Origin: Marsupella aquatica
Lineage: Eukaryota; Plantae; Marchantiophyta
Length of the DNA: 64,000 bases
NCBI GenBank assembly: GCA_973895155.1
Contig: OZ316898.1
Span: forward strand, 21,416,122-21,480,121
Direction of reading: 5' to 3'
Part shown: in pieces, positions 1-64,000 of the stretch
Layout of the letters: each line of letters starts with the position of its first letter
How positions within the stretch are numbered: the stretch's first letter is position 1
Made by a program: the position numbers and the translations under genes
Notes under the pieces: generated by a model
Told to the model about the DNA's origin: nothing
The model's database searches: none
The model's input: only the letters and a program-made list of their open reading frames with translations

Positions 1-2
1 GG

Positions 3-1541
3 CTAGTAGCCAAAGGCTACACACAAATCCCGGGCAGGGACTACGATTTAACATACTCACCAGTAATGGACGCTACTACATATCGCTATCTCACAGCACA
101 TTCAGTCCACCATAAACTGGTTAATAACCTTATGGACGTGGTAACCGCGTACCTTTACGGCACACTCGATACTGAGATATACATGACTGCCCCCCCGGAA
201 CTGATAGAGAGGGTCAAGCAGCACATTCAGGGGGAGACGTCCCAGAACCTGAATACAGAGATTAAAAAGGGCATCAGCCAAATAATACCTGATGGGGATA
301 CAAAGGCCCTCTTGATGCAAAGTGGAAATACACAGGCAATGCATACCAGAGGAAAGAAATTAACAACAAAACTTACAGTCCAAGTGTTACGTTCCATCAA
401 CGGACTTAAACAGAGCGGCAGAATCTGGTATCAGAAATTCCAGACAGAGATGCTCGCCCTCGGATTTACAAATAGCGGACTGGCCCCCTGCATCTTCATC
501 AAAAAGCATATGGACGAAGTCCTGATACTAGCACTGTACGTGGACGATGTGAACTTATTCGGGACTAAACAGATGATGAAAGACACAATACATACACTGA
601 AAGGAGTCTTCGAGATGAAGGACCTTGGAAGACCCAACCACTGCCTAGGCCTGCAGATCGAACACTTAGAAACAGGCATATTCCTTTACCAATCGACATA
701 CACGCAGAAGATACTTCATCAATTCAACATGCAGAAATCCTACCCTGTCTCCACCCCGATGGAACTCAGATCTCTAGACCCGATCAAAGATATGTTTCGG
801 AAGCGCCAAGAAGACGAACCCATACTGGGATCAGAAAAACCGTACCTATCAGCGGTGGGCGCCCTTATGTATCTAGCGAACCAGACGAGACCTGACATAT
901 CGTTCGCCGTCAGTCTCTTAGCGAGACACAGCGCACAGCCCACCATCAGGCATTGGAACGGCATCAAGAGGATCATGAGATACCTACAAGGGACGATCGA
1001 CCTTGGACTATTCTTTCCTAAGAATAGCCCCGATACGCTTACCGGTTACACTGATGCCGGCTACCTGTCGGACCCCCAGGACTCCAAATCACAGACTGGG
1101 TACGTGTTCTTACAGGGGACGACAGCAATATCTTGGCGAAGTTCAAAGCAAACGATGACCACAACGTCATCCAACCACTCGGAAATCATAGCGTTATACG
1201 AGGCGTGCAGAGAAGCTGTATGGCTACGAAGCATTATCAATCATATTAGGTCCAGCACCGGTAAACCACAGATAACAGAGCCAACCACAATCTACGAAGA
1301 CAATAAGGCGTGTATCGACCAGATAACCAACGGAATCCTGAAGACCGAGAGGACCAAGCATATTGACCCCAAGTATTTCTTCACGCAAGAACAACAAGGG
1401 AAAAGTATCAATGTTGCATGGATCAAATCTCAGGACAATCGAGCAGACATGTTTACGAAACCACTACCAGCCGGATTGCACAGAGCGCACCTCGAAGGTA
1501 TAGGCATGAGCAGATTGTCCACGATCAAGCCCACCTCATAA
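3..1541 (+). CDS. Copia polyprotein C-terminus (reverse transcriptase + RNase H)
   Basis: The frame is open from position 3 (LVAKGYTQ). Motifs: MDVVTAYLYG, GLKQSG, YVDD, MKDLG, GALMYLANQTRPDI, GYTDA, IYEDN, TKHID, ADMFTKPL. Confidence 0.95.
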   Translation, partial: LVAKGYTQIPGRDYDLTYSPVMDATTYRYLTAHSVHHKLVNNLMDVVTAYLYGTLDTEIYMTAPPELIERVKQHIQGETSQNLNTEIKKGISQIIPDGDTKALLMQSGNTQAMHTRGKKLTTKLTVQVLRSINGLKQSGRIWYQKFQTEMLALGFTNSGLAPCIFIKKHMDEVLILALYVDDVNLFGTKQMMKDTIHTLKGVFEMKDLGRPNHCLGLQIEHLETGIFLYQSTYTQKILHQFNMQKSYPVSTPMELRSLDPIKDMFRKRQEDEPILGSEKPYLSAVGALMYLANQTRPDISFAVSLLARHSAQPTIRHWNGIKRIMRYLQGTIDLGLFFPKNSPDTLTGYTDAGYLSDPQDSKSQTGYVFLQGTTAISWRSSKQTMTTTSSNHSEIIALYEACREAVWLRSIINHIRSSTGKPQITEPTTIYEDNKACIDQITNGILKTERTKHIDPKYFFTQEQQGKSINVAWIKSQDNRADMFTKPLPAGLHRAHLEGIGMSRLSTIKPTS

Positions 1542-2045
1542 CACTGAAGCTCGAAAGGATTACCCAACAACGAAGCTGTCGCCCGATGAAGCCGCCTCCA
1601 GATGCCCGACCACCACACTCGGCGAGCGCCACACCACATCCCCGACGTGAAACAACGCAAACCAACGCAAAAACGCCCGACTTGGCCTCACTAACCCAAA
1701 GCACAACACGAAGCGAAGCGCAATACGCAAAACGACATGAAGAACAACACGAGGCGCACACCAGGCAACGAGCTGAGGGGGAGACTAGACACCCATTAGG
1801 AACATTCACATAACCCCACTTAGCACATACGATCAACACTAACTAAGACATGGCAAAAAGGCTTAACCAGGACATTAGATATGGGAAACCACCTATATAA
1901 GTGATGGTAGCACTCTTTCCTCGAGAAGAAAGCGGCGAGGTTTTAATGAGGCTACATCACACAGGTGGACCCCTAAACCGGATTATACCCTAGGTTCAAG
2001 AGATGTGGTTACTTTATGCTCCTCCATAAACTAACCAAGGGGGAG

Positions 2046-2242
2046 TGTTGTAAACCCTAGTTTACCCCTTAACCATAGGGCGAGAACCCTTAACCATAGT
2101 ATGAGAACTCCTAACCATAGGACCAGTATAAGGGCATTTGCCTACCATGTAACCAAGGGGATATATATATCCCCTCATCAATAGTAATGGATCTATCTTG
2201 TTGGAGTATCTTTGAGTGTTCCTTTAGTTGTCTATTACAACA
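2046..2242 (+). repeat. 3' LTR (197 bp) of copia element 1
   Basis: Starts TGTTGTAA directly after the PPT and ends TTACAACA (8-bp terminal inverted repeat). Contains three ~21-bp CCTTAACCATAG repeats at ~2066-2123. Confidence 0.9.
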
Positions 2243-3941
2243 TTGACAAGCAATTTATTGAGTGGGAGACATTTCAGTATTTGGAGTTAGACGAGAAAGC
2301 CCAGCAAAAGAGAGAGAAGAGAAAAGGAATAGACGAGAGTGCTACAAAAAAGTCAAAACGGTTGAGAATGGTGTTTAAGAGAACTTCAATGGGTGAATTC
2401 AAGAGTCAGGTTTTGAATACAATGAAGACATTCATTGTGCATAATTTCAGAGCACGTTGGCAATCAGAACAATTCAAACTTTGTTTGAAAACTTTCCCTA
2501 GAGGAACTATAGTGTCATCTATTGATTTCTCTGAAAATTACACGTTCAAAATCCAAAATGAGATACAGAGTCAATGTACATTGGGATAATAGACAGGTCA
2601 CTTTGTTGATTCATGTCACTTATAGGCATAGAGAAGATTGTGTTGAATCTCTGGAGGCTGCTGTTGGAAGTACGGTTCGGATGGCATTGGATGAGGAGGG
2701 TGGTCGAGACATTATTGCAGATTATCATTTTTATATCAGTGATGACAATTGTCACGACACTCTCTTCGTCCAACATTGCATGGATGCTCATTACCAGTGG
2801 ATGAGGGAGGAAGGAATTCAGTTTGAGCAGCATTGGGTCTGGTCAGATGGGGCTGCTTCACAGTTCAAGGCTTGTAGACCTTTTTATTATGTATCCAGAT
2901 ACTACAAAAGATTTGGTGCACGAATGAAGTGGTTTTTCCACGCTTCAGGGCACGGAAAAGGTGTCGCTGTAAGTTGCAATTTATTACTTTACATGTACAT
3001 TCGCTCATTCTAGATTGTGTTTTAAGCTGAAGTTCCGTGTAGTAAATTTGTTGTTTATTGATTCATCCAATTTTCATTTCCTGAGATGAGTACTATGGTG
3101 TGTGCTTTTAGGATGCCCTTGGAGGCCACATAAAGCAAGGGATTGAGAGAGAACAGCTGAAGGGAATCCATGGACATTGATTGGAGAATGCCCATGATGT
3201 GGTTTTGTTCTGCAAGGACAAATTTGCTATGGGCCAAGAAAAGGAGTATGGAGACGTCCAACTTGTTCGACGCCTGTTTTGGGAGATTCCAATCGCAAGA
3301 AGAAGTGGGACTGTGATCCTATCCCAGGTTCCCGATCCTTACACTGCTTTGATGGATTTAGTAACCGCCTATCAACTCTCCTTCAAGTCAGAGAACTTTG
3401 TTGTTTTTGTCCTCATTGCTTAGATGATGAACCTTTGCAATGTGAGAATATAAGTTGGACTGGACAGTTTAAGCTTGTCATGGTGAAAGGAGTCCTACCA
3501 AGTGATGTGAGAACTGATGTGGAAGAAATGGGAGTGGGGGAAGGACTATACCAATGGGAGGATGGGCTGCTGGCCGAATTGGTTCAACAGGGTGACTTCT
3601 TTGCAGTGAAGGCTGAGATAGGTAACAAGTGGAATGTTGACTTCTACATTCTTCAATGTGAGCAGACTTTGCACACCGTGAAGAAGAGTTTCAAGGACTC
3701 GTACGGAGAGGAATTTAACGAGGGTGATTTAGCTTTGAGGGCAGTGTGGTTTCAACAGGTCCCAGGGCGAGATAACAAATTTGTGGTGAACGATCTAGCT
3801 GGCGTGAGCTACGCCCATGCTGAGACAGTAGTTCACCTTAGATTTGGTCTCACTCCATGTGAGGCAGGAAAGGGACGATACAGAATGTACACCCTTGAGC
3901 CCGAGACTCTGACAGCAATACATGCATCCTTGGGTTCCTAG
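2243..3941 (+). pseudogene. Sola2-like DDD transposase, spliced, disrupted
   Basis: Motifs DFSENY..EIQS.HW, ISDD..HD, WSDGAASQFK and HGKGVA|DALGGHIK across a GTAAGT..TTTTAG intron (2969-3111). Lesions: frameshift near 2575, TGA at 3178-3180, 13-bp deletion near 3290. Confidence 0.8.
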
Positions 3942-3989
3942 CAAATGGAGGAGGATAATGAGGTGTGTTACTCACCAATTTTTCTCCAT

Positions 3990-4560
3990 CACCAGTCCTC
4001 TGTCCTCCGTTCAAAGTCCATTGTCTTTTGTCTTTAGTCCTCAGTTATCCGTTGTTGGTCCTCAGTCCTCAGTCACTAGTCCTCAGTTCCTCCGTCCGGA
4101 GTCCTCAGTCCGAACGTCTAGAGTCCTCAGTCCTTTGGCTTCAGTCCTTAGTCTTTGCCATGAGTCCTTGTTTTTCCTAAGTCCTCAGTCCTTTTCCATA
4201 AGTCCTTGTCCTTTTCCCTGAGTCCTCCGTCCTTTTCCCTGAGTCCTCAGTCCGCAGGCCTCAGTCCTCAGTCCTTCGCCCTCAGTCCTCAGCCCTCAGT
4301 CCTCTGCCCCAAATCCTCAGTCCTTCATTCTGAGTCCGTAGTCCTTCTCCCCGAGCCTTCAGTCCTCCATCCACACTCCTCAGTCCTCTGCCCTGAGTCA
4401 TCAGTCCTCCACCCTAATAGAGTCCTCAATCTGCCATCCCTACTCAATGAGTCCTCTGGCCCAAGTCCTCAATTGGCAACCTTTTGTCAATCCTTAGTAC
4501 TAAATTCCCAGTACCCAGTCTGGTCAGTTGTCCTAAACAATTGTCCTCAGGTTTTCTTGA
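3990..4560 (+). repeat. Degenerate AGTCCTC (7/21-bp period) subterminal array of the Sola2-like element
   Basis: Dozens of (C/G)AGTCCT(C/T) units. Mirrored at ~26940-27470 in copy 2. Confidence 0.85.
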
Positions 4561-5841
4561 GTCTAGAGTTAGAGCCCTGGGAGATATTATAGCCACGAAC
4601 TGCTTGCTAAAAAGACCAAATTATCCGTCTTACTTATTATATGTACATTACAGTTGCTACAGTAGGTTGGCTGAAGTCTATCTGCTGAACTGTTCTTCCC
4701 TGCGTGAGCTTGACTATTTCTGTCACTAATATTTATGTGGATTGTTGTTCCATAGGACTTTGAGCTCCCTGAAGGTTAACTACTTTCACCATATCAATGG
4801 ATAGTCCTCAAATAATTAGGATACAATAAAGGCTAAGCAGGCATTGGATATCACTAGTGAAGGGTAGCATTGAATATTACTTAGTAAAGGTCTCATGTTA
4901 GTAATCGCTATATATGTGCAGTAAAACGCACCTGTTTTGTAAGAATCCCCTTGTGCACAATAAAGTTCATTTTAATTGGCCCATCTCTTGTGAAGCTTGG
5001 TTTTCAACCGAGACATCTCCAGTATCTATTTGGCTATATCACTTGAATGTATTAATTTCGATCATCTGGACTTCTTTGAGTTTATGTATTTACTGTCTAC
5101 AACACAGCTACAGTCCTTCCCATTCAAGACTCCCAATTTTCCAAAACGTTTAAGGATCAACTCGGGGATCAACTATCCCTGACTAGTTCATTGGGATAAA
5201 GGAAGAGTTTGATGCGCTTCCAAATCGGACCACTTCCCAGCTCTAAGAATGGTTAGTATTCTCATTGTCTACCTGTTCCAGATCCAGAAAGAGCAGGACA
5301 ATGTCCAGTAGAGATTTCATATTGGAAAAGTCCAACCTAAGAGAACTCAAAACCTACAACCCTGAGAAAGGAGGCTGGAGTTCTCATCCATTATATGTGC
5401 CCTGCGGGGATGGGATGGAGTTGAATATTTACTACCACTGCAAGAGTAAAAATGCAACCTATGTCCCACAGTATACTAGAAGGTGGAGGTTTTGAAGTCA
5501 AGCCAATCCCAGTGTGGAGTTAAACTGTCTAACTTACTTCAAGAGCTGCTACTAAAAGGTAGTCCTTATGTCCCACAGGAAAGTCATTCGAGTGGGGAAA
5601 AATATACACGCTTCAAAATATATTCATGATTGCACTTGGGTCTTTACAAAGATTGGAGATTACAGCCAAGTGTGATTGGTTCAGGTTTGTCGAACTACTT
5701 CACTGTACTACTCCTGGGTGATCTTCATAGATTTCAAGGACTCAAATAGCTCCCCTCCAAAATTCACACAGGCATCCTTAAGTCTACTGAGCGGCCCCAA
5801 GTGGGCTTTCACCGGAGCAGTGTCACTACGGCCGAGCGAGT

Positions 5842-6408
5842 TCAAAACTTAGGATTGTTGTTTTCCTTTGGTATGATCGCATGTAAAGTATGTGCCTTAG
5901 GGAGGCTAGGTCCTACTTCAGGCTCACATTTAATAACACTACTTGACTGTAAAGACCTAGCCACAGCAAGTGCTCGACAGGCATCTTTGTCTTTCACATA
6001 AGTAATAGTCCACAATGTACTCATTACTTGAGTACACGCACTCCTGATCTTGTCAGGGTAACCATCAAGCTCGTCCTTGAAAACTTTACCAGGCACACCC
6101 ATTAGCTTCTCCCCATTCTCTTCATTGAACTGAATCACTTCATCGCCAATCTGCACAGCAAAGCAGTACATCTGTGTACCAGCCCCATCAATACAACACT
6201 CGTGTGTGGTTCTGCCTCGCGAATGGGGTCCCATTGGAGAGTTTGCATCTTGCCTTCTCAATTTTCGCTTGTGCTTGCCCAAAGCACAGGGTCTACCATC
6301 ACTCAACAGGTTTGAACAACCTTCATAAACATAAGAGCCAGCACAAAGTCCCCACATGGATTCAATCTTGGCCAGATGGAGGGTGACAAACTTCTCATTC
6401 TTGGCCAT
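5842..6408 (-). CDS. Putative RPA1 C-terminal (OB-fold/zinc-ribbon)-like protein or exon
   Basis: YVYEGC..DGRPC...ECC...MYCFAVQIGD...FNEENGEKLMGVPG resembles the Rep_fac-A_C pattern. The ATG at 6408 follows a TGCAG acceptor-like site. Confidence 0.45.
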   Translation of the reverse strand: MAKNEKFVTLHLAKIESMWGLCAGSYVYEGCSNLLSDGRPCALGKHKRKLRRQDANSPMGPHSRGRTTHECCIDGAGTQMYCFAVQIGDEVIQFNEENGEKLMGVPGKVFKDELDGYPDKIRSACTQVMSTLWTITYVKDKDACRALAVARSLQSSSVIKCEPEVGPSLPKAHTLHAIIPKENNNPKF

Positions 6409-6593
6409 CTGCAGCAAATCAAACAGAGAGGCTAAGTATTTAGAAACTGCTAATAAAAATCTTATATATGCTGCACTAATGCTATTATTGAAGTACTGAA
6501 TGCCACATTCACAGTTCACTCCTTAAGGACATAGTCAAGATCCACTCAAAGCACATACTCGATCAACTTCATACAAATTACTTGAATCACACC

Positions 6594-6980
6594 CACTCCT
6601 CAAAAAGGAGAATCACTCAGGACTAAACGAACACTCCTTTTACAAGGAGTGAACGGACTATTGCTCCTTTGTCAAGACGTTGTAGTCCTTTCAAAAGGAC
6701 TAATACTCCTTTGTCAAGGACCGAGAGTCCTTACAAAAGGAAGAGTGCTCCTTTGTCAAGGACCAAATGTCCTTGGTAAAGGAGTGTCACTCCTTTACAA
6801 AGGACGATCAGTCCTTTAAAAAGGACATACACTCCTTAACAAAGGAGTGACACTCCTTGACAAAGGACATGTACTTCCTTCATAAGGACTTAGAGTCCTT
6901 AACAAAGGAGTCATGCTCCTTTCACAATGGAGATGGACTCCTTGAAAACTGCCACCCAGTCCTTAACAAAGAAGGACTAA
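6594..6980. repeat. 21-bp-phased array of TCCTT-N4-AAGGA mini-palindromes
   Basis: TCCTT starts at 6665, 6686, 6707, 6728, 6749, 6770, 6791, 6812, 6833 and 6854 (exact 21-bp period). About 17 units in all. Confidence 0.9.
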
Positions 6981-7443
6981 GAGGTTAAAAAATGGTTGAC
7001 AGGGGCTCAATCCTTGACAGAGAAGATTGAACTCGTTTAAAATTGACACAAGTCATGAACTAAGTGAAGGACTCTACAAGACTCGCTCCTGCGTACACTC
7101 CTTTCAAAAAGGACCAGACCCTCATCTAAGATTACTCGGATTAGAGAGTGAGCATGCTATTACCAAGTAGAGATTGCAAAAGGCAGGACTGATCATTTGC
7201 AGATGACATTTGCCAAAAGAGGGTTTAGTGAAGACTTACCAGTGAGAAACTGAGAATTGCTCAAAAATATGATTTGCGGCTGGTCTTTCGAAGCTGCACA
7301 AAGAGCATGGAGGAAGTTTTAACCACAAAAGGCATTAAAATCACGGTATGCAGATTGCAAAATGCAGACCAGATCTTCAACATCCACAGAAGCTACCACT
7401 TAAAACGTTATCTGAGGCATACGCATATTGTTTAGGGCGCCAT

Positions 7444-9972
7444 AATGAACCCTTGGTCGATCAACTCTTCCAAGGTGTTCTTCAACATCATTCGTTCGTT
7501 CAGGTTCAGATGGTAAGGAGCTTTAGCCTGAGGAGCCGATCCCGGCTCCAACTCAACCTGGTGATCCACTTCTCTCCTTGGGCGTAAACCTTTAGGTAGC
7601 TTTTGCGAGAGCACGTCGTTGAATTCCTCTAAAATTTCAGGGATTCTACCGCAGTCGGGCCCGACCTTAGCTGACTTAGCCTTGGGCTGCGAAGCAGCCC
7701 CCTTGACTGGGTGGAGATGAAAGAAGAAACATTCATGCCCACCCTTAAAGTCTTTCCACCATTGCTTCGCCGATACACACGGAGACAACCACGACACTTT
7801 ACTTACTTTAAGAAATCTTTATTTATTTTTGGTAATTTCGTGTACAACGATGGGCTCACCGCCCTTATTGGGAAAATGAAGCACTTCATCCCCCGGTTTC
7901 AAGGTAACATTGTGCTTTCTGAGATAGCCTACCGACAAAATGAAGTCTACGGCTAGACCGTCTAGAACGTAGAACATCTCCTGACTACCAAAATTTTGCT
8001 GTTCGCCTATGACCTCTACTCGAAGTCTATGTACCACTCTAGACACTATGCCTTTTGTGTCGTTGGCAAACTTGCACACTAACGGTTGAAGCAACTCTTG
8101 CACGTCCACTCCAAGACGTGCCGCCGCCTGCCCACTTATGAAGCAGGCGGTCGCGCCTGTATCAACCAATGCAACACCCAGATTACCGTTAGAAGTGACA
8201 TTCACAAAAATCAGCTTTTCAGGACCCTTTGTCTTAACTTTAGGTACTATCTCTGGCAACAACCCTTTCACACCGGCAGGAACATCCTCTATAGGGACCT
8301 CGTCAGTTACTAAGGGTTCGGTTAGAGCGATACTTACCTTGATGCTCTTCTGCCCCCCATCTCCGTTCGGCTTGCCACCTTTCGTGGTGCCATCCTTACT
8401 TTGATGGCCCATGGCGCCACACGTGAAGCACGACCCTTCGGCCCGCCTCTGCTCCGTGAGCGCCTGCTTCTTTTCTCTCTGTGCCGATGAGGATCCCTTC
8501 TTGAAGTTGCTGGCTTTCCGGTTGCGTTTTGCATTTCCATTCTGGGGTTGGGGATCCAAACCACCGGCCCCCGCCCCCTCTGGTTGCTTGCGCTTATTCC
8601 CGGGACCTTTTGCTTTCCCAGCTTCCCCCTCGGATCCCTTGCCACCCACCTTCGCCAAGTCCGGCCGGTTATTAACCAACGTAGTGGCCTTGTCAAAGGC
8701 GTCAGAAAGCGTTTTAAAGTCATGACGCTTTTCCTGACGCTTTTCCTGCAACTTTTCCCTGAGCAACGGCGGGAGCTTCACTATAAAGTTGTGAAGCTGC
8801 GTATGTAGGGTCTCTTGCCCCGCCGGGATACACGCCAACTGATTCTGGTAATAGGTGATGAACTTTTGGATATCACCCCTGAAGCTCATCTCCGTTACAC
8901 ATTTCTGAGCGTGCTGCTCTGGGTACTTAGTGGTGACGTGAGCACGGAGACCCTCAACCAGGTTTTCCCAAGATAAAGGCAAGGAGGAGTCTTCCCTCGA
9001 CTTCTTCCATGACTTATACCAAGTCAAGGCATAATCGATCCTTCAGGTAAGGAGCAGCTGCGGTAGCCCAAGTGGATCGCTCAACGCACACTTGGAGATG
9101 AATCTCCATCGTGAGAGCCAACTCAGGAAATTTTGTCCACTTTGCTCGTAGGCCCCGTCATAAGTTGGAGGAGTCGGTAACTGGTTCACTTGGAACATAC
9201 TCCGTCCAACTACCATTCCCCCTTTGGGACGTGTTGCACTCTGACTACCCAGACTAAGTAAATACTTAATCTGGGCCCCCTTGTTGTGTTCCAGCTGCTC
9301 ATAAATGAGTCGCTAGTCTTGGGTCAACGGACCCAATCCTTCATCAGCGGCTGGGCCCTTGCGGGTTGTGTGAGGACGGTCCTCCCACCGTCTTTCCTTT
9401 GCGGGTCGCCTATCCTTAGGTTCCTTTGTGGATTTTGGTGATACTCCCCGTGCTTTGTGAGCACCATGACCTCCCGGGGCTGAGGCATCACCCTTACCAC
9501 CCTGGTTCTGCTTAGTCAAATTATCCACGATGACGTCCGACTCAACATCATCTTCTGGTTCCGCGTTCAACCCTCTCAAGGCTGGGACCAGTTCCTCTTC
9601 CGGGTCCTGACCCTCTTCCTTCGAGTTTGCATCCGCATCGTCGTCACTTGCACTTGAGTCGGTGTCGTCATCGCTCGACCTGTCCTCTGAAGGCTCGGCC
9701 ACCTCCTTCCCTTTAAGTCGATGGCGCTCCTCGCTTGATGTGTTTGCCGCGGTAGCCGACGGTTCGGCCGCCACGTCCTCGTCATCCTGCTTATAACGCT
9801 CATCTAGGGAAGTTGACCCGTCCTCCTTTGTTTCCTCTGGAACTTGGGTTCTCCCCTTGGTGGGGGGAGCCTGTTTGCCACTCTTTGAACGAGTGTTTTT
9901 TGCCATGTCCACAGTGACCAAATCTGCCCGCAATTGACCCACCGGGCACATTGAAGCACTAAGTCCCCGCAA
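7444..9972 (-). pseudogene. Gypsy gag-protease, interrupted by stops and frameshifts
   Basis: ORF pieces 9972-9313, 9027-7819 and 7797-7444 carry gag, zinc-knuckle, aspartic-protease and pre-RT motifs. Confidence 0.85.
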
Positions 9973-10037
9973 AAATCAGTTAAGATTTTTGGATTCTGAC
10001 TTAACACAACCCCGGCCCGGTGTCTATGCCAGCAATC

Positions 10038-10049
10038 GCTCTGATACCA
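10038..10049 (-). promoter_or_regulatory. Primer-binding site (tRNA-iMet)
   Basis: TGGTATCAGAGC on the minus strand, 4 nt inside the LTR end ...GGTCCACCA. Confidence 0.9.
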
Positions 10050-10053
10050 CAAG

Positions 10054-11589
10054 TGGTGGACCTTGCCACCCGACGCCGTCACCAATCCCGACACTCACAC
10101 CTAAGTGCCCCTGGTGCCCGAACGCCTCCACGGAATACCTCAAGCAAGCACCTTAGTGCCCTTTTTGCACCACCCGCGGCCACTCCCATACGAAGCCGCA
10201 CTTGCTCTCTAATACGACCGCTACTCAACGGTCCTCACAATCTGCACCACCAACCAAGCACTTTGGTAAGTAACCCTTCAGGATCTAGAACTCACCAAGT
10301 CTAGCATCCTAACTCAAGCTCAACAGACGTTTGGTAAGTAGGTCAGCGATAGGTCCTCCCGATGCCATGAGTCGGAACCAGAACCCACGCCCACTGTTCG
10401 TCCAGAACAGCTCCTTCCTTGGGCGCGGCCCGGGTTACCCCTCGTACCTATCCATCACCAACTGACCGCCCTGACCTCAGGACATGCTCATGGCCCAAAT
10501 AAGCGTAGCTTGTCCCAAAGCTTGTCCCAACGCGCCAGGACCAGAATGGCCCCAACTCTAGCATCCAACTCCCGATCGCCCCGTTGATGGTCTAGGGGCC
10601 AAACACCATTGGGGCTCAACCTCCCACCTACTTGGCCTTGCCTTGCCAACGCAAGCTCCCTAGGGAGACTGAACGCGGCTTGGCTGCTGTTCGGTGGGAT
10701 TTGGCAAGCGGGCGAACTAACACCCGCTTTCCCCGAGAACCCATGGCGCCCCCAGACCCAGCTGAGCTCAGGAGGTCGTAGCCCACCTCAAGAGCTTTCC
10801 AACGCACCCAAGAAGTCCTCCAACGGACTTCCCGTTGGGAAGATATCGTCGTTTCCGTTTGGCGTCTCCCCTTAGTGTCGCGACCGCCGTGGCTCACGAC
10901 TTGGGCTCGCCCTTGGCCCCCAGGGAGACACCACTCCCCTCATATATGCTTCTGGGGACCTGCCACCCCCAGACCAGCTTTGGTCCTCATTATTTGGCCT
11001 ACAACCCGATTCCTATTTCGCATAGCGGGCGCGCCACCAACTGGCAACGCCCATAACTTTCTTGTTAGGCATCCGCACATGGAGTGCCTTAGCCCATTGT
11101 GACCGGGCCGACCCGGTGCTCATGCCTAGGCCCTCAGGTCTGATTGCCGCTCGGGGCCCCCGATCGGCCCAACCCGGATTGGGCCATAACTTGCGCCCCA
11201 AGTGTCCGTTACCACTGGAGTCAACTCCATTGGCCTTGGGCCCGAGAGGAGCTCATACTCAAGCCCTCAGAACTCAAAGTCCGTCCGGTGGCCCGGACGG
11301 TCGACCTTGAGCCCAGCCCTTATCCCGCTTGACCCGGCTAGCACTCGGCTCGCCAAGGTCCTTAGTGTGTGTCACCAGCTTGATGCCATGCCTTCGCCAG
11401 TGCCACTTCCCAATGCTCACTAGTCTCCCCATGCTAAGTCCTCCCCGGATGGCCTATTCGGGCCTGGACCATAAGGGAGCTCGGCGTCGGAGTCAGCAAC
11501 GCCGGAGCTAAGTGTTGAGGTAGTCGAGTTCCGCGACTTCCAAGCGGTATGGCCCTGCGGCATTGTGGGCCAAGTTGGATTCCACCCCA
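10054..11589 (-). repeat. ~1.5-kb 5' LTR of gypsy copy 1
   Basis: Adjacent to the PBS and homologous to 39839-41275. The outer boundary is approximate. Confidence 0.8.
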
Positions 11590-11841
11590 GAAGAGTTCCC
11601 TGTAAGTAGGAATCCAAAAACATTCCTTGGCAATGCTAGTTGTATAAGCTCTATTGTGTGGGCATGTATTGATACAAGCAATATGTCATGTGCAGGTGGA
11701 TTGGACTCCTCCTGAGGGGTTAGTGGCACGGGTCATCATAGAGGATGAGCAGACGGACATTGTACCCAATGAGGAGGGTACCCAGGAGGAGACACCTCTA
11801 ACTTGTGGGCAACAGGGCAGTGCAGGCACACAGGCTCGTGA

Positions 11842-12003
11842 CAGAGAGAGAGGTGAGGGAGGGAGAGATAGAGGGAGGGAGAGAGAGAGAGGTGAGGGAG
11901 GGAGAGAGGTGAGGGAGGGAGGGAGAGATAGAGGGAGGGAGAGAGGGAGAGATAGAGGGAGGGAGAGAGAGAGAGATGAGGGAAGGAGAGAGAGAGAGGG
12001 AGG
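11842..12003. repeat. GA-rich compound microsatellite
   Basis: Repeated GAGAGAGAGGTGAGGGAGGGAGAGATAGAGGGAGG units. Confidence 0.95.
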
Positions 12004-12215
12004 ACGAGGAGCCATGTCCACAGGGACTCCACCAGGAGATCCCGTGACACTAGAGGCAAGGGTGCGGAGCAGACAGATCCTTTGTCCTCCAGTAGTAGTA
12101 GCTCAAATGAGGATGAGCAGAGGTTTGAGTTGCGCAGTCGAGGCGGACAGTCAGGAGGTGCGCAAGAGAGGTCCCTTCGTAGGTCTGGACGGAACAGGAG
12201 CCACTCTCAGCGACA

Positions 12216-12238
12216 TTAGGGTTTAGGGTTTAGGGTTT
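12216..12238 (+). repeat. Short interstitial TTTAGGG repeat
   Basis: TTAGGG TTTAGGG TTTAGGG TTT. Confidence 0.85.
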
Positions 12239-12489
12239 CTTTGCAGGACTTCCTCCTGAATTTTGTAAATCTCCCAATTCAATTTTGATCTCACCCATAT
12301 GTAGTGGTGCCACATTCCAGGATTGAATTGTGTACAATGGGCATGTATTGATCTTGAACACTTGATTGTGTATTTTGTATGTATTCCCTACCCCCTAAAA
12401 TGCACAACCCTCCCACATAACCATGGAGCCCTAAACAATATCATAGGTCAGTATAACCCCACAAAAGCCAGATAATGTTAGTATATATA

Positions 12490-12914
12490 CCTCGTCTATG
12501 GGAAGAAGCAGACGTCTTATTTGGCAATGTTTAATTAATTACGTCTTTCCAAAAGACCAACATTACGTCCTGACTAAAGACACACGCTAGCCTAAACGTC
12601 CTTTTTAAGGCCTCGTGTAAACACGTTATACAGGACGTTATTAAGTATAACGTCATATTTACAGACGTAAATTACTGGAATTGTCCGACTAAACTCTTCC
12701 CATTGGAACGTTGTTATTTACTACGTCCATCAGATTACGTCGCATAAAATGAGGTAACTAACGTCGTGGTAGACAACATTAATGAGATCGTCTGGGTCTG
12801 GGCTCTTAACGTGCCCAGTTTCACGTTGCCAAAATCGACTTTGCTTCGGGGCAAGTTTACGTCGAGTAAAGCGTCAACTCAGATTACGTTAAACCCTCAA
12901 GAAATGTAGTTGTG
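12490..12914 (-). mobile_element. Possible CACTA-like transposon end with ACGT-rich subterminal repeats
   Basis: Dense ACGTC/GACGT/AACGT motifs ending at ...TGTAGTTGTG (CACAACTACA on minus). No partner end found. Confidence 0.35.
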
Positions 12915-13166
12915 ATGTCACCAGCTAATACAAAAGCAATCACCAGCTCATTATGTCCTAACGGTAAGTGACTTTTATGTCCTGAGCCGTAACTCATGTA
13001 CAACTGTGCTTTGACACGCCCTCCTAGATGCATCAAGAAGATCACTGACCTGTGCTCACCATAGCTTGGTTGGATTGATGAGGAGATTATTCATAGCAAG
13101 GTGAGAAACAACAGACCCAATGGGTAGGCTTAATTTATTAGGTTCTATTGTAAGGTCAAGTTGTGC

Positions 13167-13463
13167 CCTGGTCAGCCTACTTTTTAAGGTTTTTTGTTTT
13201 TAGCCAATGTGGCAAATGTCAACCTCTCTAAGGGAAGAAATGCTAAGAATATTCTTTATCAAAATTCCAGGATTATTTCCTGGCTGTCAAATTTCCCTCT
13301 ATTTATGAACAACAGTTAGATTCTAGCAAATGGGGTCCATGATTTGGTGGGAAAGTGGCGAAGGAAAGACACAAAACCTAACAAGTTTTTGCCAACAGTG
13401 GCAAACAGTTTTGGGGAGGTGGCTTTGGCCAAAATTCACACCTAAAAAATATGTTGGCCCTGG
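13167..13463. mobile_element. Possible degenerate MITE
   Basis: Imperfect inverted ends GGTCAGCCTACTTTTTAAGGT / ACCTAAAAAATATGTTGGCCC. No TSD found. Confidence 0.3.
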
Positions 13464-14832
13464 CCTTAGTGCAAACAGCCTACAGGAGTGTGATAGATGG
13501 CAGTGGGAATGGAAAGGCAGAAACGAGGTTGGTGCTTCCCCAATATGACCTGTGTGAACTGCTCGCTTCCCATCTTGGTCGTCAACTAGCTTCCCATCTT
13601 GGTCGTCAACAATTCAGCATATCGAAATGTTGACACACACAATGGAAGAATTTGTAGGGAGGTTGGTCCATGCCTAAGGTGAGGTTCATTTTTTGGCTCT
13701 TATTGAATCACATTTTCTTCACAAATGGGAGGGGAAGCCATTGGAAGTTGTGTGATGGTATCTTCTCCAGGTGTATATCATGCTTTGAGCATACTCAACA
13801 CCTTTTCTTCAGTTGAAACAAAGTTACAAAGAGGTGGAGACGAGGGTGGAGAGAGATCCAACAACTAGTGCTAGGTTCTCCTGCACTTAAGGTGACTACC
13901 AGTACAATGTTTAAGGCCATTGACAGTGCAATTTTGAAGTATGAATGGAATCATGGAATTATGCCACAACATATGGAAAGAAACAAACAAACCCACCTAC
14001 TCTCAATTTCTTGGGATACGTCCGGATTGGGTGGTCTTCCATAACACTAACTTGACGTTGGAATCCATGATAGGCTTCTGTCATTCTGCTAAGAAAGCTA
14101 AGCAGGTCAAAGATGTCATTGAGCTACTCCAGGTCGTGCTGAAACCTCGGGAACAGACTCATAGTCCAGTCTCGCTTGGAGTTGAAGATGAGGAAAGTAG
14201 ATAGGATCTTGCAGCTGACCAGGTATGGTATACATCTTAGGGAGAGTAGTAGCAGAGAGCCCTGGTGTACCCGGGGGTGTACCAGCCGCTGGGATCAGGA
14301 GTTGGCCATGGTTTGGTGGTTGCTTTTGATTGCTTGACATGACTAGTCTTGGACTTTCCGGGTTGGACTTTTTGTCCTGCCTGGGCCTTGGTGTGTTCCT
14401 CCCTGGGTGGCGTTTGTCCCTGGAGTGGTGTGTTGGGGTGCACCTCCCTCATTTTGGCGCCACCCTTGTGGGGCACTTGGTTGTAAAAGAAAAAGAAAAG
14501 AAGATGGCGATCCCTAGTAGCACAGAGGTGCCACTATGAAATGCTAAATGAAAGTCTGACAAACTTCCAGTACAACCTGATAATTATCAACATTTGATTC
14601 CATCCGTCAATCTAAGCAATTCGATGGTTTGAAACTTGCCTTGTGACCATTAATGTGCACTGTCCTCTTTGTTAGCCAGTGCTCTATTAATTGCATGCTT
14701 CACTTCATCAGGTCCAACTGTTTGAGCTCTCATGAGTTTTCAACTTAGGCTTCTAGGTCCATTCTGGAAAATCTGGCGGCCTAGAAAACCCAAGGATAAT
14801 TCCAAATGTAGTGAATTTCTTCTCACCTTGTT

Positions 14833-20150
<5,318 letters not shown>

Positions 20151-21053
20151 AGAATTCGCCTAATGGCCTTCTCTCATAATTTTTTAAATGAGAATTTTGC
20201 ATTCTACATTCTCTAATCTGTCGCATCCTTGTGAGCATCTTGTCTTCAGATTGACAGGATATCTATCTGAGTGCGCTGTTTATGTTATGCCCTTTCCTTC
20301 TTGAAAGCTGTCATTGGTCTGGACCCAGAATGGCGCATTGGATTATGGATGGTATTCCAATTGTTGTCTCCAAGCTTTGCACCATTTTCATACCAAGCAA
20401 GTGTGACGTGACCGCTCATTCGAACGAATTACTTGAGAATGCATTCTCTGGACATGGGAATGCATTTTGGTCAAGAATCATGTAAAAACAACCACTTCCT
20501 AGCAAAGACTCCATGGGCGCCTATCTAATTCAGGTCTAGTGAGTTGTAAAAACATCACACAATGCGCCTAGTGACCAACCTGAGATTCTCGACACTTGCA
20601 AGTTGGAAACTACAAAGTCGATCGAAACTTTACAATAAATCATCGATATCAAAATGGGAATGATACCCACATCGGTGCAGTCGGTATTGATTCTATGAGT
20701 GAGCCCAAGACGAAAGAAAGTAAACGAAATCGTTTAGAAGAAGCATTTTCTGGAAGATTGTTCTGGACGACACAATCGCGAGACCTCTACAGTCAGTCCT
20801 ACTCTTTACGTTATCTACATTTCATATCCCGAGGATGAGTCCTAAAAGTTATCCAAACACTAAGGGAGCTCCAATATTATCCCTTCGACTCGATCATACC
20901 ATCGCGCTAAACATGATACATGTATCGCTTCGCCAAAAAAAGGAAATCTTTGCAATCGAATGCAGACGCGCACAGTTCACACTTTGTTAACTGGCCCAAT
21001 CGCCTCATTGCTCCCCGATGCTCAGCTCGATGATTGTCATACAGCAAAATCGA

Positions 21054-21368
21054 CTACATCACAGCTCCACAGCATAAACTATCTCCCGTCTGTTGATGCG
21101 CCTGTTCCTTGGCCATCTGATCTGCTAAATCATTCCATTTCGACTTCCAGTCTCTTCCATTTGTGTGCGCCAGGACATGCGTCCAGAAGATGCGTCGTTC
21201 ACCCTGCTCCCTCAGCAACCACTTCAACAAATCACTGTTCAAAACGGGGGCTCCATCAGCTTTGACCCATCCTCGTGCTATCCATCCCGGAATCCATTCA
21301 GTCATGGAGCGGATGAGCAGCATGCTATCAGAGTAGATGTAAAGCGGCTTCACTTTCGCCTTTGAAAC
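21054..21368 (-). pseudogene. Ribonuclease H1-like terminal exon (orphan)
   Basis: A CCGCAG acceptor precedes VSKAKVKPLYIYSDS..TEWIPGWIARGW..NSDL..WTHVLAH..NDLADQMAK. The N-terminal catalytic exon(s) were not found. Confidence 0.8.
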
Positions 21369-21588
21369 CTGCGGAAGTCTACAATTGGGTTTTGTTATTG
21401 CATCTGTCTGTCAATGAAGATTTGGAGAAGAAAAAACATAGGGCAGTCTCCTCTTCGCCAAGGTGAGACAGTTGATGCCAATCAACAGCAATCGAGTTGA
21501 CAGAACTCAACAAATATGGAAGAACACGAATTTCAGGGAAAGCAGATCACCTTCCAATGAGTTACTGCTACGAGTATCAGAATCCTGT

Positions 21589-23701
21589 CTACAGCTTTCT
21601 GCCAAACACGCGACATCGTTCGCAACGTTTCTTGCAGATATCCTCAAGCATCTTCGCTGCTGCTGTACGTTCCTGCTGCATTTGTTTTGCCCGGGATCTC
21701 ATCAATTGACGTTCTTCCTTACCGCCGTTAGAAAAGTCATCGAGCCATTCAGCTATAAGTTTCCCGAGTTGGTACATGTCCGATCCCTTGGTGTATCTTT
21801 TCCTTTTCCTTTTCCTTTTCCTTTTGTCATTGTCTTCTTCCAACGTTTCCGCATCCCAACCCGTTAAGTCCTCACCAACCCATACTTCATTGTCGTCTCC
21901 AGCAGCTTCCAAGTCTATGATCACCCATTTCCATTCACCCAAATCATTTACTTTGATAACGTTGGGCCACCTTATGTCCCTGTGGGTGTAGCCTTTCATG
22001 TGCAAGTCCGCAAGGCCGCATAACATGTCATGCGTGGCATTTACTAAATCCTTGCAATCCTTAGGCTTTGCATATGGGTCACCAACAGGTTGTAGTCGCA
22101 ATACTGTTCTAGCCTTGGATCGTCGGACGGATATAAGTTGGATCAGGTACCTGGAGCCAGCGATTTTTTCATACAGGCATTCTATCGCGGTCACCTTCTC
22201 TTTCGTCAATCCTGGGATTTCCTTCGTCACGCAGTCAGGATAGATCGTCACTGCTCCACCATAAACTCTTGCTATTGGCTTATATAATGCCAAGGGGATG
22301 TCACTATCCAGTTCTTCCTGTAGTTTCTGTAGGAGACAGTGCATCCGAATGGTGCTATGTAGGAACTTGGCTACATCGCTCAACATATTCAAGTCATAGA
22401 GTTGTGAGATACTTTCACAAAGAATTTCCTTGCCTCGCGGATAGAGCTTCAGCCATTGAAACTGCCTTCCACCGGAGCAACCACCAATCACATAAGGGAG
22501 CTTACCATAGAACAAAGGGCTCCATGCCTTTAATTTTGAGGTGTTCTCACCTGCAGCCTCGTGCCGAAGTGCCGGGTCTGTCTTATTCTCCCATCGGAGA
22601 ATGAGACAATCCCTCACAAACAGCTGAAAATCTGGTCTTAAAAGCGGTTTTAGTGGTCGCGATGCTGGAGTAGTAGTCGAGGGATTGGGTGAATCCAGTA
22701 ACCAGACCAAACCTTGTAATTTTGCGTTTGCTGGAGCCTCGTCATTTAATAATGAGATGAAATCTCCAGTGAGTTTAGCCAATTCATGTGAGCTCGTGGC
22801 CTCATTGCCTGGACAATGACGCATTATCTCTCCGAACGCACTGTCGCAGAAGGTTGCCAACTCTCCCGCCACTGCGGGAATATCAAGCTCCACCAGCTCA
22901 GAAGAGCATATTTTCTTGAATTTTACAAGATTGCGAATTGGGAGCGGTACTGGTGTCTGGGACAAAAACTCCGAGAGTTCATGGGCACTTCGTGGGAGCG
23001 TCGGAGGTGGTTCCAACAGTTTCCCAAAATAGCGCTCTCTAGCTTCAATATTAGCTTTTGCCTTCTTTGAAAGTTTTGCCTTCTTTGAAAGTCGCGCTCC
23101 CTCTGCGTACACACCAATCACGAAGTGTTGAAGAGGAAGAGAAAAACAGGAAAGTCATCCAATAATCACTCGAGCAATGAGCCCTACAAATTTGGCACGA
23201 TTCCGGCAGAAATGCTTTATCGGTTCGGCAAAGCAGGAAGAGACACAGGACACCTGTTATTGCAACAGTACTTTCCAAACAAATGCCAGAGCAAGGGCGA
23301 CAGCTGCTGTCCATGATACCCTTGATCACTTTTCAGCAAAGAAAACCAAGCAGCAACAGAGGGGTGCTCAAAGGAAAAAACTCAACGAAAAGACAAACCA
23401 GAACAAGAACGAGAAGATACTGACGAGAAACACATTGCTGTGAAATTCAGTTGGAATTACCATCCGTAGAGTTTCGTTTTTGAAGCTGAATTGCCGACTC
23501 AACTGCCAGTATCAATCCGCCAGGTGCCTTTGGGAACAGGCGCTGGATTAAGTCTTCGAGGCGCTTTTCCGACATCACTAGCAACGTAGATACTCCGACG
23601 CAGTCAAGCCATAGTTTCGCAGCAACGTCTCTCAGTCGTGCTTCGTCAGGAATAGTTCTCCGAAGCAGGTTCATAATATTTTCTTCTTCACCACTCGCCA
23701 T
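21589..23701 (-). CDS. Crinkler (CRN)-type protein: short N-terminal helical domain, REase-like domain and CR-kinase
   Basis: Exon 1 is 23701-23461 (GTAATT donor) and exon 2 is 23102-21589 (ACGCAG acceptor); they join in frame. Motifs: LRPDF..LRWENK..KL.AW.P..YG.LPY, then HRDIRWPNV, IIDLE, SDMYQLG. Confidence 0.75.
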
Positions 23702-24319
23702 TGGATCTTGCAGGCTGAACAATATAGTGCTTACTTCTTCTTAAGATATATGCTATGAAACCAGGCAGAGACAAGACAGCCACAAACGCGCAAGTTATAA
23801 CAAAACAAAGCACATACAAATGACAAGCAGAAACGAAACCCTCGGGTTGACAGAAATCGTAGCAACAGAGGAAGCGACAGAGGAACGAGCACACACAAGG
23901 ATGAAAACTACGGTACAAGGCCGTGAAACTCACCATCCACCAAACCCTGGATCACCGAAAACCCAGTCCAAATCCTGCAACCGCACGATGTAAGGCCTTT
24001 TGATCCACAGCGTATCATGACAATCAATTAAACATGCAACGATTCACCACCTCAAAATTTCCAAACCCTACTGCTAGCGAATCCGCCTCACTTCACTACT
24101 TCAGCCTATGCCGAACAGACCAGTGTACCGAATGCTCGGACTCTTTATGCAGACGGCCTCCTCTCCTCTCCTCGGTCGGCAGACAAGGAGTTGATCCGTT
24201 CCGTTCTAGGCGCAACGGGTTCAGATCTCAGGTTTCTCGACGCAACTGAGCTTCCCGCCCCGACAGCGAGCTTCTCTCCCGAAAACGATCACCGTGTGTA
24301 GCTTTTGTGGGACCCACAG

Positions 24320-24503
24320 CCATATCTATTCATCCATCTATTCTTGCAACCGTCGTATTTGAAACTACTACTGAATACCTGTGTTCTATCCATCTATCCT
24401 ATTCCTGCATATATCTTCTTTAACCTACTGCCGAATACCTGGGTTCTGTCCATCCATATATTCGTGCATCTATTGTATTTGAACCTACTACTGAATACAT
24501 AGG
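24320..24503. repeat. 60-bp tandem repeat (~3 copies)
   Basis: AAC(C)TACT.C.GAATAC recurs at ~24363, ~24422 and ~24482. Confidence 0.8.
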
Positions 24504-27500
24504 TTTTTGTCAAGCTTTTGTGTCAAGAAAAACATCTTACTTATTTACTTATTTCACCTGAAATTAATAGTATTTGAGACCTCCCAATGTTATCCGTTGC
24601 CGACCTGTTGTGCCTTGTGTAAAACCCCTAATGTATATGTTTACGGTCCTTCCTTACTCCTTAATGATGTATTATTGGTACTTGGCCCTGAGGTATTTGC
24701 TTGATCAACCCCCAAACTGAAAGTTGTTACTTGATGGACCCCCTGAGGTCTATCAACGGTCCAGATCTGAGATTGAAAGGTCCCCTCTTTCATGTCGTCG
24801 CTTCTTTTACATTCCTCTTCTTGGCTCTTCTTCTTTCTATCCTCAAGTTTCCAATCCCATAGCAAAAAGAACTTGCGGCCACTATCCTCATATCCCATGG
24901 CAACGAACTAACCCTATCCTAAAAATGGTTTCAATTACCGGGTTCCACTCGTCGAAGGTGCCCAACTTCCTTATCCCTAAATCACATCCAAAACTCCACA
25001 TCATTAAATCCAGGGTGGTCGAGGAGATCCATATCTCAAGTTGAAATTTCCTTACAAGAATCATAAAAAAACGGGTTGCTGTCTCCCTTGCCGGTTGTTA
25101 GTCTCCTTGGATTTTCATTGAGTTTACATAGTCACCTAGGTTCTTCACCTCTTTTCTTATTTCTTCTTTTAAGCCTCTTTGTTCATCCGAAAACCTCTTT
25201 TTATTCCTTATCAAACACTTGTCTTCCTCCCCGAAAACATCTTTGTTTCGCATTTCTTCTTTTGATGGTTCATTTTCTCTGCTTACACATTTCCTGAGCT
25301 TCGTCCAGGACTCGTAACCGAGAAATCTTCCTCTGTTTTTATTCTTCTCTTACTTTAATCCCGTGTGCTTTGGATGAAATTTTCTTTTTGCTCGCCTGGA
25401 ATTCTTGATCGTTAGTGCTTAATCTTCTTCAATCCTTTTGTTCACTCGACAGCTCTCTACTTGAACACACTCACATCTTCACAACGTCATCTTCCTTTAA
25501 GACTCTGTGTCTCTTGATCTTAAACCTTATCGAAAGGAGTTAGCAGTTTGATTTCTGTCACCCAAAAATCTCAATTTCAGCGTCTTTTAAGTGTCTCTGG
25601 CTCAAACGACTCCGTTTTCTCTTCGCTTGACGCCAATTTTCTCTCAATCTTCTTTGCCTGCTTGCGCCCTCCACCAATCAATTCACCCCAAACTGATGCT
25701 CCTGCTACCATTTTGACTTCGTTTTCTACTTATGTTACGAGCACTTTCATCATGGCCCGAGGCGCTATAAATTCCATCAAGTCCCGGAGAGAAGTTAACA
25801 TTTTTGAGGAGTCAACTCTTTTCCTTCGCGCATCCCATCACTTTGTCTTGCAGTTCTCACAACTAAATTCTGTTCTCAGACAATTTCAATCACCTTTTCT
25901 CTTCACTTGAGAACACACGAAGCCCTTTGAGCACCTTTTTTTATCTCTCTTCATTGAAGTACTCTCAATCGAAGGCACCCGAAGTTTACCACGCACACTC
26001 CCGCCTTGCTGCTTCTGCTCCACAATTTTCCATCTCGTTCACAAAAAATACCTAGATTGTCCTTTCTATCGACCTTCTTTTCTTCACCTCCATTCCCTGC
26101 CACTCGAAACTCGTCATCCAGTTCCTCCGTAGTTGAGCTCTACTCACTATCCCCACCCAAAAGCATCGACTAAAAAAACAGCACTTCTTTTTCCCTCCCG
26201 AACTCACGTAGTGCGCGCTACTCCTCTTTGATTTGCTTTTGAACTTCTTCGATCCTTTTCGCCTCAAATTTCCATTAACTCCTTTCAAACTTCCCAGAAC
26301 TGCTCGCAGACCTTCAGCTCTTTTCTTTTCTGCACGCAACACCAAAACATCGAGCACACACTACTTGCCATCTTCTCCGTTTGACCTCAAAATCCCAAAA
26401 TTTTTCCCCATTTCCCACACCACAATACACTCTACTCACACTCGGTTCCTCCGTTTTTCCTCCACTCAAACCTGCTACGCGCGCATGGCCTCTGATTCCA
26501 TCTCTAACCTCCACACAACTGCCATGTTCACAGTGTCCTTATCAATTTGAATTCTCCCAGGCCGCCACATGTCACCTCCACATTAAATGCCTCAAATTCC
26601 TTATGCCTAAGCTCCAACTTTCACCCTTTTATTCCTCTTTTGTCCCATTATCTTTCTTTTAAAGTCCAGTTTGCTCTATGTTTCTCTCCTTCACAAACAG
26701 AGAACTATGTCATTCCGAGCCGGACAAAAGCAAGTCGACTAGATCCAGCACACTCCACTTCAATCGTCAAACATTCTTCCCGACGACAACGCAGGGAAGA
26801 ACAATTCAGCAGATAGACTTCAGCCAACCTACTGTAGCAACTGTAATGTACATATATAAGTAAGACGGATTTTGGTCTTTTTAGCAAGCAGTACATGGCT
26901 ATAATATCTCCGAGGGCTCTAACTTGAGACTAAGGAAAACCTTGAGGACAGTTGTTTAGGACATAAGGCCAGACTGGGTACTGGGAATTTAGGACTAAGG
27001 ATTGACAAAAGTTTGCTAATTGAGGACTTGGACCAGAGAACTCATTGAGTAGGGATGGCAGATTGAGGACTCAATCAGGGTGGAGGACTAATGACTTAGG
27101 GTAGAGGACTGAGGACTCAGGATGGAGGATTGAAGGCTCAAGGAAAAGGACTCAGAATGAAGGACTCAGGATTTGGGGCAGAGGATTGAGGACTCGGGCA
27201 GAGGATTGATGACTCGGGCAAAGGACTGAGGACTCGGGCAGAGGATTGAGGACTGAGGACTCTGGCAGAGGACTCAGGAAAAAGGACTGAGGACTCATAG
27301 TAAAAAACTGAGGACTCATGGCAAAGACTAAGGACTGAGGACTCCGGACGTTCAGACTGAGGACTCTGGACGGAGGAATTGAGCACTAGTGACCAAGGAC
27401 TGAGGACCAACGACGGATAACTGAGGACTAGAGACAAAAGACAAAGGACTTCAAACAGAGGATAGGGGACTGGTGATGGAGAAAAAATGGTGAACACACC

Positions 27501-29970
27501 TCAGTATCCTCCTCCATATTGCTAGGAACCCAAGGATGCATATATTGCTGCCAGAGTCTTGGGCTCAAGGGTGTACATTCTATATCGTCCCTTTCTTGCC
27601 TCACATGGAGTGAGACCAAATCAAAGGTGAACTACTATCTCAGGATGGGCGTAGCTCATGCCAACTAGATCGTTCACCACAAATTTGTTATCTTGCCTTG
27701 GGACCTGTTGAAACCACACTGCCCTCAAAGCTAAATCACCCTTGTTAAATTCCTCTCCATACAAGTCCTTGAAACTCTTCTTCACGGTGTGCAAAGTCTG
27801 CTCACATTGAAGAATGTAGAAGTCCACATTCCACTTGTTATCTATCTCAGCCTTCCCTGGAAAGAAGTCACCTTGTTGAACCAATTCGGCCAGCAGCCCA
27901 TCCTCCCATTGGTAAGGTCCTTCCCCCACTCCCATTTCTTCCACATCAGTTCTCACATCACTTGGCAGGACTCCTTTCACCATGACAAGCTTAAACTGTC
28001 CAGCCCAACTTCTATTCTCACATTGCAAAGGTTCATCATCTAAGCAATGAGGACAAAAACGACAAAGTTCTATGACTTGAAGGAGAGTTGATAGGCGGTT
28101 ACTAAATCCATCAAAGCAGTGTAAGGATTGGGAACCTTGGATAGGATCACAGCCCCATTTCTTCTTGCGATTGACAGCTCCCATTGGAATCTCCCAAAAC
28201 AGGCGTCAAACAAGTTGGACGTCTCCATACTCCTTTTCTTGGCCCATAGCAAATTTGTCCTTGTAGAACAAAACCACATCATGGGCATTCTCCAATCAAT
28301 GTTCATGGATTCCCTTCAGCTGTTCTATCTCAATCCCCTGCTTTATGTGGCCTCCAAGGGCATCCTAAAAGCACACACCATAGTACTCATCTCAGGAAAT
28401 GAAACTTGGATGAATCAATATAGAACAACAAAGTTACTGTAGGGAACTTCAGCTTAAAACACAATTTGGAATGAGCGGATGTACATATAAAGTAATATTG
28501 CAACTTACAACGACACCTTTTCCGTGCCCTAAAGCATGGAAATACCACTTCATTCGTGCACCAATCTTTTGTAGTATTTGGATACATAATAAAAAGGTCT
28601 GCAAGCCTTGAACTGTGAAGCAGCCCCATCTGACCAGACCCAATGTTGCTCAAATAGAATTCCTTCCTCCCTCAACCACTGGTTATGAGCATCCATACAA
28701 TGTTGGACGAAGAGAGCGTCGTGACAATTGTCATCACTGATATAAGAATGATAATCTGCAATAATGTCTCGACCACCCTCCTCATCCAATGCCATCCGAA
28801 CCGTACTTCCAATAGCAGCCTCCATAGATTCCACACAATCTTCTCTATGCCTATAAGTGACATGAATCAACAAAGTGACCTGTCTATATATTATCCCAGT
28901 GTTGACTCTATATCTCATTTTGGATTTTGAACATGTAACTTTCAGAGAAATTAATAGATGACACTATAGTTCCTCTAGGGAAAGTTTTTGAACAAAGTTT
29001 GAATTGTTCTGACTGCCAACGTGCTCTGAAATTATGCACAATGAATGTCTTCATTGTATTCAAAACCTGACTTTTGAATTCACCCATTGAAGTTCTCTTA
29101 AACACCATTCTCAACCGTTTTGACTTTTTTGTAGCACTCTCGTCTGTTCCTTTTTCTTCTCTCTCTTTTGTTGGGCTTTCTTGTCTAACTCCAAATACTG
29201 AAATGTCTCCACTCAATAAATTGCTTGTCAACTCAATCTAACTCAGATGTACACCAATCCAACTTGTTGACACCACAATTCTTATAGGAACCCATGATAC
29301 ATTTCTTTCCATGCCACTGCTTCCCCTCAGCTCTTGGACACAGAGCTCCCTCTATCCAACCCCGTACGTATGTTATTGTTGTTCTAGAAGCTACACAACT
29401 CTGCAAAGGAGCATCAACTGATGTGCAAATGGGGCAATCACAAGAGCAATGCTTATTGTGTTGATGCTTCCTGAATTTGTTGACTGCCTCCTTCAAGAGG
29501 TCCATTTCAACATGCATGTTGCTTACAACAACAAATGTTTCTGTCTTTCATAGGACGAATGTAGTAAGGCTTCATATACTGAAAAGACCTGAAGTCTATA
29601 TGAACTCCATTCTCGTCTTTGCCACAAAACTCCTGGAATTTCAGAATAAACTCCACCTGAAAAAGATGCAAGCATTGCTCCAAAACATATTCAATCATTG
29701 TACACAAAGATGCAGTAGAGTTCAAATCGCTTACTGATGAACATGAAAGCTCCTGTACCCTATTGTAAGCCCTATTTGAATGTCATTGATAATGACAAAT
29801 TAACAAAATCTAACCTGGGTATCCTCTGGCCAATGCACCTGATGCTCCTCGTACACATTTCTACTCAATCTTAGTCTAGCCTTGTCCTTGGCGCAAGGAG
29901 AGATTTGAGTATTTGTTTCCCAAAACTTTTCCACAATTCTTTGGACTTCAACTGAAATTTTGTTGCTTCT

Positions 29971-30159
29971 TGTTAGAATACACTTAACCCTAACTCATAG
30001 AGTGATACAAAGGGGTATATAGGGACTAGATATAGAGAGTCATGAGACTAGGAGAAGGTAGTTATAACCATCCAATGTGTAACACCTTATAAGCCACATT
30101 GGCTCATGAAAGGATTATCTTTGTGTTGTTGGTGTATGAATTATAACCATCGTCTAACA
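29971..30159 (+). repeat. 5' LTR of copia element 2
   Basis: TGTTAG...CTAACA, identical by eye to 35285-35473. Confidence 0.97.
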
Positions 30160-30173
30160 CGTTATCAGCACGA
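30160..30173 (+). promoter_or_regulatory. Half-tRNA-Ile-type primer-binding site
   Basis: CGTTATCAGCACGA directly after the LTR, complementary to the tRNA-Ile anticodon arm rather than to a 3' CCA end. Confidence 0.75.
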
Positions 30174-30329
30174 TTTATGCCCTTCAATCTTCTCGAGCTT
30201 ATGTTTTTTTTCCCTCTTTCTCTTTTTGATAACTTCCAATTGTCATCGACAATTCTTCACCGCCCGCACCCTGATTTACACAGACCACGACCAATTCCCC
30301 AGGGCTACTAGACTTCAATTAACCTGACA

Positions 30330-33300
30330 ATGACAACTTTGGAGAAGCTCCAATTCCCGTCACTCGTAATAGACGGCGAGAATTACTTATCTTGGGCACA
30401 AAATGCCGAAATCGTTCTCAACATGAAAGGCCTCGGCGATATTTTATTGGGGGAGAATTATGGAACATTACAGGAGAAGGTCCAGGCCCTGTACATTATC
30501 CGCCATCACCTAGACGCTGATTTACAACTTGAATATCTCATAGAGTATAACCCGAGAGCCCTCTGGGATGCTCTAAAATTGAGGTTCGATCACCTCCGCC
30601 TAATCTCCCTTCCAGCCGCTCGCAACAAATGGATTCATCTAAGAGTCCTAGAGTACTCGACTATTGCAAAATACAATAGTGCCCTCTTCCGTATAACTGC
30701 TCAACTCGCAACATGCGGAGAACCCATCAACGAGGTAGCCAAGATCGAAAAAACACTCTCCACATTCTCTGCAACAAATATGCAATTGTCACAGATCTAC
30801 CGACAACGCCACTTCACCCAATTCTCTGATCTAATTGCAGTTATGCTCCTGGCTGAGAAGAACGATCTCCTTCTCCTTAAGAACTCCCGAGAAAGACCAC
30901 CAGGTACGCTACCCAGGACTGAAACCCAATTCACGAGTACCAACAGAGGTGATCCCTCTTACAAAGGCAACAATGGCCCTCTTAGAAGAAATACGGGCCG
31001 CTTCAAAAGATTTAATTGGAGACGCCAAGCACGCACGGACAACGGCACCACACAGCCAACCACGAATCCTTGGCAACGCAAGCCAAATTATACTCAAAAC
31101 ATACCTGCACACATCACACCCACAAAGAATCAGGCTAAGTGTTTCCGTTGCGGCGGACCTGGTCATATCCAAAAGAACTGTAAAGTCCAATCCCACCTGG
31201 TCAAACTATACCAGGCCTCTCTGCAAACCACGAACACGGCCATAGCTGCAAACCACCTTGAGATTGATGAAGACCTCTCACAATACACACTTGCAATGCC
31301 CCCACCAGAGATACACATGGTATTACAGGGAAAGAACCCCAACTCACCCTCCGACATCGATACCTGCATCCTCGACAGTGGCACCTCTCACACAATATTA
31401 AAAGATAAACAATACTTTCAGCACATATCCCCATCCAATAGACCTGTGACCACCATTACAGGTATAAACCAATTAGAGGAAGGACACGGACCCGCTGAAC
31501 TCACCCTCCCGAATGGCACAATTATTCAAATCCAATCTGCCATCTATGCCCCATTGGCAACCAGAAATCTACTCAGCTTCCACGATATTCGCCAAAACAA
31601 CCTCCACATTCGCTCTGCACCTGACCACCAAGTAGATGCTTTGCAGATCTTTCAGGAAACTGATACTGGCCCAATCATACTAGAGACCTCACCACTTCTT
31701 CCCCCTGGAGTATACGCCACCAAAATTACAGCTTATCATTTACAGGCCCAACCCTTATCACCCACAGAACTATGGCACTTCCGCCTTGGCCACCCTGGCC
31801 CAGGAATGTACCACAAAATCCTCAAGAACACCACGGGCATTCCCCAAGGAGTCCATCCATCATCTAAACATGAGACATGCATCCCATGTGCACAAGGCAA
31901 ATTGATTACAATGTCTGCCACCACTAAAAACACCTACCACATACCTGATTTCCTCTCACAAATAAACGTGGATGTCTGCGGCCCAATAGACCCACCAAGT
32001 GGACCATTTCGGTTCTTTCTAGTGATGATATGCTCATCCACGAAATGGTCCTCGGTCTCACTAATCTCCACCCGAAATCTGGTATTTGCTCGCCTACTAA
32101 CTCAGATTATACGCCTAAGAACTCAATTCCCTGACTCAGCTATCAAGACAATAAGAATCGACAATGCTGGTGAATTCACATCACCTACCTTCGACGATTT
32201 CTGCCAAGCCCTGGGTATCACCATTCAATACTCGGTACCATATGTACATTTCCAAAATGGCGCTGCAGAAGCAATGATCAAACGTATACAACTTATCTCA
32301 AGACCTATATTACTACAGACACAATTGCCACTTACAGCTTGGGGACATGTCGTACTCCACAGTGCCGCATTATTAAGGTACAGACCATCGGCCTTCAACA
32401 CTTACACACCACATCAGCTAGCATATGGATCTACACCAGACGTTACACACCTGAAAATGTTTGGCTGTCTTGTTCTCGTCCCAATTCTAGGCCCTAAACA
32501 TACTAAAATGGGACCACAGCGGCAACGCGGCATCTATGTGGGATTCGACTCTCCTTCAATCGTCAGGTACCTCGAACCAACTACAGCTGATGTGTTCCGA
32601 GCTAGATACCAGGATTGTAAATTCTGTGAGGATATTTTTCCCCCACTCCTTACCCCTGCACAACTCTACAAACAGAACACTCTAACCCCTACGTTAGAAT
32701 GGACAACTAAGGACCCATTCTGGAATGACCCCCGTACACAACTCACAAACGATGAAGTAAAGCGCATCCTGAATCTTCACCGAATCATGGAAAAAATACC
32801 AGACGCCTTTAATGATGCTGTTGCTGCCACGAAATCCCATATAGAAGCAGCTAACGTCCCTGCCATAATTTCCATGCCCGATACCCGAGCCACAGACCTT
32901 GCCCCCAAGGCAAAGAGAGGCAGACCCCCTGGATCCAAAGACTCCAGATCACGACAGAAGAAACCCGTATCAACACAGCTCTACTTACGTTCACCAGGAA
33001 CTACACTGGTCGATAACGAAGAAATATCAATACATTACATGCATACCGGGCACTTATGGCCTAGAGATATAACTGAACCTGACGAACATTTTGCCTTTCT
33101 TATCTCCCAAGATATATCTAGTGACTTACCAGATCCCCGGAATATTAAAGAAGCTCAACAACGTCCCGATTGGCCTAAATGGGACTCTACCATTAACTCC
33201 GAGCTTGACTCACTCATAAGCCGCCAAGTATTTGGACAGATTTGAATTGTACCTGCTGAACAACATCTCACAGGATACAGAATTACACTAGTACGTAAAC

Positions 33301-35005
33301 GAAATGCAGCAGGCGAAGTAGTCCGCTATAAAGCCCGACTTGTTGCTAGAGGCTATACACAAATCTATGGAAAAGACTATGACTTGACTCATTCCCCAGT
33401 TATGGACTCTATCACTTACAGATTCTTGATTGCCTTCGCTCTTACACATAAACTCCTAATGCACCTTATGGACGTTGTTACCGCTTACCTTTATGGCATA
33501 CTCAACACTGATATCCATATGAAAGCTCCACCCGAGCTAATTCAAAGAGTAACCTTCCACATTAAGGGGGAGCATCAAACTACTCTATCCCCGAACATAC
33601 AGTCGGGTATTGATAAGATTGTTCCTACACAGGAACTTAAGGATTACCTTGTTCAATCAGGCCCACTGGTACCTGAACAAATAACTGAACACTTATCAGA
33701 GGATCAGAACGTACATGAAAAGCAAATTGCTTATGGTGAACATCAAACGAATTCTTCATTGAATTCCCTGGGTTTACCCACAGAGGTAAACCTCGTTCAT
33801 CAGAGGATACCTAAACCTCAAAAACCAGCGAAAGCATTTGCTGTACAGGTTCTTCGGTCCATTTATGGCTTAAAACAGAGTGGCCGTATTTGGTACAAGC
33901 GCTTCCGTGCTGAGATGATAGCACTTGGTTTCGTGAATGAGGACATCGCTCCCTGCCTATTCATAAAACGAGCTGGAACTGAATTTATTATCATAGCAAT
34001 CTATGTAGATGATATAAATCTTATGGGCACTAAGCTTCTTATGGAACAAACAATTACAACACTCAAAGGCATCTTCGCAATGAAGGATATTGGGACACCC
34101 CTTTTCTGCCTTGGCATTCAATTCGAACACTTACCTAATGGCGTTCTGATTCACCAATCCACATATATATACCAGGAAGATATTAAAACAATTTAATATG
34201 GACAAGTCATACCCTGTCACAACACCTATGGAACTTCGCTCCTTAGATTCATCCAAAGATATGTACAAGCGCAGAACTGAACAAGAACCGATCTTGGGCC
34301 CAGAGAAACCTTACCTCTCACCTATAGGCGCCTTGATGTACCTGGCAAACCAGACACGCCCGGATATCTCCTTCGCTGTCAACTTGTTGGCTCGCCACAG
34401 CTCTCAGCCAACGGTAAGACATTGGAACGGTATCAAGAGAATTTTGCGCTACCTCCAAGGTACGATTGACACTGGCCTCTACTTTCCCAAAGATATGCCT
34501 AATGAACTGATTGGTTTCGCTGACGCAGGTTACCTCTCCGATCCTAATGATGCCAAGTCCCAGACGGGCTATGTCTTCCTGCAAGGATCCACGGCAATAT
34601 CCTGGAAAAGTACTAAGCAGACACTGACAACAACTTCCTCCAACCATGCGGAAATAATCGCCCTATACAAAGCTAGTCGCGAATGCTTATGGCTTCGCCA
34701 ACTTAATTATCAACCATATCCACGTCTCCACCGGTCAAGAAGTCCTCACCAAACCAACAATCATCTACGAAGATAATAGACCCTGCGTTGACCAAATTGC
34801 TAAAGGATTTATCAAGGGAGATCGAATTAAGCACATAGCACCTAAATTCTTCCATACACATGAACAGCATGGTGATCAGATTAACGTTCAATGGATACCT
34901 TCCAAAGACAATTGCGCCGATCTATTCACGAAGCCCTTACCTCGTGTCCTGCACGAAGCACACTCGACAGGAATCGGCCTACGCAAACTCTCAGATTTTC
35001 CCTAG
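30330..35005 (+). pseudogene. Copia gag-pol polyprotein with one nonsense codon and two frameshifts
   Basis: CFRCGGPGHIQKNC knuckle, ILDSGTS protease, WHFRLGH..CIPC, VDVCGP..IDNAGEF..NGAAE integrase, YVDD. Lesions: TGA at 33243-33245 and 4-bp insertions near 34165 and 34705. Confidence 0.95.
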
Positions 35006-35284
35006 TACCTAAATGCCCTCGACTACTCGTTTCAGGCATTATTATTACGATCACCCTAAACCCGTAATACCTGGTAGAATGACATATTACTACTTAGTAT
35101 ATACTTAGTCCCCTCAACTTAACGAACTTATTACATGTAAGACAGTGATACTCTTTTTACCCCAAAGAAGAAAGCAGGGGGTTTTTAATGAGATCATGTA
35201 GTTCATAAGTTCTAATATACCCTGAATTAGGATTAACTCTATTCTATAGAATGGTTACTTTCTATTGAAGTAACCAAGGGGGAG

Positions 35285-35473
35285 TGTTAGAATACACTTA
35301 ACCCTAACTCATAGAGTGATACAAAGGGGTATATAGGGACTAGATATAGAGAGTCATGAGACTAGGAGAAGGTAGTTATAACCATCCAATGTGTAACACC
35401 TTATAAGCCACATTGGCTCATGAAAGGATTATCTTTGTGTTGTTGGTGTATGAATTATAACCATCGTCTAACA
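35285..35473 (+). repeat. 3' LTR of copia element 2
   Basis: Follows the PPT AAGGGGGAG and is followed by the TSD CTTCT. Confidence 0.97.
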
Positions 35474-35558
35474 CTTCTCACTTTCCTTTCCCCCATTGGA
35501 AACCTTATCAAACAATCAGAATCTATGGACTTCCTCCTTCTTGAAGCTTTATATATGA

Positions 35559-35790
35559 CGAGCCCTATGCTAGTGCTTTGCACTGTGCAAGGAGGGCAGA
35601 CCTATAGGGATTGGCCATGGCATTAGGGGCAAGGAGAAGCAAATATGTGATAGGGGTGTACATTTCTCTCATCAATGGTCAGCAAAAATAGCTAATAAAA
35701 TCCAATGGCTGTGGATCTTTCCCGCCCATGAGCTTTTTTGTATGGGGACGAAGGACAAAAAAAGGTGGGATCCCTTATTATAGTTGTAGA
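35559..35790 (-). mobile_element. 232-bp non-autonomous mini-Helitron
   Basis: Starts A|TCTACAACTATAATAAG and ends with an AGTGC-AAA-GCACT hairpin followed by CTCG|T, with no TSD. Removing it restores the host transposase frame. Confidence 0.75.
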
Positions 35791-37582
35791 TTTTCCATTT
35801 GATACCCAAAGCCCCAGCCACTGAAGTCTGATACCTATTCACTACTGTGGCCTGGCTTGCCAATGCAACTGTCAAGATCTACTTTGCACCTAGATGGTCT
35901 TTCTGCTTTGCAGTCTTCAGTTTTTGCAAGCAATTCTTTAGGTCAGCAACTGCAGCAAGTATCGCTACATCTCTCCGACGAGTGCCAAAAACTGCAGGGA
36001 GGTACTTCTTCAAGGAAAGATGGAGCATAAACTTAGTGAAAAATAGCTTCCTTGCAGACAAATTAAATTTGTCCAATCTACTCAAGATGGATGTCACCGC
36101 CACAGACACCTGAGATTGAACACTTTGTCTTCCCCTATTGGAATTCAATTCGTCTTCTAAATCACCAGCAGACCCACATTGCCAAGCCTTTGTGCGTGTA
36201 TTACCCTTTTTTTCCCAGTATGCTGCTTGCTTCCTTTGAGCATCTCATGCTCTAAATTCTGTTGAAGCAGAGGATTGACGGTTTGCTTGCCTTGAAGCTG
36301 AACTCTCCCGCTGCAGCTCTGAAGGTTGGCCATGCATGCTCTCACCAAGAAGTTGCCCATCTAAGGACCAAAGACGTGCTTCTTGACGCCCTATGCGATT
36401 GCGGAGAGTGTGTCTTCTTTGTATCAATTTGTCACATTGTAATTGTGTAGATTGTAGGATGCTAGTAGCTTGTGTACTTGCATTCACTGTGATGTCGGCA
36501 GCCTCTTGGGAAGCCTCCGCACAATTCTACTCACTTCATTCTTAGTAGATGAAATCATTTGCTGGCATTTGTTTTGTGCATCTCCCAACAATCCCTGTCC
36601 AGCCACATCGTTACTATTACCACCATGTGCAATCGATTGTCCATGGGTGATCCATTGCTGCCTATTACAATAGGACTTGCGTTTGCTAAGGTTTTGCCTT
36701 TCTGATCTCTCTCTTGCTAGGGCATTGTGTACTTCAGCAAGACTGGCCATTCGATGTTAGGCACCGCATCAAGTACTAGACAGAACTTGGGAGGTATTGA
36801 AAGCGAGATGCAGAGCATCCGAGCATTCAGATTCTACCTGATACTAGGCCAATACTTCTAAACTTGCCTACCCATTTGATCCTACGAGCACCATGGCAAA
36901 GCTCAAAAATTGCCTGAGGTCCACCAACGCTTCAATCACAGTGCTCCTCCTATGGGCAATCTTCGAGATGCATTGTTGTAAATCAAACTTCCACAATGAA
37001 TCATCAACTCCCGATCCAAAGCTTCAACTCTCCAACTATGCCCCATCCCCAACAACTCAGCTCTCACATTGCGTGTGTATGGCACAAGCTCCTTCAATGA
37101 GTAATCGACCACCATTGCCATCCCTAACCCCTAAGCCCTTTGCTATTGGTGCATGCCCGTCCCAAGACAATTCAAGCCTAACTTGTGCTTAGAACAAAAT
37201 CCGCGATCAATTTCAAACATCAACTATGAGTCCTTGCCCACTTTAGTCCTTGTTTTCAAAAGCATCGACTATGAGTCCTTGTATTCAAACACATTGCAAG
37301 CCGCAACTTTCTCTATTCAATGTCACGAGATCCAAGGAGAACATTTATGCATCGTCCTTGCTAAAGTCCAAGATAGGAATTATGCATAGACTGTACTTCA
37401 ACCGGTCCAAATGAATACTTCATGCATCTTTGATTGATCTTCAAATCCAGCCTTTGATTTGGCCCTTCTACATCTTGGCCCTTGAGTGTAACACACCCCA
37501 ATTTATTGCAAAATTCATGAGGACTCACTCCTTTTGGTGGAGACTTTGGAGATCCTTTTTATGTACCCTTGAATCATGCTTT

Positions 37583-40500
37583 CCACCAAGTAAGGACTTC
37601 CCCCCAAAGGGTGGCAAGCCAAGCAAAGATGGACGGCAAAAGGGCATTAAGGTAAGTATCGCTCTAACCAAACCCTTAGTAGTTGACAAGGTCCCTATAG
37701 GGGATGTTCCTGCCGTAGAGAAGGTGTTGTTGCAAGAGAAAGTACCTAGTAAGGTTAAGACAATGGATCCTGAAAAGCTGATTTTTGTGAATGTCACTTC
37801 TAACGGTAATCTAGGTGTTTCTTTGGTGGATACAAGCGCAACCGCTTGCTTCATAAGTGGGCAGGCGGTGGCACGTCTGGGGTGGATGTGCAAGAATTGC
37901 TACAACCGTTAGTGTGCAAGTTGCCAACAACTTTTAAGGGATATTGTCAAGAGTGGTACATAGAATTTGGGTAGAGGTCATAGGCGAACAACAAAATTTT
38001 GTTAGTCAAGAGATGTTCTACGTTCTAGACAGGCTAGTCGTAGACTTCATTTTGCTGGTAGGTTATCTTAGAAAACACAATGTTACCTTGAAACCAGGGG
38101 ATGAGGTGCTCAATTTTCCCAATAAGGGCGGTGAGCCCATCGTTGTACACAAAATTACAAAAAATAAAGAAAGATTTGTCAAAGTAAAGTGTCGTGGTTG
38201 TCTCTGTGTGTATCGGCAAAGCAATGGTGGAAAGACTTCAAGGGTGGACATGAAGGTTCTTCTTTCATCTCCACCTAGTTAAGGTTAAGATTAACCTAGT
38301 TAAGGTTCATCAACACCACTGTTGCGCAGCCAAAGGTTAAGTGAGCTAAGATTGGGCCCGACCGCGGTCAAATTCCTGAGATTTTAGAGGAATTCAATGA
38401 TGTGCTCTCGCAGAAGCTACCTAAAGGTTTACCCCTGCGGAGAGAAGTGGATCACCAAGTTGAGTTGGAGCCAGGTTCGGCTCCTCAAGCTCAAGCTCCT
38501 TATCGTCTGAACCTGAACAAACAATTGATGTTGAAGAACGCCTTGGAAGAGTTGATCAACCAAGGCTTCATTCATCCTAGTAAGAGTCCTTATGCGCCCG
38601 CGCAATTGTGTCCAAAAAGGGTGGTACTTTGAGATTGTGCACAGGGTATCGGGCCCTCAATAAGCAAACAGTAAAGAACAAGTACCCGTTACCTCATATG
38701 GATGATCTTTCCAATTGCTTCTCCAGGGCTAAGAAGTTTTCAAAGGTGCACTTGCGGTTTGGGTATTACCAGATCCGCATGCCTAAGGGAGACAAGTATA
38801 AGACCGCGATGCGCAGAAGGTTTGGAGCCTACAAATTTTAGGTTATGCCGTTTGGGTTGTGTAATGCAACCGCAACGTTCATGAAGATGATGAATACCAT
38901 CTTTCATGACTAGTTGGTCCAAGGAGTGGTCGTCTTTATTGACGACATCCTAATCTACTTGAAAACCTTGGAGGACATGAGCAATTCTAGACATGAGCAA
39001 GCCGGACATAAAGCAATTGGTTCTTTGCCACGAGCAAAGTTGTTACTTGTGCTAAAAGAACCACATGGTCTATAGGGCAAAAGGAGGACTTTTGCAACCC
39101 TTACCAGTATTCGCGGCTCCATGGGAGTCCATCTCCATGGACTTCATTGTGGGGTTATCTGATTCCCACGGTAGTAACTTCATCTTAACAATCGTGGATC
39201 ATTTTTCCAAGATGACATATTTCTTGCCGACTACAAATAGTTTCAGCCTAAAAGGTTGTTAGTGTAGTCTTTGACAATGTCTTTCGACAATGGGATTGCT
39301 CTTGCATATCCTGTCCGATTGCGATACCAAGTTCACAGGCCATTTTTGGAAAGCGTTGTTCTAGTTATCCAAAATAGACCTTACCAAAGGATCAGTGTCT
39401 CATCATGAGACGAATGGCCAAATGGAACAAGTGAATGATATCGTGGAGGACTTGTCTCACTTTGTGACGGCCAATCAAAAGGATTGGGCAAAGCACTTAA
39501 CAATGGTCGAGTTTAGGTATAACTCGACCAAGCATTCGGCAACGGGGTTTGCGCTATTTGTGTTGGCCTTAGGGAGGATGCCCTTGGTTCATAAATCCAG
39601 AAGCTTGGTGGATAAAAAACAAGGTTCCTTTTGTAGACAATTTTGTTTGAGAGCGACGCCTAGTTGTGGAAGCGGCTACCAAGGGTATGACCCTTGCCCA
39701 ACGTCAGTACAAGGAGCAAGGGGATAAACATTGATGCCAGGTAAGCTTTGAAATTGGGGAGAGCGTCTGGTTGCAATTGAGACCTGATTAATACCATGAG
39801 AACATAACTAGGAAGTTGGCTCCCAGATATGTGGGGCAGTCGCGGAACTCGACTACCTGAACACCTAGCTCCAGCGTTGCTGACTCCGACGCCGAGCTCT
39901 TTTATGGTCCAGGCCCGGATAGGCCATCCGGGGAGAACTTAGCATGGGGAGACTTGTGGGCATTGGGAAGTGGCACTCGTAGAGGCAAGGCGCCAAGCTG
40001 GTGACACACACTAACGACCTTGACTGGCTTGGCGCTGGTCGGGTCAAGGAGAATACGGGCTGGGCTCAAGGTCGATCATTTGGACCCCAGACATACTTTG
40101 AGTTATGAGGGCTTGAGTGTGAGCTCCTCTTGGGCCCAAGGCCAATGGAGTTGACTCCATAGTAAACGGACACTTGGGGCGCAAGTTATGGCCCAATCCG
40201 GGTTGGGCTGATCGGGGCCCCTGAGCGGCAATGAGACCTGAGGGCCTAGGCATGAGCACTGGGTTGGCCCGGTCACAACGGGCTAAGGCACTCCGTTTGC
40301 AGATGCCGAACAAGAGAGTTATGGGCGTTGTCAGTTGGTGGCGCGCCCGTTATGCGAAATAGGATTCTGGTTGTAGGCCAAATATTGAGGACCAAAGCTG
40401 GTCCGGGGGTGACAGGTCTCCAGAAGCATAAATGAGGGGAGTGGGTCTCCTTGGGGGCCAAGGGCGAGCCCAAGTTGTGAGCCGCGGCGGTCGCGACACC

Positions 40501-41275
40501 AAGGAGAGGCGCCAAACAGAAACGACAATATCTTCCCAACGGGAAGTCCGTTGGAGGACTTATTGAGTTCGTTGGAAAGCTCCTGAGGAGGGCTACGTCC
40601 TCCTGAGCTCATCCGGGTCTGGGGGTGCCATGGGTTCTCGTGGACAGCGGGTGTTAGTTCGCCCGTTTGCCAAATCTCGTCGAATAGCAGCCAAGCCGTG
40701 TTCAGTCTCCCAAGGGAGCTTGCGTTGGGGAGGCAAGGCCAAGTAGGTGGGAGGTTGAGGCCCAAGGGTGTTTGGTCCCTAGACTATCAGTGGGGCAAAC
40801 CGTGAGTTGGTTGCTAGCGTTGGGGCCATTTTGGTCCCGGCGTGTTGGGACAAACTTGAGACAAGCTTTGGGACAAGCTACGCTTATTTGGGCCATGAGC
40901 ATGTCCTGAGGTCAGGGCGGTCAGTTGGTGATGGATAGGTACAAGGGGGAACCCGGGCCGCGCCCAAGGAAGGAGCTGTTCTGGACAAACAGTGGGCGTG
41001 GGTTCTGGTTCCGGCTTATGGCATCGGGAGGACCTATCACTGACGTATTTACCAACGTCTGTTGAGCTTGAGTTAGGATGCTAGACTTGGCGGGTTCTAG
41101 ATCCTGAAGGGTTACTTACCGAGGTGCTTGGTTGCTTGTGCAGACTGTGAGGACCGTTGAGTAGCGGTCGTGTTAGAGAGCAAGTGTGGCTTCGTATGGG
41201 AGGGGCTGCGGGTGGTGCAAGGGGCACTAAGGTGCTTGCTCGAGGTATTCTGTGGAGGCGTTCGGGCACCAGGGG
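37583..41275 (+). mobile_element. Ty3/gypsy copy 2: decayed PR-RT-IN fragments plus truncated 3' LTR
   Basis: LVDTSAT, LRLCTGYRALNK..YPLP, MPFGL, FIDDIL, GLLQPLP..WESISMDFI, KLAPRYVG, joined by deletion to LTR sequence 39839-41275 matching copy 1. Confidence 0.9.
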
Positions 41276-41280
41276 TTATT

Positions 41281-41390
41281 CACCAATTACAGTGTAATAG
41301 TTGCACCAACTATAGTGTAATAGTTTCACTAACTGCAATGTAATAGTTTCATCAACTATAGTGTAGTAGTTCCACCAACTATAAATAGTA
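41281..41390. repeat. ~23-bp tandem repeat
   Basis: CACCAACTATAGTGTAATAGTT(T/G) x4-5. Confidence 0.85.
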
Positions 41391-41894
41391 CTAGCACATT
41401 TATAGGTACTTGATGTTTGTCACTTGGTTTCCATCCAAGGGCCAAGGCATTGATCCATGTCCTCTTGGAAAGCACAAAAGTAACACGATAAATAAAGTAA
41501 AAAGAAGCACATTCTCCTCATTCTCATTGTTTGATCAATTGTGTTATCGTAATGCTGTAAGGAGCTCTTTCCCTATATATATTATCCGTGCACTCCGCAT
41601 GCAATATGCACGGCCGCCCGGCCGGTTTTTGCACCCAATACAAGGCTAGTGCACGGCCGGATTTTGCACTAAGCAGACCACAACTGCACAACAAAGCCGG
41701 ATCTCAACCAACTACTAAACCCACTGTGACCCACGTGACCAGCCCTCTGCAACCATGCCCATTTGTGGCACATACCCATATACCCAAACCCTCAGCCGTG
41801 TGCATGCACCGTATAATACAGCCGATCACAGTCTAGTATATAAGCCCTATATTACATAGTCACCATTTCTCTAGCTTGACCTCATACCAAGACC

Positions 41895-42185
41895 CGGGGG
41901 GCACAGGGGAAAAAAATTGCACCCCATGTTTTCTGTTTTTGGGGTACTTGTCAAAAAAATGTGCTATCTGAGCACGTAAAATCCAGATGTTTCAATTTTG
42001 GGGGGAACTTGTCAAAAAAACGTGCTATCTCAAGCACGCACACCCATGTTTACTGTTTTGGGGGTACTTTTCCAAAAATGTGCTATCTGAGCACGTAAAA
42101 CCCAGAGTTTTCAATTTTGGGGGAACTTGTCAAAAAATGTGTGCTATCTGAGCATGCAATCCATGTTTCTGTTTTTTGGGGTGCG
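41895..42185. repeat. ~59-bp tandem repeat (alternating A/B units)
   Basis: GGGG(T/G)ACTTGTCAAAAAA.GTGCTATCT recurs at ~41941, 42001, 42061 and 42119. Confidence 0.85.
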
Positions 42186-42975
42186 TGCGCGCTGAACATG
42201 CGAGGCAATTTAGAGGTGAACAGTTGTGGGTATCGGGAGCATGTTCAGAACGCAAAACCAGGGGTGCTTCCAGGAGGCGAGCATTTTAGGGGCCAAAAAT
42301 TCAAAACATGTCAGGTTGCTGTGAATCAGATTTATCCTGATTCCATGCAGCCCAGCTCGGAACGGCCGATGATACCGTCTTACCTGTGCCGAAGGCTGAA
42401 GAGGACTGGGCGCGGCGTGTGCATCCAATATACGTTTCCTCTGTGGATTCTGCCCTGACATCATGCGCGTATCACGTTTAGTTTGGATACCTTCCGTGGT
42501 GAGAGGAGTATGGGAACATTGCCAGGGCCGAGCGCCAACAGAGTATCTGTGAACAATTGAACGAGGATCTCTTAACTATCTTGTCGTACGTTGCTCTCAT
42601 AGCTGATGATACAGTCTTACATTGCGTAGAACTCATACTAAATATACAGGGGCGCGAATGCCAGGAATTCATGGCTTGGGGGCAGCAGATGGTAGTTTAC
42701 AGTTTCCATGACCCAGGCTTTACATTCTTGGAATTTTATACGTGTGTTGCCCGAAGCATAAGCTAATGGAACACGTAATGCTTATGCAGATGAACGGGAC
42801 TTTCCACATGTGAGACCCATAGGATTCGAGGCAAACAAAACGCTCCCCATTTCGGGAAAGAGCAATGCTCGATCTCCGATCAGAAGCAGATGCATTCACT
42901 AAATAGGCAGATACTTGATGCACGTAACCCCCCCTATCTTCCTAGTTTGGTTTAAATACCATCGTGTGTTATATA

Positions 42976-43040
42976 GTGTAGTGTAGTGTAGTGTAGTGTA
43001 GTGTAGTGTAGTGTAGTGTAGTGTAGTGTAGTGTAGTGTA
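42976..43040. repeat. (GTGTA)n pentanucleotide microsatellite
   Basis: About 13 perfect GTGTA units. Confidence 0.97.
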
Positions 43041-43293
43041 ACCAAATCCAAATCCAAATGCCGGAACGATACAGAGAGGATGATCCCTGCACCCTCCACC
43101 TCGGTTGCACTCCGACGAATCAATGGCAGTCTTCCGTGCGTACCCCACAGGTTTAGGTGTGGATGGCCTGGGGTTCCTTCGACTGGGACGTGCCATTAGT
43201 CGACTGTACCGGTCCTGTGCTAGACTTATTTAATAAGCTGTCCGTTGACAGACTCGGCCTTCATGTCGGCGATGCCGAGCTTTCCCCGTGTAC

Positions 43294-46200
43294 CTACGTT
43301 TGATGCCAGGACTTACCGTTGTCCAATGCCGATGCCGATGCCGATGCAGGTTGGGTACGATTGGGCGTCGATTGTGCTGGTGCCGTCGATAGGGGTGGCT
43401 TTACAGGACGTTCCTTCTTTGCCCGTGACATCTCCAGGAGCCGATTGATCTCTGCCAACTGCCTTTTCGTCTGGGCCTTTAGAAGTTTGTTGACACCTTG
43501 TAATCGTTCGGCCTCATCCCCCGCGGAATCCCGCTGTTGTCGGGCTTCCTCCAAGTCTGCCGCCAGAGCTGCAATCTCCGATCTAAACCCTGCCACCTTC
43601 CGAAGGTGAAATTCGGCTCTCTCTTTCTCGGCCCCCAGTTCCTCCGCTTTAGCCCGGATGTCATCCAACCTCTGAATTGACACGGACTTTGCCTCCGCCA
43701 GCTCCTTTGCTGCTTGCGTTTGTAGGTCAACATTTCGTTGATCTCTCGTTTGTTGCAATTTCTCCAGGTCCCCACTTATTCTGGCGGTCTTCTCTCTTTC
43801 TGCGTCCAACTCCTTATTGTGACTCTCCATGAGATTGGCGACTTGATGAACAAAACTTTCCTTCAAACTCTTCACCGAATCTTCATGTAGTCGTTGTTCA
43901 TCCTGCATCATCCGGTTAACATCGTGTTGCTCCGCGACTTGGCGTTTTATCTCTTCCACCGAACCATGTAAGTCTGCCAATTTGTGTTCCATCTCCGCAC
44001 TGTGGGCGGACTTCCGTCGCTCGGCCTCTAACACCTTGGCGCTCTTGTCCCTTTCCGCCTGTAACTCCTTCCGATGAACCTCCATAACATGGGCTTTCAT
44101 GTGCTCTTCGTGCAACGCTTGCTGATGTGCTATCTCCAAACTTTGCTTCAGGTGCAAAATGTCTTCCGCATCTTGCTTGTGTGCATCACTGATCGAATTG
44201 AGCTCGTGATTGAGGTCGTGTAGGACCGCCTACATATTTCCCATCCCGGCCTGCTTCGCATCCATTTCTCGAAGCCTCCGGATGACCTCCGCCTTCATGA
44301 GTTTCTCGACCTCCAACTTGGACAAAATGTTCTGGCACTGGGCATTTCGCTGCCAGAGGAGCGGCCTGGCGTCCATGTGACGATGCAAAATTTTGATTAG
44401 AAGCTTGCCTACCTCGTCAGCACAATACTTGGAAAGCTCGACGGCATAAGCGGACCTTGGCTCATCCGTATGAACTGGACGCCAAACTTTCGTGTCCTGC
44501 TGGCAGCTCATTTTCTCGTAGTAGTCCAAATCCTGAATTGGTTGCTGGGCGTTTAGGATTTTCTCTTGAATAAATGCCGGCCAGGGACCGCCGGGAATGT
44601 CGTGCTCCTGGGACATGTCTTCATCCGGGGGCAATTGGTGAGCTTCTGCGTTTGTGAATAGTGACTGTTGGGGAGCTATCATCAGTGTTGATTCCGGTAA
44701 TATTGTCATCACCTCCGTTTGCCCCACGCTCCCCACCGGCCGGTCTTGACCGAGCACCCCTGACTCTCCAGGCGGGCAGCACCCTTCTGCAATGGTCTGT
44801 TGTGTGTCTATGCCGGGGCCCTCAAAACCATGGCCTGGGCCTGGAGCCTCGTCGGATGCAAGGGGTTGCTGGTTTTCGCAGCGGTGAATGTTGGCCGCAG
44901 TGGAGGCCAACGGGTGTATCGACTCCCCGTCCACCGCTCGAGTTGCTGTACCCTCTCTACACTCACTTGCCACTGTTGCAGCACCCTCTGCTTCGTGCCG
45001 AACACCATTTCCGGAGTCGGAATGGTTGTCCTGGAACTTCCCCGAAGTCTTTCCGCTCTGTTGAATTTCAGCCGCAGTGGAGGCCAACTGCTTTAGAGAC
45101 TCCCCGCCCCACAGGTCGGGTTGATATACCTTCTTTGCGCTCCCTCGCTACCACCGCAGCACTCTCCGCTTCACGTCGAACGCCATTTCCGAAGTTGGCA
45201 TGGGTGTCTTGGAACTCCCCCGAAGTCTTAGTCAGGTTTGTCGCCGTGGGACGTAATGATTCCTGACCGTCTGGTTCGCCATCCGATCCCGAACTGGGAA
45301 CCCTTGTCGCTGGATCCTCCGCAACATCCCCCATTCCCAGCAGTAAAGGCTCATGATTCCACAGCAGCCCCATCTGCACCTTGTCTTGGGGAGCTTTGCC
45401 GACCCCGCCATCAGTATGGGGACCGGCTGATGCGAACAGAAGTCTCCGCGCGTACCTGTATATGATTGGTAAGTGATATGCTAACTTTGATGATGAGGAG
45501 GTCTGTAAGTTTTCTCTGGAAAAATCAAGGTTACCCAAAAGCTTTTTATACAGAAACCCACAGTAGTTTAGGTTCGGTCCGAGAGTCTGCAACAACCAAC
45601 AGTGGCGCTTTGGTATTTCTTCATCAGGATCGGTCATCCAGAGTGCCGCCCTCAAGAATTCCAAGAGCTCCAGCTGATGTTTGCTGGTGCACTGGTTCTT
45701 CAGGAACCCAGTTGTGGTGGGTGCTCCTCTGAAATAGGTCCACTGGTGATCACGTATGTACACCCTCCCTTGGATCGCTCCCGGTCGACCTCTGGGCAAG
45801 CGGAAAACCTCGGAGACAACCTGCTCGTCAAATTGGAATTCCCTGCCACTGATGCACCCAACCTTCCGCTTGGGGTCCCAAGTCCCCACAAAGTCCCGCA
45901 TCTCCTGTTCTGACACATCGTCTGAATGCAACCACGGCAGGTTTATGAAGGCGGAGAGGCCTGTGTTGTCTGTTGAAGTGTCATATCGATTGGTATCAAT
46001 GTTGGCGAATGCTTCGTCCTCGATCTTTGGGAACCTTAGCTCTAGGTTTGTTGGCAGTGTTCCATTCCACCCCTGCGAATCGCAATGTGTTGGTGGAGAT
46101 GCAGCAGCCTGTGCGTCAAACGGCGGCTCCTCTTCTCTGCCCTCAAGTGCCGCAACCCCGCTGGGTGTGGTCCGGGTCCTCTTCTTATGTGCCACTCCAG

Positions 46201-46327
46201 GGGTTTCTTGATTGTCCTCCTCAGTGGACGTTGCTGTTGCATCTGTTGCCAATTTCCTCTTCATCGGGGGCTCCGGTGCCATGGTAAGGCTCTGCAGGTC
46301 CCAGTGTGATAAAAATTGCCCGCACAA
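43294..46327 (-). pseudogene. Broken ~1000-codon gene: plant-transposon-protein-like domain, internal repeat and long coiled coil
   Basis: Three ORFs joined by one frameshift (~45085) and one in-frame TAG (44230-44232). EMRDFVGTWD..ISGREFQFDEQVVSEVFRLP resembles retroelement accessory (Transposase_32-like) domains. The C-terminus is E/K/Q/L-rich. Confidence 0.55.
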
Positions 46328-46409
46328 ACTTCAATTACGCTTTCAAAAACCCTTTTAAATAACCCTAAGCGTTTTGTCGACCAAGATGTGCTTATCGCCG
46401 CGCCTTGGA

Positions 46410-46745
46410 GCCCCAAAACGAGTGAGAGAATGATAGTCCCTTCTACTCACTCTTGTCAAACCTTGCTTGCGCATCACCCTGAAAGAGCGCGATAGAATCA
46501 CAGTCCCTTCTACTCACTCTGTTGAACCTCGGATGCCCACAACCCTGAAAGAGCACGAGAGAATCATAGTCCCTTCTTCTCACTCTGTCAAACCTCGGAT
46601 GCCCACAACCTTGAAAGAGCACGGCAAAATGATAGTCCCATCTCCTCACTCTTGTCGAAACTCGGCCCACAGCCCACAAAGAGCGAGAGAGATTGATAGT
46701 CCCAGCTCCTCACTCTAGACGAACCTCGCTTGCCCACAAACCCTA
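46410..46745. repeat. ~66-bp tandem repeat (5 copies)
   Basis: AAAGAGC..GAGAAT.ATAGTCCC.TCT.CTCACTCT..AACCTCGG.TGCCCACAACC recurs at ~46481, 46548, 46613 and 46678. Confidence 0.9.
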
Positions 46746-46869
46746 CTTACGACTACGACTACTTACATTATTTTAGCCGTTGGTGATAGACGACTTAATC
46801 CGGCCGTGACCCTCAAAGGTTGTTATGATTGAGAGTACAAACATATCATTTGTGAAATGCCGATAGCCA

Positions 46870-46948
46870 TCTACAATTATAATAAGGGATCCCGCCTTTT
46901 TTCGTCCTTGGTCACCATACAAAAAAGCTTATGGGCGGGAAAGATCCA
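46870..46948 (+). mobile_element. Helitron 5' end fragment (same family as 35559-35790)
   Basis: A|TCTACAATTATAATAAGGGATCCC...GGGCGGGAAAGATCCA matches the first ~80 bp of the mini-Helitron. Confidence 0.7.
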
Positions 46949-47743
46949 GTAATGTTTTCTAAATAAATCAAGATATTGAAAAATATTGATAATTAGGGGT
47001 GACAATGTTATTGGTGGTAACCCTAAACTGGACCCACTCCAAAATTTGGCAGACTACCAACGACATCTCTTTGTGTGGATGTTCTTAGAAAGTTTCTTTA
47101 TGTTTTAGCGTGTCAGTCTGTTTCAAAGGAGGTTGACAGATTGATAACATGGCGGGAATGGATTTGCCAGCATAGCTGGATTTGCTAGAGCAAGGGAAAG
47201 AGAACCAAGACTATGTCAAAATATTTTAGGGTAATTAATCTGCATCTCCTTTGGCTTATCCTCGCTGCATTTCAAGAAATGATAAATGAAGACCCAAAAA
47301 ATGTGGGGATTGGAACACGGGGCACATCTGGGAATTTGATAAAGCCAAGCAAAGATTGGTTTTTTCGCCATTGGCAAGGGTGGCAAGGGATTCTATAGCT
47401 GAGGTGAACAATTTTGTTGACAGACATGGCATGTCTTAATATGCACAAAATTCAATGATAAGCACCGATTTGCCTCTATGTCAACTTACACCTGAGCTTC
47501 AGAATATCATAGCAAAGTATTGAGTGAATTTTGAAGGGAGTCAAGATGACCTTGACAATGATGCTACTGTTGAAGTGGCTTCTGCTGTTGGTGAACCAGG
47601 TGAAGAGCCAGCTCAACCCACTTCTCAATGTTTTCTCAATGTTTGTGTGAGTAAGAAGTTTTGTAAACTGTAATCAAATATTGTGCACAGTTTCTAATTT
47701 TTTATAAGCACACTTTGATTATTGTCCATTCCATTTATTTGAC

Positions 47744-48247
47744 GAGTAAAGTAATATCATCAGTTATCAGTCGTTTCCATCAGTCAACCTGATATCAGTC
47801 GCCACATCATCTCAGAGAGGCCGCCAAGATGCGGCGCCGAAAAAAAATGCGAAATTTTTTTTTAAATTTTTTTTCTCAAAATTTGATGGAGGAAAAAAAA
47901 AAAATTTGAAAATTTTTTCACTATGGGTGTCCGTACCGTACGGATATCGCTTCTCGGCGGGGTCAGCCGAGATGGTCAGTTGTCCGTACTGTACGGACAC
48001 CGAATTTCGGCATATTTTTTTTTCAACTTTTTTTTTCTCCGTTTTTTTTGTTCGCTCGCCGATCTCGGCGAGGTCAGCTGAGATTGAGTCAATCTCAGCT
48101 GCCTAGCTGAGATGCGTGGAAGTGCAAAGTCGTCATCTCAGCTACTCAGCTGAGATTAAAAAAAAATTCAGCGAAAAAAACTGATAACTAATATCAGCCG
48201 CTGATATCAGTTATCAGTGACTGATAACTGATGATCCTCGCTACCCC
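47744..48247. mobile_element. Mutator-like MITE (504 bp)
   Basis: 9-bp direct repeat TTATTTGAC on both sides (47735-47743, 48248-48256), perfect 17-bp subterminal inverted repeat ATCATCAGTTATCAGTC, and internal palindromes. Confidence 0.75.
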
Positions 48248-48766
48248 TTATTTGACTTGTGACCACAATTAGTGTCATACCATATTAATGTCACACACCC
48301 TCATACCATATTAATGTCACACACCCTAATTACCGTCACTTACCTCAACTAGTCAAATGTAACCTCACATTAATTAGAGTGTGTGAGACTAAATACTCTA
48401 AGGAGTGTAGTGGAAAGAAAGAAAGAAAAAACTGCACAACTTTCCAAAAGCGAGAAAGGTACAATACTTTAAGACAAGTGCATTAATTTCAAGGAACTTT
48501 ATGATTGAAAGAGAAGTGCTTGAACTTTGTGCTTTCCTAATTTTCTGCTCAAATTGGCGCTCTCTATTTAGGTGACACCTGTCGATCAATAAACCATGAA
48601 CAATGTAAATTTTATATCCAGTGGCATATAATGTGCACTCATCAGTAAATAGAAGAATAGTTGCTTGGTTGAAGGGTCGAACCTTCTCATGCAAGTAAGA
48701 AAATATGCCCCTCAAAATGATAAGTATAATATAGCGGACCTATATATATTATCGGCAAATTAAAAC

Positions 48767-49272
48767 TTTAGGGTTTAGGGTTTAGGGTGGACATGGCCAA
48801 AGCATGGACTAGGCCGGATTAACATAATAATATATTTCAATTCAATGAGACCAAAGAATCTCTCCAAACCATCGACGACATAGATTTCAAATTTCCATCT
48901 CATCCCTTGATAAAACCTTTCATTATTATAATTGCAGGAGAAGCTTTTTGATGGAGGTTTTTCAATGAGCCTAGCATTTCAATGAAGCGTTTCAGAGGTG
49001 ACGGATTTCTGAATCATTGTACCCTTCTTTGAAAGCATAAAAGTGTTTAGGGTTTAGGGTTAAGAGATTGATTTCAAATTTCCCACTCTCTCTCTCTCGC
49101 TCGCAATGAGCCAATCGTTCGGGGATGTATGGTTGTATGGTTTAGGGTAACATCAATGGTTTGGGCTTTAGGGTTTGAGATTTTCCCTGCAGTTTTCATT
49201 TTTGTAGGTTTTTGATTACCATTAGTCAGATGAATTTCGGCCGTTTTACGACTACTTTAGCTGGTTTAGGGT
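48767..49272 (+). repeat. Cluster of TTTAGGG telomere-like motifs
   Basis: (TTTAGGG)3 at 48767, (TTTAGGG)2 at ~49046, and single copies at ~49141, ~49168 and ~49265. Confidence 0.8.
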
Positions 49273-50149
49273 TGGGTACAGGTATTTTACCTTGCGTTGC
49301 ATTAAACATGATGGGGGTCCCTGAAAGAAGGAGCTTGCCATGGGGGTCCGTCAAGAAATTCATAAACTCTCAAGCATCCTCATACTAAACCAATGGAATG
49401 TCCAACCCGCCCTACACGACTCCCGCGCAGAGCTTTGGTTGATGACTACTATAGTCCTGTTCTGGTTCACTACCAACATCCATGTCCTATGGGTTTTCCG
49501 GTGACAAAATGGACCGTAAATGGCTGTGTTTCAGCCGGCTTAGACTTTGGGGCAAACCACTTGCTATACGCCCTCTGTTTTGTGCCACGTTTTCATCGTT
49601 GTTGAGCACCCCCGAGTCCCCACTTTTATACCGGCGGTGTGACGGATCCACAATGTGTCGAGGTTTGTAGAGAGCATTGACAATTGCTTGACATTGAATT
49701 GGGCATCGCCCTTCTTCGCAGCCCTCTCACGGAGCCTCCCGCCGTTGCAGCGGAACGACCCCATGGCCTGCATCACAATTATCTGTAACGTCCTTTTGTA
49801 AAGCGTTTTTCCACCTCTTCCCCACCATCTTTCATTGCATTGGTATGTTTGCGTCAATAGTGCACAGTAGAAGATTGGTAAGAACTCCATAAACAAGACA
49901 ATTAGGAATTAGCAGGTGAATGTCCAAATGGGCCTCGTTCTGGATGCATGTTCACGATGAGTACTTTTAAGATGCTTTGAGGGGTAACAAGAATCACAAT
50001 AGCCAAAGGCGATCGTTATACATGAAAACTGGGAGGAGAAATCACAAATGTCCATACGGTGAGTGCACTGTAGACGCGGAAATCGTGATCATGGAAAAAC
50101 AAGCACATGGACGATGGCTTCAAATAAACTTTCCACTAATATAGAAGCA

Positions 50150-51387
50150 CTAGCTGAATACCTGTGCGTTGCACACAAGAAGTCGTGTCGGCCAAGATGT
50201 CATTGAGAAAAAATGATGTAGTGTCAGCCAAGAGGTCGTGGAGAAAAAAGATGTAGTGAAGAGAAAAGATGTTGTGTTGCCCAAGAGGTCGTTGAGAGAA
50301 ACGATGTCGTGTCGCCCAAGAGGTCGTTGAGAGAAAAGAAGTTGCGTTGGTCAAGATGACGTTGAGAAAAAAGAGATGTTGTATTGGCCAAGAGGTCGTT
50401 GAAAGAAAATATGTAGTGTCAACCAAGAGGTCGTGGAGAAAAAAGATGTCTTGTCGCCCCAGAGGTCATTGAGAAATAAAGATATCGTGTCGCCCAAGAA
50501 GACATTGAGAAAAAAACATGTGTTGGCCAAGAGATCATTGAGCAAAAAATGTCATGTCGGCCAAGAAGGGTTTAGGGGAAAAAAGACGTTGTGTCGGCCA
50601 AGATGTCGTTGAGAAAAAAATTTCATGTTGGCGAAGATGTTGAGATAAAAAAATGTTGTGTCGGCCAAGACATCGTTCACGGAAAATACCCGTGCGTTGC
50701 ACAAAAGATATTGTTAAGAAATAAGATGTCGTGTTGCCCAAGATGTTGTTAAGTGGAAGATATCACAAAGTAAAATGATGTCTTTAAAAAAGTAGTTTTG
50801 CGAAACATGCCATTGTGTGAAAGATGTTATGAAATAAAAAAATCAAGGAAACTAAGAAGGAGTGAGTCTTTTTCTTTGTTTTGTTTTTTTACCCAAAATG
50901 CCCATGCATTTGAATGGCGACCACTATAAATTAACTAACTTCCAAAGAGTTAAATCTCTTTTTTAAGAGCAAAAGCCAAAATAATATAATATCAACCTAC
51001 TCTCTTCCCCTTAGTGCTCACTCCCTACCAAAACCATTACCTCAAGTAAATCTTTTCACTTTGATGCCCCATGCCAAATGTACTCTAAAATAATAATATA
51101 CTTACACTTTAATGCTCCATACCAAAAAGTATTATACGCAAGCTACAAAATAACTACAGTAACACATGCAAGTACTCTATGACATATTATATCTACTTTG
51201 TATTATAATTTACATACCTACCTTGTACTATAACTTACAGCCAATTTTAGGTTCCCATCTCACTCAATCCAAGAGCCATAAATAATTCTAGAAAATATCC
51301 GATGGCTTAGCTTTGTTCCCTCCTTTTTCATTTTTGTAACGGGGACGAACGACTACAACTGGCGGGATTAGTTATTATAGTAGTAGA
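50150..51387 (-). mobile_element. Non-autonomous Helitron (1238 bp)
   Basis: 5' end A|TCTACTACTATAATAAC at 51387. 3' end TGTGC-AAC-GCACA hairpin plus GGTATTCAG-CTAG|T at 50150. Inserted at an A|T site with no TSD. Confidence 0.88.
50180..50752. repeat. ~35-bp minisatellite inside the Helitron
   Basis: GTCGTGTCGGCCAAGA.GTCGTTGAGAAAAAAGAT, about 15 degenerate copies. Confidence 0.9.
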
Positions 51388-52986
51388 TATATGACCAGCA
51401 TAGACAAAACCAGAGTATTACCGTGACAACATGGAGCTTCAGTTGCGCAAGCAAATGAACAGCATATCCATGGAAGCAAGTTGTTGACATTTGTCAATTA
51501 TCTCAGTGTCGGTAAACGCATCCTACTGCCAGATCTTTCGTCAAAGACAGTGAATAATGGAGTCACCTCAATCTGTTGAGGAACAAATTAAGATTGTTTC
51601 CACAGTCATGGTAATTACAAACAAAGAGAGAAGAAGAAAGGTACAGGGTAGGCGAGGTCCAGCTAATTAAATAATTGAAAATCCTGCCAGAAGCTATGGT
51701 GGCTTAGAGCTAAGGAAACCGAGGAAAGCATACACCTTCTTAAGCTTTGCACAGGAGAGACAACAGACAACTAGGACGAAATCTTGCAAGAGGAGTCCTC
51801 GGTGGCTGATGTGGTGTTTTGCCGGCCTGGAATGTTTGAGGGGTCGTTCAGGCCCGAGAAGACTTGCACCAAGTTGAGCATTTCCTGAGGTATTCGGTTG
51901 GAGGAGGAGGAGCAACATTTGCCCTCTCACCATACACGGCATGCATCCTGTCGAAGTGAGGGCAGATTTTGTCGAGGTTGTCCTCCGACGTCATTCCTGC
52001 CCAAAACTCCGCCATTGATAAACCAGCTCCTAAATTGTTTTTGGCGTCCTTATATTATCCTTCATGGCGAGAGCCTCCTTATACCCTAAACCGTAACGTC
52101 AAAACCTTTTTCCCAAGTTATCTCCCGTGCCTACAAATTTGGGGAAACCGTTGGCATGGAGATGAACTTGTCCCCACAGGCACCCTACGAGAGGATCCAT
52201 TCAGCATATCAAAACTCTTTGCATCTTCCGATTCATATCGCTTCCACGAACCTGCCCACAATTGGATGCGACCATGTCCGTTCCGTGTTCATTCACCTGC
52301 GAGTGTACCACTACACTACTGCTGGATCCTGCGACACTCCCCATCCAGACAATACTGGAAATGTAGCAGCGCCCCACATCGAATTTGCCATACCTTCTCT
52401 TTCTACTCCCGACTTTCACACGGAAAATTAGTAATCACAGAGAGAGGTGAGCTTGAATTTTGAAACCCTACACCCTAAACCCTCCAAAATGTTGCGCATT
52501 ACCACCAGTAGCAGACAAGTTGCAGAGCAAAGTCGGCCCAGGTGTTCAAATGGGAACAAGACGGGCTTTCCTTAACCTAGGGTAAACCCGGCTTTGTAAG
52601 AGGCCCCCTTGGTTTTGCATGGCCGAAAACTCTGTCCCGGGCGGCTTTCCGGACAAATTGTGCTCGTGACCATGTTCAATGGCGCCAAGTTTGAGATGCC
52701 CTAGTAGTAGTAGTAGTAGGAGTACTGTAGTAGAGGCTTCACCACTTGGCTTTCCGGTCATTAACCAGGCCTTATGGGATGGAGTAGGAGCCATCCAAGA
52801 GTTGTGCTCAGATGAGGGATGAAGTACGGACCAATAATGAGTTTGTCCGTGGCTACCGTTGGGATACTCCCTTCAGATATGGAGATGGGACCATGGATCT
52901 GGAAGGAAAAATTCTACAAATTAAGTAGCAAAGAATGAGAAGGCTGTGTTGTAGGGGCCTAAGTTTAGGGTGAGCCGTTGCGGAAG

Positions 52987-54609
52987 ATGGAAGCCGACGG
53001 GAGGGATGTCCGTGGCACGGAGGAGATGAAGCACGAGTTGCAACGTAAGTTGGCAGAGCTTGCCATCCTAAATGGACAGTACGCAGCTGAGAACCTGCTG
53101 CTTAAGGAGAAGGTGGCCAGGGGGGATAAGGCGTTGGGTGCAGTCCGGAAGCAGCGTGATATGCTGGCGTTTCGGGTTGATGATGCTTGCAAGGCTGCTT
53201 CAACAAAGCAAATGGATGTGTGCACTGAAATGACGAAGGATCACCAGGCGACAAGAGAGGCGTCGGAGCGGGAACCGAGTGATGTTCCCGAGGTGGCCGC
53301 TAGACAGTCGGACGATTTGAGGAGTCAGCGGACCGCGGCCTTGGAGGAAGTCAAGAGCCGGAATGGAGAATCGAGGGATGTTCCCAAGGGGGCCGCTAGC
53401 CAGTTGCGTGCTCTGATGAGTCAGCGGACTGCGGCCTTGGATGAAGTCGAGAGCCGGAATGGCGACATAGTGATGCAGTTTGCGACCTTGCGCATCTCAA
53501 ATGAATCTGAACCTAAGGCGAAGGAAGACAGGCAGAATGGGAAGCCAGATGCACTTGCCGGAGAAGCAGAAGAAGTGGAGCGGAGGAACAAGTACTTGCG
53601 GGCCCTAGCGGACAGTCAGATGCAGAAATGTTGCAAGTGCGCAGAAGCAGGGAAGGAGTGGCGAGGAGGATTATTAGGTTCACGACGACCCGGCAAATCG
53701 GCCACTTATGAATGGGAGGAGCATCCTAGTTTTTGTAGGGAATTCAAGCTTTTGTTGGGAAAGTTTAGGGTAAAAAGAATCTGCACCGATGTCCACGAGC
53801 TCGTTAGGCAGAAGAATCTACTCTTCCCTACTGCTGATCTACCTGTGTGGCTGAGCGAAAGTCTTATCGTTAAGGATCGGAATGACAAGCCGCTGTTGTA
53901 TTTTTTGAAACATGCCCTTCAAAGACCTTTCCGAAATAGAGATCCTACGTTGGAAGGATTAGAAGCTCTTGAAGAGCTTGTGGAGGTGTACCCGCCAAAT
54001 CGACCTGCATCTGCAAATGGCAGATTCAAGGGACAAGCTATTCCCCTTGGCTCGGGTGTACACCATCTGGCATTTTGGCATGGCACCGGTCACAAACATG
54101 TCCCAGGGGTTTTGTCGCAGCACATCATTGGATCCGGGAAGAAGTTGAATTGGATCGTAGAGTTCATAAACAAGTTCACGCCGGTGACACAGGCGATTGG
54201 AGCGCTCTTTGAATGCATCGACAGTGACATGTACGAAACATATAAGGCAATGTTTGATGCTTTCGCTCCTGGAGCAGCCAGTTATATGCATTCCACTTCC
54301 CAAAATTGTTTCTTAGGGATGGCAATAAATACACAACTCGCTCCTGGTCCGTACAGAGATACAAATGACCCTGTGGATGGCTGGGTTGTGAATGTAGCGT
54401 TTGGTGATTTTGAGGGTGGACGTTTGGAAGTGCCACAACTTGGTTTACAATTTGTATTACAACCTGGAGATGTGGTGTTTATGCGGTCGGCCGTTCTGCA
54501 ACACTCGATATCGAGGATAACGTCCAGCTCTAGGTTCGGCGTAGTGTTTTTTACTCACGAAGCAAACTTTGCAGAGAATCTTCGCAAGTCACGGATCAGT
54601 ACCGAGTAA
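52987..54609 (+). CDS. Coiled-coil + TET/JBP-like 2OG-Fe(II) dioxygenase (HxD reads YxD)
   Basis: Intronless 540-codon ORF from the first ATG. C-terminus FLGMAIN..PYRDTND..GW..FGDFEGGRL.VPQLG..LQPGDVVFMRSAVLQH..RFGVVFFTH fits the DSBH dioxygenase pattern. Confidence 0.7.
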   Translation: MEADGRDVRGTEEMKHELQRKLAELAILNGQYAAENLLLKEKVARGDKALGAVRKQRDMLAFRVDDACKAASTKQMDVCTEMTKDHQATREASEREPSDVPEVAARQSDDLRSQRTAALEEVKSRNGESRDVPKGAASQLRALMSQRTAALDEVESRNGDIVMQFATLRISNESEPKAKEDRQNGKPDALAGEAEEVERRNKYLRALADSQMQKCCKCAEAGKEWRGGLLGSRRPGKSATYEWEEHPSFCREFKLLLGKFRVKRICTDVHELVRQKNLLFPTADLPVWLSESLIVKDRNDKPLLYFLKHALQRPFRNRDPTLEGLEALEELVEVYPPNRPASANGRFKGQAIPLGSGVHHLAFWHGTGHKHVPGVLSQHIIGSGKKLNWIVEFINKFTPVTQAIGALFECIDSDMYETYKAMFDAFAPGAASYMHSTSQNCFLGMAINTQLAPGPYRDTNDPVDGWVVNVAFGDFEGGRLEVPQLGLQFVLQPGDVVFMRSAVLQHSISRITSSSRFGVVFFTHEANFAENLRKSRISTE

Positions 54610-54849
54610 GATTAGAGCCATTGGGGCTGTAGGTCTGTGGCGGGGTGTGAGGATGGTTTCTTGGTACTCTGCTCTCACTATGCAATTTGTGAACATTCTT
54701 CAATGAAGATATGATGGATGACATCGAACAAGATATCCCATTGAATTGCTGGTTTGGTAGCGCTAGTGGAGCAATGAGAAGCATTTTTCAATGAAAATGA
54801 GCTTCAGAGCAACACCAATTGTCTGTGCTCCTTTCGATGGATTCCAGTT

Positions 54850-56400
54850 TTAAGACACTTGGAAATGATCTCGGAGGTACGCCATCCAGATCCATTCTCC
54901 GACAATCCCCTTTTTGTGATGTCTCATTTTACGTGCTTCAGCCTGTTTCTTAAAGACCTCCTTCATCCTTTTCTCTCCATGCGATCAGTGGTTTCCGGAA
55001 GGCTCCTGTGTTTGTGTGTTCGCCCCCTAAGAGACCTTTTTTCCAGTTCGTCAAAAGGCCTTTCTTAAAAAGTGCCAGCATCATAAGGTGGTGAGTTGGG
55101 ATAGCCTTGAGAATGTGTTTTAGCATTATCACCCTACCAGCAAACATGAGGCTGCTGTTCGCCCATGTGTGGAGACGCTTCCTCAACTTGCCCAGAAGGA
55201 AATTTGCATCTTGTGAAGGTCGAGTCTTACACCTCCAAGGCAAATACATATCTCTGCCTCTTTAGCAATTTTGCATCCCGTTTCCTTGGGCCAGTCAGGA
55301 GATGCCATTCTCCAGGTAGATCGGAATATGATTTGAGACCTTTTGACGTTCAAGACAGCTCCCGAGATGTTCTCGAACCTTTGGATCACCTCACGAGCAG
55401 CAACGAATTTCTCTGCAGTGTCTTCGAGGAATAGTCCCGTGTCATCAGCGAAGAGCTGGTGGCAAAGACTACTCCCATTACAGAGTTGCAATGCATTGAC
55501 GACCCCTGCATCCAATTGTTGTTTGAGCCTGGCCATCAGAGGTTGTTTGGTGAGTGTCAAAAGGATGCTGGAGAGCGGACATCCCTGTCAACTTCTGTGA
55601 GGGTAAGCATAGTGAGTGGTCGCTAATTTGACAACTGTAGCAAGTCCTGACTCTTGGGCATGAGTTCAATAACTTTGGCTAGTGGCTTTGGTTGTCATGG
55701 TTCCGTGTTAATGTAAGCCCGATTAACAGCAGAGTAAGTAGGACCCATGTACGACCATCCCTTTAGCAACATCTTGATGGTGACTCCGTTGATTCCTGGT
55801 GACTTTTCTTTTGGCATCCCTGTAACCACTTTAAGAATATCTGCATCTTCGGTTGTCTACCTAGATACACTGCCTTGGTTACCTCGACATCTCCTCCCTG
55901 TCCTTTTGTTTCCTTTTTGTGCTTTCTTCGGTTTGTTGGGACCTCTCTCTGTACGTCCACTCTATTAGCATCTGAAGCAGGCATCCGAGAGAGGACGGTA
56001 AATTATTACATCCACCTGGTAGTTTCCCACTCCTGGCACCGCAATGTTGATGTACTCAATCGGGTCTTCATATTACATGAAACACATCCTCGTATGTGAG
56101 AGAATTTACTCCTGGATTTATGTGTCTGCGCATATATAGCACAGTTCCAACCTCGGCAAGCATAATATTCAAAAGCAGGGTTGAACAGCGACATGTCAAT
56201 CCAAACAGGAGCCCTGGTAGATTTCATCGGCTTAGCGTCAAAGTCAGGCGTCCGGGGCATGGCCACTACCATCTTCCATCAGAATGTGTTTCGGGAATTC
56301 GATATCGATTCAATATCAATGTTTAAGGTAGTCGCGTGTAAGATTGAAGTCCAGAGTGTATAGAATGATTCCTCTCTTCTGTAGGTGAAGTATTCTGCTA
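54850..56400 (-). mobile_element. L1-like LINE relic (ORF1 fragment plus RT C-terminal part)
   Basis: GCPLS..L...QPL, HQLFADDT, FENISGAVLNVKRS, LHTW..LMFAGRVIMLKHIL.AIP; upstream APVWID..FSHIRGCV (ORF1-like). Frameshifted and internally deleted. Confidence 0.85.
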
Positions 56401-57537
56401 ACGATGATATTTTGGTCTACCCCGACAGTTTCGGATCTCATCCTAACTGTCGGACGGTGCTGCAGCGTAGGACAGTTCACGGTAAACTTCAACAATCCTT
56501 CTTGGTCTCTCCTTCATGGGTGTCGGTGTTCGCACTTGTGACCTACCACCCAATACATGCTGAGTTCTGTTGTGCGAGTTCGGGTCGCCGTTAACTATCA
56601 TGCCAGAAAATTGGAGGTTTCGCGTTTGTGCCATAGCTGTTTCTCTCTGGTGCGCTACCGGAAAACTGTTTAGTATAAAATAAACACGGTCAGTTGATAC
56701 AGGAAAGAAAAGTGTAAGCTGTGTAAGCTGTTGAGTTCTACCTACGCGAGGACTTTCAGTGCCGCCATCGCCAGTCCATTGTGACGTGCAACGAGGCACA
56801 ACATACCATAAAATTCTTCCAAATAACACTTGGAACCAGTTTGGTTCATTTCTGCTTTCTTCCCTCGGAGTAAACACTGAAAACCTTACAATAGGCAGCC
56901 ACCAGAGTGCTCAAGTGAACGGAATCCACCAACGTCCTCTTCCTTTGAGCCTCGTAGCTTGCATGGGTGCAGGAGGAAGCACTTAAATTGGATTGTGCTC
57001 TTTCATCCGTTCAGGTTCAGAGCCACAACTATGGTTCAGAGAACTACTCTCCTGGTTGTTGTGAGTGAAAGTTGTTGTAGCTGTTGTCAGGGGATTCCGC
57101 TTTCAATCAGTTCAGTGAGCTCGATCAGCGGAGGCAACTCACATCTAGGTTGCATGTGCCCTTCCAAGTCCCTATTGCGAGCAACCTGCTTCATGGTTGG
57201 CATTCCTGTCGATCACATAAACAGCCCTCAATTCCAACCGTAATTAGAATTCCAAATTGAACAGACTTTCAATTGAACCAGGTTTACATTCAATTAGCAC
57301 AACATACAAATTCCAATTCACTGGTCAGCCATAGGAAATGTAATGCATCGAGGCTGAGTACGACTTAGAGTGGACTTTCTCACTTCTATGGGCCGATGAC
57401 AGATTGACCTTTCGATCGTAATAAAAGAGTATAGAATGCCTATAGACTTTGCGAAACCTATTGCCATTGTTGATGCCTTCATCGGGTTCTTCCATCCCTT
57501 CGTGCGACGACTTCCCATGCCATCCCTCCCAACCACA

Positions 57538-57780
57538 ATTAATTCCTCCCGTCTCCACTTCTCATTGCTTCTCATTCAATTCTTCCCCACCAGAGCCCAT
57601 AAAATCTCCATAGCTTCTCATGCCTGCAACATAGGGTCTACGATGCATTGTATGCCAATCAACCCAAAATCACAATTGCATTCCATCGAACCACACAACA
57701 ATTCTCTCGTGCACTTCTCATCGCTACTCAATCAATTCTTCCCCACCCACCGGCGTCCATAAAATCTCCATAGCTTCTCA
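57538..57780. repeat. Direct repeat of ~80 bp, 180-bp spacing
   Basis: CACTTCTCAT.GCT.CTCA.TCAATTCTTCCCCACC...CCATAAAATCTCCATAGCTTCTCA occurs twice. Confidence 0.85.
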
Positions 57781-58599
57781 AGATGCATTGGAATGCCGCA
57801 GGCCAGAGGTACTTCTTGCCCTCTATTCAGTAAAGCACAACTCTTCCCACACTTGCTCGTAACCTGGATACGCAGCTACATCCAGCAGGCGATCCGGAGT
57901 CACGAGTGCGAGCCAACGCAAACTCTAGCGACCTCCTCTTCGGGATAACATTTTGGCCCTAAATAGTAAGTTTCCTTTGTAGTTGGTTTGCAATGTTACT
58001 GTACTTGTCGTGGATTTACGTTCGGAGTTGTCTATCCTGGTTTGGTACACTGCATTTACTCTTAACCTAGTAGCTATGATTGCCGTTGGAGTTACTTAAT
58101 TTACGGATGACTTTATTGACGTATAAGTCCTGCCTTTCAATTCTGTACACGACTCTCATGGTAGAATATTTATAAAACTGACGGGAACTTTCCTTCCCGG
58201 ACACATCGTTTTAAAAAATTGTGCGAGATCCATTTGAATCCCGTTGGCAAACCCGACATAAATAGGACTCTTCTGTAGAGGGTTGCCGACTAGTGAAATG
58301 CCGGCAATCAGTCAAATTTGGCTCTCCACATTCGGACTAATAGCCTACGTCGGACTAATAGCCTACATTCGGATTAATAAGGTGAAGCACACAATGACAT
58401 GCCTAATCACCCGAGACTGCAGTTTAAACATAGCATTCTACAAAACCATCTTCCAATCGGTGTAGCCTACATTCAGACTAAAAGGCTACAGGATTTGTGA
58501 ACCGGGGGGAGAGGGGGGGAGCACTGAATGACATGCGTATTCACCCACCACTCCATTTACAAGGTGGTGACGACTTTCGCTTTCAATCAAATGAAACAC

Positions 58600-59600
58600 T
58601 TTTTATTATGTACATTCAGTGGTGTCCATCTTTTAGTGGGACATATCCTCCAGCGAACTACTTCTTGTACAACTTGGTGTTTAGGTATAATTAGGAAGAG
58701 GCATGTTGTGCACACAAATTCTGCTAGGCATGTTGGAAATTCTTTTCCAATCATCAACTTTGTCTGTTGCCCACTTGTGAGTGCCATACAGAACAAACCC
58801 GCTCCTACCGCTGGTGGTTTCCAGATAGAACAACTCATTAACCACTAGACAGTCAGGTTCCTCCCTGAAGCAATAGCAAAGATCGCCATCTCTGTAACTG
58901 TTTCCTTCCAATAAAACTGCGGCTGGAAATCCAGAGTAAATCTTCTGTGTCCCACCTATGGTACAGTCAGCAAAACGGAGCGTCCACGTTCGGCAAATCC
59001 TTTCACTGTCTTCGACTGCCCAAAACTCAAACTCGGTTGCATTGGCTCTATAGAAGCTAACTTCATGTCTAGCCGAGTGGATGAAGCAAGCTTCCAATTC
59101 CAGCATGGATCGGCGAGGAAGCGGTGGTAGTCTTCCACATACCTACTCATCGCTAGACTCGGGAAACAACACGAATATATGTCATCGGTGACTGGAAGCC
59201 TTCACAAACACAGAGAAATGGAAATGAAAAACATAGAATGCGCGTAGATAGCCGGTGGACGACATCAATCCATACCAAGATAAACACAGTTATTCTACGA
59301 AAATCAGTGAGCGCACCCCAGCATATTAACAGTATATTACCTGATGTGCTATCACCGGCACGCGCATTACGGAGAGGTGAAACTTTAAACTAAACTGGAT
59401 GATTAATCGTACCTTTCCCATGAAGGTCGGAATGCAAGCGCCACTCTCTTGCGCAATGACGTTTCGGTCTCCTTGAATGTATTGTACTCGCTGACATAGT
59501 GAACCTCCAACATCGATGAAGACAACCTGGCGGCCATTTTCTGCAAATCACCTCTTCCGTGTGGCTGTTCATCGTGTGCAGGAAAACGAATGTTAAAAAA
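58600..59600 (-). pseudogene. Decayed spliced gene with a possible BAH-like segment
   Basis: Donor GGAAAG|GTACG at 59413. Overlapping ORFs with a frameshift near 59100. VLLEGNSYRDGDLCYCF..LVVNELFY. Confidence 0.35.
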
Positions 59601-61859
59601 GGTGTGAATGAGAAACACTTCAACTCCAGTAACATCGAGAACTTTGGTTATCAAACAGGCATGGTAGCAAACTCCCTCCTCTCAAAACAGCCTCGTCACA
59701 AAATAAGAAACAGTTTGCCCGATGAGGCTAGCTTCTCCATTGCCGTCTGCAAAAGAAGGACTAAAGCAAGGAACGAAGAAGCAAAAGAAGGAAGAAAGCA
59801 ATCGTAAGCACCCTACACTCGACCTCCCCACCTAAGGCGCCTCGATCCCGATGTGTTCGTGTCCCGAGCTGTCGTGCCACCTGGCTACCTCGATCTTGGA
59901 AGCGAAACGCAGTCTAGAATGCAGGCAGGGCCACAGGGGATTTGCAGCACTTATGTACTCCGTAAGTGGCTTAGTGTGAGAACTTAGGGCTAAATCTATT
60001 CTCCCCTTCTTCAAATTTTGTCCAATTTTGGCTCTATCTCCCCTCTCCCCCTTTTGTTCCGTGTTGGCCAAGTTCTCGCCACTGTCCCTCTCATCTCTGG
60101 AAAGTGCTTTATCGTTGTAAGTTTGTCTTTTCTTTAATTTCTCTACCTTTTTAATTGTTCTCCATTTACTCAAATTTTGTCCTTTTTGTTAATATTCCGC
60201 TTCCCCTCTTCTTCTTCTTCGTTTCCTCTCGGCCAATTTCTGTCTACCTTCCGCCTCATCTTCGTTTGCATAGTTCTGTACTATTATAATAATTGCACCC
60301 TGTATTCCCCATGGGCAAGCCATATTTAGTGTACTTTCTAGTACAATTGTTCTAGAATGGAGGACTGAGGATGTCAGGTCTGTGTGGCGGATGAGGGGCT
60401 TCCACCGTCCTTTCAAGGGAGGAAGGTGGGCATGTGACCTTTGGAGGGCTAGCTCTCTTTTTCACGATCAATGGTGATGGAAATGTGGCGGGATCCTGTA
60501 TTCTAGTTGTAGACTAGCTCAAAAACCGTGCTCCGCACAAAATATGTTGTTAGCTATCACTCTTTACACAGAATTTAGTGTCATTGGATGTTTCTAATTG
60601 GAGCATCTAGATTTATTGCATGTGGGAATAGTTAGTTCGTGTTTGTGACAAGGCAATAAAAAACCGTCAATCCCGGTAACTGTAAAAATGAAACAAAATT
60701 GAAGAGTAAAGTTGAAACAAACAAAGAATGAGGTAAAGAGTAATTAACATTTGGAAGATATATCAGTGTTTTGCATTAAATGTTAGATTTTCTTTTAATT
60801 TCCAAAGATTTTTTAATTGACACGGCTAGAGGAAGTAGAAACAAACTGTTGGGCTTCCAAGGTTTTGTAATAAGTATTTGGTGAGGTAAAAACAAACTGT
60901 TGGGTTTCCAAGTGGAAATTGCAGTTGTAGATGGTAAGTTTTACATGGCTTGAGATGACAAAGGGAATGGCTGGCTTGATGACTTGAGATAACATGACAA
61001 AGGGAATGGCTTGATGACTTGAGATAACATGAAAAAGCTAATGGCTACCCTTATACTCTTGGATCTGGCAATTTGCCCTCTCACCCAAGCCAATTTTGGG
61101 TGAATTTACTAGGAATATTAATGTAAGTCACAAACAAATCCTGCGTACATTATTTGGCAATTCCTCCTACTAACAGCTGGAGTAGGCAAATGTCTTGCAG
61201 GTAGGGGAACCTTTAAACCACAGCTGCAGATATATATACCGGTAGCTCTGATATCCACTATGAATGAAGGGATGGGCAAGAGTGTTCTTTCATTGATCCA
61301 ATTTGTTGAATGTATTCAAGTTTAACTGTCTCAGGGGTCCTCGAACTACTTTTTATTGAAATGAATGTTATTCATAAGGCACATTGAATTAAGTGCACAT
61401 ATAGTAGCATCCTTGTGTCATAAAACTTGACTGTACTTTTCATTGATCAGTGTGGTTTTATATATCTAGAGTATTTATAGTAAAATTACCTATTTGGACA
61501 GGCTATTTCTTGGACTTCTTGAGGCATGTGGGTATGTAAAAATTTCAATTATGTGTTAGTTGGCTTGAAGTAACAACTTATTGGATGCCCTTGTGTGCAA
61601 CTCTTTGGAACTTTTCTTATGAGGACTCTGACTAAGTGGCTTGCGGGAGTGTGATTCCCCTTGTGCACTGAAGCTGACTCCGCCAACTTCATCATTCATA
61701 TGATTTTTGTGCTGTCTAAATTCATTTGTATATCACTTACAAAATAGACATGATGGTCTATTTTGTTGAAATCTTAGTAGGCCAAAGTTGGGAATTAAAC
61801 AAATGCAAAGCCAGTGAATGGTTAGCTTTCCACATAAGATACATATTCGGACACAAATG

Positions 61860-62330
61860 CATTCTAAGCCAATTTACCTAAGCCGACTTTAAGCCAATTG
61901 GACCTAGGAAAATTAGACCTGGGCTGACCTCACGTACGCTAATCTGACCAGAGAAAACCTTGGCTAAGCCAAGTTTGCCTTTGCCAACCTAATCTATCTA
62001 AGGCAACTTCAAAAATTAGACCTGTCCAGCTTTGCGCATTTTTAATTTCATTTCTATTGGCTAAAAAAGGTGTGAATTTATTGCCTGATAGTATAGACAT
62101 AGCCGTATACTCTGGTAAAAGATCAGTGCCACTAGAGCTTCAAGTTGAGAAATAACAACGTACAAATATATATAAAATAGACAAAGCTAACCAGTGATCA
62201 GTTTGCTGCACTTTACACAAATGTCTTCTATATAAGGCCGATGTCACCTAAGATGATTTCACCTAAGCTGATTTACCTAAGTTGACCTTAAGTTAACCTC
62301 ACCTAAGCAGATCTGACCTCAGCCAAAATT
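61860..62330. repeat. Two patches of degenerate ACCTAAGCC-type short repeats
   Basis: CCTAAGC/GACCT motifs at 61860-62025 and 62235-62330; probably a transposon relic. Confidence 0.5.
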
Positions 62331-64000
62331 TATCTGGTTAGTTTGTTGCAAATTAAAAGACATGATTAATGCCTTCTAACAACTGTTTCCATGGTATGTG
62401 AAGGGTTGTGAAGTGAATCAATGTGTTTTTGCATATGGATGGACATTCTTATATATTGCTAGTTGTGGTGATATACACATATGAACGAACCAGTGTACAG
62501 GTATGTTGACTTAGAGATGTATGGTTAACCCAGTTTAGGGTTTGTCCATGATCAAAATAAAAACACATACATTGGCCATATCTTTGGCAAGTCACAACCT
62601 GAGCTCCGTGACACAATACTCTTGAATTCTCTCTCCACTCTCCAACTCTCGACCATTGATATCTAGTGTCAGCACAATGAAGTGTTCCTCCAAGGTATAG
62701 GCCCTCTAACTAGTCTAACCTCAGCAGCACTTAAACATGGTTAAGTTTTGCTCAGACAGTTAACTTATTTAGCTAATTGCTCTAGTTAAGTATCAACAAG
62801 TTGTTAACCCTTTCTACTTTCAACAATGTTGTAATGGATGGGGCTCTTGTAAAAGAACCCTACACCCTGATTCTCCCCTGCCCTCCCACCCCCACCCCCT
62901 TCCCCTAATCACATCAAACAACTTTACTAATTTTTTAGCACCAAACAGAGTTTGCCTTTAATTTGGTAGAGTTCATTTGATAGAAAAGTGGTTGGAAAAT
63001 GAAAGGTCAATGTTACTAACAAATCCCAACTAGACCCACATAGTTACTGGTTTTTTTATGTTAATGTCAATTCCAAATCCCTGGCACGAGGATGGTGACA
63101 AACAGGACAGAGCTTCTCTGAAAAAAAAAAGGTTGTTGTCATGTTTTGTGTTCATATTCGTTTAAATATATTATTGGGAGCCATTCCTTAAGTATTAAGC
63201 GTAAAACAAATCAGGAGAAAAAGGAAGAGATGTCATTTAGTAAAATAAAGTTACCATTTTGATTTTATTATTTAGAGATATAATTATGAAATCAAAATCA
63301 GAACAGAAAAAAGTTCTTCCTCTACTCCTTTGCTAAAGTTCCCACCCACTAATTTATTTTTTTAACCCTTTATTTTAAAGGAGAAATTGGTATTAGTCAG
63401 TCGCAACATTTGAACCCAATACCTATTAGTCTCCAGTCAAGTGAGTGACCACACGTGAGTGACCACACAGCCATGCTAAGACTTCCCACCCATTTTTAAA
63501 CATAAATCTATAATTATATTTTAGTAATTATTGGCTGAACTTTCAACTTTGCTTTGTGATGTTCGAATGCTTCCAAGCTCTTTTCTGTGCATACTTTCTT
63601 CACATAAATACCTTATACTCTCTCCCTCAACAAGGTACAGTTTATGCAAAGGCAAGGGCATTCTGGGTACATAGTACCTTCAAGAAGGTAATCCATGAGG
63701 AGATCCTATTATCTGCTACCAGAAAGGGCCCAAACCTCGAAATGTATGAGAAGAGAGTATAAAATGGCCTGGCCTGGGAGTCAGGGGACTCACAGTTGTC
63801 CATGTATTTTGGGTTCAACTTATTTTATTTTTATTTTTATGTAGAGGGTGGCGCTTGGCATTGATTTCAGACTTTGTCCAGAATTTCTATAGTACTCTCT
63901 TTAGGTTTTACGTGGTTTGAAATTTTCACTTACATTTATCTATTTTATAGTCCTTTTCTGCAATGGAGACTCCTGACCTTCCTAATTGACCTTGTAAACG

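Follow-up and report, generated by a model that had tools for sequence, protein, structure and literature searches.

Does the long open reading frame (ORF) in this 64-kb stretch of DNA (hereafter, the window) encode a TET/JBP-type DNA-base dioxygenase, and if so, is this copy active, where did it come from, and does it move? To our knowledge, land plants are thought to remove 5-methylcytosine (5mC) via DNA glycosylases only and are said to lack TET/JBP enzymes, and specialists would not expect to meet this family in plant-type DNA. A TET/JBP gene that lies in plant-type chromosomal DNA and has fungal genes as its nearest relatives would bear both on how plants remove 5mC and on the passage of genes from fungi into bryophytes.

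The original prediction described an intact, intronless ORF of 540 codons, and both the ORF listing and the sequence agree with it: one long forward-strand frame opens with a TTG at 52978 and ends at 54609, the first ATG within it lies at 52987, and no in-frame stop occurs from 52969 to 54606. The ratio of observed to expected CpG is 0.83-0.87 within the ORF vs 0.63 for the window, and the base composition of the ORF is continuous with that of its flanks. The features discussed below are collected in Table 1.

Table 1. Positions of the features of the gene and its surroundings, counted from the first nucleotide of the window.
Feature	Position	Strand	Basis or remark
Whole ORF	52987-54609	+	540 codons plus stop; no intron needed; from ORF listing and sequence
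Helical, coiled-coil-like extension of 211 residues, unique to this copy	52987..53619	+	Missing from 13/13 aligned relatives
In-frame tandem duplication, 2 x 96 nt (32 aa), units 83% identical	53272..53463	+	Repeat search
Conserved TET/JBP module, M212-E540 (329 residues)	53620..54606	+	Sole portion common to relatives
Y456-R457-D458, HxD iron motif with Tyr for His (TAC)	54352..54360	+	Aligns with NgTet1 PHKD
Y456, equivalent to NgTet1 H229	54352-54354	+	First iron ligand position
D458, equivalent to NgTet1 D231			Iron ligand
D461, equivalent to NgTet1 D234	54367..54369	+	Asp in 131/143 relatives
H506, equivalent to NgTet1 H279, distal iron His	54502..54504	+	His in 122/125 relatives
R516, equivalent to NgTet1 R289, 2-oxoglutarate Arg	54532..54534	+	Arg in 117/119 relatives
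V520, F522 and H524, equivalent to NgTet1 V293, F295 and H297	54544..54558	+	From alignments
Tandem array, unit of ~35 nt	50157-50758		Upstream of gene; repeat search
Decayed LINE reverse-transcriptase fragment (RVT_1)	54953-55587	-	Adjoins the 3' end of the gene

Sequence comparison and fold prediction converge on the same family. Residues 391-525 match the Pfam Tet_JBP family (PF12851) with 43.3 bits, above its gathering score of 34.9 (E 2.9e-11), and the match spans model positions 31-164 of 164; the bacterial and archaeal library of NCBIfam gave no match to the protein. When the sequences of the PDB were searched, the only meaningful matches were NgTet1 (E 8e-6) and CcTet (E 5e-4), and a profile built from the close family found NgTet1 at 4e-8. 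AlphaFold2, given 14 aligned sequences, produced a model with pLDDT values mostly of 80-95 across residues 240-525, in which the module is predicted to retain the double-stranded beta-helix fold. Foldseek matched this predicted fold to CcTet (3e-15), NgTET1 (1e-8), TET2 (1e-7), CMD1 (2e-6) and FTO (2e-4), with small-molecule oxygenases doing no better than 3.5e-4, and VIA-align placed CcTet first (Z 24.0, 270 residues, 3.4 Å), followed by TET2 (19.5), NgTet1 (18.3) and CMD1 (16.1), whereas generic enzymes of this fold (AlkB, FTO, prolyl hydroxylases) reach a plateau at Z ~13.5. The original prediction had called the protein TET/JBP-type, and all five of these comparisons (Pfam, PDB sequence search, profile, Foldseek and VIA-align) agree. 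It had also named a prolyl or small-molecule hydroxylase as the kind of top structural match that would speak against it; the DNA-base dioxygenases rank first, and because the top structural matches are not prolyl or small-molecule hydroxylases, the assignment stands. By sequence and by predicted fold, the protein is a TET/JBP homologue.

Homology does not settle activity, for which the metal site and the substrate-binding residues matter. Residues of NgTet1 were mapped onto the protein via sequence alignments (the chain index minus 6 gives the published numbers for all residues checked); among the contact residues this mapping is reliable for D234, V293, F295 and H297 and unreliable for N147 and R224. 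In NgTet1, D234 touches N4 of cytosine and determines that C is preferred over T, V293 belongs to the methyl pocket, F295 stacks on the base, and H297 contacts N3 (PMC4678852). The corresponding residues for contacting a flipped 5-methylpyrimidine, D461, V520, F522 and H524, are all retained in the alignments to NgTet1, as are D458, H506 and R516, so that among the mapped residues only the first iron ligand has changed. The distal His and the Arg are where the original prediction had put them (starting at 54502 and 54532), and its beta-helix motif string can be read in the protein as PYRDTNDPVDGW, GDFEGGRLEVPQLG, PGDVVFMRS, LQHS and RFGVVFFTH, in this order.

The iron site itself is incomplete: the Fe(II) facial triad HxD...H reads Y456-x-D458...H506. 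This Tyr lies in the motif that the original prediction gave as "x-R-D", together with a proposal to assay an HxD paralogue; the change had thus been spotted, but its consequence for activity had not been drawn. Of the 143 representatives with a residue in this column, 134 have His at the first position of the HxD motif, 3 have Tyr and 6 have another residue; all 13 aligned relatives have His, although the more distant Phylliscum protein has Arg. Because the HxD His is absent, we file the protein as a homologue rather than as an active enzyme. We know of no 2OG oxygenase in which Tyr replaces the first His. H1671Y plus D1673A is the standard pair of changes for inactivating TET1 (PMC6754513), a precedent in which H-to-Y was tried jointly with D-to-A and not by itself, and with that proviso we regard this copy as probably catalytically dead, with Fe(II) not properly bound. 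A single-base assembly error (CAC to TAC) or a polymorphism at codon 456 would look identical.

The rest of the module has fared better. Of 69 columns otherwise invariant among six non-redundant relatives, the copy deviates at 8, and those relatives themselves deviate at 1-10; judged from these alignments, it is not heavily decayed apart from the iron ligand. RIP was considered as the cause of the H-to-Y change and rejected, as the module has a TpA/ApT ratio of 0.68 and a (CpA+TpG)/(ApC+GpT) ratio of 1.28, which is no RIP signature. What speaks against a disabled gene is that an open frame of 540 codons together with a module conserved like those of its relatives exceeds what one would expect of a long-dead pseudogene.

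In contrast to the module, the N-terminal extension sets this copy apart. The relatives are 323-344 residues long and start at the position of M212 (nt 53620), and residues 1-211 have no counterpart in the relatives' loci, in 217 fetched proteins or in the PDB sequences. The extension looks like coding sequence: only 5e-5 of mononucleotide shuffles of its 211 codons remain open, and its GC content by codon position (0.64/0.43/0.635) shows a coding-like periodicity. Its GC3 of 0.635 differs from that of the TET module (0.459), which suggests a chimeric origin. In the AlphaFold2 model, five long helices lie in or overlap it (residues 9-45, 50-93, 102-124, 134-169 and 191-216), and hydrophobic residues occupy 0.6-0.8 of the heptad a and d positions in these helices vs 0.35-0.44 overall; owing to this enrichment, the N-terminal coiled coil of the original prediction is plausible. 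The extension also contains an in-frame tandem duplication whose units show 16 differences, spread 5/5/6 over the three codon positions and altering 11 of 32 residues, and this pattern suggests relaxed constraint. The CCKC sequence noted in the original prediction does exist (residues 215-218), but cysteines are absent from this part of the relatives, and we rejected it as a zinc- or metal-binding motif on the grounds that it is not conserved in them.

The family to which the module belongs is large. Searched through a word index, the full-length protein gave only 4 matches and the profile 9; the impression of a tiny family was overturned by an exhaustive HMMER search, which returned 993 cluster representatives at E ≤1e-3, 329 at 1e-10 and 52 at 1e-30. 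The relatives P0001-P0004 and P0031 are 40-48% identical to the window protein over the full 329-residue module. For the nearest relative the figure is just 46-48%, and synonymous sites are consequently saturated. In a maximum-likelihood tree built quickly from 40 sequences 290-800 residues long, which omitted shorter fragments and the representatives beyond P0134, the window protein pairs with P0001 (SH-aLRT 98) within a seven-member clade (96) that contains P0002.

Wherever relatives could be placed taxonomically, they are fungal without exception: one ascomycete-like contig, two lichinomycete bins and a basidiomycete protein. The first of these, a contig of 226 kb, has the gene for P0033 (of the P0002 lineage) together with a HET-domain gene, a PNP_UDP gene with a TPR_10/TPR_12 gene after it, and unbroken long ORFs for a dynamin and a C2-domain protein; from this gene content we read the contig as that of a filamentous ascomycete. 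P0070 (Watsoniomyces obsoletus KAI9882494.1) and P0080 (Phylliscum demangeonii KAI9825553.1) come from lichinomycete metagenome-assembled genomes, and P0035 is a protein of the basidiomycete Schizopora paradoxa. Neighbours in the ESM Atlas are Tet_JBP clusters, among which Basidiomycota are commonest, and a scan of metagenome loci yielded 9 short soil contigs without informative context. No annotated plant protein appears among the relatives, and none of the 13 proteins with source-named clusters is from a plant. The tree and the named relatives thus fit a fungal origin, as the original prediction had proposed, but are not proof of one, since most members, P0001 included, are from unlabelled contigs. 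Because most of the close relatives come from such metagenome or SRA contigs, some bryophyte sequences could lie concealed in the "fungal" clade. For other genes, transfer from fungi to bryophytes has been documented (PMC11906373). The excerpts of the literature returned for JBP together with Marchantia or land plants contain no plant TET, and an older mention of a bryophyte TET/JBP protein may exist.

We consider it fairly probable, with considerable room for doubt, that this TET/JBP gene, a single copy in the plant-type, transposon-rich DNA of the window, is a recently disabled paralogue fused in frame with a helical extension. The module keeps the distal His, the Arg that binds 2-oxoglutarate, the equivalents of the NgTet1 residues that hold a flipped-out 5-methylcytosine and, as predicted, the beta-helix fold; under this explanation, the ancestral protein would have acted on 5mC-containing DNA. 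The replacement of His by Tyr at the first iron ligand would impair Fe(II) binding, so that DNA would not be oxidised, and this change would be recent. The gene would be of fungal origin, and the 211-residue helical extension, with its different composition, would have been attached in frame to an otherwise well-conserved paralogue.

Loss of catalysis need not mean loss of function, and catalysis-independent roles of the mammalian TETs are established. The protein might therefore be a retained pseudoenzyme, expressed and under selection as a non-catalytic binder of 5mC-DNA that oligomerises through its coiled coil and either reads the mark or competes or teams up with active TET-like paralogues; we think this unlikely, though it fares better than the other alternatives. 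The open frame, the retention of the base-contact and 2OG residues with a single iron ligand as the sole loss, a degree of conservation equal to that of other family members, a CpG ratio above that of the flanks and the coding-like periodicity of the in-frame extension would all be expected of such a protein. Weighing against it, the two 32-aa repeat units differ mainly by amino-acid changes distributed evenly over the codon positions, as under relaxed constraint; the extension is without relatives in the loci, fetched proteins and PDB sequences searched; and the non-His variants at the HxD position (9 of 143 relatives) resemble sporadic decay rather than a maintained class. A more elaborate version, in which a land plant acquired a TET/JBP family from fungi and keeps this coiled-coil-fused, iron-dead member, its 5mC pocket intact, as a 5mC reader or regulator beside active paralogues, seems to us quite improbable; if true, it would mean a plant 5mC-oxidation system that carries a built-in antagonist.

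Similarly improbable is that the protein is an active dioxygenase after all, with the Tyr being an assembly or sequencing error, a rare allele or a residue tolerated at the metal site. TAC is one base away from CAC and the remaining catalytic features are intact, but the sequence of the window does read TAC, and H-to-Y is a change that serves to kill TET1 (PMC6754513).

If the gene is a disabled paralogue, as we prefer, its surroundings may still tell how it arrived. The region is rich in transposons (Copia elements, a LINE fragment and tandem arrays); besides the array of ~35-nt units, the sequence upstream of the gene is unclassified. No transposase, KDZ and Plavaka types included, was detected with Pfam within ~8 kb on each side, where the LINE RVT_1 fragment was the sole match (the scan covered 20 frames, 79-167 aa in length, selected out of the stop-to-stop frames of at least 75 aa at 46.4-60.5 kb), and the large ORFs at 43.3-46.3 kb belong to no Pfam family. 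Repeat searches found no terminal inverted repeats, LTRs, long direct repeats or target-site duplications around the gene, self-BLAST found no second copy of it within the 64-kb window, tblastx against 19 relatives' loci found nothing in common outside 53600-54620, and Rfam gave no match at its gathering scores. Within the 64-kb window, then, the gene is not demonstrably mobile.

These results bear on the idea that the gene is transposon cargo that acts as its element's anti-silencing factor, like the TET/JBP genes of fungi that are linked to KDZ or Plavaka elements. Iyer and colleagues reportedly noted in 2014 that, in fungi, TET/JBP genes frequently occur linked to KDZ transposons, and the abundance of transposons in the region would suit such a history. 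Plavaka elements are reported from streptophytes, moss among them (PMC13519894). This reading is nonetheless very unlikely in our judgement: Pfam shows no transposase for ~8 kb on either side, TIRs, LTRs and target-site duplications are missing, the 64 kb contain the gene only once, nothing beyond 53600-54620 is in common with the relatives' loci, and the iron site is broken. The description of the gene as "TE-carried" in the original prediction thus has no transposase within ~8 kb, no terminal repeats or common flanks and no second copy in the 64-kb window to lean on, and no KDZ or Plavaka neighbour of the kind it envisaged turned up within those ~8 kb. Its "anti-silencing system" is doubtful for this copy, which has Tyr where the first iron-binding His would be.

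The host DNA looks like that of a plant. With one mismatch allowed, the plant telomere-type motif CCCTAAACCCT occurs 16 times in the window vs 1.16 expected, a number reached by 0 of 100 shuffles, whereas the TTAGGG-type control motif occurs 0 times vs 0.88 expected; motifs of the former (TTTAGGG) type flank the ORF on both sides, one of them ~500 nt before the ATG. Where relatives of the window's Copia polyprotein carry a name, they are angiosperm elements, and these motifs and this element support a plant-type genome as the source of the window. The window lies >21 Mb into one sequence, which makes that sequence chromosome-scale. Fungal contamination or a chimeric assembly join, to which the exclusively fungal placed relatives and a second "fungal-type" match in the window (Pkinase_fungal) might seem to point, is extremely improbable given that the ORF sits in a window with plant-type Copia sequence and has TTTAGGG-type motifs to either side, that the sequence already extends >21 Mb before this window, that the composition of the ORF is continuous with its flanks and that its nearest relative is only 46-48% identical.

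Overall, we take the locus to be a genuine TET/JBP gene of fungal type within plant-type DNA, and this copy is probably catalytically dead. Of the original interpretation, the family holds up and the fungal derivation fits; transposon carriage finds no support within the 64-kb window, and the anti-silencing role is doubtful. Because its iron site is broken, the copy is unsuited to activity testing, and its use would lie in being a natural catalytic-dead variant and a marker of the turnover of the family in its host genome.

Of the known systems, fungal CcTet is nearest to the protein in fold, and a fungal-type, mostly environmental clade is nearest in sequence. CMD1 of Chlamydomonas reinhardtii (PDB 7cy4-7cy8) is the nearest precedent in the green lineage and has the same fold family (Z ~16), but it is a weaker match than the fungal and amoeboflagellate enzymes, is much larger and uses vitamin C as a co-substrate, and nothing in the window protein suggests descent from algal CMD1 genes. 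The mammalian TET1-3 proteins have the fold in common with it (TET2 Z 19.5), and its H-to-Y substitution is the TET1 H1671Y change in the same motif; unlike them, the window protein has no Cys-rich domain, no CXXC and no large insert.

NgTet1 of Naegleria gruberi (PDB 4lt5, 5cg8, 5cg9) is the best PDB match by sequence and reaches Z 18.3 in the structural alignment. Equivalents of its D231, D234, H279, R289, V293, F295 and H297 are all present, whereas its H229 corresponds to Tyr456, and the region ahead of the beta-helix core is poorly alignable by sequence. At the base-contact position the window protein, in contrast to the mammalian TETs, has Asp (D461), as does NgTet1, and not Asn. CcTet of Coprinopsis cinerea (PDB 7vpn, 8jkk, 7w5p), the top structural match, is a stand-alone catalytic module of similar size that also belongs to Pfam Tet_JBP. 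It is 15-18% identical to the window protein, has the full HxD...H rather than YxD...H, and is without the N-terminal coiled-coil extension. Closest of all is the fungal-type clade (P0001-P0004, P0031, P0067, KAI9882494.1 and KAI9825553.1), whose proteins start at M212, as does the module of the window protein; the aligned close relatives in this clade keep the HxD His, none has the N-terminal extension, and its placeable members are ascomycete fungi, whereas the copy described here resides in plant-type DNA.

The HxD His, the first iron ligand of TET/JBP enzymes and a Tyr (Y456) in the window copy, is missing in 9 of the 143 homologue representatives that cover this column (P0080, P0090, P0100, P0106, P0121, P0124, P0127, P0144 and P0191), its place being taken by Tyr in three, Arg in two, Asp in two, Gln in one and Val in one. 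Judged from these sequences, such losses indicate that naturally "dead" copies recur in the TET/JBP family.

The 3′ end of the 540-codon TET ORF is adjoined by a decayed LINE fragment on the opposite strand, which is presumably missing ~700 nt from its 3′ part, an estimate that we take from typical plant LINEs. Three tandem arrays are also found in the window, and the plant-type telomere motif CCCTAAACCCT (at most one mismatch) occurs there at 16 interstitial sites vs 1.16 expected; the TTAGGG-type control motif has no sites in the window. One plant-type motif precedes the TET ATG by ~500 nt, a telo-box-like placement. A Pkinase_fungal ORF is the second "fungal-type" gene of this plant-type window, beside the TET gene. 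Three collinear ORFs, which lie in a GC-rich block and contain internal repeats of 177-178 nt, matched no Pfam family, and their ESM Atlas leads were all weak ones (<0.9) to streptophyte transposon-like clusters.

Positions of features in the window and, with L prefixes, on other contigs
Feature	Location	Strand	Details
Tandem array	41279-41393		23-nt unit, as 4 overlapping 46-nt copies
Tandem array	46387-46651		66-nt unit, 4 copies
Tandem array	50157-50758		~35-nt unit spanning ~600 nt; 2.2 kb upstream of TET gene
LINE fragment	54953-55587	-	RVT_1, E 7e-6; "FADD" motif
Telomere motif (5 of 16)	12218-12235	-	
	48770-48787	-	
	49042-49059	-	
	50567-50577	-	
	52466-52483	+	
Pkinase_fungal ORF	21592-23121	-	510 aa; Pfam 27.1 bits vs gathering score 24.1
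Three collinear ORFs	43294-46327	-	287, 285 and 419 aa; GC of block 0.54
TET copy	L005:10001-10642		truncated, frameshifted
P0034 + helicase	L006:3611-9723		helicase 1,499 aa, with OrsD domain
P0034 + helicase	L007:3049-6194		helicase a 510-aa Helicase_C fragment
P0034 + helicase	L008:1562-7503		helicase 1,442 aa
XS-domain neighbour of P0004	L001:2082-2861	-	

The copy on L005, a 226-kb ascomycete-like ENA metagenome contig, belongs to the window protein's own TET clade; two genes, one PNP_UDP and one TPR_10/TPR_12, directly precede it, and a HET-domain gene follows. The homologue P0034 (488 aa; 30% identical) and a large opposite-strand DEAD/ResIII helicase are arranged tail to tail on three independent metagenome contigs. 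For the homologue P0004, on a 4.2-kb metagenome contig, the neighbour has an XS domain (SGS3/IDN2-type); because this domain is found mostly in plants, some of the unlabelled TET relatives may be of plant source.
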